From contig JARIGM010000014.1 of assembly GCA_029288865.1 (NCBI GenBank), forward strand, positions 1 to 46,563: a stretch of 46,563 nt of DNA. Direction: 5' to 3'. Under the pieces are notes generated by a model. The model searched no databases. It had not been told where the DNA came from and was given only the letters and a program-made list of their open reading frames with translations. A program made the position numbers and the translations under genes. Positions 1 to 46,563 of this stretch are shown piece by piece. This DNA is from Candidatus Kaiserbacteria bacterium. GTDB lineage: Bacteria > Patescibacteriota > Minisyncoccia > Phycocordibacterales > Phycocordibacteraceae. Positions within the stretch are counted from its first letter, which is position 1. Each line of letters begins with the position of its first letter.

Positions 1-2441
1 ACGTTTCCAAAGACTGCATCACGAATCTTCTCATCTATTTGCGCGAGGTACTGGTGAGCAATCGTAAGAGAAAGTTTGTACTTTCGAGCCTCCGAAAGAA
101 TACCTGGGATGGAATCCGTGGTGATGTTTTGGAACTCGTCGATGTAGAAATAGAATGGCGGAAAGTTTCCGCGCGGATTATCTGCGCGTGAAAGCGCTGC
201 CATGAACAACTTTCCAACAAGAATCAAACCGAGCAGGTTCGCGTTACGTTCTCCAAGGCGGCCTTTTGAGAGATTCACGAGCAAGATCTTCTTGGTATCG
301 ATGACATTACGGAAATTGAACGATGAATTCTGCTGCCCGATGATCGGGCGCATGAAGTCGTTTGCAGTGAAGTCGTCAAACTTGTTCGTGATGTACGGTA
401 CGATATTTTCAAGCGACGCATCACCGCCGGCTTTCGTCGCAATCTCATTCCAGAACTGATTCACGACCGGATTCAAGCTGCGTGAAAGCTTAAGCGCGCG
501 GAAATTCGCATCGGACAGCACACGCGCGATATCCATCATCGTGGAGCCGGTTTCAGGATCTTCCATCACGAGCAATGTCGCATTGCGGAAATACTGTTCG
601 AATGCCGGACCCATTGATTCTGGCACATCGCCATAGAGACGACGGAAGATTGCGAGAATCTCATTCACCACGAACGTCTTCTGTTCGGGATATGCTGGGT
701 CATATTCGAGCAAGTTGAGACCGAACGGACGTGCGACATATGCGGGATCGAAATAGATCACGTCTTCGTAGCGTTCCGGTGGCACGGCCGCTAGCACATC
801 GAGCACGTCGTTTCCGTGCGGATCAATGAAGCACACTCCCTCTCCGTTGCGAATATCCTGTTCAATCAAGGTCTTCAAGAAACCTGTCTTACCTGTTCCG
901 GTTTGTCCGATCACATACAGGTGACGAAGACGATCTGGTGGCGCAAGACGAACTTCCGTGGTTGCAGCACGGAAGGTATTCGTACCGATCACGAGTCCTT
1001 CTCCAGGCAATTCCATTGGCGCTGGTGCAGTCGCGAAGCGAGCTTGCTTCAGATGCGGCGACGATTCGATACCCTTCGGCGGGAAGTGGAACATTGTGGT
1101 AAGCTCGCGGAGTGATATCGGCATCTCATTCGAATGTGAGAACAGGCGGAACGTAAAGTCGTGGAATAATCGTTTCTGATCCCCTTTTCCTGGTCGCTTC
1201 CACACGATCTTATTACTGCGTGGACTCTCGAACTGATTAAAGGCAGCCTCCATCTCGCCAAGGAGCTGGTGCGCACGCTGAGCGCTTTGTGATGAGACCA
1301 CGAGCCGAATATTCACAGCCACCGTTGTCGTTTGGAGTTTCTTCTCGACGAGCTCGATCACATGCTGATTCGCCTTGCTCGGATCGAGTTCTTTCGGCTT
1401 CATGAGAAGCGTACTCGTCTCACGAAGGAACTCACCCGCCAAAGATTCGGGGGTCGAGAGCGCACGATGCACTTCCATACCATCCTTAAGAGAGACCAGC
1501 ACCCGACGGAAATGATGATTAAACCGTTCGCCTTGCGGCTGGATCATGATCTGGAGCGCAGCGCCTTCATCTTCGGCTCCGATCTTTGCGAATGCATTCA
1601 ATACCGAGTTGAGCGGATCGTAATCAAATTCTGAATAGTCCTTGAGTGGCAACATCGGCTTATCTATCAAGCGAGCGACTGATCCATATGATGTACCGTC
1701 TTGCACGAAGACATTGTAGTCATTCGGCTGCGGCGTGAGATGCGCGTCCGGGAATATCGCGAGAATCTGCTTTTCGAAAAGGTCAGCACGACTATTTGGA
1801 ACTGATGCGTAGAAATTAAGATGCGAACGGTCTACCGGTACGGCAAGTTCAAGCGAAAAGTACGGCGGCTCACCCGCATACGCTTCGGAAACCGACAACA
1901 TACCGGAATAGAATTGCTCCATTGAGGAGATCATCTCCTTGAGATGCTTTGCCTTGTCTTCGGTGCCGCCATCTGGTTCCGGTAGGGCGATCTCGTAGAG
2001 CGTCTGATGCAACGCTTTCCACGCAGGCTGATTCTCGCCGAATCCCTTCACTTGCATTCCCGAGATGATGTATTGCACGAGGAACCGATGGAAGTCGTCT
2101 TCAAGGTGCGGGCTGTCGAGCTTTTCGAGCACAGAAAAGGCGTTCTTTATCCCTTTCTGTTCCATGATACTGCGAAGCTCGGCCATAGTGTCGTCATCGC
2201 TTTCGGGATCGAGATTGAGCGCAAGTTCCTGCGCTTCGGAGTCAGAGATCTGATACGCAGGCGCGAGCGTCTCGGTCGCAGTCTCGCGATGGTGGAGTAT
2301 ACGTTCATGCGCCACGAGTGCACGCGGCTGCTCTTGCTTGGATGCGATCAGTTCTTTTTCTTTTGCCTCCACTTGAGCACGCAAATATGCGAGCTCATCT
2401 TCAGGAGACGCGATCGGTTGCGTCGGATTCTCGAATGCCAT
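1..2441 (-). CDS. VirD4/TraD/TrwB-like type IV coupling ATPase (HerA/FtsK superfamily), truncated at the left window edge
   Basis: Absent from the ORF track because no stop lies in the window. Manual translation from ATG 2441 (MAFENPTQPIASPEDELAYLRAQ...) gave Walker A RHLYVIGQTGTGKT, FIDPHG, NLSKGRLGE and Walker B YFYIDEFQN...LSEARKY...AHQY, ending DAVFGN at the edge. TATACT lies 7 nt before the ATG. Confidence 0.88.
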   Translation of the reverse strand, partial: MAFENPTQPIASPEDELAYLRAQVEAKEKELIASKQEQPRALVAHERILHHRETATETLAPAYQISDSEAQELALNLDPESDDDTMAELRSIMEQKGIKNAFSVLEKLDSPHLEDDFHRFLVQYIISGMQVKGFGENQPAWKALHQTLYEIALPEPDGGTEDKAKHLKEMISSMEQFYSGMLSVSEAYAGEPPYFSLELAVPVDRSHLNFYASVPNSRADLFEKQILAIFPDAHLTPQPNDYNVFVQDGTSYGSVARLIDKPMLPLKDYSEFDYDPLNSVLNAFAKIGAEDEGAALQIMIQPQGERFNHHFRRVLVSLKDGMEVHRALSTPESLAGEFLRETSTLLMKPKELDPSKANQHVIELVEKKLQTTTVAVNIRLVVSSQSAQRAHQLLGEMEAAFNQFESPRSNKIVWKRPGKGDQKRLFHDFTFRLFSHSNEMPISLRELTTMFHFPPKGIESSPHLKQARFATAPAPMELPGEGLVIGTNTFRAATTEVRLAPPDRLRHLYVIGQTGTGKTGFLKTLIEQDIRNGEGVCFIDPHGNDVLDVLAAVPPERYEDVIYFDPAYVARPFGLNLLEYDPAYPEQKTFVVNEILAIFRRLYGDVPESMGPAFEQYFRNATLLVMEDPETGSTMMDIARVLSDANFRALKLSRSLNPVVNQFWNEIATKAGGDASLENIVPYITNKFDDFTANDFMRPIIGQQNSSFNFRNVIDTKKILLVNLSKGRLGERNANLLGLILVGKLFMAALSRADNPRGNFPPFYFYIDEFQNITTDSIPGILSEARKYKLSLTIAHQYLAQIDEKIRDAVFGN

Positions 2442-2496
2442 TACACAAAGTATACGCCATCACAGGCGAGCATGTGCAATCCTTCAGAGGATAATC

Positions 2497-2835
2497 TTAG
2501 GCTGACTTCCGCATTCCGATACTGAAGAGTGCATTGATGAGCGACACCGCGATCGAGAAGAAGAATGCAGACCAAAATCCAGCAACGCCGAACCCAGGAA
2601 CCATCATGCCCAGGAGTAATATGATGAGCGCGTTCAAGACGAGCGAAAAGATTCCAAGCGTCACGATATTAAGCGGGAGCGTAAGGATATTCAAGATCGG
2701 CTTGATGAATACATTGATGAGCCCGATGAGCACAGCGAGCACGAGCGCGCTCAAGATGCTGATGTGCACGCCAGGAACGATAAGTGCTGCAATTAGAATA
2801 GCGACAGTGAGGATGATCCAGTGAATGATAGACAT
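2497..2835 (-). CDS. 4-TM phage-holin-family (YvlD-like) membrane protein
   Basis: Hydrophobic 112-aa protein from MSIIHW with the family pattern LINVFIKPILNILTLPLNIVTLGIFSLVLNAL...VPGF.V.GFWSAF. Confidence 0.8.
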   Translation of the reverse strand: MSIIHWIILTVAILIAALIVPGVHISILSALVLAVLIGLINVFIKPILNILTLPLNIVTLGIFSLVLNALIILLLGMMVPGFGVAGFWSAFFFSIAVSLINALFSIGMRKSA

Positions 2836-2845
2836 ATATATAATG

Positions 2846-3892
2846 TTAAACGTATAAGAAGAACGCGATTGCCATGATGAGATATGCAAACATAAGTTGT
2901 ATTCCTTCAAACCAGTTGCTTTCCCCGTCTTCGATGACTACATTGGTCACCAGAACCGAGAATATCAGAGCTGACAGCTCGAAAACCGTGAAGATGAGGT
3001 CCATTGGGTGCCCGAGCACCAGACTTAGGAGTACCAGCGCTGGCGCGACGAACATAATGATCTGCGTGGCTGAACCGACAGCGATAGAAAGTGTCAGATC
3101 CATGCGATCATCCATTGCTGCTCGGATCGCAGAAAGGTGCTCGGCAACATTGCCCACTACCGCTACCACGACTACACCGATGAAAAGCTGTGTCCAGCCT
3201 AACTGCACGACAATCGGTTCAATCGTACTGACGAGCGTCTCGCTCACCAATGCGACAGCAACCGTCGCACCCCCAAGAATCCAAATGCTTTGCCAGAGCG
3301 TCCACTTAGTAGGATTATCAGCCGCCTCTTCTTCGTAGAGATGCTTATGCGTCTTGAGAGAAAAGAACAAGCTCGCGATGTAGGCCCCAATCATAAGAAT
3401 AGAAACGAGTACTGAAAGCAACATGATCGTGTGCGGAGTCACATCTGCCGATGTAGCCCCAAACATCGCTGGTACCACGAGCGCGATCGTCGCGAGCAGC
3501 AGCATCGAAGCTGCCGCCTTTGCAGCAGTCGCGTTGAATACCTGCTTCTTTCGTGTGCGACCTCCCATAAAGATGGCCATACCGAGCACGAGGAGCAGAT
3601 TTCCGATGATCGATCCAGTAATGGATGCTTTCACCACCTGAATGAGCCCAGCTTGGAGCGCGAATATACCAATGATAAGTTCGGTCGCATTCCCGAATGT
3701 CGCATTCAAGAGCCCCCCAAGTGCTGGAGTCGTTTTTGCGGCCAATTCTTCCGTCGCGTCGCCTATAACCTTAGCGAGCGGTACGATTGCAGCAAGCGAT
3801 AAGGTGAACGTGAGCGCAGCCGGAAGGTGTAAGAAACCGGAAAGTAACGCGAACGGCGTGAGCGCGAGCAAGCCCCATTGCAGGAATTTCAT
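2846..3892 (-). CDS. cax: Ca2+/H+ antiporter (CaCA/CAX family)
   Basis: Alpha-repeat motifs GLLNATFGNATELI, GSIIGNLLL and VVGNVAEH; C-terminal DGESNWFEG; about 10 TM segments. Confidence 0.93.
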   Translation of the reverse strand: MKFLQWGLLALTPFALLSGFLHLPAALTFTLSLAAIVPLAKVIGDATEELAAKTTPALGGLLNATFGNATELIIGIFALQAGLIQVVKASITGSIIGNLLLVLGMAIFMGGRTRKKQVFNATAAKAAASMLLLATIALVVPAMFGATSADVTPHTIMLLSVLVSILMIGAYIASLFFSLKTHKHLYEEEAADNPTKWTLWQSIWILGGATVAVALVSETLVSTIEPIVVQLGWTQLFIGVVVVAVVGNVAEHLSAIRAAMDDRMDLTLSIAVGSATQIIMFVAPALVLLSLVLGHPMDLIFTVFELSALIFSVLVTNVVIEDGESNWFEGIQLMFAYLIMAIAFFLYV

Positions 3893-3915
3893 GGATACAG
3901 TATAGCAAATCCCTT

Positions 3916-4602
3916 CTAGGGGGTTGCAAATGAGAAACTTTGAACGATCGGTGTCAGTTCGCTGTAATGCTGCTCAAGGTCCGCATCAGAAATATCCTTC
4001 GGACTCGCCGGATCATCATGATAGCTTGAGCCAGCTTGTACTTGTTCAAGTGCGATGCACTTCCCGTCATGAACGGTGCGGTAACTGAGGCTCTTCGCAT
4101 ACTGCATCATGCCTGCCTCTTGTGATGCGAAGACCTTCCATGTTGTGCCATTCATGGTTACATCTGGCTGTGGCAACTCGCCATCACCTACCTTCGTACA
4201 CGCCGCAAGCTCTCTGCGATTCGTGCTCGCACCGATTCGTACTTCTGCATCAAAGTATCGCGGATACGTATTCTCGCTCTGCGTGCGATATCCGATGATT
4301 GAGAATATGGGTGTGCCGGTTGCATTCGGGAGTGCTCCTATGCGCCATGAATCGGAAAGATGGTAGTAGGCGCTAAACGAAGAAGTTGCCTCATCTTTCT
4401 GCGGATAGAAAATCGAGAACCCATACTCACCATTTGTATAAATAGCCATACCAGTGAGTGGAGGTGTGGTAGAAGCTTCAGTAACGTTCTGCGAGACTGG
4501 CGCCACTGGCTTTGCGACATGAGATGCAGCGCCCCACCAGATCACCGCCACAATAGCAATCATACCGATTCCGAGAACAGCATAAAATGCAGATGTTTTC
4601 AT
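3916..4602 (-). CDS. Membrane-anchored extracytoplasmic protein, probable PsbP/Mog1-like fold
   Basis: N-terminal TM helix; YTNGEYGFSIFYP near the N-terminus and IVQSFSF at the C-terminus; paralogous to 8051-8737. Confidence 0.6.
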   Translation of the reverse strand: MKTSAFYAVLGIGMIAIVAVIWWGAASHVAKPVAPVSQNVTEASTTPPLTGMAIYTNGEYGFSIFYPQKDEATSSFSAYYHLSDSWRIGALPNATGTPIFSIIGYRTQSENTYPRYFDAEVRIGASTNRRELAACTKVGDGELPQPDVTMNGTTWKVFASQEAGMMQYAKSLSYRTVHDGKCIALEQVQAGSSYHDDPASPKDISDADLEQHYSELTPIVQSFSFATP

Positions 4603-4617
4603 ATATTCAGTATATCG

Positions 4618-6303
4618 CTACATCACCTGTCGAAGATAGGCACGTGCTAGCTTCAGCTCGTCATATGAATATGCTTCGGCAAGACGATTGTATACGGGCG
4701 AAAGTTTCTCAAAGCCGAGTGTCTGAAATGCTTCAGCAATCGGTACCAGACGTGCTCGCAGTACCTCCGGCAAAAGTTGCTCGAGCTGTTGCGGCGTAAT
4801 CTTTCCGAGGGTTGCGAGCTTTTCCGCATGTTCGACAATCGTTCCGAAACCAAGACCTCTCATCTCCGCTATTTCTTGGATTGATTTTCCCTCCTCGAGA
4901 GCTGCAAGAGTAATTTCATACGTCGTCTGACGACCAGTAGACTTGACTTTAGGTTTTGCAATTATGGGAGCCGCTATGAGCGTGCCACCGCAAGCCTGAA
5001 TGAATCGTTCTTCCATGGTCGTGCGTTCGCCAAAGGATTCGAGCTCTTTGAAGAAATCTTCTGCATTTACCGAAGCCTCTTGGAAATCAAAGTCGCGCCG
5101 AGAGACTTCCGGATGCACAGCTGCTGCTTGTGCGCTCCATCCGAGCAGATAGAGACCCTCGAGCGTTCGTACGCGAGAAAGCGCCACATACCCTTGTCCA
5201 TATTCGAATGCACGAGAGAGATCCATCGCAGCCGCGTCGAGGCTTTGTCCTTGGCTCTTATGGATAGTTATCGCCCAGGCCAGCCGCAACGGAATCTGTG
5301 AAATACTTGCCCGTACCTTTCCTTCATCTTCAACGACCCATTCAACAGGTTGGATCGTGATACGTCGTTCGTCTAACGTCTCGAGAATCGGATACGATGT
5401 TCCGGATTCGAATCCAACGATACGCCCGACTGTTCCGTTTACATAGCCCAAGTTCGCATTATTCTTCGTGCACATCACGACTGCATCCTCCTTCAAAACA
5501 AGTTTTTCAGGCGATAGACACCCCCGTTTCAAGCCTTCAACGAGATTTGCTTTACCATTCGTCTCCATCTCGAAATTATGAGTCACGCCTGGAAGAGCCT
5601 TTAGCTGGGTGTCATTCAGGCGATCAACGTCGGCGTTATGCGTGTAGAGTCGAGGTATATCCTCGGGAATCTCTTCTGCCGTAATGAACCGCTCGCGGAG
5701 TGTCTCAGACTCATCTTCGGCAAAAGTACCGGAACGGATTGCACCAAGCAACGAGAGGAACGTGCGATCATCTTGACGATGCTGTTCGGTCAGATAACAC
5801 GTGATCGGATTCAGGTCGTGCCATGCTTGTGATTGGAATGCGAACGGCGTCGTACTTCCTGCGCGGGCGATCGGTGGCAATTGGAAGAAATCACCCACCA
5901 TAACTACCTGTAATCCGCCGAATGCCATATCATTGCCGCGCACTTGCCGACAGACAGCATCTACCGCGTCGAGCACGACCGCAGAAAGCATTGAGATCTC
6001 GTCAATAATTAATATGGACGTCTTTTGTATACGTTTCGCGACTGGCTCCTTGCTTGCGATCTGATCGATGTCATACGGAGTGAATCTATCCAAGATGCCG
6101 AGCCCGCTCCACGCATGCAATGTCATACCGTGCACGTGCGTCGCAGCAACGCCGGTCGATGCGGTGATGGCAGGCTCAATAGAATGCTCGCGCAGCCAGT
6201 CTATGTATGCCTTTATAGTATGTGTCTTACCACTGCCAGGAGATCCTGTCAGGAATACGTTTGCACCGGTTCGAAGTATCAATAGCGCCTCTTTTTGGGT
6301 CAT
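4618..6303 (-). CDS. PIF1/RecD-like SF1B DNA helicase with a C-terminal helix-turn-helix domain
   Basis: Walker A FLTGSPGSGKT; IIDEISM, VGDFFQLPP, LTEQHRQ, LAWAITIHKSQG and GQGYVALSRVR motifs. Confidence 0.92.
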   Translation of the reverse strand: MTQKEALLILRTGANVFLTGSPGSGKTHTIKAYIDWLREHSIEPAITASTGVAATHVHGMTLHAWSGLGILDRFTPYDIDQIASKEPVAKRIQKTSILIIDEISMLSAVVLDAVDAVCRQVRGNDMAFGGLQVVMVGDFFQLPPIARAGSTTPFAFQSQAWHDLNPITCYLTEQHRQDDRTFLSLLGAIRSGTFAEDESETLRERFITAEEIPEDIPRLYTHNADVDRLNDTQLKALPGVTHNFEMETNGKANLVEGLKRGCLSPEKLVLKEDAVVMCTKNNANLGYVNGTVGRIVGFESGTSYPILETLDERRITIQPVEWVVEDEGKVRASISQIPLRLAWAITIHKSQGQSLDAAAMDLSRAFEYGQGYVALSRVRTLEGLYLLGWSAQAAAVHPEVSRRDFDFQEASVNAEDFFKELESFGERTTMEERFIQACGGTLIAAPIIAKPKVKSTGRQTTYEITLAALEEGKSIQEIAEMRGLGFGTIVEHAEKLATLGKITPQQLEQLLPEVLRARLVPIAEAFQTLGFEKLSPVYNRLAEAYSYDELKLARAYLRQVM

Positions 6304-6320
6304 GCGTTCATTCTACCAGT

Positions 6321-6353
6321 GAGTTCTAAAATAAACCTGAAGGAGTTCTAAAG
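6321..6353. repeat. Direct repeat GAGTTCTAAA x2 over the helicase promoter region
   Basis: Identical 10-mers at 6321-6330 and 6344-6353 (23-bp period), just upstream of the TAGAAT -10 box at 6310-6315. Confidence 0.5.
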
Positions 6354-6367
6354 AAAAGCTGAGTTTT

Positions 6368-7282
6368 TTACAAATCTGGAGTTGATGTTGCAGTTTGATC
6401 GGTGGTCGTAGCAGCTGTAGTGGTGGCAGTCGTGGTCGCTTCGGTGGTCGAGGCAGGCGCAGCCATAAGCATGATGCCAGCCGCTCGTCGTTCAAATAGC
6501 GACGATTCTTCGATTTGGCGCTCATGTGCCTGGGTTGCAATAGCAACCCGCACCGGTGAACTGCTCGTGGCTTTGAGCAGACTCGCTTCGGTGGCTTCTC
6601 GAGATTCCTGCACTGCTGCCCGAGCACCACTCACCGTCTGGAAGAGGATCGCAAGGCGTGCTGTGGTTGTTGCATCACCATCTGCCGCAAGCCGTGGTGC
6701 AAGCGTTGCAATCAGCATCGCATGCGCAGATAAACGGGCTTCAAGGTCTGAGCGTACGGCGAGTGCGCCCGCAGAGTTGCCTCGCGCAGCAAGCGTATCA
6801 GCGGCTTGTTCAGATTTTGTTGTATGAAGTGCGAGCTGCTGCTCGATATAAGCACTGGTCGATGCCGTGAGATTATTTTGCGCTGCAAGCGTCGACGCTT
6901 CTGAAAGTCGGCGTTCTGCAAGCACGTTTTCCCATGACGCCTTCCCTTCTGTCGTTGGAATAAGCGCGCCCTGGATCGGCTCGATAACAGCAACTTTTAC
7001 GGTATAAAATGGCTGACCAGGCAATGAATCTTCAGCTGCATACGATACGCCGATTCCACCGGCCATAAGTACAACAACGGCTGCTACCAGTCCACTTAAC
7101 CGCCACGCCATGAACGGAGACATGAATGGTGAAGGGATCGGCCGTGCAGGAACCTGGTGCATATCTGCATACGAAATAAGCCGATCACGCATGTCGCGCT
7201 TTTCGGTCTCTGAAAGCCGGATGCTCTTCAGTTCGGTGAGGAATGATTCAGGGTCTGTGTGGCGGGATTTATTCATGGGCAT
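6368..7282 (-). CDS. Putative anti-sigma factor (single TM, DUF5667-like extracytoplasmic helical domain)
   Basis: Start (7282 or 7276) overlaps the sigma factor stop; one TM followed by AEDSLPGQPFYTVK...E and LAERRLSEA motifs; Thr-rich tail. Confidence 0.72.
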   Translation of the reverse strand: MPMNKSRHTDPESFLTELKSIRLSETEKRDMRDRLISYADMHQVPARPIPSPFMSPFMAWRLSGLVAAVVVLMAGGIGVSYAAEDSLPGQPFYTVKVAVIEPIQGALIPTTEGKASWENVLAERRLSEASTLAAQNNLTASTSAYIEQQLALHTTKSEQAADTLAARGNSAGALAVRSDLEARLSAHAMLIATLAPRLAADGDATTTARLAILFQTVSGARAAVQESREATEASLLKATSSSPVRVAIATQAHERQIEESSLFERRAAGIMLMAAPASTTEATTTATTTAATTTDQTATSTPDL

Positions 7283-7775
7283 GGATTCTGTCTTGGATCT
7301 TCTTGAGGCCGCGGTGGATACGGACCGAGACGACATTTGCTGAGAGCTTGAGAGTTTTGGCAATGTCTTGCGGCGTGAGACCTTCAACAAATCGAAGTGT
7401 CAGGATTTCGCGAGTGTCATCATCGAGTTCCTGCATCACACCAAGGATCTCAGAGTATTCCGCCTGCGTCGTTATATCCGTATCAGCAGTACCAGCAAAC
7501 TCGACTCCCGTATCAGTGATTTCATCAAGCGAGCTCTCCTTCTTGCGTCGGTACCAGTCAGTGATGAGGTTGCGGGATACTGTGTAAAGATAGGCTCGAT
7601 GATTTTGAATGCGCTCTCCCGAGCGGAGCGTCTGCCAATAACGCATAAAGGTCTCTTGCGTAATGTCCTGGGCCCGCTCTCGACTACTCACCTTCAGCAA
7701 GCAGAATCGGAAGATCGCGTCAGCATGAGCATCATATGTCTCCAAGAAGAGCTCTTTAGTCTTCACTGAATCCAT
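7269..7775 (-). CDS. ECF-type RNA polymerase sigma-70 factor
   Basis: 168 aa; region 2 AQDITQETF...W...YLYTVSRNLITDWYR; region 4 REILTLRFVEGLTPQDIAKTL...VSVRIHRG. Confidence 0.92.
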   Translation of the reverse strand: MDSVKTKELFLETYDAHADAIFRFCLLKVSSRERAQDITQETFMRYWQTLRSGERIQNHRAYLYTVSRNLITDWYRRKKESSLDEITDTGVEFAGTADTDITTQAEYSEILGVMQELDDDTREILTLRFVEGLTPQDIAKTLKLSANVVSVRIHRGLKKIQDRIHAHE

Positions 7776-7781
7776 AGATAG

Positions 7782-7807
7782 AGACGTGCGTCACCCTTTA
7801 TTCTTAC
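7782..7807 (-). promoter_or_regulatory. Candidate ECF-type autoregulatory promoter (GTAAG-N16-CGTCT)
   Basis: CGTCT lies 6 nt upstream of the sigma ATG, where other genes here carry TAnnnT. It resembles the AAC-N16/17-CGT ECF consensus, with AAG in place of AAC. Confidence 0.35.
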
Positions 7808-7838
7808 TGAGATACCTGCGCGCATAGATATATGGTAC

Positions 7839-7888
7839 CAGATACACACGAAAAGCGGCCACTTGTGGCCGCTTTTCGTGTGTATCTG
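7839..7888. terminator. 24-bp perfect inverted repeat with a 2-nt loop; probable terminator
   Basis: CAGATACACACGAAAAGCGGCCAC-TT-GTGGCCGCTTTTCGTGTGTATCTG, about 10 nt downstream of the small ORF stop at 7898. Confidence 0.75.
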
Positions 7889-7897
7889 CCTGCTCTG

Positions 7898-7993
7898 CTA
7901 GACATGAGACCCGAGCACGAACAGTCCCAGAATAGCCGCAATGAGAATTGCTGGCACTGCAAGCATGAGGTCATACTTAAATAGGTTCAACAT
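7898..7993 (-). CDS. 31-aa single-TM small protein
   Basis: MLNLFKYDLMLAVPAILIAAILGLFVLGSHV; fills an otherwise empty gap and is followed by a hairpin. Confidence 0.5.
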   Translation of the reverse strand: MLNLFKYDLMLAVPAILIAAILGLFVLGSHV

Positions 7994-8050
7994 AGCCGTG
8001 TGAAAGTTCGCTGGTAATGCCAGCACTATGCCACGACGACGATGAAGGCT

Positions 8051-8737
8051 TTATGAGGTGAACTTGAAGCTTTGGACGATGCTCTCGAGCGCTTGCTGGA
8101 CCTTTGCTTCATCGAATGCAGTTATGCCTGAATTCGATGGGTAGTTCTGGATATTGCTTGAATGGATCGTGTATTCGATCGCGTAGCACTGGCCGTTATG
8201 TACCGTACGATAACTCGTCGTCGTGTAGAGATTTCCTGCTCCCGCATCGCTGCTGACGTATCGAGTGTATGGTACTCCATTGATCGTCACGAGGCTCTTC
8301 TGCACGGGAGTTCCGCTCGCAGGTGCCGCAAGACAGCCACTAACCGCTGCAGGATGCGGACTCGTGCCCACTGTAAATTTCGCATCACCGAAATTAGTCT
8401 TTGGTTCAAATGATTGTGGCACTACAACCTTAACAAGTAAGAGGCCGTCTGCGGTTGAGTTCACCATCCAATCTTGGACGTAATCGGTACTTCCGCCAGA
8501 AAGGGTAAAGGCAGATGGGTAGCTGAAGCTGAAGAGCTTGTTCGGATCAGCGTATGCAGTGGTACCTGATGATGGATTTGCCTGCGTTGAGGTTGAAACG
8601 GTTGCAGGAGTGTTCGAGACCGTTATGTTCGTCGTTGGAGCAACTGCATGATTTGCACCCACGACATAGGCAATGACACCCAGGATAATGAGAGCAATGA
8701 TCACGGCAGCGATGAGGATTTCTGGTGATTTTTTCAT
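8051..8737 (-). CDS. Membrane-anchored extracytoplasmic protein, probable PsbP/Mog1-like fold
   Basis: Start MKKSPE with TACAAT 6 nt upstream; N-terminal TM; YADPNKLFSFSYP, SYRTVHNGQCYAIE and IVQSFKF; paralog of 3916-4602. Confidence 0.6.
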   Translation of the reverse strand: MKKSPEILIAAVIIALIILGVIAYVVGANHAVAPTTNITVSNTPATVSTSTQANPSSGTTAYADPNKLFSFSYPSAFTLSGGSTDYVQDWMVNSTADGLLLVKVVVPQSFEPKTNFGDAKFTVGTSPHPAAVSGCLAAPASGTPVQKSLVTINGVPYTRYVSSDAGAGNLYTTTSYRTVHNGQCYAIEYTIHSSNIQNYPSNSGITAFDEAKVQQALESIVQSFKFTS

Positions 8738-8741
8738 ACCC

Positions 8742-9986
8742 TCATTGTACCACACCCACGAGAGGAATGTGCAGTGTTCTATGGCCTACTTTATTGCTTT
8801 TTGATGGCTTCACCTGATCCTTAACCAACGCTTGGAAGCTTGATGCCAGGAAGAGCGTATTGCGGCCGTATTTGTGGTTGACGCGGTCTACCGTCTCGAT
8901 GATCCGCTCGCGTTCTCGAGCGGATTCAGCCATGCCGAAGAGGTCGTCCATCTGCGCAGCTTCAGGCACGAGCGAACGGATCGTGATGCCAGTCGCCCGA
9001 TACGGCACCTTCGGCACATATACCTCATCGAATCGCCGATCGATATGTGCGAGCAGCTCGCCCGGATCAGCGGTGGGCGTCGTGAGCTCGATGGACACAG
9101 CATGATAGGTGAATTCCTGCGTCTTCAGATAGAACGTGAGGCCGGCGGCGCGCATATGGTGCCGGCGCGCCTTTGCGCATACTGCTTCGACATTTTTCGA
9201 CAGTTGCGAAAAGATGAAGGATCGGCTTTCTGATGGAGGTGAGAAAGTGCGAGTGTGCATGAGCGAACCCACCCCGCTCCGCTTCTCACCGAACCTCTTG
9301 ATTGCATGACCTCGGAGTTCCAGCCATACATCCCGATATGCTTTCCCGAACCGATGCATCGCGAGCCACGGGTCATCTTTGGTGATGAAATCCCCCGCCG
9401 TCATGACGCCGAGCTTTTCAAGGTGCGTGCCAGAAGCGCCACCTAAATTCCACACATGATGAATGGGAATATTCGCAGTGAACTCTGGGATCTGTTCCGG
9501 CGGTACGCTCGTGAAGCCGGCGGGCTTGTTCGCTTTTGAGGCAGCTTTGGCAAGCGTCTTTGACGAGGCCAATCCCACTCCGAACGTCAGCCCGAGCGAG
9601 TTTTCAAGCTCGCTCTTGATAGACCGTACGACCTCTTCATAGCCGCTCCAGCTCTCTGCTAAATCGGTGAGGTCAGCGAAGCATTCGTCGATACTGTATT
9701 CATCCACTGCCGGTGTGTATTGCCGCACGATTGAATACATGCGCTGCGCGAAGATCGCATACGCCATATAGTTCGAGGGCACGATGATCGCCTGCGGGCA
9801 TCGAATCTTTACTTCGCGCATGCTCATGCCGCGTGACAACCCGAGCCGTTTCGCCTCGATCGATACGGATGTCGGCGCACCGCGCTCAGCACCCGTCACG
9901 ATTGGCTTGCCGCGCAGCCGGTAGTTCAAGACTTGTTCCACTGACGCGAAAAAGGAGTCCCCGTCGAAGTGAACGATCGCACGCAT
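8742..9986 (-). CDS. dinB: Y-family translesion DNA polymerase (DinB/UmuC)
   Basis: IVHFDGDSFFASVEQ, YSIDECFADLT, GLASSKTLAKAASK.KP.G, and a C-terminal VDRVNHKYG tail. Confidence 0.92.
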   Translation of the reverse strand: MRAIVHFDGDSFFASVEQVLNYRLRGKPIVTGAERGAPTSVSIEAKRLGLSRGMSMREVKIRCPQAIIVPSNYMAYAIFAQRMYSIVRQYTPAVDEYSIDECFADLTDLAESWSGYEEVVRSIKSELENSLGLTFGVGLASSKTLAKAASKANKPAGFTSVPPEQIPEFTANIPIHHVWNLGGASGTHLEKLGVMTAGDFITKDDPWLAMHRFGKAYRDVWLELRGHAIKRFGEKRSGVGSLMHTRTFSPPSESRSFIFSQLSKNVEAVCAKARRHHMRAAGLTFYLKTQEFTYHAVSIELTTPTADPGELLAHIDRRFDEVYVPKVPYRATGITIRSLVPEAAQMDDLFGMAESARERERIIETVDRVNHKYGRNTLFLASSFQALVKDQVKPSKSNKVGHRTLHIPLVGVVQ

Positions 9987-9987
9987 G

Positions 9988-10563
9988 TCAATATTTCCGG
10001 AAGGTGGCTGTCACCACCCCCACGATCTCACCCTCGATCGGATGGATTTCGGGGTATTTCTCATTCGCGGCTTCCAAGAAGAGATGTGCGCCTTTCTTGC
10101 GCAAGAACTTGAGCGTGTAGCCATCTTCCGTGAGTGCCACCACGATCTGCCCTGGCCGCGCGTCCTTCGTGCGCTCGAAGATCACCATGTCCCCTTCCTG
10201 GATGCCTGCATCGATCATCGAATCTCCTTCGACCTGCAAGAGATAGCTGCGGTTCGGATGCGGAATCAAGAACTCGCCAACACTGATGAGATCCGTGAGC
10301 TCATCTTCAGCAGGCGCAGCGAAGCCTGCACGAATATGTCCGACCATCGGAATCTCGTATAACTTGCTCGACGGTGTTAGACGGCCGGCCGAGTCCTTCT
10401 GTATTACGCCTTCCTTCACGAGCCGATTCACCACATAGAACGCCGAACTTCGCGATGCGAAATCACATATTTCCATCACTTCAGTAATGGTAGGCATTCG
10501 TCGATGCGCGCGATAAAAATCGAGAATCTTGCCCTTGTAGTTCTTCGAGTATTTCTTGGCCAT
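9988..10563 (-). CDS. lexA: LexA-family repressor (winged HTH plus S24 autopeptidase)
   Basis: RMPTITEVM...ASRSSAF HTH; IPMVGHIRAG with Ala-Gly cleavage site; VEGDSMIDAGI catalytic Ser; TLK catalytic Lys; stop 1 nt before the dinB ATG. Confidence 0.88.
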   Translation of the reverse strand: MAKKYSKNYKGKILDFYRAHRRMPTITEVMEICDFASRSSAFYVVNRLVKEGVIQKDSAGRLTPSSKLYEIPMVGHIRAGFAAPAEDELTDLISVGEFLIPHPNRSYLLQVEGDSMIDAGIQEGDMVIFERTKDARPGQIVVALTEDGYTLKFLRKKGAHLFLEAANEKYPEIHPIEGEIVGVVTATFRKY

Positions 10564-10568
10564 TCCTC

Positions 10569-10598
10569 TAGCATATCGAACAATTGTTCGATATGCTA
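10569..10598. promoter_or_regulatory. LexA operator (SOS box, CGAAC-N4-GTTCG) inside a 30-bp perfect palindrome overlapping the lexA -10 box
   Basis: TAGCATATCGAACAATTGTTCGATATGCTA; the core CGAACAATTGTTCG fits the Firmicutes/Actinobacteria-type GAAC-N4-GTTC box; TATGCT is 6 nt before the lexA ATG. Confidence 0.8.
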
Positions 10599-10615
10599 TC
10601 TGACTGTGTGGATTG

Positions 10616-12127
10616 CTACAATCCCTGGAAATAATCAGTCTTTATGCGGGCGTATGGCACACCGAGCGAATGGATCATGCCTTTGTAATTTCGCACCATT
10701 GCATCCGGACCGGAAAGATACCACGTACGCTTATCGTAATCTTTGATCTGCTTTCGTACGAGTTCTGGAGTCACATATCCGTACAAGCCTTCCCAACCGG
10801 TGAGCTCGGCATAATCTGAAGGCAAATAAATAACCGTGAGACCGATCGCGGGTGCAAGCGAATCGAGTTCTTGCTGATAAGCAAAATCCAGCGGCGAAGT
10901 GACGGAATAGATAAGCGTAATATCCCGATGCTCATGTCGCTCGGCAAGATGACGGAACATGCTCATGAACGGCGTAAGGCCGATGCCACCAGCAATGGCA
11001 GCGATCTTCTCGTTCGGATCGTTCGGCAGCGTGAAGGTACCGGCAATACCTGTCATGCTCAGGTGTGCCCCAGGCGTGAGTGAGCGAAGCTTACGTTTGA
11101 ACGAACTACTCTCTACCGGCAAGCGCATCGCGAGCCGTACGAATGGATCTTCAGGCGCAGAAACGATGGTAAAGAATCGGCGAACGCCGCGACCATCAGG
11201 TGCACGATGCGGGAGCGTCCATTCAGCATACTGTCCTGCAGTATAGGAAAACGCACGACTTGGGAGGAAGACGAATTCAGAGATCTCGCGAGTAAGTGGA
11301 ACGACTTCTTTAAGCGTAAGCGTGATCCGATGTCGGAAGCTCACGAAGTAGGCATAGATGTTCGCGACGAGGAGCGCGAACTCCGGCGATGTCGATACGG
11401 GACCGATCTTGAATGAGAGCGAGAAAAGAAGACCGATAATCGCGCCGTAAATAAGACGGTCGCTTCCCGTTGCCGGTGACGTCTGCGGTTCTGTGATCAT
11501 CACGGTGCCGAAGAATATGAGCGGCCACGAGAGCAGGAACTGTCGGAGCCCGGTTGAGAGCGAAGCGCCAGAGTGCACGAGCAGCAACGTGAACACTGCA
11601 GTTGCGACTGCAGCGAAAGTCAAGAAAAGTTCGAGCTTTCGCACCTTCCGCACGAACAACAAGCCGATAACCAGCACGAACGGAAATAATACGGGAGTCG
11701 CGACCCACCAGCTGACAAGTGCCGTGCCTGATACGCTCGCGATGAATGCTGCCACTGCTGCAGGATTGAATATGTGCTTACGGTGCAGCGCAAGTACATA
11801 CTTGGAAAGCATTGCGACGCATCCGTACACAGCCAGCACCAGTCCACCATGGACACTTTCGAGCGGCCCAAATATGAAAAACATAATAAGGCCCGTAATG
11901 AATGCAGATTCAGGAGTCGTGGCCGCTTTCGTGAAAAGTGCAAAAACTTTATTGGATAACCAACACGCAATAAGGAGAATCGCGAGCGAGAAGATAAGCT
12001 GAAACGGCCTGAATGGAAGCCAACTCAATGCAGAAGCGATAACTGAGACGGCAGCCAAGAACAGCAACCCGCCGAGCACTAACCGATACATGGTGATCTT
12101 ATTCAGGAACGCATCGATAGTTTTCAT
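10616..12127 (-). CDS. RnfD/NqrB-like membrane domain fused to an FNR-like FAD/NAD(P)-binding oxidoreductase
   Basis: N-terminal multi-TM half with KHIFNPAA and VMITEPQTSP; C-terminal half with GQYAEW, RFFTIVSAP, IAGGIGLTPFMSM and YLSGPDAMV. Confidence 0.82.
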   Translation of the reverse strand: MKTIDAFLNKITMYRLVLGGLLFLAAVSVIASALSWLPFRPFQLIFSLAILLIACWLSNKVFALFTKAATTPESAFITGLIMFFIFGPLESVHGGLVLAVYGCVAMLSKYVLALHRKHIFNPAAVAAFIASVSGTALVSWWVATPVLFPFVLVIGLLFVRKVRKLELFLTFAAVATAVFTLLLVHSGASLSTGLRQFLLSWPLIFFGTVMITEPQTSPATGSDRLIYGAIIGLLFSLSFKIGPVSTSPEFALLVANIYAYFVSFRHRITLTLKEVVPLTREISEFVFLPSRAFSYTAGQYAEWTLPHRAPDGRGVRRFFTIVSAPEDPFVRLAMRLPVESSSFKRKLRSLTPGAHLSMTGIAGTFTLPNDPNEKIAAIAGGIGLTPFMSMFRHLAERHEHRDITLIYSVTSPLDFAYQQELDSLAPAIGLTVIYLPSDYAELTGWEGLYGYVTPELVRKQIKDYDKRTWYLSGPDAMVRNYKGMIHSLGVPYARIKTDYFQGL

Positions 12128-12140
12128 GGGTCTAAATATT

Positions 12141-13022
12141 TTATAGCGCAACCTCTTCTATGAAAAGTTCGCTGGGGAAATCTTTTGAACGAGAAAATGA
12201 ATAATCCGGATACAAGATAAAGTACTCAAAGTCGTACTTTCTCCCGAGCCGCTCGTGAAGGTCCCCAGGTTTCGTAAAGAAAAGTGCTGTTGAGATTCCA
12301 TCTGCGACCCGCGCTTCGGCAGCGACCACCCACACAGCCAGTACCTCCCGAACTGATTCTCGCGTATGGGGGTTAAGGATATGGTGAAAGGCTCCCCACG
12401 CACGACGATTCCCGGATGAGCCACAGATAGCGCCATGCGAAAGAGTCGCGACGCCAAGCACTTGGGTGGAGTCTCCTGGATGCTCAAGCCCGATGCGGAC
12501 TGCCTCCGATGACTTCACCCGAATGTCCCCGCCCGCGTCAATAAGATAAGAAGAAATTCCTGCTGACTCGATGAGATCAGCAACAATGTCCACGAGATAT
12601 CCTTTCCCCACTGCTCCGAGATCGAGCAAAGCAGGGGTGCGAAGCGTAAGAGTCGGAAACGCATATTCGAGCACATCATCCCAAGCGGGAGATATCGTGA
12701 GCTCGCGGCTTTTGAAGCTATACGATGCGTCGTATCCCGCATCAGAAATCATCTGTCCGATAAGCGGCGTAACGGCACCATCTGTCGCGTCGTATAGATC
12801 GCGATACAAATCAAAAAGTTTTTTCGCATCCGCAGGGAGCGTATAGATGCCGGGCTCTCCGGCCATACGATGCACGAGCGAATCGTCACGGAATCGTGAA
12901 TAGTCCCTATCGAACTGCTCGATACGTTTAGATATTCTGCTCTTCAAACCCTCATACGTTTCCTCATCCGCATCTGGCAATCGGATCTGCCAATGCGTTC
13001 CGATGGCCTCGAACTCCCACAT
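12141..13022 (-). CDS. apbE: FAD:protein FMN transferase (ApbE family)
   Basis: FEAIGTHW, FDRDYSRFRDDS, LDLGAVGKGYLVD, LIDAGGDI, HHILNPHT and ADGISTALF motifs. Confidence 0.9.
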   Translation of the reverse strand: MWEFEAIGTHWQIRLPDADEETYEGLKSRISKRIEQFDRDYSRFRDDSLVHRMAGEPGIYTLPADAKKLFDLYRDLYDATDGAVTPLIGQMISDAGYDASYSFKSRELTISPAWDDVLEYAFPTLTLRTPALLDLGAVGKGYLVDIVADLIESAGISSYLIDAGGDIRVKSSEAVRIGLEHPGDSTQVLGVATLSHGAICGSSGNRRAWGAFHHILNPHTRESVREVLAVWVVAAEARVADGISTALFFTKPGDLHERLGRKYDFEYFILYPDYSFSRSKDFPSELFIEEVAL

Positions 13023-13523
13023 TTAAGATTTTGCTTTCGCTTCGATCTGAGCGAGTGCGTCATTGAAGCCTCCTGGCGTAAGCGATGATCCTGAAACAGT
13101 CGTGAGTTTGACGGATGAAATGTCCTTTCCGATGACGTACTGCTTGAAATTTGACGCAAAGATATCCTGGAAACGAGCGCCATCTTCGCTCACCGGTTTC
13201 GGAGTAACGCTTGCGCTCGTAATGACGTCATTTTTAAGAGTAACGGTCACGCCGATCTGTTCGTTGCCTCCCGGAGACATATAGCTCCCTGTTGCTGAGT
13301 ATGTTCCATCTTTATATGTAGATGCGGAGGTTGCTGGAGCGGAGGCCTGAGACGCCGGAGTTCCCGAGGTGTCTTGTGTTCCCGTTGTCTGTGACGTGAC
13401 GGGGCTCGGGTTCTGCGTTACTTCAGTCTTCTTTCCCATAAGCGCATACGCGATAGCGCCTCCGCCGATAAGCACGACAGCTGCAATTGCTATAACACGC
13501 ACAGGAGTCTTGGATTGGTCCAT
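13023..13523 (-). CDS. Membrane-anchored FMN-binding (flavinylation substrate) protein
   Basis: TM anchor, Thr/Ser linker, YKDGTYSATG, and C-terminal TVSGSSLT resembling the [S/T]GA[S/T] flavinylation motif; stop abuts the apbE start. Confidence 0.82.
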   Translation of the reverse strand: MDQSKTPVRVIAIAAVVLIGGGAIAYALMGKKTEVTQNPSPVTSQTTGTQDTSGTPASQASAPATSASTYKDGTYSATGSYMSPGGNEQIGVTVTLKNDVITSASVTPKPVSEDGARFQDIFASNFKQYVIGKDISSVKLTTVSGSSLTPGGFNDALAQIEAKAKS

Positions 13524-13544
13524 ATTTGATTCAAAAAATGATAA

Positions 13545-13640
13545 CTACGAGCTCACCACGTACGCATACGCGAGTATGCCAAGCACGATCAGCGCGATGA
13601 ACCCGATGAGGAGCCGTTTGCTGACGTGCGAATGGTGCAT
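13545..13640 (-). CDS. 31-aa single-TM small protein
   Basis: MHHSHVSKRLLIGFIALIVLGILAYAYVVSS; TATACT exactly 6 nt upstream of the ATG, matching the pattern across this window. Confidence 0.6.
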   Translation of the reverse strand: MHHSHVSKRLLIGFIALIVLGILAYAYVVSS

Positions 13641-13680
13641 TCGGCTAGTATACCGCATCGTGCTGTATAATGAACTGTGT

Positions 13681-13893
13681 ATGGAACCCGATCTCACAAA
13701 TCGCCTTGCAGCGCTTGAAGAAAAGATAGACAAGATCTATATATCGGTCGAAAAGACCAGAAAATATTTCCTTTGGACAGCCATCATTACTATTGCTATG
13801 ATCGTGCTCCCTATAATCGGACTTGCTTTCGCGGTTCCAGCCTTCCTCACAAATTATGTCGGAGGGATTCAGAGCCTGGGCAATATCCAGTAG
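13681..13893 (+). CDS. Small membrane protein (coiled-coil N-terminus plus TM)
   Basis: MEPDLTNRLAALEEKIDKIYISVEKTRKYFLW...; TATAAT 9 nt upstream; followed by a terminator-like palindrome. Confidence 0.7.
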   Translation: MEPDLTNRLAALEEKIDKIYISVEKTRKYFLWTAIITIAMIVLPIIGLAFAVPAFLTNYVGGIQSLGNIQ

Positions 13894-13905
13894 CGGCGGA
13901 TAAAC

Positions 13906-13935
13906 CAAAAAGCTCCCGCATGCGGGAGCTTTTTG
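13906..13935. terminator. Bidirectional intrinsic terminator (30-bp perfect palindrome)
   Basis: CAAAAAGCTCCCGCA|TGCGGGAGCTTTTTG between convergent genes, with A and T tracts on either side. Confidence 0.85.
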
Positions 13936-13949
13936 TTGCAAAGTCCGAA

Positions 13950-15395
13950 TTAACGAACCGTGAGGTAAACCGTGTTGCTGGTCTGCCCTGCTGCATTCGT
14001 AACGTAGACAGGATACGAACCTGGAGTTACGTATGAGAGCCATTGCGCGCAGTATCCGCTTGAAGGCGTTACATCGCAGCCCGAGACCTGACGTGGGATC
14101 GTGTAGTAGATGGTGCTGCCGTTGTACGACGACACGTTCATCGAGCCACCGTTCGAGAAGTGGACCGTATTCCCGTATGAAGAGAAGCCTGATCCGCTGA
14201 TCGTGACGCTCGAACCGATAGTTGCTGGGTTCGGAGAGATGTACGAGATGTTCGGCGTGCCATAGTTGTAGCCATTGTTATTACCGTACACCGTGATGGT
14301 GAGGGTCTGGTACGCATATGCGCCATTCGAGTTCGTTGCCGTAAGGCGGATCGTGTAGGTGCCAGCGTTGTTGTATACGTGGCTGAATGATACGTTCTGG
14401 CTGCCGCTCAAGTTGATCGACTGTGAAGTCGTGTTCGAGCTGTCTCCCCAATCAGTCACGATGGTCGTGTACTGGCTGTTGTAGTTGTAGTACGAAGAGT
14501 TCGATACGCTTACATTCCATGTATTCGTGGTACCAGTCTGTACCGATGAAGCGCCATTTATCGACGAAAGCGAAACAGTGCCGTTATTGCTGTTATAGCT
14601 ATTATTCGATGACGACATCGGGAAGCTCAAAGTGTTGCTTGATGCACCATAGCTGTTCACGACATAGATGTCGTAGTTACCCGAATAGTAGCCATTCGGA
14701 ATGGTGAACGTGAGAGTCGTGCCATCTGCAGAGTATGCAGTGTAGGTTGAACCATCGAAGTGAACGGTATCGTTCGAAGTGAAGCCGTATCCGCGGAGCG
14801 TGATGGTCGCAGATCCATAGTTATAGGTAGCGTTTGCGGAGTTAAGCGTGATAGCAGCGTTATTTCCGTAGTTGTAGTTATAACCATTCGAGTTTCCACA
14901 GCTGCGATAGCTCGTGTCGTACGGATAGTAACGGCTCGAGTCAACACATCCGGTATTCCAGATAGTCGGAGGAACAACAACCGGAGCGATAACTGGAGGA
15001 ACAGTGGCATAGCCGCAGCTCGCCTGATTGATCGCAGCGCGAGTGATAGGGCCGACGGTTCCGGTAGCAGTGATGCCATGAGACGCCTGGAATGCGACGA
15101 CTGCGTTGCGAGTATTCCAGTCATAGCTGCCTGAAACGCCCGTCATAAGACCAGCACGGTTCAGATACTGCTGCAGCATGCTCACCTGTCCGTTCGTGAA
15201 CAAGTCGAGAGAACCGATCGCGAGGTAATTCGTGAGCGTCACGCAGCCTGCTGTCGAGTAGCTCGGCGTGACGTACGAACTGCCGTACGAATTAATGGGA
15301 TAAACATAGGTCTGTGCTTGGGCAGCTGGGACCATGGTTAGGAAAAGCCCCGCTACAACCAAGAAAACGCTTGAAATACGTGCTATTTTTGCCAT
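13950..15395 (-). CDS. Secreted surface protein with peptidoglycan-binding-like, IPT/TIG and PKD-like domains
   Basis: Signal peptide MAKIARISS...AQA; VSMLQQYL...TRNAVVAFQASHGITATGTVGPITR (PG-binding-1 pattern); TLRGYGF and TISGSGF (IPT); DWGD...SHVYNNAGTYTIRLT (PKD). Confidence 0.75.
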   Translation of the reverse strand: MAKIARISSVFLVVAGLFLTMVPAAQAQTYVYPINSYGSSYVTPSYSTAGCVTLTNYLAIGSLDLFTNGQVSMLQQYLNRAGLMTGVSGSYDWNTRNAVVAFQASHGITATGTVGPITRAAINQASCGYATVPPVIAPVVVPPTIWNTGCVDSSRYYPYDTSYRSCGNSNGYNYNYGNNAAITLNSANATYNYGSATITLRGYGFTSNDTVHFDGSTYTAYSADGTTLTFTIPNGYYSGNYDIYVVNSYGASSNTLSFPMSSSNNSYNSNNGTVSLSSINGASSVQTGTTNTWNVSVSNSSYYNYNSQYTTIVTDWGDSSNTTSQSINLSGSQNVSFSHVYNNAGTYTIRLTATNSNGAYAYQTLTITVYGNNNGYNYGTPNISYISPNPATIGSSVTISGSGFSSYGNTVHFSNGGSMNVSSYNGSTIYYTIPRQVSGCDVTPSSGYCAQWLSYVTPGSYPVYVTNAAGQTSNTVYLTVR

Positions 15396-15431
15396 ATGTT
15401 CTAGTTTTACCTCACTTTTGCACTTTTTGCA

Positions 15432-15469
15432 AGTCCAAGAGCCTCCCGGGTCCGGGAGGCTCTTGGACT
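15432..15469. terminator. 18-bp inverted repeat, probable terminator
   Basis: AGTCCAAGAGCCTCCCGG-GT-CCGGGAGGCTCTTGGACT, about 15 nt downstream of the stop at 15484. Confidence 0.75.
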
Positions 15470-15483
15470 CATCAAATCGGCTT

Positions 15484-16140
15484 TTATTGCTGATTCGGCT
15501 GAGTTGCCTGAGTATTTTGGCCTGATCCTTGCTGGCCTCCGTGCTCCATAGAGCCATGCATTTCCATGCCAGGGCGCATGCGCATCTGGGATGAGCTGCC
15601 CATGTGCATGTCTCCATGCATCTCGCCCGTATGCATCGGACTCGAGCTACCCATCTTAGTGTTACCCATCTCCTTATGATCACCTGGCTTTGGCATCATG
15701 ATGCCGTCAAGGATCATCTTGGCAGCAACGGTCGTATTGGTGAGCGTACCGATGATGAGCACGTTATCACCGACCTTGATGCTTGAAACGGTCGTGGTAC
15801 CGACTTCCCGCTTGATAACCTTGGAAGCGGAGGCATCGACTGAGAACGTAGTAGATGCAGTCGAATCCTTGCTGCGTCCGATAACACTGAGTGACGTGCC
15901 ATCAATGGAGACAACCTTTCCGATTACGGCTGGCATACCCATTGGCGAAGAGCTACCTATGTGCATGTCTCCCGTACCCATTCCCATTCCGCCCTCGTGG
16001 TCCATGGTTGTGGATGCGTGATGTTCCATACGCATCGTAGTCGTACCCTCCTGCTGAGACGGAGCCGCCATATGACCACCGAACATCGAACCGAGTAATG
16101 CAAGAGCACCGGTAAACGCACTGGCAAGTAAGGACATCAT
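15484..16140 (-). CDS. Secreted Met/His/Gly-rich protein with a central DUF5666-like beta domain
   Basis: Hydrophobic N-terminus; central GKVVSIDGTSL...VDAS...IKVGDNVLIIG...AKMI; flanking MHxGSSSxM-like repeats. Confidence 0.65.
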   Translation of the reverse strand: MMSLLASAFTGALALLGSMFGGHMAAPSQQEGTTTMRMEHHASTTMDHEGGMGMGTGDMHIGSSSPMGMPAVIGKVVSIDGTSLSVIGRSKDSTASTTFSVDASASKVIKREVGTTTVSSIKVGDNVLIIGTLTNTTVAAKMILDGIMMPKPGDHKEMGNTKMGSSSPMHTGEMHGDMHMGSSSQMRMRPGMEMHGSMEHGGQQGSGQNTQATQPNQQ

Positions 16141-16206
16141 AAAAGTAATATGGTTATGCGAGTTGCTCTATTATAGCATTGGCCTAAAGTCCGCCAGTCC
16201 CATCTG

Positions 16207-16683
16207 TTAATTAAGTAAGACGATCTGGTAATTCAAGAACATTGCGAACGTGACCCACGCAAGATATGGCACCAGCAGCCACACCGCCGAGCGAGAATGA
16301 TGCCAAAAGACGACCATAGTCGCGATGATCATTCCCCAGAGGAGGACTATTTCGGCAAGAGCTGCAGTCGGGTTAAACCACGCAAAGAAAATTATAGTCC
16401 AAAGTACATTCAGTACGAGCTGTAAAAGATATATCCAGATTGCATGGCGTACCTTCTTATGTCGGTAGCCCGGGCGCCATATTAAGAATAAAGAAATTCC
16501 CATCAACAGATACAACGTAGTCCACACTGGCCCGAACACCCATGGTGGTGGCATGAACGCAGGTTTTACGATATGCGCATACCAGCCGGAGATCGCCGGC
16601 ATCGTGTAAAACGCTCCGATAAGTCCTGCAGCCTCAGTCCCGACTATCGCGATAAATAGTTTCTCTATGTCCTTCGCCTTCAT
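16207..16683 (-). CDS. tspO: TspO/MBR tryptophan-rich sensory protein
   Basis: WYAHIVKPAFMPPPWVFGPVWTTLYLLMG, QLVLNVLW and LLVPYLAWVTFA..LN motifs. Confidence 0.93.
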   Translation of the reverse strand: MKAKDIEKLFIAIVGTEAAGLIGAFYTMPAISGWYAHIVKPAFMPPPWVFGPVWTTLYLLMGISLFLIWRPGYRHKKVRHAIWIYLLQLVLNVLWTIIFFAWFNPTAALAEIVLLWGMIIATMVVFWHHSRSAVWLLVPYLAWVTFAMFLNYQIVLLN

Positions 16684-16722
16684 GAGTACCATAGTAGCAC
16701 TCGATTGGACCGTATTCCGATG

Positions 16723-17193
16723 CTATGAAGAGCAGACGTAGTCCGTACCTGAACCGATATGATTCGCACTGATGATAGCAGAATATCCGCTACTGTCTGT
16801 GCAATACCATGTGCTTGCAGTCGCCTTCAACGGTACTTGTACTGCCCAAGCACTTGCGCTTTCGTTACAGACTGCCACCGTACCAGAACCTGTTGCATTC
16901 TTCGAAAAAGAAGCGAGTCCAGCCTGTTCTGCTGCGGACAGCACCATTGAATAGATGCTTTTCACGCCGCCCACGGTCGTATTCGTGCACACATTTATAA
17001 AACTGCCCCCGTTACTGTCATAAAACAGTTCTGCTTGAGATCGAGCTGATGACAAACTGCCCTTAATAGATGCGTCCGTCCCTTTTGCACGTGCGGTGTT
17101 AAGCGAGGTAAGCACAACTGCTGAGAGAATGCCTATAATGGCGATAACGACCAGCAATTCAATGAGCGTAAAGCCACGGAAGGATCTTTGCAT
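16723..17193 (-). CDS. Type IV pilin-like protein
   Basis: Class III signal RG|FTLIELLVVIAIIGILSAVVL with Glu5; Cys pairs; WYCTDSSG near the C-terminus. Confidence 0.9.
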   Translation of the reverse strand: MQRSFRGFTLIELLVVIAIIGILSAVVLTSLNTARAKGTDASIKGSLSSARSQAELFYDSNGGSFINVCTNTTVGGVKSIYSMVLSAAEQAGLASFSKNATGSGTVAVCNESASAWAVQVPLKATASTWYCTDSSGYSAIISANHIGSGTDYVCSS

Positions 17194-17271
17194 GATTTAT
17201 ATTAATAATTCTTAATACATTCATCATACATGTATTAATAAATCTAAACCTTTGCTATCCACAGATGAGGT

Positions 17272-18288
17272 TTAGACGGTCGGGAATATTACAGTAAAGG
17301 AAGTGCCCGATTTCGCTGTTGAGGAAACTCTGATACTCGCCTTATGGAGATCAGCTGATTGTCGTGCAATGCTGAGACCAAGCCCAAAGCCGGAACCTTT
17401 TGCCGTTCTTCCACGAAAGAATGGTTCGAAGAGGTAGCCAAGATCTGAACGAGGAATAGCCGTTCCGGTATTCCCTACTTCAAATTTTACGCGCCCGTGA
17501 GCATCAGGGCCCACGACAACTGTCAGCGTGCCGCCCGCAGGCATATGCTGGATCGCATTCTTGAGGAGATTTGAAATGAGTGCCTCGAGAGCGATTCGAT
17601 TGCCCCGAATCGTGCTTTTGGGATCCAATGATTTACGTAGTACGATCGACTGAGAAGTGATATCGTTTTCAAACATCGTAAGTAACCGCTCGACATGATC
17701 AGAAAGTACAAGTGGCGGTGAATCAGGGATCTGATTCTGCGTTCTTAGCAATGAAGAAGAAAGGAGGAATTGAACCGTCTCTGCAAGGCGGTTCGTCTCC
17801 TCAAGGTTGCTACGGATGATACCCACGGCTTTCTCGTGCGTGAGCGTATCAGGATTTCGTAGCGCGACCTCGGCCATATTCTTCATGACGGCAAGCGGCG
17901 TACGCAGTTCGTGTGACGCCACAGCAATGAAATGCTTCTGCAGTTCTGCCGCCTTACGAGCGGGGCGCATTGCGAACTCACCAAGGAAATACGTTGAGAT
18001 CACGAGCAACATGATGAGTATCATGCGGCGAGTGAACTGCTGCTGCTGATAGTGCTGATATGCGGCCTCAGCTGCTGATCCGCTCGGCACTTGGAACATC
18101 TGATACACGGGCTGGAATGCGAGCGAACTGACAAACCACCCGAGTAGCACGAATATGACGATACAGATCAAGAAATACAACGCCATGAGTTGCAGGCGCG
18201 TCGTGCGGAACGGATCACTGAAGAATTTACTCTTCAATGCGATACCCCAATCCACGAATGGTTTGAATAGATTTTCCAGCATGGTCAT
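17272..18288 (-). CDS. Membrane sensor histidine kinase (HisKA plus HATPase)
   Basis: Two TMs; H-box ASHELRTPLA; NLLKNAIQH; NTGTAIP, FEPFFRG and GFGLGLSIA. Start uncertain because of overlap with the regulator. Confidence 0.9.
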   Translation of the reverse strand: MTMLENLFKPFVDWGIALKSKFFSDPFRTTRLQLMALYFLICIVIFVLLGWFVSSLAFQPVYQMFQVPSGSAAEAAYQHYQQQQFTRRMILIMLLVISTYFLGEFAMRPARKAAELQKHFIAVASHELRTPLAVMKNMAEVALRNPDTLTHEKAVGIIRSNLEETNRLAETVQFLLSSSLLRTQNQIPDSPPLVLSDHVERLLTMFENDITSQSIVLRKSLDPKSTIRGNRIALEALISNLLKNAIQHMPAGGTLTVVVGPDAHGRVKFEVGNTGTAIPRSDLGYLFEPFFRGRTAKGSGFGLGLSIARQSADLHKASIRVSSTAKSGTSFTVIFPTV

Positions 18289-18904
18289 CGCTTATCTTCT
18301 TACGAAGGTTACTGATATGGACGTCAACGATATTACTGAGGGCAGAATCTTCCGTACCCCACAGATGCATACTGATCTCATCGCGCGTTACCGGACGATC
18401 TGCATGCTCGACAAGGAGCACTAGCAAGCTGAATTCAGTCGGGGTGAGCGCGAGCACTGTCCCGTTCCGGCTCGCTTCCTGGGTGCGGAGATTCAAGCTG
18501 AGCGAGCCCAGTGACATCGTAGCTTTTGCGGATTCGTTTTGAGTACGACGGACGACGGCACGGATGCGAGCCGTAAGCTCCTGGAATTCAAATGGTTTAG
18601 TAAGGAAATCATCGGCACCACTATCAAGCACGCGAATCTTGTCTTCAAGCGTGTCGCGTGCGGTGAGCACAATGATCGGAACAGAGACATGCTGAGCACG
18701 CAATGACTCGCATACTTCGAAACCGTCTTTTTGTGGCAGCATCAGGTCGAGAATGACCACGCTATAAGAAGTAGGATTCTGAGAGATAGCCTCTTCAGCG
18801 GACTTGCCATCATAGAATACATCGACCGTATATCCCTCCCCTTCCAATCCCTCTTTTAAGGTGGTGGCGAGTTTCTTCTCGTCTTCTACAACTGCGATCT
18901 TCAT
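18227..18904 (-). CDS. OmpR/PhoB-family response regulator
   Basis: VVEDE, ILDLMLP (phospho-Asp), LTARD, GADDFLTKPF, VDVHISNLRKKI and IQTIRGLGY. Confidence 0.93.
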   Translation of the reverse strand: MKIAVVEDEKKLATTLKEGLEGEGYTVDVFYDGKSAEEAISQNPTSYSVVILDLMLPQKDGFEVCESLRAQHVSVPIIVLTARDTLEDKIRVLDSGADDFLTKPFEFQELTARIRAVVRRTQNESAKATMSLGSLSLNLRTQEASRNGTVLALTPTEFSLLVLLVEHADRPVTRDEISMHLWGTEDSALSNIVDVHISNLRKKISDDHAGKSIQTIRGLGYRIEE

Positions 18905-18931
18905 AGCTCAAGCATAGCAGTTTTGAGAATA

Positions 18932-18973
18932 AAGCAAAACGACCCATTCTTCTAGGAATGGGTCGTTTTGCTT
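18932..18973. terminator. 18-bp stem-loop, probable terminator
   Basis: AAGCAAAACGACCCATTC-TTCTAG-GAATGGGTCGTTTTGCTT downstream of the stop at 18992. Confidence 0.75.
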
Positions 18974-18991
18974 CCTCTGCGGACACGTCTA

Positions 18992-19732
18992 TTAGATGCT
19001 TGCGTTTGCGCTTGAGGTCGTTGAGGCAGAAGCCGAACCTGAAAGTACCGAGTGAATCGCGTGGATCAAACGGACACGCGTCTGCGCTCCAAGCTCGCCG
19101 AGTGAATGTGCCATCATCTGCGCGTGAGCATTGGCGTTCACATTCGCATTCGTAGTGGTGGTCGCAGACTGGTCAAATGCAGTTTGGATCTTTGACTGCA
19201 ATTCAGTCTTGAGTGCGGTGGTATCGGCCGTGGTTGCGAGGAAGCTATACCATGGGTATGACACCGTCACTTGCCCATTCCCATCAACATGCACCTTAGT
19301 GCGAATGTGTCCTGGAATAAAACCAAAATATTTTGTTGGCTGGATGTACGTAAGATCCATACCATCAGTAGTTGCAGTCGAAACGCTGAAATTCGGATCA
19401 GAGGTGTCTGCCGCACTCATCGCATCCGCACTCATAGAGGTGTCATCTCCGGCGTTCATATGAGCATCTGTTGATGCATTTGCACCCTGATCACCCTGCA
19501 TGCCGCCATTTACATTAGTATCAGTATTCGTATTCACGTTTGCGTTAGTCCCAGCGTTTGCGGAAGTGCCCGCCTGAACGCCAGTCGACGCAGTGCCTGT
19601 TATTGCAGTATCAACAGCTGAGTTAGCAGAACCAGTAACAGTCGCTGCGGTATTAAGAGATGCTGCGTGTGCAGCGCTCGCGCTAAGAAGCGAAATACCT
19701 GCAGCAAACGCTGCAATCATTTTCTTTTTCAT
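18992..19732 (-). CDS. Secreted hypothetical protein with low-complexity Ala/Asn/Thr repeats
   Basis: Signal peptide MKKKMIAAF...AHA; NANVNTN-type repeats; compact domain KYFGFIP...VDGNG.V.VSYPWYSFL. Confidence 0.65.
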   Translation of the reverse strand: MKKKMIAAFAAGISLLSASAAHAASLNTAATVTGSANSAVDTAITGTASTGVQAGTSANAGTNANVNTNTDTNVNGGMQGDQGANASTDAHMNAGDDTSMSADAMSAADTSDPNFSVSTATTDGMDLTYIQPTKYFGFIPGHIRTKVHVDGNGQVTVSYPWYSFLATTADTTALKTELQSKIQTAFDQSATTTTNANVNANAHAQMMAHSLGELGAQTRVRLIHAIHSVLSGSASASTTSSANASI

Positions 19733-19801
19733 ATGGTATCAGTTTAATTACTTGCTCCTTATCGGAGTACAGCTCTACTATACGAAGTCAGGATGAACGC
19801 A

Positions 19802-20203
19802 TCATGAAGGGTGATGTCCGACGACCTTAAAATTGAGATGGAGGTTGAATAGATAGTTGCCTATGCCGACAATTCCCGCGACCAAGATTCGTGCGAGGAG
19901 ATAATACAAGCCGAACAGTGATACCAGCCCAGTGACTAATGTAGTGGTGACGGCCGCCCCTATCAGCGCGACCAAGGCGAAATACGCGTAACCATGATGC
20001 CATTGGCGACCAGAACCTTTGAACACCCACTTCCTGCTGAGCGTATAGTTACAGCTCACCGCGATCAGGAATGCAATGAAGGTTGCGATATAGTACGGTA
20101 CCTGCAAGAAATGTACGGCAACATACAACATGCCGAGATCAAAAAGAAGCGTTGTAGCACCCACGGCTGCGTATCTGAGAAAGCGTTGGAATCCTTTTGT
20201 CAT
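19802..20203 (-). CDS. GtrA-family membrane protein (lipid-linked sugar translocase-like)
   Basis: QRFLRYAAVG.TTLLFDL, NYTLSRKWVF and NYLFN...F pattern; 4 TMs. Confidence 0.85.
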   Translation of the reverse strand: MTKGFQRFLRYAAVGATTLLFDLGMLYVAVHFLQVPYYIATFIAFLIAVSCNYTLSRKWVFKGSGRQWHHGYAYFALVALIGAAVTTTLVTGLVSLFGLYYLLARILVAGIVGIGNYLFNLHLNFKVVGHHPS

Positions 20204-20210
20204 AGCGCGT

Positions 20211-21071
20211 CTACTGGCTCGATAAACTCTTGTTGCGGAACGGGTTCAAGTTTTGGAACGTGAGCGCGCACCGAGCAGTGAGTTCGGCCTTGTCTGCATC
20301 GCTCAGAGCGAACGTTGTGCCGATATTCTCCGGATACATGATCGATTCCTCTCCGCTGTCATGCTCGAGTCCGAGCGAATGCCCGAACTCGTGTGCCATG
20401 AGCCGTTCGAGTTGAAGCTTCGTTTTGAACTCGTAGAGATCAATGCGGGATGAGCCGTGCTCTTCCACGAACTCCCCTTCTTCAAAGTCCGTACCCGCAT
20501 TTGCATTGAATGCTTTCGCGTTCGCGTTGACCGCATCGATCTTCGAATTGACGACATTGATCTCTTGTTGAATCTGCGAAGCCAGATCGTTCAACGACCG
20601 TGCCTCAGCGTTGAGGGTTTCCGGATCCGTGCCTGCGGCGCGGTCTTGCTCATATTTTTGTTGCTGAGCCTTGTACTGCGATTCCATGGACGCGACGCGT
20701 TGCTTCGCTGTTCCGAGCGCCGCTTCTTGTTGCGCAATAGATTCCCCCATATTCGCTTGCTGCTGACGCGTATCGTAAATCAGGTTGAGCGGCATGGTGC
20801 CTGTCGCGCTATACGCGAGCATGATATGCCCCGCTTGCTCATTCCATAGATCCGCTGCCTTCTGCGCGTCCGTCAGAAAGTCTGCCTTGCTGATACCGAA
20901 CTTCGGATCAAAAGTGCCGAGCTTGTAATAGATTGGCTGCGCGCATGGTCGCGTTGAGTAGAGATAATATCCGTAGCCTGCGATAAGTACCACGAGAAAA
21001 ATCCACATGCCGGCATCATAGACACGTGATGCGAGCGAAATAGGTTTTTTAATCGGCGCAGTACTTTCCAT
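20211..21071 (-). CDS. Membrane-anchored matrixin-like (metzincin) zinc metalloprotease with a coiled-coil insert
   Basis: HEFGHSLGLEH zinc motif and Met-turn ESIMYP; N-terminal TM; TACAAT 6 nt before the ATG. Confidence 0.85.
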   Translation of the reverse strand: MESTAPIKKPISLASRVYDAGMWIFLVVLIAGYGYYLYSTRPCAQPIYYKLGTFDPKFGISKADFLTDAQKAADLWNEQAGHIMLAYSATGTMPLNLIYDTRQQQANMGESIAQQEAALGTAKQRVASMESQYKAQQQKYEQDRAAGTDPETLNAEARSLNDLASQIQQEINVVNSKIDAVNANAKAFNANAGTDFEEGEFVEEHGSSRIDLYEFKTKLQLERLMAHEFGHSLGLEHDSGEESIMYPENIGTTFALSDADKAELTARCALTFQNLNPFRNKSLSSQ

Positions 21072-21152
21072 ATGAATATTGTACCAGCACCCACAGCGGT
21101 TCATCTAAACTACATATTCCGCTCGTTAGTATCATCGCTTATAATTGCTGAC

Positions 21153-22184
21153 ATGCCACCGACCACTCCACTTCTCCCTCTCAAGAAAATCGGCCCGCTC
21201 TTTGAATCGACCCGGTACCACGACGTAAAAGACCCCTGCATCTGCTTCGACGGCACGACCTGGCACATCTATGGTTCTGGCGGTTCCGTAAAGACCGAAC
21301 AGTGGAGTATTCTGCACGCAACAGCACCGAGTATTGAGGGTCCGTGGACTGAGCATGATTCGGCCGTACTTCGTGGCGTTGAAGGACCGCATGTCGCCGC
21401 ACCCAGTGTCGTATACGATCCCGAGGATAAACTCTTTCACATGGCCGTGCAGAAGGATTTCATGGCCGTCGGTGAAGGGATCGAGTATCTCGTGTCTGCA
21501 GACGGACATATCTTTACCAAGATGCGCACACTTATCGAACCTCGCGGTTCCGGTGAAGCAGGACTCTATGACCCGCACTTCGCGCAACTAAACGGTCGCA
21601 AATACCTCGTATATGCTGGCATCCCTGCCATTATCACGTATGATCGCCCGTTCAAACCGCAGCCTGACATATATCTCGCGAGAAGCGTTACCGATCGCTG
21701 GTCTGGCTTCTGGAAACGCATCGCGAAGATTCTTACGCATGAAGAAATCGCATGGCATCATAATCGCCGCGAACATCCGGACTATGAATGGGGCATCGAG
21801 GGACCGCAAGTGCTCGAGCTGCCGAACGGCAAGATACTCTTGAATGCGACATGCTTCATCGAGGAAGGTCGCTTCGGCACGCGCCAGCGCGTGTTCTTTG
21901 CCGTTGCCGATTCCCTCACCGGTCCGTACAACAGCATCGGCCCTGTGCTCAGCGGTCGTGAACATGCCTGGGAATCAGGCGAGAACGGTCATGCTAGCGC
22001 CATCATCTGCGATGGCCGTGTCCATCTCTTCTATCAAGCGCGATCACAAGAAAATCCTGACCCGACCGATAATCCATGGCGATATGGCCTTGCAATCTTT
22101 TCTGTCGAAGACATCATGCGGAGCCTGCATCGCGAGGAGCGCGCGACTGAAGCCGCAAATGAGGACTCGGAAACAATTTCTTAA
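21153..22184 (+). CDS. Five-bladed beta-propeller glycoside hydrolase-like protein (GH43/GH32-like)
   Basis: Repeated blade motifs KDPCI, APSVVYD, YDPHF, EGPQV and GHASAI; no signal peptide. Confidence 0.65.
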   Translation: MPPTTPLLPLKKIGPLFESTRYHDVKDPCICFDGTTWHIYGSGGSVKTEQWSILHATAPSIEGPWTEHDSAVLRGVEGPHVAAPSVVYDPEDKLFHMAVQKDFMAVGEGIEYLVSADGHIFTKMRTLIEPRGSGEAGLYDPHFAQLNGRKYLVYAGIPAIITYDRPFKPQPDIYLARSVTDRWSGFWKRIAKILTHEEIAWHHNRREHPDYEWGIEGPQVLELPNGKILLNATCFIEEGRFGTRQRVFFAVADSLTGPYNSIGPVLSGREHAWESGENGHASAIICDGRVHLFYQARSQENPDPTDNPWRYGLAIFSVEDIMRSLHREERATEAANEDSETIS

Positions 22185-22198
22185 AAGTTGAATATTTA

Positions 22199-22933
22199 CT
22201 AGAACTCACCGAACGGATAGAACACTGATTCGGCTCGTACCGTGCCGGTGAGGAGCAACCGTCCGAGTTCGTTCATGCCTGAGAATATCCAACCGTATCC
22301 ATACTTGATGACGCGACGTGCTGATACGAGCACGACCGTATCGAGCATCGCGGGACGACCGAGACGGCAGGCGCGGAGACAGTAGTCAACGTCTTCACCG
22401 AGTTTTATATTCGTGTCGAATCCGCCGACCGCATCGAATATTTCTTTAGTAGTGAGCAAGCATGAGCCCGCGAAGTATGGTCGCTTGAGCAGCAGTAAAG
22501 TTCGTTGGGTCGCTGCCTGTACCATGTACGCGAGTCGGAGTCGTGTACCCTTTTCTATCGGACGCAATACTGGTGCCGCCACCACGCACGATTGCTCTAC
22601 GAATGCCTCTATGAGACGTTCGTATGATGCGACCGACGGCATCACGATGTCTGCATCGCAGAACATAAGAATTGTGTGCGTTGCACGAGCTGCGCCCATA
22701 TTCCGTTGTAGCGAGATGCCCCGGGTCTCGCTTTGAATGAGGATTAACGAGATATTCGGCGGGAAAAGCGATTGATACTTTTCCACCACCGCGACCGTCC
22801 TGTCTTCTGACGCACCATCCACCACGATCACCTCAAGCGAATGCGGGATTTGCCGAAGCGACTCTAACAAGCACGGCAGGTACCGTTCTTCGTTCAGCGT
22901 CGGGATTACGACGCTCACGCCGGGCGTTTGCAT
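22199..22933 (-). CDS. GT2 family glycosyltransferase
   Basis: VSVVIPTLNEE, IVVDGASEDRT, QRNMGA, FCDAD (DxD), GGFD...GEDVD and VSARR. Confidence 0.92.
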   Translation of the reverse strand: MQTPGVSVVIPTLNEERYLPCLLESLRQIPHSLEVIVVDGASEDRTVAVVEKYQSLFPPNISLILIQSETRGISLQRNMGAARATHTILMFCDADIVMPSVASYERLIEAFVEQSCVVAAPVLRPIEKGTRLRLAYMVQAATQRTLLLLKRPYFAGSCLLTTKEIFDAVGGFDTNIKLGEDVDYCLRACRLGRPAMLDTVVLVSARRVIKYGYGWIFSGMNELGRLLLTGTVRAESVFYPFGEF

Positions 22934-22986
22934 GGCTCTACTATAGCAAAGAGAATCATGTTGGGTTTCCTTTTTCTCAAAATTAA

Positions 22987-23014
22987 AAGCCTCCAGCAAT
23001 TTTGCTGGAGGCTT
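22987..23014. terminator. 13-bp inverted repeat, probable terminator
   Basis: AAGCCTCCAGCAA-TT-TTGCTGGAGGCTT downstream of the stop at 23033. Confidence 0.7.
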
Positions 23015-23032
23015 ATCTTGTTTATTGGAAAT

Positions 23033-23380
23033 TTAATCCGATCCAAAACGAACAATCGTTACCGGCGAGCTCACGTCATAGCGGACATTTGATCCGCCGA
23101 AACGACTTTCGAGCAAGTCGCGATGCTTCTGGAAAAAGGCGTTGTGTTCCCCTTTCGAATCTGTCCGACCCGGCAGTATGTATAGAAAATCGATGGCGAC
23201 TTTCCGTTCTTCTTTCCGCACATCGGATCTGGAGCAGCCTCGTACGCTGAGATATAGAAATCGATCGCCAGTGCGCGAACCATTCCACTCTTGAACCACC
23301 GACAGAACCTCTTCAACGGACCTGCCGACGACTTTGAAACAGCCACCGGTATAATTTTTGATCTCTTGGCTGACAGCCAT
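23033..23380 (-). CDS. Hypothetical cytoplasmic protein (115 aa)
   Basis: ATG preceded by an AGGAG Shine-Dalgarno-like motif; followed by a hairpin; no recognisable domain. Confidence 0.6.
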   Translation of the reverse strand: MAVSQEIKNYTGGCFKVVGRSVEEVLSVVQEWNGSRTGDRFLYLSVRGCSRSDVRKEERKVAIDFLYILPGRTDSKGEHNAFFQKHRDLLESRFGGSNVRYDVSSPVTIVRFGSD

Positions 23381-23507
23381 GATGGATCTCCTAAAAAGGA
23401 CTTCAAAGTACAACGAGGACCGCTGTACTTATTTACAATAATATTAAATTATAATTAGTCAACTTTAAACTTTAGAACCCCACGCTTGTATTTTATTAAT
23501 ACGTTTG

Positions 23508-23578
23508 CTGCCAGACTTGGAATCGAACCAAGATTCACGGCTTCAAAGGCCGCTGTCCTACCTTTAGACGATCTGGCA
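23508..23578 (-). tRNA. tRNA-Gln(TTG), CCA not encoded
   Basis: Cloverleaf: acceptor TGCCAGA/TCTGGCA; anticodon arm GCGGC-CTTTGAA-GCCGT; T arm CTTGG-TTCGATT-CCAAG. Confidence 0.93.
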
Positions 23579-23587
23579 ATAAGTAAC

Positions 23588-24625
23588 CTATTTATCTTGC
23601 CCGAGAAGCTCGAAGACGGCAAGTTCGAGCGGGAGCGTCGGGATAGGTGAAAAACGGATGCGATCTGCCGCGTCTAGAAGTACGCGGAGCGTGTCGTGCG
23701 AGAGCTTTGATTCTTTGGATTGTGCCATCGATTCAACTTCCCCATATACATCCGCGCCGAGTTCTTCGCTCAACTCTTTGCGAAGTTCTGGCGCGAATCG
23801 TACGAGCAAGATGGTACGTACGAGATCCAGCACGAGCGAAAGATATAGCGGGATATCTGCGCCTTGTGCCGCAGCATCGCGTACAGCGCCAAGCGCTTTA
23901 CTTCCGTCTCCGTTTGCGAGACCTATCACAAACGCTTGGACGAGTTCGTGCTGCGGCGCACCAGTAATCTGCTCCGCATCTTTCCGACTCATTTTCTTCC
24001 CACTTGCAGCGCTCAGCACTTTCTCAAGCACGGACAGAGAGTCGCGATATGAACCGTCTGCAAGCAGTGCAACGAGATCAGCCGCACCAGGCTCAAGCGT
24101 GAACCCTTCCTTCTGTGCAACCTCCGCAACCAGCTTCGCGAGCCCCGCCCGAGACGGTTTCTTAAACTCATACACTTGGCAGCGAGACTGCACAGTCTCC
24201 GGAACTTTGGAAAGCTCAGTGGTCGCGAGAATAAAGATGACATGCGCTGGAGGTTCCTCGAGCGTTTTCAGGAATGCATTCCATGCTCCCTTCGAGAGCA
24301 TGTGGGCTTCGTCCAGGATGTAGACCTTGTAGGGAGACTCGAACGGCAGCGTGTACACGTTCTCCGTGAGCGAACGAATATCGTCCACGCTGTTATTGGA
24401 CGCTGCATCTATCTCGTAAAGATCCTTGTCTGTGGTGCCAAGTTCATGCGCGAAGATACGCGCGATTGAAGTCTTGCCGAGACCACGCGACCCTGCAAAG
24501 AGATATGCGTGTGCGAGCTTCTTCGAAACGATCTGATCGGCAAGCGCTTTGGTAATCGCATCCTGCCCGACGACGTCAACAAAGGTGTGCGGTCGGTACG
24601 CGCGATAAAGAGACTGATGGGCCAT
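23588..24625 (-). CDS. dnaX: DNA polymerase III subunit gamma/tau (short form)
   Basis: LYRAYRPHTFVDVVGQ, AYLFAGSRGLGKTS, EIDAASN, YILDEAHML, FLKTLEEPP and SRCQ. Confidence 0.95.
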   Translation of the reverse strand: MAHQSLYRAYRPHTFVDVVGQDAITKALADQIVSKKLAHAYLFAGSRGLGKTSIARIFAHELGTTDKDLYEIDAASNNSVDDIRSLTENVYTLPFESPYKVYILDEAHMLSKGAWNAFLKTLEEPPAHVIFILATTELSKVPETVQSRCQVYEFKKPSRAGLAKLVAEVAQKEGFTLEPGAADLVALLADGSYRDSLSVLEKVLSAASGKKMSRKDAEQITGAPQHELVQAFVIGLANGDGSKALGAVRDAAAQGADIPLYLSLVLDLVRTILLVRFAPELRKELSEELGADVYGEVESMAQSKESKLSHDTLRVLLDAADRIRFSPIPTLPLELAVFELLGQDK

Positions 24626-24646
24626 ACACCCAGTATACAGGCGAAG

Positions 24647-25660
24647 CTATGCTCGAGGCAAAGCGCGATAATTCGCGATAGTTTCCTCGATCTGACCGGC
24701 GTCTTCACACTCCATGAGGATCGCGCGGAGATCTGCCGCACCATCAAAATTACTGACAAATGCCTTTATATGCTTCTTGAATATATGAAATGATTTCGCG
24801 GGACGAAGTGCTTGGAACGAGTGCGCGAGCGTAGCGAGCGCCTCAAGCTTCTCTTCGATCGGCACGTCAGCATTCGTGCGGCCTGTGAAGAGCCATGGAT
24901 TTCCGAAGATGCCGCGACCGAGCATCACGCCATCGCATCCGGATTCGTCGATCTTTTTTTGTGCGTCTGCAAGATCAGTCGCGTCGCCATTGCCGATGAT
25001 CTTTGTATTTGGTGCGATCTCATCGCGAAGCGCAACGATGCGTGGCATGAGCTCCCAATGTGCCACAACTTTCGACATTTCTTTGCGCGTACGCAAGTGC
25101 ACCGTGAGCGCTGGCAGATTCGTGCGGAGCAATACAGGAATCCATTCGTCGATCGATTCCTTGTTGTATCCGATGCGAGTCTTCACGGATATAGGAATGG
25201 GTACAGTGCCGGTCGCTGCAGCATGCTTCGCGACGCCACGCCGCGCAGCTTCTATTACTTCCACCGCTTTATCCGGTGTCTTGATCATCGCAGCACCACA
25301 CCCCTGCCGTTCGATTGATTTGTCAGGACAGCCCATATTTATATCCACCCCATCGAAACCAAGCTTCGCGACGAGCTCCGCTGCATACTCCATCATCTCT
25401 GGCTTGCTCGAAAAGAGCTGCGCCACGATCGGTCGCTCTGCTTCTGAATACTGCAAATCTCGCATGAGCGGATTCTCGTCGTCCGGAATCTTTTTCATTT
25501 CACGCGTGTGATACAACCCATCCGCAGACACGAATTCCGTCCAAGTCACGTCTGGCGTCTTGATGGACGCAATAAGCACGCGAAAGGCAGCGTCAGTCAC
25601 GTCCGCCATTGGCGCGAGTACGAAGAACGGTTTCTTAAGAGAAGCCCAGAAGTCCATCAT
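24647..25660 (-). CDS. dusB: tRNA-dihydrouridine synthase (Dus family)
   Basis: LAPMADVTD, TEFVS, DINMGCP, SVKTRIG, TVHLRT, IGNGD and GVMLGRG.FGNPW. Confidence 0.93.
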   Translation of the reverse strand: MMDFWASLKKPFFVLAPMADVTDAAFRVLIASIKTPDVTWTEFVSADGLYHTREMKKIPDDENPLMRDLQYSEAERPIVAQLFSSKPEMMEYAAELVAKLGFDGVDINMGCPDKSIERQGCGAAMIKTPDKAVEVIEAARRGVAKHAAATGTVPIPISVKTRIGYNKESIDEWIPVLLRTNLPALTVHLRTRKEMSKVVAHWELMPRIVALRDEIAPNTKIIGNGDATDLADAQKKIDESGCDGVMLGRGIFGNPWLFTGRTNADVPIEEKLEALATLAHSFQALRPAKSFHIFKKHIKAFVSNFDGAADLRAILMECEDAGQIEETIANYRALPRA

Positions 25661-25701
25661 TCGTATATAACACGAGTCCCTACTTGATGAAACCGTAAGG
25701 A

Positions 25702-26799
25702 TTACTGCGCGGCTGTTGTAGTGGCAGATGTCGTCTCGCCTTTTTTCTTGAAATACACTTTGTCGGTAAAGCGAAGATCGACATATTCGAGCGAGCCGTC
25801 ATTCAGATTCAGTGTCGGAAATGCAGACTGTGCGAGCTTGGTCGCTGAATCTTCATTGCCAAGCACATACGTGATCTTGGTTCCCCCTTGCGTGAAGAGG
25901 TCTGCTTCGTCAGAACGGAGTGCGAGCGAGACGACCTGAACGCCGAGCGATTTTATCGTCTTCACGAACTGCAGCGCAGCGGGTAACGATGAAGCATTCT
26001 GGAGACGGCCACCGAGTGGCGAACCGTTCACGAGTCGCACCTCGTCGTAGATACGGAATGAATTTGCGTCACCAGCCGCCGCTTGCGCGAACACGTATCC
26101 CTGACTATCGGCATCATAGCAGGATGGAAGAATGGTCGGCGTGCTCGATGCATTCAGGTCTACAATGGTCGTGCCAATGGTAGCGGAATCCGGAGCTTGT
26201 CCGCACCACAAAAATGCCGACTCGCGAGGGACGCCGGCAATCGAGATAGAATCGAAGCCTGAACGAGAGATTGAAACTGCAGCGATGTCTGGATGCTGTG
26301 CAAGGATATCGCGACGGATTGCGCTTTCTGGAAAAAAGAATATGGAATCACGCGGCACTATGAAATAGGTAGTGCCCTGCATGGATGCTGTTGCGATTGC
26401 TTCCATGTCTGATTGCTCCGAGCCTGATGCATGGACCGATTGGATGCGTACGGCCGGAAGCCACAACGCTCCGATCGTCGCAGCAATGACCAAGACTATG
26501 AAAATCCCCAGGGCCATACGCATGACGCGTCGTGCGCGTCGCCGTCGATCCTTGAGCGGTTCACGGTTGCGACCTTGCGGAATACGTTCCCGTCGAACGA
26601 CCGTGGTCTTGATCGGCTCAGGTTTTGGTTTCGGACGTGGTTTTCCAACCGGCCGTGGAGCTGGTTTTTGGAGCGCGGCACGACGAACCATCGGCTCGAC
26701 CGCACGACGTGGAGCGGCAGCCTGCGACTGCCGCTCCGGAGTAACCGGCGCAGCTGGCGGCGCTTTCCTCTTAGGCTGTATGTCCCAGGATTTTGCCAT
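25702..26799 (-). CDS. FtsQ/DivIB-like cell division protein
   Basis: Basic cytoplasmic N-terminus, one TM, POTRA-like segment (RIQSVHASG...ISRSGFDSISI) and C-terminal LEYVDLRFTDKVY. Confidence 0.65.
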   Translation of the reverse strand: MAKSWDIQPKRKAPPAAPVTPERQSQAAAPRRAVEPMVRRAALQKPAPRPVGKPRPKPKPEPIKTTVVRRERIPQGRNREPLKDRRRRARRVMRMALGIFIVLVIAATIGALWLPAVRIQSVHASGSEQSDMEAIATASMQGTTYFIVPRDSIFFFPESAIRRDILAQHPDIAAVSISRSGFDSISIAGVPRESAFLWCGQAPDSATIGTTIVDLNASSTPTILPSCYDADSQGYVFAQAAAGDANSFRIYDEVRLVNGSPLGGRLQNASSLPAALQFVKTIKSLGVQVVSLALRSDEADLFTQGGTKITYVLGNEDSATKLAQSAFPTLNLNDGSLEYVDLRFTDKVYFKKKGETTSATTTAAQ

Positions 26800-28054
26800 C
26801 GAAAGTCTCTTTGCCCACGTACGGCACGAGCGCTGCAGGCACCTGGATCGTACCGTCTGCTTGCTGATAATTCTCAACGATCATCGAGAGCACGCGTGGC
26901 ATCGCGATTGCAGTGTTGTTAAGCGAGTGCGGGAAGCGAAGTTTCTCATCTGCATCACGATAGCGGATGTTCAAACGACGCGTCTGGAAATCATGGAAAT
27001 ATGATGACGAGTGCGTCTCGCGATACATATTCTGGGACGGCATCCATGCCTCGATGTCATACTTCTTCACTTGGCCAAGACCGAGGTCACCACCACAGTT
27101 CACGACGACATGGTATGGAAGACCGAGCAGTTGGAGGAATTCTTCTGCGTTCTGCGTGAGCTCTTCGTGTAATCGAACTGATTCCTCATGGGAGGCCTCG
27201 CAGAGGACGACCTGTTCCCACTTGAAGAATTCGTGCACGCGGATAAGCCCCTTCGTATCCTTGCTGTGACTACCCGCTTCACGACGGAAGCATGGCGAAT
27301 ACGAAACGAACTTCATCGGAAGTTGTGCCTTCTCGATTGTTTCGTCCATATAATAACCCATCGTCGCAACTTCGCCGGTACCCGCGAGATATTCGCCATC
27401 CTGCGTCTTATAAAGGTCTTCCTCGCCTTGCGGCAAGTAGCCTGTACCCATGAAATTCTCACGACGAACGAGCGACGGCACGATCATCGGTTGGAATCCT
27501 TTCTTCACGAAATGCATGAGTGCAAGCTGCGAGACAGCGTTCGCAAGAAGGACCCCTTCATTCTTGAGGAAATATCCGCGGAACCCTGCAACCTTTGCGC
27601 CGCGCTCGAAGTCTGCCATGTCGAGTGAGGTCATGAGATCAATGTGATCCTTTACCGGGAAATCGAAAGATGGAATCTGGCCCCACGTACGAACTTCCTG
27701 ATTCTCTGCATCACTCTCTCCTTCTGGCACCGTCATGTCTGGAATGTTCGGCACTTCGAGCATGAGTTTCTGCCACTCCTCCATTACCTTCGTATGCTTC
27801 TCCTCAACCTCCTGCATGCTGTCCTTCACGTAGCGCATGCTTTCGATGTATTTGGTGCGTTCGTCCCCTTTCGCAAGTGCGATCAGGCTACTCGTGCGAT
27901 TTTGTTCTGCTCGCTTCTCATCGAGAAGCTGACGGAGCTGCTTACGCTCCTCATCTACGGCCAGAAGGCGGTCAATATCAATCTGAATATGCTTCTTGCG
28001 GGCACCTTCCTTTACGACGTCGGCGTTTTCACGGATAAAATGTATGTCGAGCAT
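26771..28054 (-). CDS. serS: Serine--tRNA ligase
   Basis: MLDIHFIREN, LAGTGE, CFRREAG, GLIRVHEFFK.E, KKYDIEAWMP and LNNTAIA.PR. Confidence 0.97.
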   Translation of the reverse strand: MLDIHFIRENADVVKEGARKKHIQIDIDRLLAVDEERKQLRQLLDEKRAEQNRTSSLIALAKGDERTKYIESMRYVKDSMQEVEEKHTKVMEEWQKLMLEVPNIPDMTVPEGESDAENQEVRTWGQIPSFDFPVKDHIDLMTSLDMADFERGAKVAGFRGYFLKNEGVLLANAVSQLALMHFVKKGFQPMIVPSLVRRENFMGTGYLPQGEEDLYKTQDGEYLAGTGEVATMGYYMDETIEKAQLPMKFVSYSPCFRREAGSHSKDTKGLIRVHEFFKWEQVVLCEASHEESVRLHEELTQNAEEFLQLLGLPYHVVVNCGGDLGLGQVKKYDIEAWMPSQNMYRETHSSSYFHDFQTRRLNIRYRDADEKLRFPHSLNNTAIAMPRVLSMIVENYQQADGTIQVPAALVPYVGKETFDGKILGHTA

Positions 28055-28066
28055 GTTCGTACTATT

Positions 28067-29935
28067 CTACGACCAACTCGAGAGTTGCACAATTTCCTTC
28101 TGTACGAAACGTAAGGCGGCAGCGACGAATTCGGCTAACCACTGCCGTATCGCCTGAACCGCCCCGTATACGTCAGCCACCTGCGTACTTGTCGCAGTAG
28201 TTGTTGCGAACGGATCCACGGTCACTTGCTGATATGCAGTAGTAGTCGTGCCATTCGGTCCGCTGCACGTGAGTCCATAAATCTGACTATGCTGAATGTT
28301 TGACTGGGTGCGTGAAAAGTTCGGCGAATAGCTACCAGCCCACGAGATACTTGCATAGCAACGTGTCGTGTTGACTGATGTTCCTGAGATCGTAACCATT
28401 CCGCCCAATGGAATAGAAGTCGGTATAACGATGAAGCTCGTTATGAACGGACTCGTGCTCGAGACAGGCACATTCACCGTCGAAGCAACCAGTTCCTTAA
28501 CTGGATTCGAGATTGGCGCAGCATTGGGGAATGCATTCTGCACCGCAGCATCGAATGTAGAAGCGCGCGTAAGACCGTCGAGCCAAAGAATATTGGTAGG
28601 ACCGTTCGGCGCTTGCACTGCACGATAGAGGCCCTCTTTCCAGTAGTGGTACCCCAGGTTCGTCGAGACCGAACTCCTATATTGCAATGTCGGCGCGTTC
28701 ACATCGAGCACTTGGGTGAAATCCGTCTGTCCTTCATCGCGTCGCCATACCGTGATCTCTCCCGTGGAATCGACAGCAAATTTCAGCTTGATGACAAAAT
28801 CGACCCAATGCCCGAGTGCCAACGAACTATCTGATAGTTGATAGTTATGGGGCGTATTCGAATCCAGATCGCCTCCATCGTTTTGGATCCAGAACCGATC
28901 GGTCGCATTAAGCCCAAATGATGGACTTGCTTTAACATTATTTGGACCATGCAATTGTAATATCAGTCCAAAACTGCCGGGCGATACCCAATTCGGATCA
29001 AGTCGCACGCTGAACGCATAATACTGCGTTCCGCTTGAGAGACTCTCGTTAAGCAAGCTCCCGTCTGTGTTTGTCATTTCTGCGACTTCCGCCCGCTCAG
29101 TGCCAAGTCCGAGAGGGTCATCTCCGGGACGCACCTCAACTCGCAATGCTTGCGAGCCCGCACGAACCACATCGCTTACCACCTGCATGCTGTAAGCTGC
29201 GACTGCTTGCTTTACATGCCACCTTCCTGGGGCAAGGATCTGCCCATCATCCCAGGTGCTCGAGAACGAGACGATACCTGACGGCTGGGTCATTGTTGCT
29301 TGGGAAGAAGTCACAGGAATACCTGGCGGATAATAGATGGTCTTGCTAGATGACGATACCGTATCCGAGACCGTTACGGGAGCTAAAGCAGGAGGGGAGG
29401 CTGCTTGAGTTGGCGCAGGCGCTGACTGCGGAGCAGTAGTTTGACTCGGATTGGCAATTGGAGAGGAAGGAACGGGCGTATGAGCAACCGAACTTACATG
29501 TCCAGAAGAGATGGGAGGATTCTCAAAAGCGTTTGTCACCGGTGCAGGCTCGGGCTTGGTCGGAGGAGCTGGCGGGTCATATACGACGGGCTCTACCGGT
29601 GCAGGTACAGGCGCGGTAAGGAACGGTATGGAAGCCATCACGTTTGGGAGCTTGAACTGGGCCTGCTCATCATATTGAGCAACACCGGCCGCGCCGAGGA
29701 TCAGGACACTTATGAACATGACCCACGAAAGCACATGTGAGGTTGATTTCTTGTCGATGTGCGGCATCGACTGGGGGACTTTTACGCCATAGAGCGCTGC
29801 ACGCACCACATTCATCGCCTGGATGACGTCTTCGCTACTGTTCCCAGCTGCAATCAGTTCCTTAAAAAGTTCATCCTGTGGGACACCTTTTTCAAGAGAT
29901 TCGCGAATATGCTTAAGCAGGTCGGGAGTGATCAT
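28067..29935 (-). CDS. Membrane-anchored protein with a polysaccharide-lyase-like (beta-jelly-roll) domain
   Basis: Short helical N-terminal domain, TM, Pro/Thr linker, then RAEV, YYAFSVRLD..W, LILQLHG, GHWVDFVI, G.ITVWR and YWKEGLYR, resembling the Polysacc_lyase family. Confidence 0.6.
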   Translation of the reverse strand: MITPDLLKHIRESLEKGVPQDELFKELIAAGNSSEDVIQAMNVVRAALYGVKVPQSMPHIDKKSTSHVLSWVMFISVLILGAAGVAQYDEQAQFKLPNVMASIPFLTAPVPAPVEPVVYDPPAPPTKPEPAPVTNAFENPPISSGHVSSVAHTPVPSSPIANPSQTTAPQSAPAPTQAASPPALAPVTVSDTVSSSSKTIYYPPGIPVTSSQATMTQPSGIVSFSSTWDDGQILAPGRWHVKQAVAAYSMQVVSDVVRAGSQALRVEVRPGDDPLGLGTERAEVAEMTNTDGSLLNESLSSGTQYYAFSVRLDPNWVSPGSFGLILQLHGPNNVKASPSFGLNATDRFWIQNDGGDLDSNTPHNYQLSDSSLALGHWVDFVIKLKFAVDSTGEITVWRRDEGQTDFTQVLDVNAPTLQYRSSVSTNLGYHYWKEGLYRAVQAPNGPTNILWLDGLTRASTFDAAVQNAFPNAAPISNPVKELVASTVNVPVSSTSPFITSFIVIPTSIPLGGMVTISGTSVNTTRCYASISWAGSYSPNFSRTQSNIQHSQIYGLTCSGPNGTTTTAYQQVTVDPFATTTATSTQVADVYGAVQAIRQWLAEFVAAALRFVQKEIVQLSSWS

Positions 29936-30031
29936 TGCAGCTAATACGGCTGAGCATACCGAAATAATATCAGAAAAACTTTAGAACTATTTGATCAGGA
30001 TTTCATAGCGGATTGCTGATACTTGATTCAT

Positions 30032-30913
30032 ATGAATATCAATTCTGAATCATTCCGAACCCAAGTTATTACCCCTCTGCAGTATCCGCCTTATTTACGC
30101 AAGATTACCGACGCGCCCAAGCAACTCTGGCTCCGTGGTGAGTTACCGCCATCCGAGACGAAATTCCTTGCAGTGGTGGGGTCGAGAGCGCTATCACGGT
30201 ATGGCAAAGAAGCATGCGAGATGCTGATCGCCGGACTTGCTGGATATCCGATCTCGATCGTATCGGGCCTAGCGCTCGGCGCCGATGCTTGCGCGCACCG
30301 AGCTGCACTCGCGGCCGGTCTGCACACGATTGCGATTCCCGGTTCAGGTTTGAACGATGATGTCATCGGGCCGCGAACGAATCTCGGGTTAGCACGTGAC
30401 ATTCTAGCCCACGGTGGTGCACTCATTTCAGAAAATGAACCTGACCATCAAGCCGCTCCATACGATTTCCCCTCCCGCAACCGCATCATGGTGGGGCTTG
30501 CCGATGCTGTACTAGTCATAGAAGCGGGACCGCAATCCGGCTCGCTCATCTCCGCTAAGTACGCGGGCGAATATAACCGACACCTCTTATGTGTTCCGCA
30601 TCGAATCGGTGATCCGCATGGATATGGAGCCGAGATATTCTTGCGCATCGGTGCGACGCTCGTAACAAAATCCGAGCACATTCTTGAAGCGCTTCAGATC
30701 GAGACGAATGCAGTCCAGCAAAGCATGCGCTTGCAGACGAATCTTTCACAGCTTGAGCGAATTGTATTCGACTCGCTTGCCGAACCCAAAGCGCGAGATG
30801 AGCTCATCCGTTTGCATCCTGAGACTCCCGCGCACGAGATTCTCACAGCGCTCATGTCACTTGAATTAAAAGGCGTAATACAAGAACGGTTCGGCAAATG
30901 GAGTCGCGTATGA
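30032..30913 (+). CDS. dprA: DNA-processing protein DprA/Smf
   Basis: YPPYLRKITDAP, LAVVGSR, IVSGLALGAD..AH, FPSRNRIM.GL, VIEA...SGSL and a C-terminal winged helix. Confidence 0.95.
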   Translation: MNINSESFRTQVITPLQYPPYLRKITDAPKQLWLRGELPPSETKFLAVVGSRALSRYGKEACEMLIAGLAGYPISIVSGLALGADACAHRAALAAGLHTIAIPGSGLNDDVIGPRTNLGLARDILAHGGALISENEPDHQAAPYDFPSRNRIMVGLADAVLVIEAGPQSGSLISAKYAGEYNRHLLCVPHRIGDPHGYGAEIFLRIGATLVTKSEHILEALQIETNAVQQSMRLQTNLSQLERIVFDSLAEPKARDELIRLHPETPAHEILTALMSLELKGVIQERFGKWSRV

Positions 30914-30962
30914 TGAGCTTCGCGCACCCTTCATGGCTTGACCATATTATATAAGGTACGGT

Positions 30963-33413
30963 ATGAGTAACGAAAGCATGGCTACATCAGCAAAGACGAA
31001 AGGCGGCAAGATACTCTTGATCGTAGAGTCGCCCGCGAAAGCGCGTACGATCCAGCAATACCTCGGTAACCAATACGAGGTGCTTGCATCTATTGGTCAC
31101 GTGCGCGACCTTCCGAAGAGCAATAAGGACGCTGTCGACATCGAGGACGGCTTCGTCCCGCGATATGTCGTGCCAGCTGAAAAGCGTGAAGTGATCGAGC
31201 GAATCAAGAAAGCTGCAAGCACGGCAAGCGAGATCTATCTCGCGACAGACCCCGACCGCGAAGGAGAAGCTATTGCATGGCATATAAAGGAAGCCGTCGG
31301 ATTGAAATCCCCAAAACGCGTAGTCTTCCACGAGATCACGAAAGCGGCAGTTGAAGAGGCCATCTCACATCCTCGCTTGATCGACGAGCATTTGCGCCGC
31401 GCCCAAGAGGCGCGCCGGGTGCTCGATCGTATCGTCGGCTACGACCTCTCCGGTCTCATCTGGAAAAAGGTGCGCTACGGCCTTTCGGCCGGACGCGTGC
31501 AATCTCCTGCGCTCCGCATCATCGCGGAACGCGAACGTGAGATCACTGCATTCATACCTGAAACGTACTACGTACTTGATGCGACATTCAAAGCCCCTGG
31601 TGGTGAATTCCCTGCAAGCTGCACCGAGAAACCTTCGACTCCTGAAGAAGCAGAACGCATCGTGAAGCTCGGTCGCACTGCGACCTGGACCATCGACGAA
31701 CTCTCAGAGCGCGACGAGCTCCGTAATCCTCGCGCACCGTTTACCACCTCAACACTTCAGCAAACTGCTTCGACCCGCCTTGGCTTCTCCCCATCACGCA
31801 CGATGCGTGCTGCACAAAAACTGTACGAAGCGGGACATATCACGTACATGCGTACAGATTCCGTGAACCTTTCAGAGGAAGCGGTTACTAAGATGCTTGC
31901 AGAAGTGGAAAAGGAATTCGGAAAGGAATACGCAGAACGACACGTATATAAAACGAAGAGCAAGAATGCCCAGGAGGCGCACGAAGCTGTCCGCCCAACT
32001 GATGCCGCTCGCAAACAAGCCGGCTCGACTCCAGACGAACAAGCACTCTATAGCCTGATCCGTATCCGCGCGCTCGCGTCTCAGATGAAGGCAGCGAAGG
32101 CGCTCGCCACGCGAGTCCGCATCAAAGCAGATGCAGACATTCCGCTCTTCAGCGCGAATGGTTCACGTATCGTGTTCCCGGGATGGCTCGCGCTCGATAC
32201 TCGCGCGCGTGGTGAAGACGTCGAGTTGCCAAAACTCGTCGAGAAGGAGGCAGTAGACCTCCTCTCTCTTGGTTCACTTGAGAAGCAAACCGAACCACCG
32301 AATCGCTACACCGAAGCAGGACTCGTGAAAGAACTTGAGAAGCGCGGTATCGGCCGCCCTTCTACCTACGCATCTATCATGAAGACTATCCAAGACCGCG
32401 GATACGTTGAGAAAGACGGTCGCACCCTTAAACCAACTGCGACCGGCATGGTGGTATCAGGCTGGCTAGAAGAGCACTTTGCGGATTATGTTTCGGATTC
32501 GTTCACTGCCGAGATGGAAGACGAGCTCGATGAAATCGCACGTGGCGAGCGTGGATACGAAAAGACCATGCAGGATTTTTATACACCCTTTGAGAAGGCC
32601 GTCCATTCGAAAGACAAGCTTCCGAAGGCCACCTCTCTCGGCCCCGTGCCGGACGAATTCCCGTGCCCGAAATGTGGCGCAAAGATGGAATTCAAGCTCG
32701 GTCGCGGTGGCATATTCATGAGCTGTACGCGGTATCCGGATTGCGATGGCGCTCGTCAAGAAGATGGCACTGAACTTAAGAGCGATGAGCCGCTTGGTCA
32801 TGATCCTGAAACAGGCGCGCCAATATTCATTCGCACAGGCCGCTTCGGTCCTTATGTGGAAATGCTCCTGCCCGAGGAAACTGCACCGGCAGAGCCCGTG
32901 GAAGAAGTGCCCCGCCTCACGAAGAGCGGCAAGCCATCAAAGGCAAAAAAGAAACCGAAAGGTCGCCCGAAGCAAGCCGCAAAACGTGCCAGCGTACCGC
33001 CAGGTACTGACCTTTCTTCGCTTTCGCTCGCTGACGCATTGCGATACCTCTCCCTCCCCCGCGAACTTGGTACTCATCCGTCCACCGGCAAACCAGTCAT
33101 GGCGAACACCGGCCGCTTCGGTCCGTACATCGCGCATGACGGAGAGTTCCGTTCCCTTAAGGCAAACATTGGCGATCCATACACCGTCACCCTCGACCAA
33201 GCTCTTGCGATCCTTGCAGAGCCAAAGAAGCCACCGCGCGGCGTTGAAGAAATGCATGAGATCGGCAAGCATCCGAAAACCGGCAAGATGATCACCCTCT
33301 ACAAATCGAAGCAAGGTCTCTTCTTGAAGAAAGGTCTCCGTCGCATCTATCTCCCCGAATCACGAAAGGCTGAAGACCTCACGCCACTTGAAGCTGCTGA
33401 GTATCTGAAGTAA
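30963..33413 (+). CDS. topA: DNA topoisomerase I
   Basis: LLIVESPAKA, LATDPDREGEAIAWH, SAGRVQS, ITYMRTD (catalytic Tyr), EAHEAVRPT, one CxxC zinc ribbon and GRFGPY repeats. Confidence 0.97.
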   Translation: MSNESMATSAKTKGGKILLIVESPAKARTIQQYLGNQYEVLASIGHVRDLPKSNKDAVDIEDGFVPRYVVPAEKREVIERIKKAASTASEIYLATDPDREGEAIAWHIKEAVGLKSPKRVVFHEITKAAVEEAISHPRLIDEHLRRAQEARRVLDRIVGYDLSGLIWKKVRYGLSAGRVQSPALRIIAEREREITAFIPETYYVLDATFKAPGGEFPASCTEKPSTPEEAERIVKLGRTATWTIDELSERDELRNPRAPFTTSTLQQTASTRLGFSPSRTMRAAQKLYEAGHITYMRTDSVNLSEEAVTKMLAEVEKEFGKEYAERHVYKTKSKNAQEAHEAVRPTDAARKQAGSTPDEQALYSLIRIRALASQMKAAKALATRVRIKADADIPLFSANGSRIVFPGWLALDTRARGEDVELPKLVEKEAVDLLSLGSLEKQTEPPNRYTEAGLVKELEKRGIGRPSTYASIMKTIQDRGYVEKDGRTLKPTATGMVVSGWLEEHFADYVSDSFTAEMEDELDEIARGERGYEKTMQDFYTPFEKAVHSKDKLPKATSLGPVPDEFPCPKCGAKMEFKLGRGGIFMSCTRYPDCDGARQEDGTELKSDEPLGHDPETGAPIFIRTGRFGPYVEMLLPEETAPAEPVEEVPRLTKSGKPSKAKKKPKGRPKQAAKRASVPPGTDLSSLSLADALRYLSLPRELGTHPSTGKPVMANTGRFGPYIAHDGEFRSLKANIGDPYTVTLDQALAILAEPKKPPRGVEEMHEIGKHPKTGKMITLYKSKQGLFLKKGLRRIYLPESRKAEDLTPLEAAEYLK

Positions 33414-33458
33414 CCCGATACCCTCTGCTCGGGAGAAGTGTTATACTGTGCGGTACAA

Positions 33459-35075
33459 ATGACGACCGTCAAGGAAATCATCGCAGAGATGCACGATCAC
33501 ACTCCTGAGGATGAGGCACTCATTCAAAAGGCGTATACATTTGCAGAGAAAGCGCACGCTCCCCACACGCGCTATTCCGGCGAACCATACTTCATCCATC
33601 CAGCAGCAACGGCCAAACACCTTGCTCAACTCGGCATGGATGCACCGACTGTCGCAGCCGGTCTCCTCCATGACACGGTCGAAGACGCTGACGTGACCGA
33701 AGAACAGATCGAGGCTGAATTCGGGCCTGAGGTGCGATTCTTGGTCGAAGGTGTTACCAAGCTCGGAAAACATAAGTATCGTGGCGCAGAGCGCCACGCA
33801 GAGTCTCTGAGACGCCTTCTCGTGGCTACCTCAGCCGATGTGCGCGTGCTTATCATCAAGTTGGCGGATCGGTACCACAACATGACCACGCTCCAGCACG
33901 TTCCTGAGCACAAGCGAAAACGCATCGCGATGGAAACCATCGAGATATTCGCGCCACTCGCCGACCGTCTCGGCATGGGGCGCATCAAGAAAGATCTTGA
34001 AGACCTTTCATTCCCTGCACTTGATCCTGATGCATACAAGCACGCGCTTGAAGTACGAAAGCTGAAAAGCAAAGAAACCGAAGCTGGCTTGCAGCGTGTC
34101 CAGAAAGAGCTGCGTCATGCACTCGCACGAAAAGACATCACAGACTTCCGTACGGAAATCCGTATCAAAGGTCTCTGGAGTTTGCATCAAAAGCTAAAGC
34201 GTAAAGATGACGACATCACGACGATTCATGATATCGCTGCGCTCCGCGTCATCGTGCCGAGCATCGACAACTGCTATGTGGCATTGGGCGTGATTCACTC
34301 AATGTGGCGTCCATTGCCGGGCGAGTTCAAAGACTACATCGCCTTCCCTAAGCCGAACGGCTATCAGTCGCTTCATACGACCGTCCTTACGAGTGAAGCA
34401 GGAGTTGTGGAGATTCAAATCCGCACGCAAGAGATGCATAAGAAGGCGCAATACGGCGTTGCTTCGCACATGTCATACAAACAGCTCGGAAAGACAGCAA
34501 GTGCAAATGCCTTTGAAAAGCTTTCAATACCATGGATCCGAGACCTCGTACCAGGACTTCTCCAGCTTCCTAAAAAGCAGGCAGTTCCTGAACCCGATGA
34601 GCACAAAAGCAAGAAAGCTCCGCGTAATGCGATCGGTCCTTCATGGCTTGCTGATCTCGCGAATGCACATGGCGTTGATGGACAGTCTGAGGAATTCGTC
34701 GAAGGCCTGAAGCGTGATTTCTTCTCGCATCGCGTGTTCGTGTTCACGCCGCGCGGCGATGTTATCGACTTGCCGATGCATTCCACGCCGGTGGATTTTG
34801 CATACGCCATTCATAGCGAGCTGGGCAATCACATGGCCGGAGTAAAAGTGAATGGCAAGCTCGTGTCATTCGATACTCGCCTACGCAATGGCGACATCGT
34901 TGAGATCCAGGAACGTCCTTCGGCGCATCCGACTGCAAAATGGATAGACTTCGCGCGCACTGCCCTTGCACGCCGGCACATCCGCAACGCGCTTGAGATT
35001 CAAGCGCCAAACCCGCCGCCTGCACCTGATACGCGAAAAGAAAGAAAAGGTCGCCCGAGCAAACCGAAGCGCTAG
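33459..35075 (+). CDS. relA: RelA/SpoT-family (p)ppGpp synthetase/hydrolase (HD-SYNTH-TGS, no ACT domain)
   Basis: RYSGEPYFIHP, LLHDTVED, KLADRYHNM, DYIAFPKPNGYQSLHT, EIQIRT..MH; TGS motif TPVDFAYAIHS. Confidence 0.92.
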   Translation: MTTVKEIIAEMHDHTPEDEALIQKAYTFAEKAHAPHTRYSGEPYFIHPAATAKHLAQLGMDAPTVAAGLLHDTVEDADVTEEQIEAEFGPEVRFLVEGVTKLGKHKYRGAERHAESLRRLLVATSADVRVLIIKLADRYHNMTTLQHVPEHKRKRIAMETIEIFAPLADRLGMGRIKKDLEDLSFPALDPDAYKHALEVRKLKSKETEAGLQRVQKELRHALARKDITDFRTEIRIKGLWSLHQKLKRKDDDITTIHDIAALRVIVPSIDNCYVALGVIHSMWRPLPGEFKDYIAFPKPNGYQSLHTTVLTSEAGVVEIQIRTQEMHKKAQYGVASHMSYKQLGKTASANAFEKLSIPWIRDLVPGLLQLPKKQAVPEPDEHKSKKAPRNAIGPSWLADLANAHGVDGQSEEFVEGLKRDFFSHRVFVFTPRGDVIDLPMHSTPVDFAYAIHSELGNHMAGVKVNGKLVSFDTRLRNGDIVEIQERPSAHPTAKWIDFARTALARRHIRNALEIQAPNPPPAPDTRKERKGRPSKPKR

Positions 35076-36046
35076 ACAGTAAAATTACTGACAGAGTAGA
35101 GACCCTCGTCTTGTGGTTCTGGGGCGGGTGCAACAAAGAGCGGCTCTGACGGTGGGACTGGCATGTCGCTCGGCACCGGCGTTTCAAGACCCGTATCCGC
35201 AGCCATCGTCGCGTAGTGCGCTTCCTCACGAGCAGCAAGTGCAGCGACAATGTGCGAAAGATCTTCCGGAGAGAAGAACTCAATGAGCAACCGACCACCG
35301 TTCGGACGGTTCTCGATCACCACACGCGTGCCGAGCGATTCAGTGAGATTCTTCTCGATCTCCATCATCTCAGGAGACTTGTCGTGCTTGCGAATCTTGT
35401 CTTGAGCGATACGACGAACCATCTGTTCGAGTACGCGGACCGAAGTCTTCTTGAGAAGGATTTCTTTGAAAAGAGTTGTCTGCTCCTGCGGACGATCCGA
35501 GAGCATAAGAAGCGCGCGTGCATGGCCTTCTGAAATCTCATGTCCAACGACGGCATTCTGAATCTCTTCAGGCAGGGCAAGCAAGCGGATAGAGTTCGAG
35601 ACGAACTCTCGACTGCGGCCGATCTTTGCACCGATCTCTGCGTGTGAGAGGCCGAATTCTTCGGCAAGCTGCGCAAGCGATTTCGCGCGATCGATCGCGT
35701 TCAGGTCTTCACGCTGCAAGTTCTCGACAATGGCGAGCTCGAGCTTCATGTGGTCGGTCTGCTCGCCCACACGGATCACGACCGGTACTTCGCGAAGACC
35801 TGCAAGCTTGGATGCACGCAAACGGCGCTCTCCCGCGATGAGCTCGTATGAGCTTGAGAGTCCACCATCTTCCTTTTCAACATCCTTGCGGGTGACCACG
35901 AGCGGCTGCAAAACGCCATACTGACGAATACTCTCTGAGAGCGATTTCAGCCGCTCCTCGTCGAACTCGCGACGAGGCTGGTACGGGTTTGGTTGGATAC
36001 GATCCACCTCCACCCAAAATATCGAATCGTACTTTGTCGGTTCCAT
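35072..36046 (-). CDS. parB: ParB/Spo0J family partition protein
   Basis: IQPNPYQPRREF, SIRQYGVLQP, YELIAGERRLRA, AIVENLQREDLN and HTH HAEIGAKIGRSR. Confidence 0.93.
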   Translation of the reverse strand: MEPTKYDSIFWVEVDRIQPNPYQPRREFDEERLKSLSESIRQYGVLQPLVVTRKDVEKEDGGLSSSYELIAGERRLRASKLAGLREVPVVIRVGEQTDHMKLELAIVENLQREDLNAIDRAKSLAQLAEEFGLSHAEIGAKIGRSREFVSNSIRLLALPEEIQNAVVGHEISEGHARALLMLSDRPQEQTTLFKEILLKKTSVRVLEQMVRRIAQDKIRKHDKSPEMMEIEKNLTESLGTRVVIENRPNGGRLLIEFFSPEDLSHIVAALAAREEAHYATMAADTGLETPVPSDMPVPPSEPLFVAPAPEPQDEGLYSVSNFTV

Positions 36047-36068
36047 TTCGGGTATTTTACCATGCAGA

Positions 36069-36097
36069 TTGAAAGATGCGCACAGACAGCGTACGAT
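36069..36097 (+). promoter_or_regulatory. Sigma70-type promoter for tRNA-Leu and miaA
   Basis: TTGAAA-17 nt-TACGAT, followed by the hairpin GCGGCC-CGAG-GGCCGC before the tRNA. Confidence 0.6.
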
Positions 36098-36127
36098 AGG
36101 AATACCGGCGGCCCGAGGGCCGCTCTT

Positions 36128-36214
36128 GCCGGAGTGGCGGAATTGGTAGACGCCACAGATTCAAAACCTGTTGTCCATTAGGGCGTGCGAGTTCGAGTCT
36201 CGCCTCCGGCACCA
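36128..36214 (+). tRNA. tRNA-Leu(CAA), CCA encoded
   Basis: Acceptor GCCGGAG/CTCCGGC, anticodon loop TTCAAAA, long variable arm, TTCGAGT T-loop, 3' ACCA. Confidence 0.95.
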
Positions 36215-36223
36215 AACGTATTT

Positions 36224-37063
36224 ATGGAAAAACCCCGCGTGGTATTTATCATCGGCCCGACCGGGTCCGGAAAATCGAGCCGTGCCGTTCGTGAAGCACA
36301 AGAAAGGAACGGAGAGATCATTTCCGTCGATTCGCGGCAAGTGTACCGCACGCTCGACATCGGCACCGAGAAAATATCCGTCGAAGAAATGGGCGGTATT
36401 CCACACCACTTGATCGACATCCGCGACCCGGAAGAGTCATACAGCGCCGGAGATTTCATACAAGACGCGCCACAACTCATCAGCGACATCCTCTCGCGCG
36501 GCAAACTACCGATCCTTGCCGGAGGTACTCATTTTTATTTCGATGCACTACTTTATGGATTGCCTGAGATACCTCCAGACGAAGAATTCCGTGCATCGCT
36601 CGAGCAATTCTCGAATGAGGAGCTGCACACAAAAATCGTGCAACTCGATGCTGAACGTGCTGCAGACCTCGACCCTGCCAACCGTCGCAGACTCATCCGC
36701 GCGCTCGAAATAATTGAAACAAAAGGTATCGTACCCAAACGCACAAATGTGGTCGAGCTGCCGTATGAAATAGAGTGGATTGTCATCGACCTTCCTCGCG
36801 AAGAACTCCGTACAAAAATTGATCTCCGCCTCGAGCAAGCGCTTGATCGCGGACTCATCGAAGAAGTACGCCGTACGCGCGAACGCGTCGGGGACATACG
36901 TCTCAATGAACTTGGCTTGGAATACCGTGTGGTCGGCGAATATCTTCGCGACGAGCGATCAGAAGAATCAATCTTCCCTGCTCTCAGCAGCAAACTTTGG
37001 CATTATGCGCGTCGCCAAAAAGCATGGCTCCGCAAGCTGAAAGACTCAGCAGATACAGACTAG
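36224..37063 (+). CDS. miaA: tRNA dimethylallyltransferase
   Basis: IIGPTGSGKS, EIISVDSRQVYR.LDIGT.K, PHHLIDI, GGTHFY, RRLIRALE and YARRQKAW. Confidence 0.96.
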   Translation: MEKPRVVFIIGPTGSGKSSRAVREAQERNGEIISVDSRQVYRTLDIGTEKISVEEMGGIPHHLIDIRDPEESYSAGDFIQDAPQLISDILSRGKLPILAGGTHFYFDALLYGLPEIPPDEEFRASLEQFSNEELHTKIVQLDAERAADLDPANRRRLIRALEIIETKGIVPKRTNVVELPYEIEWIVIDLPREELRTKIDLRLEQALDRGLIEEVRRTRERVGDIRLNELGLEYRVVGEYLRDERSEESIFPALSSKLWHYARRQKAWLRKLKDSADTD

Positions 37064-37647
37064 TTCGGCAGCGGCGTTGCCCCTGGACAGAAACTAAATC
37101 CAAGGTTTTCCCCATCGTAAGTTTCATTTATCCAATAGGTAGTTCCTACATAATAGTTAAGATTGCACAGCTGATTCTGCGATAGGCCGAGACGGTCCAT
37201 TAGAAATTGTTCCATTTCGTGACGTGCTTTCCCTAGAGGTTCAGAAAGTAAAGCTATATTAAATGCTCCGTCGCTCGTGCTATACACGATATTGAAATCG
37301 CTACTAGATGCTGTCGCACACTTTATATTCGGCAAACAGTAAGGAAGACTGCCAGCCAAATAATAATCTCCTTCATTCTGCACATCAGGAATTGTCTCTC
37401 CGTTGTGAATGAAATCTTTTACCGGGAGAGTTGTACTTCCCTGCGCTTCGATTTCGATCGTATGTATGGAATTCGGCTCATCACTTGAAGTTGAAGTTGA
37501 TTGATTCAATGTACCGGAAGGGAAAGTGGTAGTCACACCGTTACTTGGCGTAGTCGATCCTTTGAAGAAATAGCTAAATCCAATCCATCCCAGTACGACT
37601 ATTGCTAGGATAATTCCGATGATGATTAAGATTTGAGAGATTTTCAT
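37060..37647 (-). CDS. Membrane-anchored extracytoplasmic hypothetical protein with 4 Cys
   Basis: N-terminal TM; C-terminal LCNLNYYVGT...NLGFSFCPGA; visibly AT-richer than its neighbours. Confidence 0.65.
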   Translation of the reverse strand: MKISQILIIIGIILAIVVLGWIGFSYFFKGSTTPSNGVTTTFPSGTLNQSTSTSSDEPNSIHTIEIEAQGSTTLPVKDFIHNGETIPDVQNEGDYYLAGSLPYCLPNIKCATASSSDFNIVYSTSDGAFNIALLSEPLGKARHEMEQFLMDRLGLSQNQLCNLNYYVGTTYWINETYDGENLGFSFCPGATPLPN

Positions 37648-37668
37648 GACAACTTGAGTTAGTGTATC

Positions 37669-38724
37669 CTATCCACCACCATAAATGGCAATGCACTGTT
37701 TTTGTTTTGAACTTCTTGGATCTGCCGTCCATGCAGAATAGCCTTTATCTTCTGCTACCAAGCATGCGGCTGCCGCAGCACTACATGCAAGATCATTTGC
37801 TTTTGCTTGGCATAATGCTGCAAGTTGCTGAGAAGCAGCATCTGGCTTCACTTTCCCGCCTCGATAAGCAGCTGAGCAGTTCAAATTGCCGCACGCCGGA
37901 ATATTTAAACTATGACATTTGTCACTTGAGCCAAGAAGAATTTGCCATGGTCCTGCAGCGCTCGTAGATTTCCCGCTCGGCGTAGTAGCTCCACTACTGT
38001 AAGCCCCGCAAGAACTCTCTGGCTTAGCAATACAAGCAAGGACATTCGCCTCAGACTGCGAAATGTTATATCCGCCCGACTTCGCAGAAGACAGCACTTT
38101 CGAAGGAGAGCACGCGCCAGTACCAGTCTGAGGAACAGATGCGGGAGTCACCGCTGGCCCCACTGGACTCTTATAACCACCGCCCGCATTCGCGTTCTTC
38201 ACTTCACTATCAGTAAGGCTGAACGTCGGCAATAGGCCCGCTTCATGTGCGACGAGACAATCCGGACCCGTCTGAGTACCCAAGATCGAATTCCATGGAC
38301 CAAACTGCGAATCGCTCTTATAAAGCACTTTCATGACCGAATCGATGAATGTCCACGCACAGAGAATGATCAATAATCCGATAACAGCATTCAGCAATCC
38401 ATTTCGCGCTTTGATCCGATGCTCCTCGTTCGTGGGATTGATCATGAACATCATTCCGGAGTAAGCTATGAAGAGCGTGATCGCGACGACCGAGAGCGAG
38501 ACGAACGCATTCATCACGTTCTGTATCACTGCTAGAACGCAACCCCAGGCGGGCGCGGATACTGATACGCCAGTTCCCGGCAGCGGTGAGCCATCTTTGC
38601 TTACGCAGTTGCATTCATTCGGAATGATCGGCCCGAAGAAGTTGGTGGTCGCAGCATGCGCGACATGCGGCAGCACGTACAGTGCCCCGAAGACGATGAG
38701 GTGTATATAAAACGAGCGGCGCAT
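37669..38724 (-). CDS. VirB2/TrbC-like pilin domain fused to a Cys-rich lysozyme/lytic-transglycosylase-like domain
   Basis: Signal AHA, then WGCVLAVIQNV...TM...EEHRIKARNGLLNAVIGLLI (pilin-like); C-terminal IAKPESS, SAAGPWQI and GYSAW (SLT-like motifs). Confidence 0.62.
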   Translation of the reverse strand: MRRSFYIHLIVFGALYVLPHVAHAATTNFFGPIIPNECNCVSKDGSPLPGTGVSVSAPAWGCVLAVIQNVMNAFVSLSVVAITLFIAYSGMMFMINPTNEEHRIKARNGLLNAVIGLLIILCAWTFIDSVMKVLYKSDSQFGPWNSILGTQTGPDCLVAHEAGLLPTFSLTDSEVKNANAGGGYKSPVGPAVTPASVPQTGTGACSPSKVLSSAKSGGYNISQSEANVLACIAKPESSCGAYSSGATTPSGKSTSAAGPWQILLGSSDKCHSLNIPACGNLNCSAAYRGGKVKPDAASQQLAALCQAKANDLACSAAAAACLVAEDKGYSAWTADPRSSKQKQCIAIYGGG

Positions 38725-38824
38725 ACCTTACTAGTATTGTATGGCATGGCCGCCCCAAAAAGCACACTTGCCCACAAGCCCATGTTTGCTATGGTGTAGA
38801 GACGTCACCCGTTTTGTGACTCCA

Positions 38825-38898
38825 GGGTCCATAGTTTAGTGGTAGAACATCGGTCTCCAAAACCGATAGTGTAGGTTCGATTCCTACTGGGCCCGCCA
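38825..38898 (+). tRNA. tRNA-Trp(CCA), CCA encoded
   Basis: Acceptor GGGTCCA/TGGGCCC, anticodon arm TCGGT-CTCCAAA-ACCGA, T arm GTAGG-TTCGATT-CCTAC, G73 then CCA. Confidence 0.96.
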
Positions 38899-38965
38899 AC
38901 ACAACATCTCTTCATGTAGACTTCATGACCATTCTATAATGATGAGGTCATAATCTGGCTGAACA

Positions 38966-41014
38966 ATGACTGCTACCCCAACCATAGACGTCGAGATGCT
39001 GAGCAACATGCTAAACGCATTGCCCTATGCCGTCTATACCTTCGATCGAGACCGACGCATTATCTTTTCCAATAAGACGGCACGACGGCAGCAAGTGGCG
39101 AGCGCGCCCGGTGAAGCGATCGGAGCAGCTCAGATCGATCACTTCAAGGATAACGAATACTACGACGAATCCGGTGATCGCCTCCCCCCAGACAAACTAC
39201 TCGTGCTCGAGCGGGCATTCCAAGGCGAAACGACACATGATTTTTTGATTGAACATCGTAACGTCAAGACTCGCACTCACAAATGGCTCGAGATCACCTG
39301 CATTCCAGTCATGGATCAGTCAGGGGAATTTTCATACGGCATCCTTATATCCCGTGACGTATCGCTCCGCAAGAAACGTGAGGACAAACTTCGATTCCTT
39401 ATGGAATCCACGAAGATCATTTCACTTACGATTGAATTTCAAGACCGTCTCCAGCGAAAGGCAGAGCTGGCCGTTCCTTCCCTTGCGGATTGGTGCGGGA
39501 TCGAGATCGTGAATAGTATGGGCAAGCTTGAACGGCAAGCAATCGTGCATCGAGATCCGAGGAAGATCGAGCAGATTCGCGAATACGAACTTCGGTATCC
39601 CCCAAAACCTGGAGAGGAAAGCCCCTCAGAACGAGTGGTCCGTACCGGCAAAGGAGAATTTACGCCTGTCGTAACAGACGAGATGATTGACGCGGTTCCC
39701 GGATTAAATCCTGACCAACGCGAAGCCATCCGTGCCCTCCAGCTTTCATCTCTTATGACGCTTCCCATTGGCCGGCCTGGCCGGGTGCTTGGAGCGTTCA
39801 CGCTTGCATACGCTGAATCCGGCCGAGTCTATACCCAGGAAGATTTCAACTTCTTTAGCGAATTCGCGCAACATTTAAGCGTGCTTCTTGATAACGCGCG
39901 GCTTTATAACGAAATCCGCCTCCGAGATGAATCGAAAGACATCTTCCTCGCTTCTCTCTCACATGAATTACGCAATCCACTTGCGCCGATCCGCAGTTCG
40001 CTTGAACTCCTCAAAATTCAGAACCAAGATCCGAATCTCGATTCTGAGATTGCCGTCATTGACCATCAATTCGAGCACATGTCCCATCTGCTTAATGACC
40101 TCCTCGATACGACGCGATTCATCCGCGGCAAGATCGTGGTGCAACTCTCGCCGATCGACCTCATGGATGTGCTCGACCAGATGGTGGGTGCACTCCGACC
40201 AGTTGCGGATCAGAAGAACATATTCCTCTCGATCGAGACCGATAACTCACGATATCCCGTAAACGGCGATCGTATCCGTCTCGAACAAGCGTTCACGAAT
40301 CTCCTCAATAATGCGATCAAGTTCACCCCGTCCGGCGGCGTCATCAAGATAACTGCAGAAACAGTTGGCCAAGAAATTGTGATCAAGGTATGCGACAGCG
40401 GTGTCGGAATTACGCCGGAGGAAATGGCGCGCATCTTCGAACCGTACTATCAGAGCGAACGCGTGCAAAGTGCGAATCCTGGCCTTGGAATCGGTTTGCG
40501 CCTGGTGTATGAGATCATCCATCTTCACCGGGGCTCCCTCACTGCAGAGAGCGAAGGCAAAGATAAAGGCAGCACTTTTACCATCACGCTTCCTCTTGCA
40601 ACCGTTGAGGAGGAGACCTCAAGCGAAGCACCGACTACCCTTCCTGCCGCAGATGAAAGCAAACGCGTGATCATCGTGGATGATAACCAAGCAGCAGCAG
40701 ACGGCCTTGCTCGACTTCTGAAAGCTCTTGGATGGAACGCAAAGGCTCTATACGGCGGACGTGACCTACTTGCTCTTCTTGCTCGCGAAACCATAGATAT
40801 TGCATTTGTGGACATCGGCATGCCGGAAATGGACGGCTACGACGTGATTGCAGAGATACGATCCCAAGGCTACACGCTCCCGGTCGTCGCCCTCACGGGC
40901 TACGGCCTTACCGAAGACAAACAAGAAGCCCTTGCTGCCGGCTTCACCGCACACCTCACCAAGCCTGTCGGAGCAGCCGAACTCAAAGAAACCCTCGCAG
41001 CATTGCTTTCGTAA
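38966..41014 (+). CDS. Cytoplasmic hybrid sensor kinase (PAS/PAC-GAF-HisKA-HATPase-REC)
   Basis: H-box LSHELRNPLAPI; NLLNNAIKFT, DSGVGI and GLGIGL; receiver IVDDN...FVDIGMPEMDGY...HLTKPV. Confidence 0.92.
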   Translation: MTATPTIDVEMLSNMLNALPYAVYTFDRDRRIIFSNKTARRQQVASAPGEAIGAAQIDHFKDNEYYDESGDRLPPDKLLVLERAFQGETTHDFLIEHRNVKTRTHKWLEITCIPVMDQSGEFSYGILISRDVSLRKKREDKLRFLMESTKIISLTIEFQDRLQRKAELAVPSLADWCGIEIVNSMGKLERQAIVHRDPRKIEQIREYELRYPPKPGEESPSERVVRTGKGEFTPVVTDEMIDAVPGLNPDQREAIRALQLSSLMTLPIGRPGRVLGAFTLAYAESGRVYTQEDFNFFSEFAQHLSVLLDNARLYNEIRLRDESKDIFLASLSHELRNPLAPIRSSLELLKIQNQDPNLDSEIAVIDHQFEHMSHLLNDLLDTTRFIRGKIVVQLSPIDLMDVLDQMVGALRPVADQKNIFLSIETDNSRYPVNGDRIRLEQAFTNLLNNAIKFTPSGGVIKITAETVGQEIVIKVCDSGVGITPEEMARIFEPYYQSERVQSANPGLGIGLRLVYEIIHLHRGSLTAESEGKDKGSTFTITLPLATVEEETSSEAPTTLPAADESKRVIIVDDNQAAADGLARLLKALGWNAKALYGGRDLLALLARETIDIAFVDIGMPEMDGYDVIAEIRSQGYTLPVVALTGYGLTEDKQEALAAGFTAHLTKPVGAAELKETLAALLS

Positions 41015-41079
41015 AAAATCCAGAAATAATTCATTTTTGCTTGAGAAAGATTTGATATGAATCTCGATATTCTTTTTAG

Positions 41080-41463
41080 ATGGGAAAAGACTTCGATGAA
41101 TGGAATGAGCTAAAGAAAAAAGTGAATGGTCTGAAGGCTCATTTATATACTGTTCGGGAGATATGGTGGTGTCAGCTGGGTATAAATATTGGAACTGAGC
41201 AAGATGGCAGAGGTGAGAGATATTTGAGACCAGTTTTAGTATTAGTGAGTTTTGGTGCAGAAGCGTGTCTTATAGCCCCTCTCACTACCTCGCAGCGCCA
41301 ACACCCTCTTCGCATACCGATTGGGATGATTGAGGGAAAAGATGCACGGGTAAATTTGTCTCAGATTCGGGTTGTAGATACCAGACGCTTCATTGAGAAA
41401 ATCGGGTTTCTAGATAGAGAGATTTTCTCATTAGTTAGAAAGACCGCTAGAGAGATTCTCTAG
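41080..41463 (+). CDS. PemK/MazF-family endoribonuclease toxin with no adjacent antitoxin gene
   Basis: REIWWCQLG.NIGTEQDG...RPVLVL, LIAPLTT and NLSQIRVVD..R; visibly AT-rich. Confidence 0.85.
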   Translation: MGKDFDEWNELKKKVNGLKAHLYTVREIWWCQLGINIGTEQDGRGERYLRPVLVLVSFGAEACLIAPLTTSQRQHPLRIPIGMIEGKDARVNLSQIRVVDTRRFIEKIGFLDREIFSLVRKTAREIL

Positions 41464-41547
41464 CGGTCTTTCTTTACGTTCTCCCTCTTGCGAGGGTAAG
41501 GCCGAAGCCAACTGTATTTCTATTATAATCCTCTCGTCAAAAAATGC

Positions 41548-41583
41548 AAAACAACAAACCGCTGAAAGGCGGTTTGTTGTTTT
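41548..41583. terminator. Bidirectional intrinsic terminator with a GAAA loop
   Basis: AAAACAACAAACCGC-TGAAAG-GCGGTTTGTTGTTTT between the convergent toxin and rpmG genes. Confidence 0.85.
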
Positions 41584-41586
41584 ATC

Positions 41587-41739
41587 TTATTTCTTGATTT
41601 CTTTGAAAATCTCACGCTTGCGGGTGATCGGATCATATTTCTTTAATTCCAGCTTGCGCTCTACCTTCTTCTTATTCTTGCGAGTGAATATGGTATGGCC
41701 AGACGCTGAACGCATTTTCTGGAGACGGTCTTGTGACAT
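41587..41739 (-). CDS. rpmG: 50S ribosomal protein L33 (cysteine-free form)
   Basis: Manual translation MSQDRLQKMRSASGHTIFTRKNKKKVERKLELKKYDPITRKREIFKEIKK; the T.KNK...KLELKKYDP..RK...FKE signature is present. Confidence 0.93.
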   Translation of the reverse strand: MSQDRLQKMRSASGHTIFTRKNKKKVERKLELKKYDPITRKREIFKEIKK

Positions 41740-41747
41740 ATGTTCCT

Positions 41748-41776
41748 AGGGTATCAGATTACGGCAAAGCTTGCAA
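41748..41776 (-). promoter_or_regulatory. Sigma70-type promoter of rpmG
   Basis: TTGCAA-17 nt-TACCCT on the minus strand, 8 nt before the ATG. Confidence 0.55.
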
Positions 41777-41792
41777 ATAGACAGTCTTTGGG

Positions 41793-41945
41793 CCGTATAA
41801 CCGTACGAGTGAGAAAAGGGCTCTCGGAGCTGGAGTGACATTTGCGAGCCGAAAGGCGGCTGCGAGCAAATTCACCCAGCGAGAGCGAGACACTGCTTCA
41901 GCAGAAGCAGACGGCGTACCTTTTCTCACTCGTACGGTTATACGG
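41793..41945. repeat. 153-bp element with perfect 27-bp terminal inverted repeats enclosing nested hairpins (MITE/REP-like or structured RNA)
   Basis: CCGTATAACCGTACGAGTGAGAAAAGG (41793-41819) is the exact reverse complement of 41919-41945; the interior folds into one long and one short hairpin. Confidence 0.85.
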
Positions 41946-44613
41946 TTACTGGACTCTTCTTTGCACGAGCCGCCCCCTTCTTCACCTCAAACACTGGCTC
42001 GCCTGCCTTATTGATCGACACGGTCACAGTGCCACCCTCCATAACTCCCTGACCCACCATCAAGCTCGCGATCGGTGTCAGGATCTGGTCTTGAATCGTT
42101 CGCTTGAGTGGACGAGCGCCGTACTGCGGATTATATCCCTTCTCAGCAAGCCACGAACGAACCTCTGGTGAGATGATGAGCGTAATGCGCTTGTTTGCGA
42201 GACGTGTGACAACCTCTTGAACCTGTTTCTCAACGATCTGCGCGAGCGCATCCTTGGAAAGCACGTCGAAGTTGACGATGTCATCCAGGCGATTTAAGAA
42301 TTCTGGACGGAAATGATCCTTGAGCGACGCGTTCATCTTCTCCTTGATCTCTTCGTATTGCGCAGCATCTTCAGCACTACTGGTGCCGAAGCCCATACGT
42401 GCCATGCGGTCGAGATACTCCGCGCCGATGTTCGAGGTAAGGATGATGATGGTGTTCTTGAAGTTAACCTTGCGACCTTTGCCGTCCGTGAGGTGACCAC
42501 TATCGAGCACCTGGAGCAAGATGTTGAACACTTCCGGATGCGCTTTCTCCACTTCGTCGAAAAGCACAACGGCATACGGGCGATGGCGAATACGCTCCGT
42601 AAGAGAGCCGGCTTCTTCATAGCCCACATAACCTGGAGGTGCACCGATCAACTTCGCGACCGAATGCTTTTCCATAAACTCGGACATATCCACTCGAACG
42701 AGTGCGTCCTTGTCATTAAACATAAACTCTGCAAGCTGGCGAGAGAGTTCTGTCTTACCAACACCAGTTGGGCCCAAGAAGAGGAACGAACCGATCGGAC
42801 GATTCGGATCCGCGATACCAACACGCGAGCGCTTTACTGCATCAGATACGATCTTCACCGCATTGTCCTGACCCATGACTGCAGACTTGAGGTCTTCTTC
42901 CATGCGTGCGAGCTTTGCAGCTTCTTCTTCAAGCATCTTCGAGACAGGAATACCTGTCCAGCGAGAGACGACACCTGCAATCTCGTGTTCGGTAACTTCT
43001 TCGTGAAGCACGCGGCGTGAACGCTGCAACTGCTTGAGACGCTTCATCTTGGCTTCGAGCTCTTTCTGAAGGGTTGGAATCTTGCCATAGCGGATTTCGG
43101 CTGCAGTGCCAAGGTCGCCTGTCGCTTCGGCGTTGTCTGCCTGCACACGGAGCTTCTCGAGCTCAGACTTTATTGCACGGATTCCGGTCAGCACTTCTTT
43201 CTCATTCTTCCACTTGAGTTCGAGTTCTGACGTCTTTTCACGGAGGTCAGCGATTTCGCTATCGATCACTTTGATTCGCTCTTTAATTTCCTTTCCGTGT
43301 TCGCCTTCCTCGTCCTTCTGGAGAGCTTGGCGTTCGATCTCGAGGCGGCGAATCTTTCGATCAGTCTCTTCGAGCAATACTGGCTTGTTCTCAAGCGCAA
43401 TGCGAAGACCCGATGCTGCCTCATCGATAAGATCGATCGCCTTGTCTGGAAGGTAGCGATCCGTGATGTAGCGCGACGAGAGATCAACCGCGTTCACGAT
43501 TGCCCCGTCAGTGATGCGGACGCCATGGTACAGCTCGTACTTGTCGCGAAGACCGCGAAGAATAGCGACGGCATCTTCAATAGACGGTTCATTCACGTAG
43601 ACCGGCTGGAAGCGACGCGTCAGTGCGGCATCCTTCTCGATGTGCTGCTGATACTCCTTAAGAGTTGTCGCACCAATGATGCGGATCTCTCCACGAGCAA
43701 GCGCCGGCTTGAGCATATTGGTCGCATCGAGCGAGCCTTCTGCGGCACCAGCACCCACGAGCGTGTGGAGCTCATCGATGAAGAGGATGATCTTTCCTTC
43801 TGCCTTCTCCACTTCCTTCATTACATTTTTCATGCGCTCTTCGAACTCACCACGATACTTAGTTCCTGCAATGAGGAGACCGAGGTCGAGCGAAAGAAGT
43901 TCTTTGCCTTTCAGTGATTCTGGTACATCTCCTTGCGCGAGACGTTGCGCCATTCCCTCAGCGATGGCTGTCTTTCCGACACCAGCTTCACCGATCAAGA
44001 CCGGGTTGTTCTTGGTGCGGCGCGAAAGAATCTGGATCACGCGGTGAATTTCCTGATCGCGCCCGATGACGGGGTCGAGCTTGTTCTCTGCAGCGAGCTT
44101 GGTGAGATTGCGTGTGAACTTTGCAAGCGCGCGGAATCGCTTCGGTTCAGCCACTTGCCCATCCTTCGAAGTCTTGAGTTCCTTAAGCACAGCAAGTGCA
44201 GTTTCCTCATCGATACGGAAGCGGCCAATCACGTCAGCTGCTGGACCTGGATGCTCGAGCACGGCAATGAAGAGATGTTCGGTTCCGATGAATGAATCAT
44301 TCATGCGGGCAGCGATCTTACCGACATTTTCAAGAATCTCAGCGAGATCCGGTGTCAGGAAAATCTGATAGGAAGGAGAAAGCACTGATGCGCTTTCTGG
44401 TGTCTCGAGTAGTTCGAGTAGTGTATCGGAAAGCAGCATGGCATCCACGTCCATGCGATCCAAGATCGAGAATACGAGACTCTCTTCCTGATGAATCAGC
44501 GCCGTGAGAAGGTGCAGCGGACTCACGTGGTTCTGACCACGTTCGATAGCCAGCTCATGCGCTTTCTTTACGGCTTCTTTTGCTTTAGTTGTCCAATTTT
44601 TGAAAGGTGGCAT
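41938..44613 (-). CDS. clpB: ATP-dependent disaggregase ClpB
   Basis: Clp N domain; NBD1 [10 protein letters not shown]...LFIDELH; long coiled-coil M domain ending [10 protein letters not shown]; NBD2 [12 protein letters not shown]...LFDEVEKAH. Confidence 0.96.
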
Positions 44614-44695
44614 AGGTATATATATTTTACGTATTTAAATAACCCAAGTCAACTATCCGGAGCGCCCATCCCTGCCCCCTTGCTCCTACTATATA

Positions 44696-45472
44696 TTACG
44701 AACCTGCCGAAGCAGACGTTGCATTAAGCAGGGTCGTTATCTTATCAGTCGGAACATAAAGACTTGCTGAACCTGTCGAGATGCCGAGAATATTGCCTGA
44801 AAGATCAACCAGCGCCGCGCCTGCAGAAACATTCGGTAGATTCGTATGGACACCATCAGCATCTACTTTCGAGATGATGCCGGTAACTGCGCTACCATCG
44901 CTCGTAAGCGCCACTACGGTCTGGCCTTGCTTAAGATTCGCTGCTGGAACGAGCGTTCCTGTTGAAGCTTTCGGAAGCACCGCATTATCAGCAAAGCCGT
45001 AAATAGTAAGTGTTGCTCCTTCATGTGAAATAGAGGCAGTTCGTGTTGAGCCATCAGAGAAAGCAACGACCACGTTTTGAGGAAGGCCCGTGGACAGCGT
45101 GTTCGTAACAACGGCATGCGCGCTTGGAATGAATGTACCGCGTGCGATCATCGGTGATGTCGTACCACCTTGGCCATAGAGCTCAACAGCGCGAGATGCC
45201 GCTGCGTTGATTGCTCCGGGGAGCAGACTGTCACTCGTCTGGATGACCGTCTTGGTGATGGTGGTCGGCGGGGCGGTAATAACAGAAAGAGGCGTACCGG
45301 TAGCGACCGTCTCAATAGTGTGGTCGACGATCTGATTGACCGTCTGAGTCACGACGGTTGGTGCCTGAGCAAGCAAAGAAACAGTAAGCACGCTCACAGC
45401 GATCGATGTGATGAAGTTCACAAGCAGCATCAAAAGTAGCAGCTGCGATTTAGAGAGGTCCTCGAGATCCAT
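44696..45472 (-). CDS. Membrane-anchored degenerate trypsin/HtrA-like protein
   Basis: TM, then S1C-like pattern VVTN, VAFSDG, LKQGQTVVAL, VTGIIS and SAGAALVDLSGNILGIS; catalytic His and Asp motifs not evident. Confidence 0.6.
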   Translation of the reverse strand: MDLEDLSKSQLLLLMLLVNFITSIAVSVLTVSLLAQAPTVVTQTVNQIVDHTIETVATGTPLSVITAPPTTITKTVIQTSDSLLPGAINAAASRAVELYGQGGTTSPMIARGTFIPSAHAVVTNTLSTGLPQNVVVAFSDGSTRTASISHEGATLTIYGFADNAVLPKASTGTLVPAANLKQGQTVVALTSDGSAVTGIISKVDADGVHTNLPNVSAGAALVDLSGNILGISTGSASLYVPTDKITTLLNATSASAGS

Positions 45473-45505
45473 ACCTTTAGTATAGCAAACTCGCGGCTTT
45501 AGCCA

Positions 45506-46563
45506 CTAGAGCGGGTTCGAATCGAGGAAGTTGATAGTCCGGATGAGGACACGTGCAAACCCGCTGAGCTCGCGCTCTTTGGTCGATGGACCCCACGAGA
45601 TTCTTAGTGTTGAACGGGCTCGTTCGCGATCTCCCGTGAGCAATTCCACGGCTCTCGACCCTTCTTCGTTCGTCTCGCATGCGCTTTTTGTTGAGACGGC
45701 ATAGCCCTCTTTGGAAAGAATCATGACAGCATAATCAGTATCGCGTCCCGGGAATGAAACATTTAAAATGTGCGGCACATGTTCTTTCCCTTCATTTACA
45801 ACCATATCCGGGATGGCTTTCGCGAGCGTGGTGAGCAATCGCGTTTGCTGCTCGGTCGCATGAGCTATGAACGAGCCGCGTGTCGCATTCGCTTCTTGGA
45901 GCGCTATCGCGAACGCGGCAGCGAGTGCAGGCTGTTCTGTGCCCGGACGCAGCCCGTCTTCTTGCCCTCCTCCATGCATGATAGGCGAAAGCGGCACACT
46001 AACATTTGCACGAATGAGTGCCCCGATACCACGAACGCCACCCACCTTTTGCGCATCAAGCGAAAGGAGGTCAGCACCAAGATGCGTAAGTTCGAATGAT
46101 TCCACGAATGGGGCCTGGCTCGCATCAGCGAAAATCATTATCCGGCCAGCGCGTGATTCTTTCCGCGCCGCATCCAATACTCTGCGTATGTCACGAACGG
46201 CATAGCGTGTCCCGGTCTCACCACAGACCACATCCACAGCGACTAATGCTGTCTCAGTTCGAATTTGGGATTTGAGGGCATTCAGATCTACGGCTCCATC
46301 AGTTATAACAAGCGGCTCTGCCAAGACACCATATCGCTCAAGCGATTGGATAGATTCCATGACCGAGGCATGGGCACTCGGAAGATAAAGTATGTGAATG
46401 CTAGAAAGCGCGCGACCTGATTCAGCTAGAGCCTGCACATGACCACGAATGGCCATGTTATTGGCTTCGGTTGCCCCTGATGTGAATACGACGTTTTCAC
46501 GCTTTACGCCAGCGAGCCGAGCAATAGCGAGGCGAGCATCCTCAAGCACGCTCTTAGCCCGCA
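45506..46563 (-). CDS. iscS: Cysteine desulfurase (NifS/IscS family), 5' end beyond the window
   Basis: VVFTSGATEANN, FADASQA, LSLDAQKVGG.RGIG (PLP Lys), GGGQE.GLRPGT and VSTKSAC (catalytic Cys); the frame stays open to the right edge. Confidence 0.9.
   Translation of the reverse strand, partial: RAKSVLEDARLAIARLAGVKRENVVFTSGATEANNMAIRGHVQALAESGRALSSIHILYLPSAHASVMESIQSLERYGVLAEPLVITDGAVDLNALKSQIRTETALVAVDVVCGETGTRYAVRDIRRVLDAARKESRAGRIMIFADASQAPFVESFELTHLGADLLSLDAQKVGGVRGIGALIRANVSVPLSPIMHGGGQEDGLRPGTEQPALAAAFAIALQEANATRGSFIAHATEQQTRLLTTLAKAIPDMVVNEGKEHVPHILNVSFPGRDTDYAVMILSKEGYAVSTKSACETNEEGSRAVELLTGDRERARSTLRISWGPSTKERELSGFARVLIRTINFLDSNPL

Follow-up and report, generated by a model that had tools for sequence, protein, structure and literature searches.

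Results

Gene context of the element

The window (the whole stretch of DNA analysed here, 46,563 nucleotides) is ordinary chromosome, with topA, relA/spoT, serS, dnaX, parB and miaA among its genes and, on Pfam scans, no encoded transposase or integrase. Homologues of its ClpB place the host in the Paceibacteria/Patescibacteria, the nearest of them being 91% identical. The element described here is a nested hairpin of 153 bases in a minus-strand gene context, where it separates the clpB stop codon from the rpmG promoter. The neighbouring features are:

44613..41938, minus strand: clpB, 891 amino acids, C-terminus ...KKSPVTV*
41748..41776, minus strand: rpmG promoter, TTGCAA (41776-41771), 17-nt spacer, TACCCT (41753-41748), with TGA ahead of the -10; conserved in 8 genomes
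41739..41587, minus strand: rpmG, ribosomal protein L33, 50 amino acids, Pfam Ribosomal_L33
41548..41583, bidirectional: terminator hairpin downstream of rpmG, with a perfect stem of 15 bp and A/T tracts

That rpmG has a promoter of its own downstream of the element had been proposed from the letters of this DNA alone (hereafter the sequence-only reading), and comparison bore this out. The arrangement TTGCnn-17-TAnnnT with an upstream TGn is kept in 8/8 genomes (the window, L001, L003, L011 to L014 and L017). The -10 ends 8 nt before the ATG in the window and 7-8 nt before it across the eight, from which it follows that rpmG is probably transcribed from this promoter and that its mRNA is probably leaderless in these Paceibacteria. 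As the promoter (41776-41748) starts 16 nt past the element, the latter fills exactly the gap from the clpB stop to the rpmG -35.

Convergent with rpmG lies a MazF/PemK-type toxin gene (41080-41463, plus strand; PF02452, E 4e-15), and the 70-aa ORF upstream of it (40848-41060, plus strand), which is without a Pfam match, is a possible antitoxin. Elsewhere in the window there is a umuDC-like pair (8742-10563, minus strand), a Y-family polymerase (IMS/impB family) adjoining an S24 peptidase (LexA/UmuD-like), and near it a PIF1-like helicase with an HTH_40 domain (4618-6303, minus strand).

Structure of the element

An inverted-repeat search returned two arms, 41793-41819 and 41919-41945, complementary at 27/27 nt and spaced 99 nt apart, just as the sequence-only reading had described them. 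When the window was dinucleotide-shuffled, 0/100 shuffles gave two arm matches, even with up to three mismatches allowed. Within the 46.5-kb window this is the sole long inverted repeat with a sizeable interior, the other long ones being hairpins with loops of 2-6 nt. Listed in the direction of clpB transcription, its parts are:

41919..41945, minus strand: 5' arm in clpB transcript sense, CCGUAUAACCGUACGAGUGAGAAAAGG, with the A-tract GAGAAAAGG at its end
41911..41918, minus strand: unpaired linker of 8 nt, UACGCCGU on the sense strand, at the three-way junction of the fold
41893..41910, minus strand: hairpin A of the fold, perfect 7-bp stem CUGCUUC/GAAGCAG, 4-nt loop, -9.5 kcal/mol
41887..41892, minus strand: linker of 6 nt in the fold, UGUCUC on the sense strand
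41820..41886, minus strand: hairpin B of the fold, 67-nt imperfect palindrome, ~28 bp, -33.6 kcal/mol
41793..41819, minus strand: 3' arm in transcript sense, CCUUUUCUCACUCGUACGGUUAUACGG, with a U-run; ends 16 nt before the rpmG -35 hexamer

In minimum free energy (MFE) predictions either strand folds into a 27-bp stem that closes a three-way junction with hairpins A and B, and every interior pairing listed in the sequence-only reading is present in these folds. The MFE is -93 to -99 kcal/mol, with z = -12.7 for the minus strand and -11.5 for the plus strand; a direct comparison of the strands gave -93.3 (plus) and -92.0 (minus). The pairing consists of 61 Watson-Crick pairs and 0-1 G-U. Such composition, with equal stability on both strands, points to a palindrome made at the DNA level.

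Hairpin B carries three bulges or mismatches and has a G+C-rich base, GCUCUCG/CGAGAGC, and the 32-nt branch bearing hairpin A is on its upstream side in clpB sense. In that sense only, hairpin B is followed directly 3' by CCUUUUCUC, the inner end of an arm. The earlier remark that no U-tract terminator is evident therefore needs amending, since a short U-run is present.

The stem starts 5 nt ahead of the clpB stop codon in the sense orientation, and the arm 41919-41945 takes in GTA, the final codon, along with the TAA stop (41940-41938) and 2 nt of the Thr codon before it, in agreement with the earlier observation that one arm includes the end of the gene. The last 8 nt of the 3' arm (UUAUACGG) are the reverse complement of this native clpB end. 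On the minus strand the same end of clpB (41899-41945, with flank to 41952) also contains a tandem 8-nt direct repeat, G TAACCGTA TAACCGTA CGAG; unit one belongs to the coding sequence (V-T-V), and unit two runs across the stop codon and the arm.

Gain of the element relative to relatives

The distance from the clpB stop to the rpmG ATG is as follows:

L001 (ClpB 91% identical): 48 nt
L003: 45 nt
L012: 47 nt
L013: 24 nt
Window: 198 nt

No hairpin is present in this gap in L001, L003, L012 or L013, so that the sequence-only reading's suggestion to look for an empty site in relatives was rewarded. Since the gaps of 24-48 nt in these relatives, the closest included, are without a hairpin, we regard the element as a lineage-specific gain; measured against the clpB-rpmG spacers of the sampled relatives, it is a ~150-nt insertion.

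The relatives also indicate which of the terminal bases belonged to clpB before the gain. ClpB of the nearest relatives ends in SPIQV*, SPLSV*, SPVQV* and STVTV*, with the same end position and pattern as SPVTV* of the window, and ACC GTA TAA can accordingly be taken as native. Eight native nucleotides (CCGTATAA) lie outermost in one arm, and the other arm finishes with their reverse complement, TTATACGG. Because the outer 8 bp are thus native clpB codons, the matching 8 nt on the rpmG side were copied from clpB.

The absence of a target-site duplication, noted earlier, stood when set against the native gene end: none is compatible with the native clpB stop, the only direct repeats that the ends allow being TA and TATA. 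A repeat of TA or TATA would imply an empty site lacking the stop codon, and hence a ClpB tail that was lengthened and then restored to its exact ancestral length. The direct repeat CAAAGA (6 nt, on both flanks) was considered as a duplication and rejected, its right-hand copy being native spacer that is also found in L001. No local source sequence was detected for the interior.

Search for further copies, homologues and known RNAs

No further copy of the arm (up to three mismatches) or of a 14-mer from it (up to two) was found in the window, and no insertion sequence with the same ends, as judged from the lack of further arm matches and of Pfam transposases there. Three DNA collections were scanned with an exact 18-mer from the arm, AACCGTACGAGTGAGAAA, an exact word that diverged copies would escape; it matched twice in 185,579 GTDB species genomes, four times in JGI metagenomes and not at all in viral contigs. 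As 6/6 of these matches are isolated and without a partner arm, they were treated as chance. A blastn search of plasmids and phages returned one 33-nt chance match only. The element is therefore apparently single copy for the 46.5 kb of host genome and the other organisms searched, and by our estimate 0 further copies in 46 kb is compatible with up to ~65 copies per Mb.

The sequence-only reading had seen no ORF, and this does not hold in the strict sense, frames +2 and -2 being open through the element; the peptides from both frames had no match among 5.8 billion or 1.84 billion proteins (called ORFs). The Rfam search that it had recommended brought no known family to light, since none of the Rfam 15 covariance models matched any part of 41793-41945, whether the cut-off was the gathering threshold or E<=10, and ARAGORN found no tRNA or tmRNA in the element. 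With no Rfam match, no homologue, no G-U pairs and no strand bias, nothing indicates that an RNA has been under selection here, and the reading of the element as a conserved structured RNA is not supported.

Three further classes of element were considered and rejected. The core motifs of hammerhead or other small ribozymes are absent by eye, again with no Rfam match. An invertible promoter switch is countered by the lack of a recombinase nearby, by the 99-bp spacer and by the absence of a promoter inside. Integron attC sites have the consensus core sites RYYYAAC and GTTRRRY, from which GTATAAC and GTTATAC of the element are each one base off; however, its 27-bp stem is without a bulge or unpaired spacer, and clpB stands in conserved synteny rather than in a cassette.

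Gene-end hairpins and palindrome turnover

A census of perfect stems of at least 12 bp found 8 perfect hairpins in the window, with stems of 13-24 bp, loops of 2-6 nt and unique sequences. Seven of the eight are at gene 3' ends (7839-7888, 10569-10598, 13906-13935, 18932-18973, 22987-23014, 41437-41473 and 41548-41583), and most of the eight share a design of A-tract, G+C-rich stem and T-tract. The palindrome may continue past the tracts, by 12 bp at 7839-7888, by 4 bp at 18932-18973 and by 7 bp at 5870-5907 of L001. Two of the hairpins (41437-41473 and 41548-41583) overlap or abut stop codons, the first being a perfect 17-bp hairpin made of the last nine codons and the stop of the MazF-like gene. 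The clpB element is laid out in the same way, with GAGAAAAGG, then hairpins, then CCUUUUCUC, and its pairing extends outward by another 18 bases into clpB.

A perfect 18-bp palindrome, AGTCCAAGAGCCTCCCGG GT CCGGGAGGCTCTTGGACT, is also found at 15432-15469 within a predicted ORF (13950..15683, minus strand), upstream of the peptidoglycan-binding domain of that ORF; the predicted start of this ORF may be wrong, or else the hairpin may be intragenic.

The clpB-rpmG spacer carries palindromes in other relatives too. In L011 (4204-4277) it holds two adjacent, unrelated perfect hairpins with stems of 18 and 16 bp, together with CGTATATACG, and its close relative L014 is without them, having 93 unalignable nt at the same place. 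The gap from the clpB stop to the rpmG -35 holds, in L017, an element of 116 nt (3906-4021) made up of 21-nt arms and an interior of 74 nt. Its arms are 95% complementary, departing from a perfect match at a single G-U pair, and GCGGTT flanks the element on either side. The close relative L018 lacks this element and has a 36-nt spacer. Homology between the elements of the window and L017 was rejected, as their local alignment was not above shuffles (28-56 of 500 scored as well). Gains of palindromic sequence in this spacer have therefore been recurrent and independent.

At another locus L003 (GCA_031291965.1) has a MITE-type insertion (783-891) with perfect arms of 28 nt (31 nt with one mismatch) and an interior of 53 nt with partial arm copies. 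Its flanks, 774-782 and 894-902, are a 9-bp direct repeat, AATGCAATG, and L001 and L002 have one copy of this site in the same infB/aminotransferase spacer, with no insertion. So clean a duplication suggests that such a signature would show at the element of the window if it were present.

Discussion

A candidate terminator and insulator built on the end of clpB

The reading we favour, tentatively and at a confidence slightly short of even, takes the element for a DNA palindrome, lineage-specific and apparently present once, that would serve as a compound transcription terminator/insulator and 3'-end protective structure for clpB. We infer the terminator role from its design, which is like that of the ordinary terminators of this genome (A-tract, G+C-rich hairpin, T-tract). 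Hairpin B would form first, and CCUUUUCUC directly after it would be the likely termination point of clpB transcripts; closure of the 27-bp stem would then seal and protect the clpB 3' end. The branch with hairpin A, lying on the upstream side, would leave termination in the sense direction undisturbed. By these steps heat-induced transcription of clpB could be kept off the rpmG promoter 16 nt downstream.

Several observations weigh against termination as the whole answer. The element went uncalled in a scan against the terminator consensus; hairpin B greatly exceeds canonical terminator stems in length, and the U-run amounts to no more than UUUU inside CCUUUUCUC. In four relatives the spacer has no hairpin at all, so that a terminator here is dispensable. 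Above all, the 99-nt structured interior is at odds with the usual loop of 2-6 nt, and terminator function alone does not explain it.

The perfect outer stem round an imperfect inner palindrome calls for an account of its own. Template-switch (quasi-palindrome) mutations create or perfect hairpins, and outward growth or perfecting by intrastrand template switching during replication may have acted here, which would account for the inverted copy of 8 nt of native clpB coding sequence as well as for perfect arms round an imperfect, older core. With ~4 defects in 31 bp of hairpin B, we estimate that a flawless 27-bp arm pair would be only ~3% likely, assuming a neutral palindrome of one age in which hairpin B was once perfect. 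Template switching does not account for the source of the 99-nt interior. As this has no local source, import from elsewhere fits better than purely local growth, and a mobile origin of the core is possible within the terminator/insulator reading.

Alternative explanations

The main rival, possible but rather unlikely, is that the whole element is an orphan or low-copy non-autonomous element (MITE or REPIN-like) inserted just past the clpB stop, any effect on termination or RNase III cleavage being a by-product. It looks like a MITE in being 153 bp long, in being bounded by 27-bp perfect terminal inverted repeats and in lacking coding capacity, and it is present here and absent from the orthologous sites of L001, L003, L012 and L013. 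Its interior is without a local source, and the insertion in L003, with inverted repeats of 28-31 bp and the 9-bp AATGCAATG, is a true MITE-type event in a relative. To this extent the sequence-only reading, which had offered a MITE or REP-like repeat, was right as to insertion at an orthologous locus, size and inverted repeats; the copies found and the target site went against it. No second copy came from the window, species genomes, metagenomes, viral contigs, plasmids, phages or protein libraries, the empty site implied by the only drawable repeats (TA or TATA) would lack the native clpB stop, the supposed terminal repeat has native clpB codons as its outer 8 bp, and the window encodes no transposase.

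RNase III requires roughly 20-22 bp of duplex, and the 27 uninterrupted Watson-Crick pairs of the outer stem exceed this, so that the perfect duplex would be a substrate if the stem forms in vivo. An RNase III module has accordingly to be weighed, in which cleavage of the stem would uncouple clpB from the downstream RNA and release a functional, Y-shaped RNA of ~100 nt. With no terminator ahead of the element, clpB transcripts must be expected from its position to enter it, and in Neisseria the inverted repeats of equally large Correia elements are RNase III substrates (PMC2649163). We nevertheless hold this module to be improbable. There is no Rfam match, no homologue, no G-U pairing or strand bias, no promoter is predicted within the element, and a ribosome terminating at the clpB stop, whose footprint would extend ~12-15 nt past it, may hold much of the outer stem open. 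Processing by RNase III as such would be compatible with either a terminator or a MITE origin.

An assembly artefact, that is, a fold-back or chimeric join, is very improbable. Amplification chimeras can yield perfect long inverted repeats, but the contig end is 4.6 kb away and both flanks of the element (clpB on one side, the rpmG promoter and rpmG on the other) are colinear with relatives. Its interior is novel and not an inverted copy of neighbouring sequence, the inner palindrome is imperfect, unlike a fold-back, and comparable elements occur in the independent assemblies of L003 and L017.

The sequence-only reading's third proposal, a temperature-sensitive structure controlling clpB termination or stability, can be set aside as scarcely credible, and so can such control of rpmG translation. 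The sole support is the heat-shock gene next door. In silico the structure does not change between 25 and 65 C and its outer stem is still paired at 95 C, and a position 3' of clpB and upstream of an rpmG promoter whose -10 ends 8 nt before the ATG leaves no ribosome-binding site to mask.

Likeness to known systems

Setting aside the alternatives, the terminator/insulator palindrome invites comparison with bidirectional intrinsic terminators of A-tract, hairpin and T-tract, among which there are non-canonical forms with long stems. Like these, the element starts at a gene stop, and GAGAAAAGG and CCUUUUCUC flank G+C-rich hairpins; it is also like the gene-end hairpins of the window (7839, 13906, 18932 and 41548) and of relatives in design. 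It differs from bidirectional terminators in its 'loop' of 99 nt with two hairpins, in a stem that continues 18 bp past the tracts and in its short U-run.

REPINs are inverted REP doublets mobilised by RAYT; they form nested hairpins, cause no target-site duplication and are found just past stop codons, in all of which the clpB element resembles them. In contrast to REPINs, however, its arms are not REP-like palindromes, the window has no RAYT (Y1 transposase) and no copies were found.

Correia elements (CREE/NEMIS) of Neisseria have long forms of 153-157 bp, occur in ~100-250 copies per genome and use TA target sites (PMC2649163). The clpB element is of near-equal size, and like them it has inverted-repeat ends, is adjacent to a gene with which it would be co-transcribed and forms a potential RNase III hairpin (PMC2649163); unlike them it is known in one copy, shows no compatible duplication and no sequence similarity, and has a palindromic interior. 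SPRITE of S. pneumoniae and the ERIC-type MITEs are likewise small, palindromic and intergenic, and their transcripts are long hairpins resembling Rho-independent terminators (PMC10969869, PMC3049150). These are multi-copy families, whereas the clpB element was not seen repeated. Gene-end palindromic terminators and MITE-like palindromic inserts both being known, the element is best filed as an elaborate example of the two.

Significance

If the terminator/insulator reading is true, its importance is modest: a very small CPR genome would be seen to build gene-end hairpins directly on coding sequence, and palindromes could grow into MITE look-alikes, which would counsel caution in the automated calling of MITEs and non-coding RNAs. 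Further copies, if found, would instead make this a new MITE family in an almost unstudied phylum, and the element would matter more if it gave rise to a processed, stable RNA.

The more general point is that, in several lineages, unrelated palindromes have rapidly come and gone within one and the same spacer of 30-50 nt. As a speculative extension that we think unlikely, Paceibacteria may continually generate long, perfect palindromes of unique sequence, and mini-elements bounded by inverted repeats, in short intergenic spacers. The one after clpB would be an unusually elaborate case, its 27-bp stem and Y-shaped core serving, through RNase III processing, to insulate a stress gene from a ribosomal-protein gene with a leaderless mRNA. 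The process behind such continual generation would be a distinctive one, either mutational (palindrome growth by template switching) or mobile (many single-copy MITE families). Examples of it would be the elements of the window, L017 and L003 and the hairpins of L011, each of which is absent from the nearest relative.
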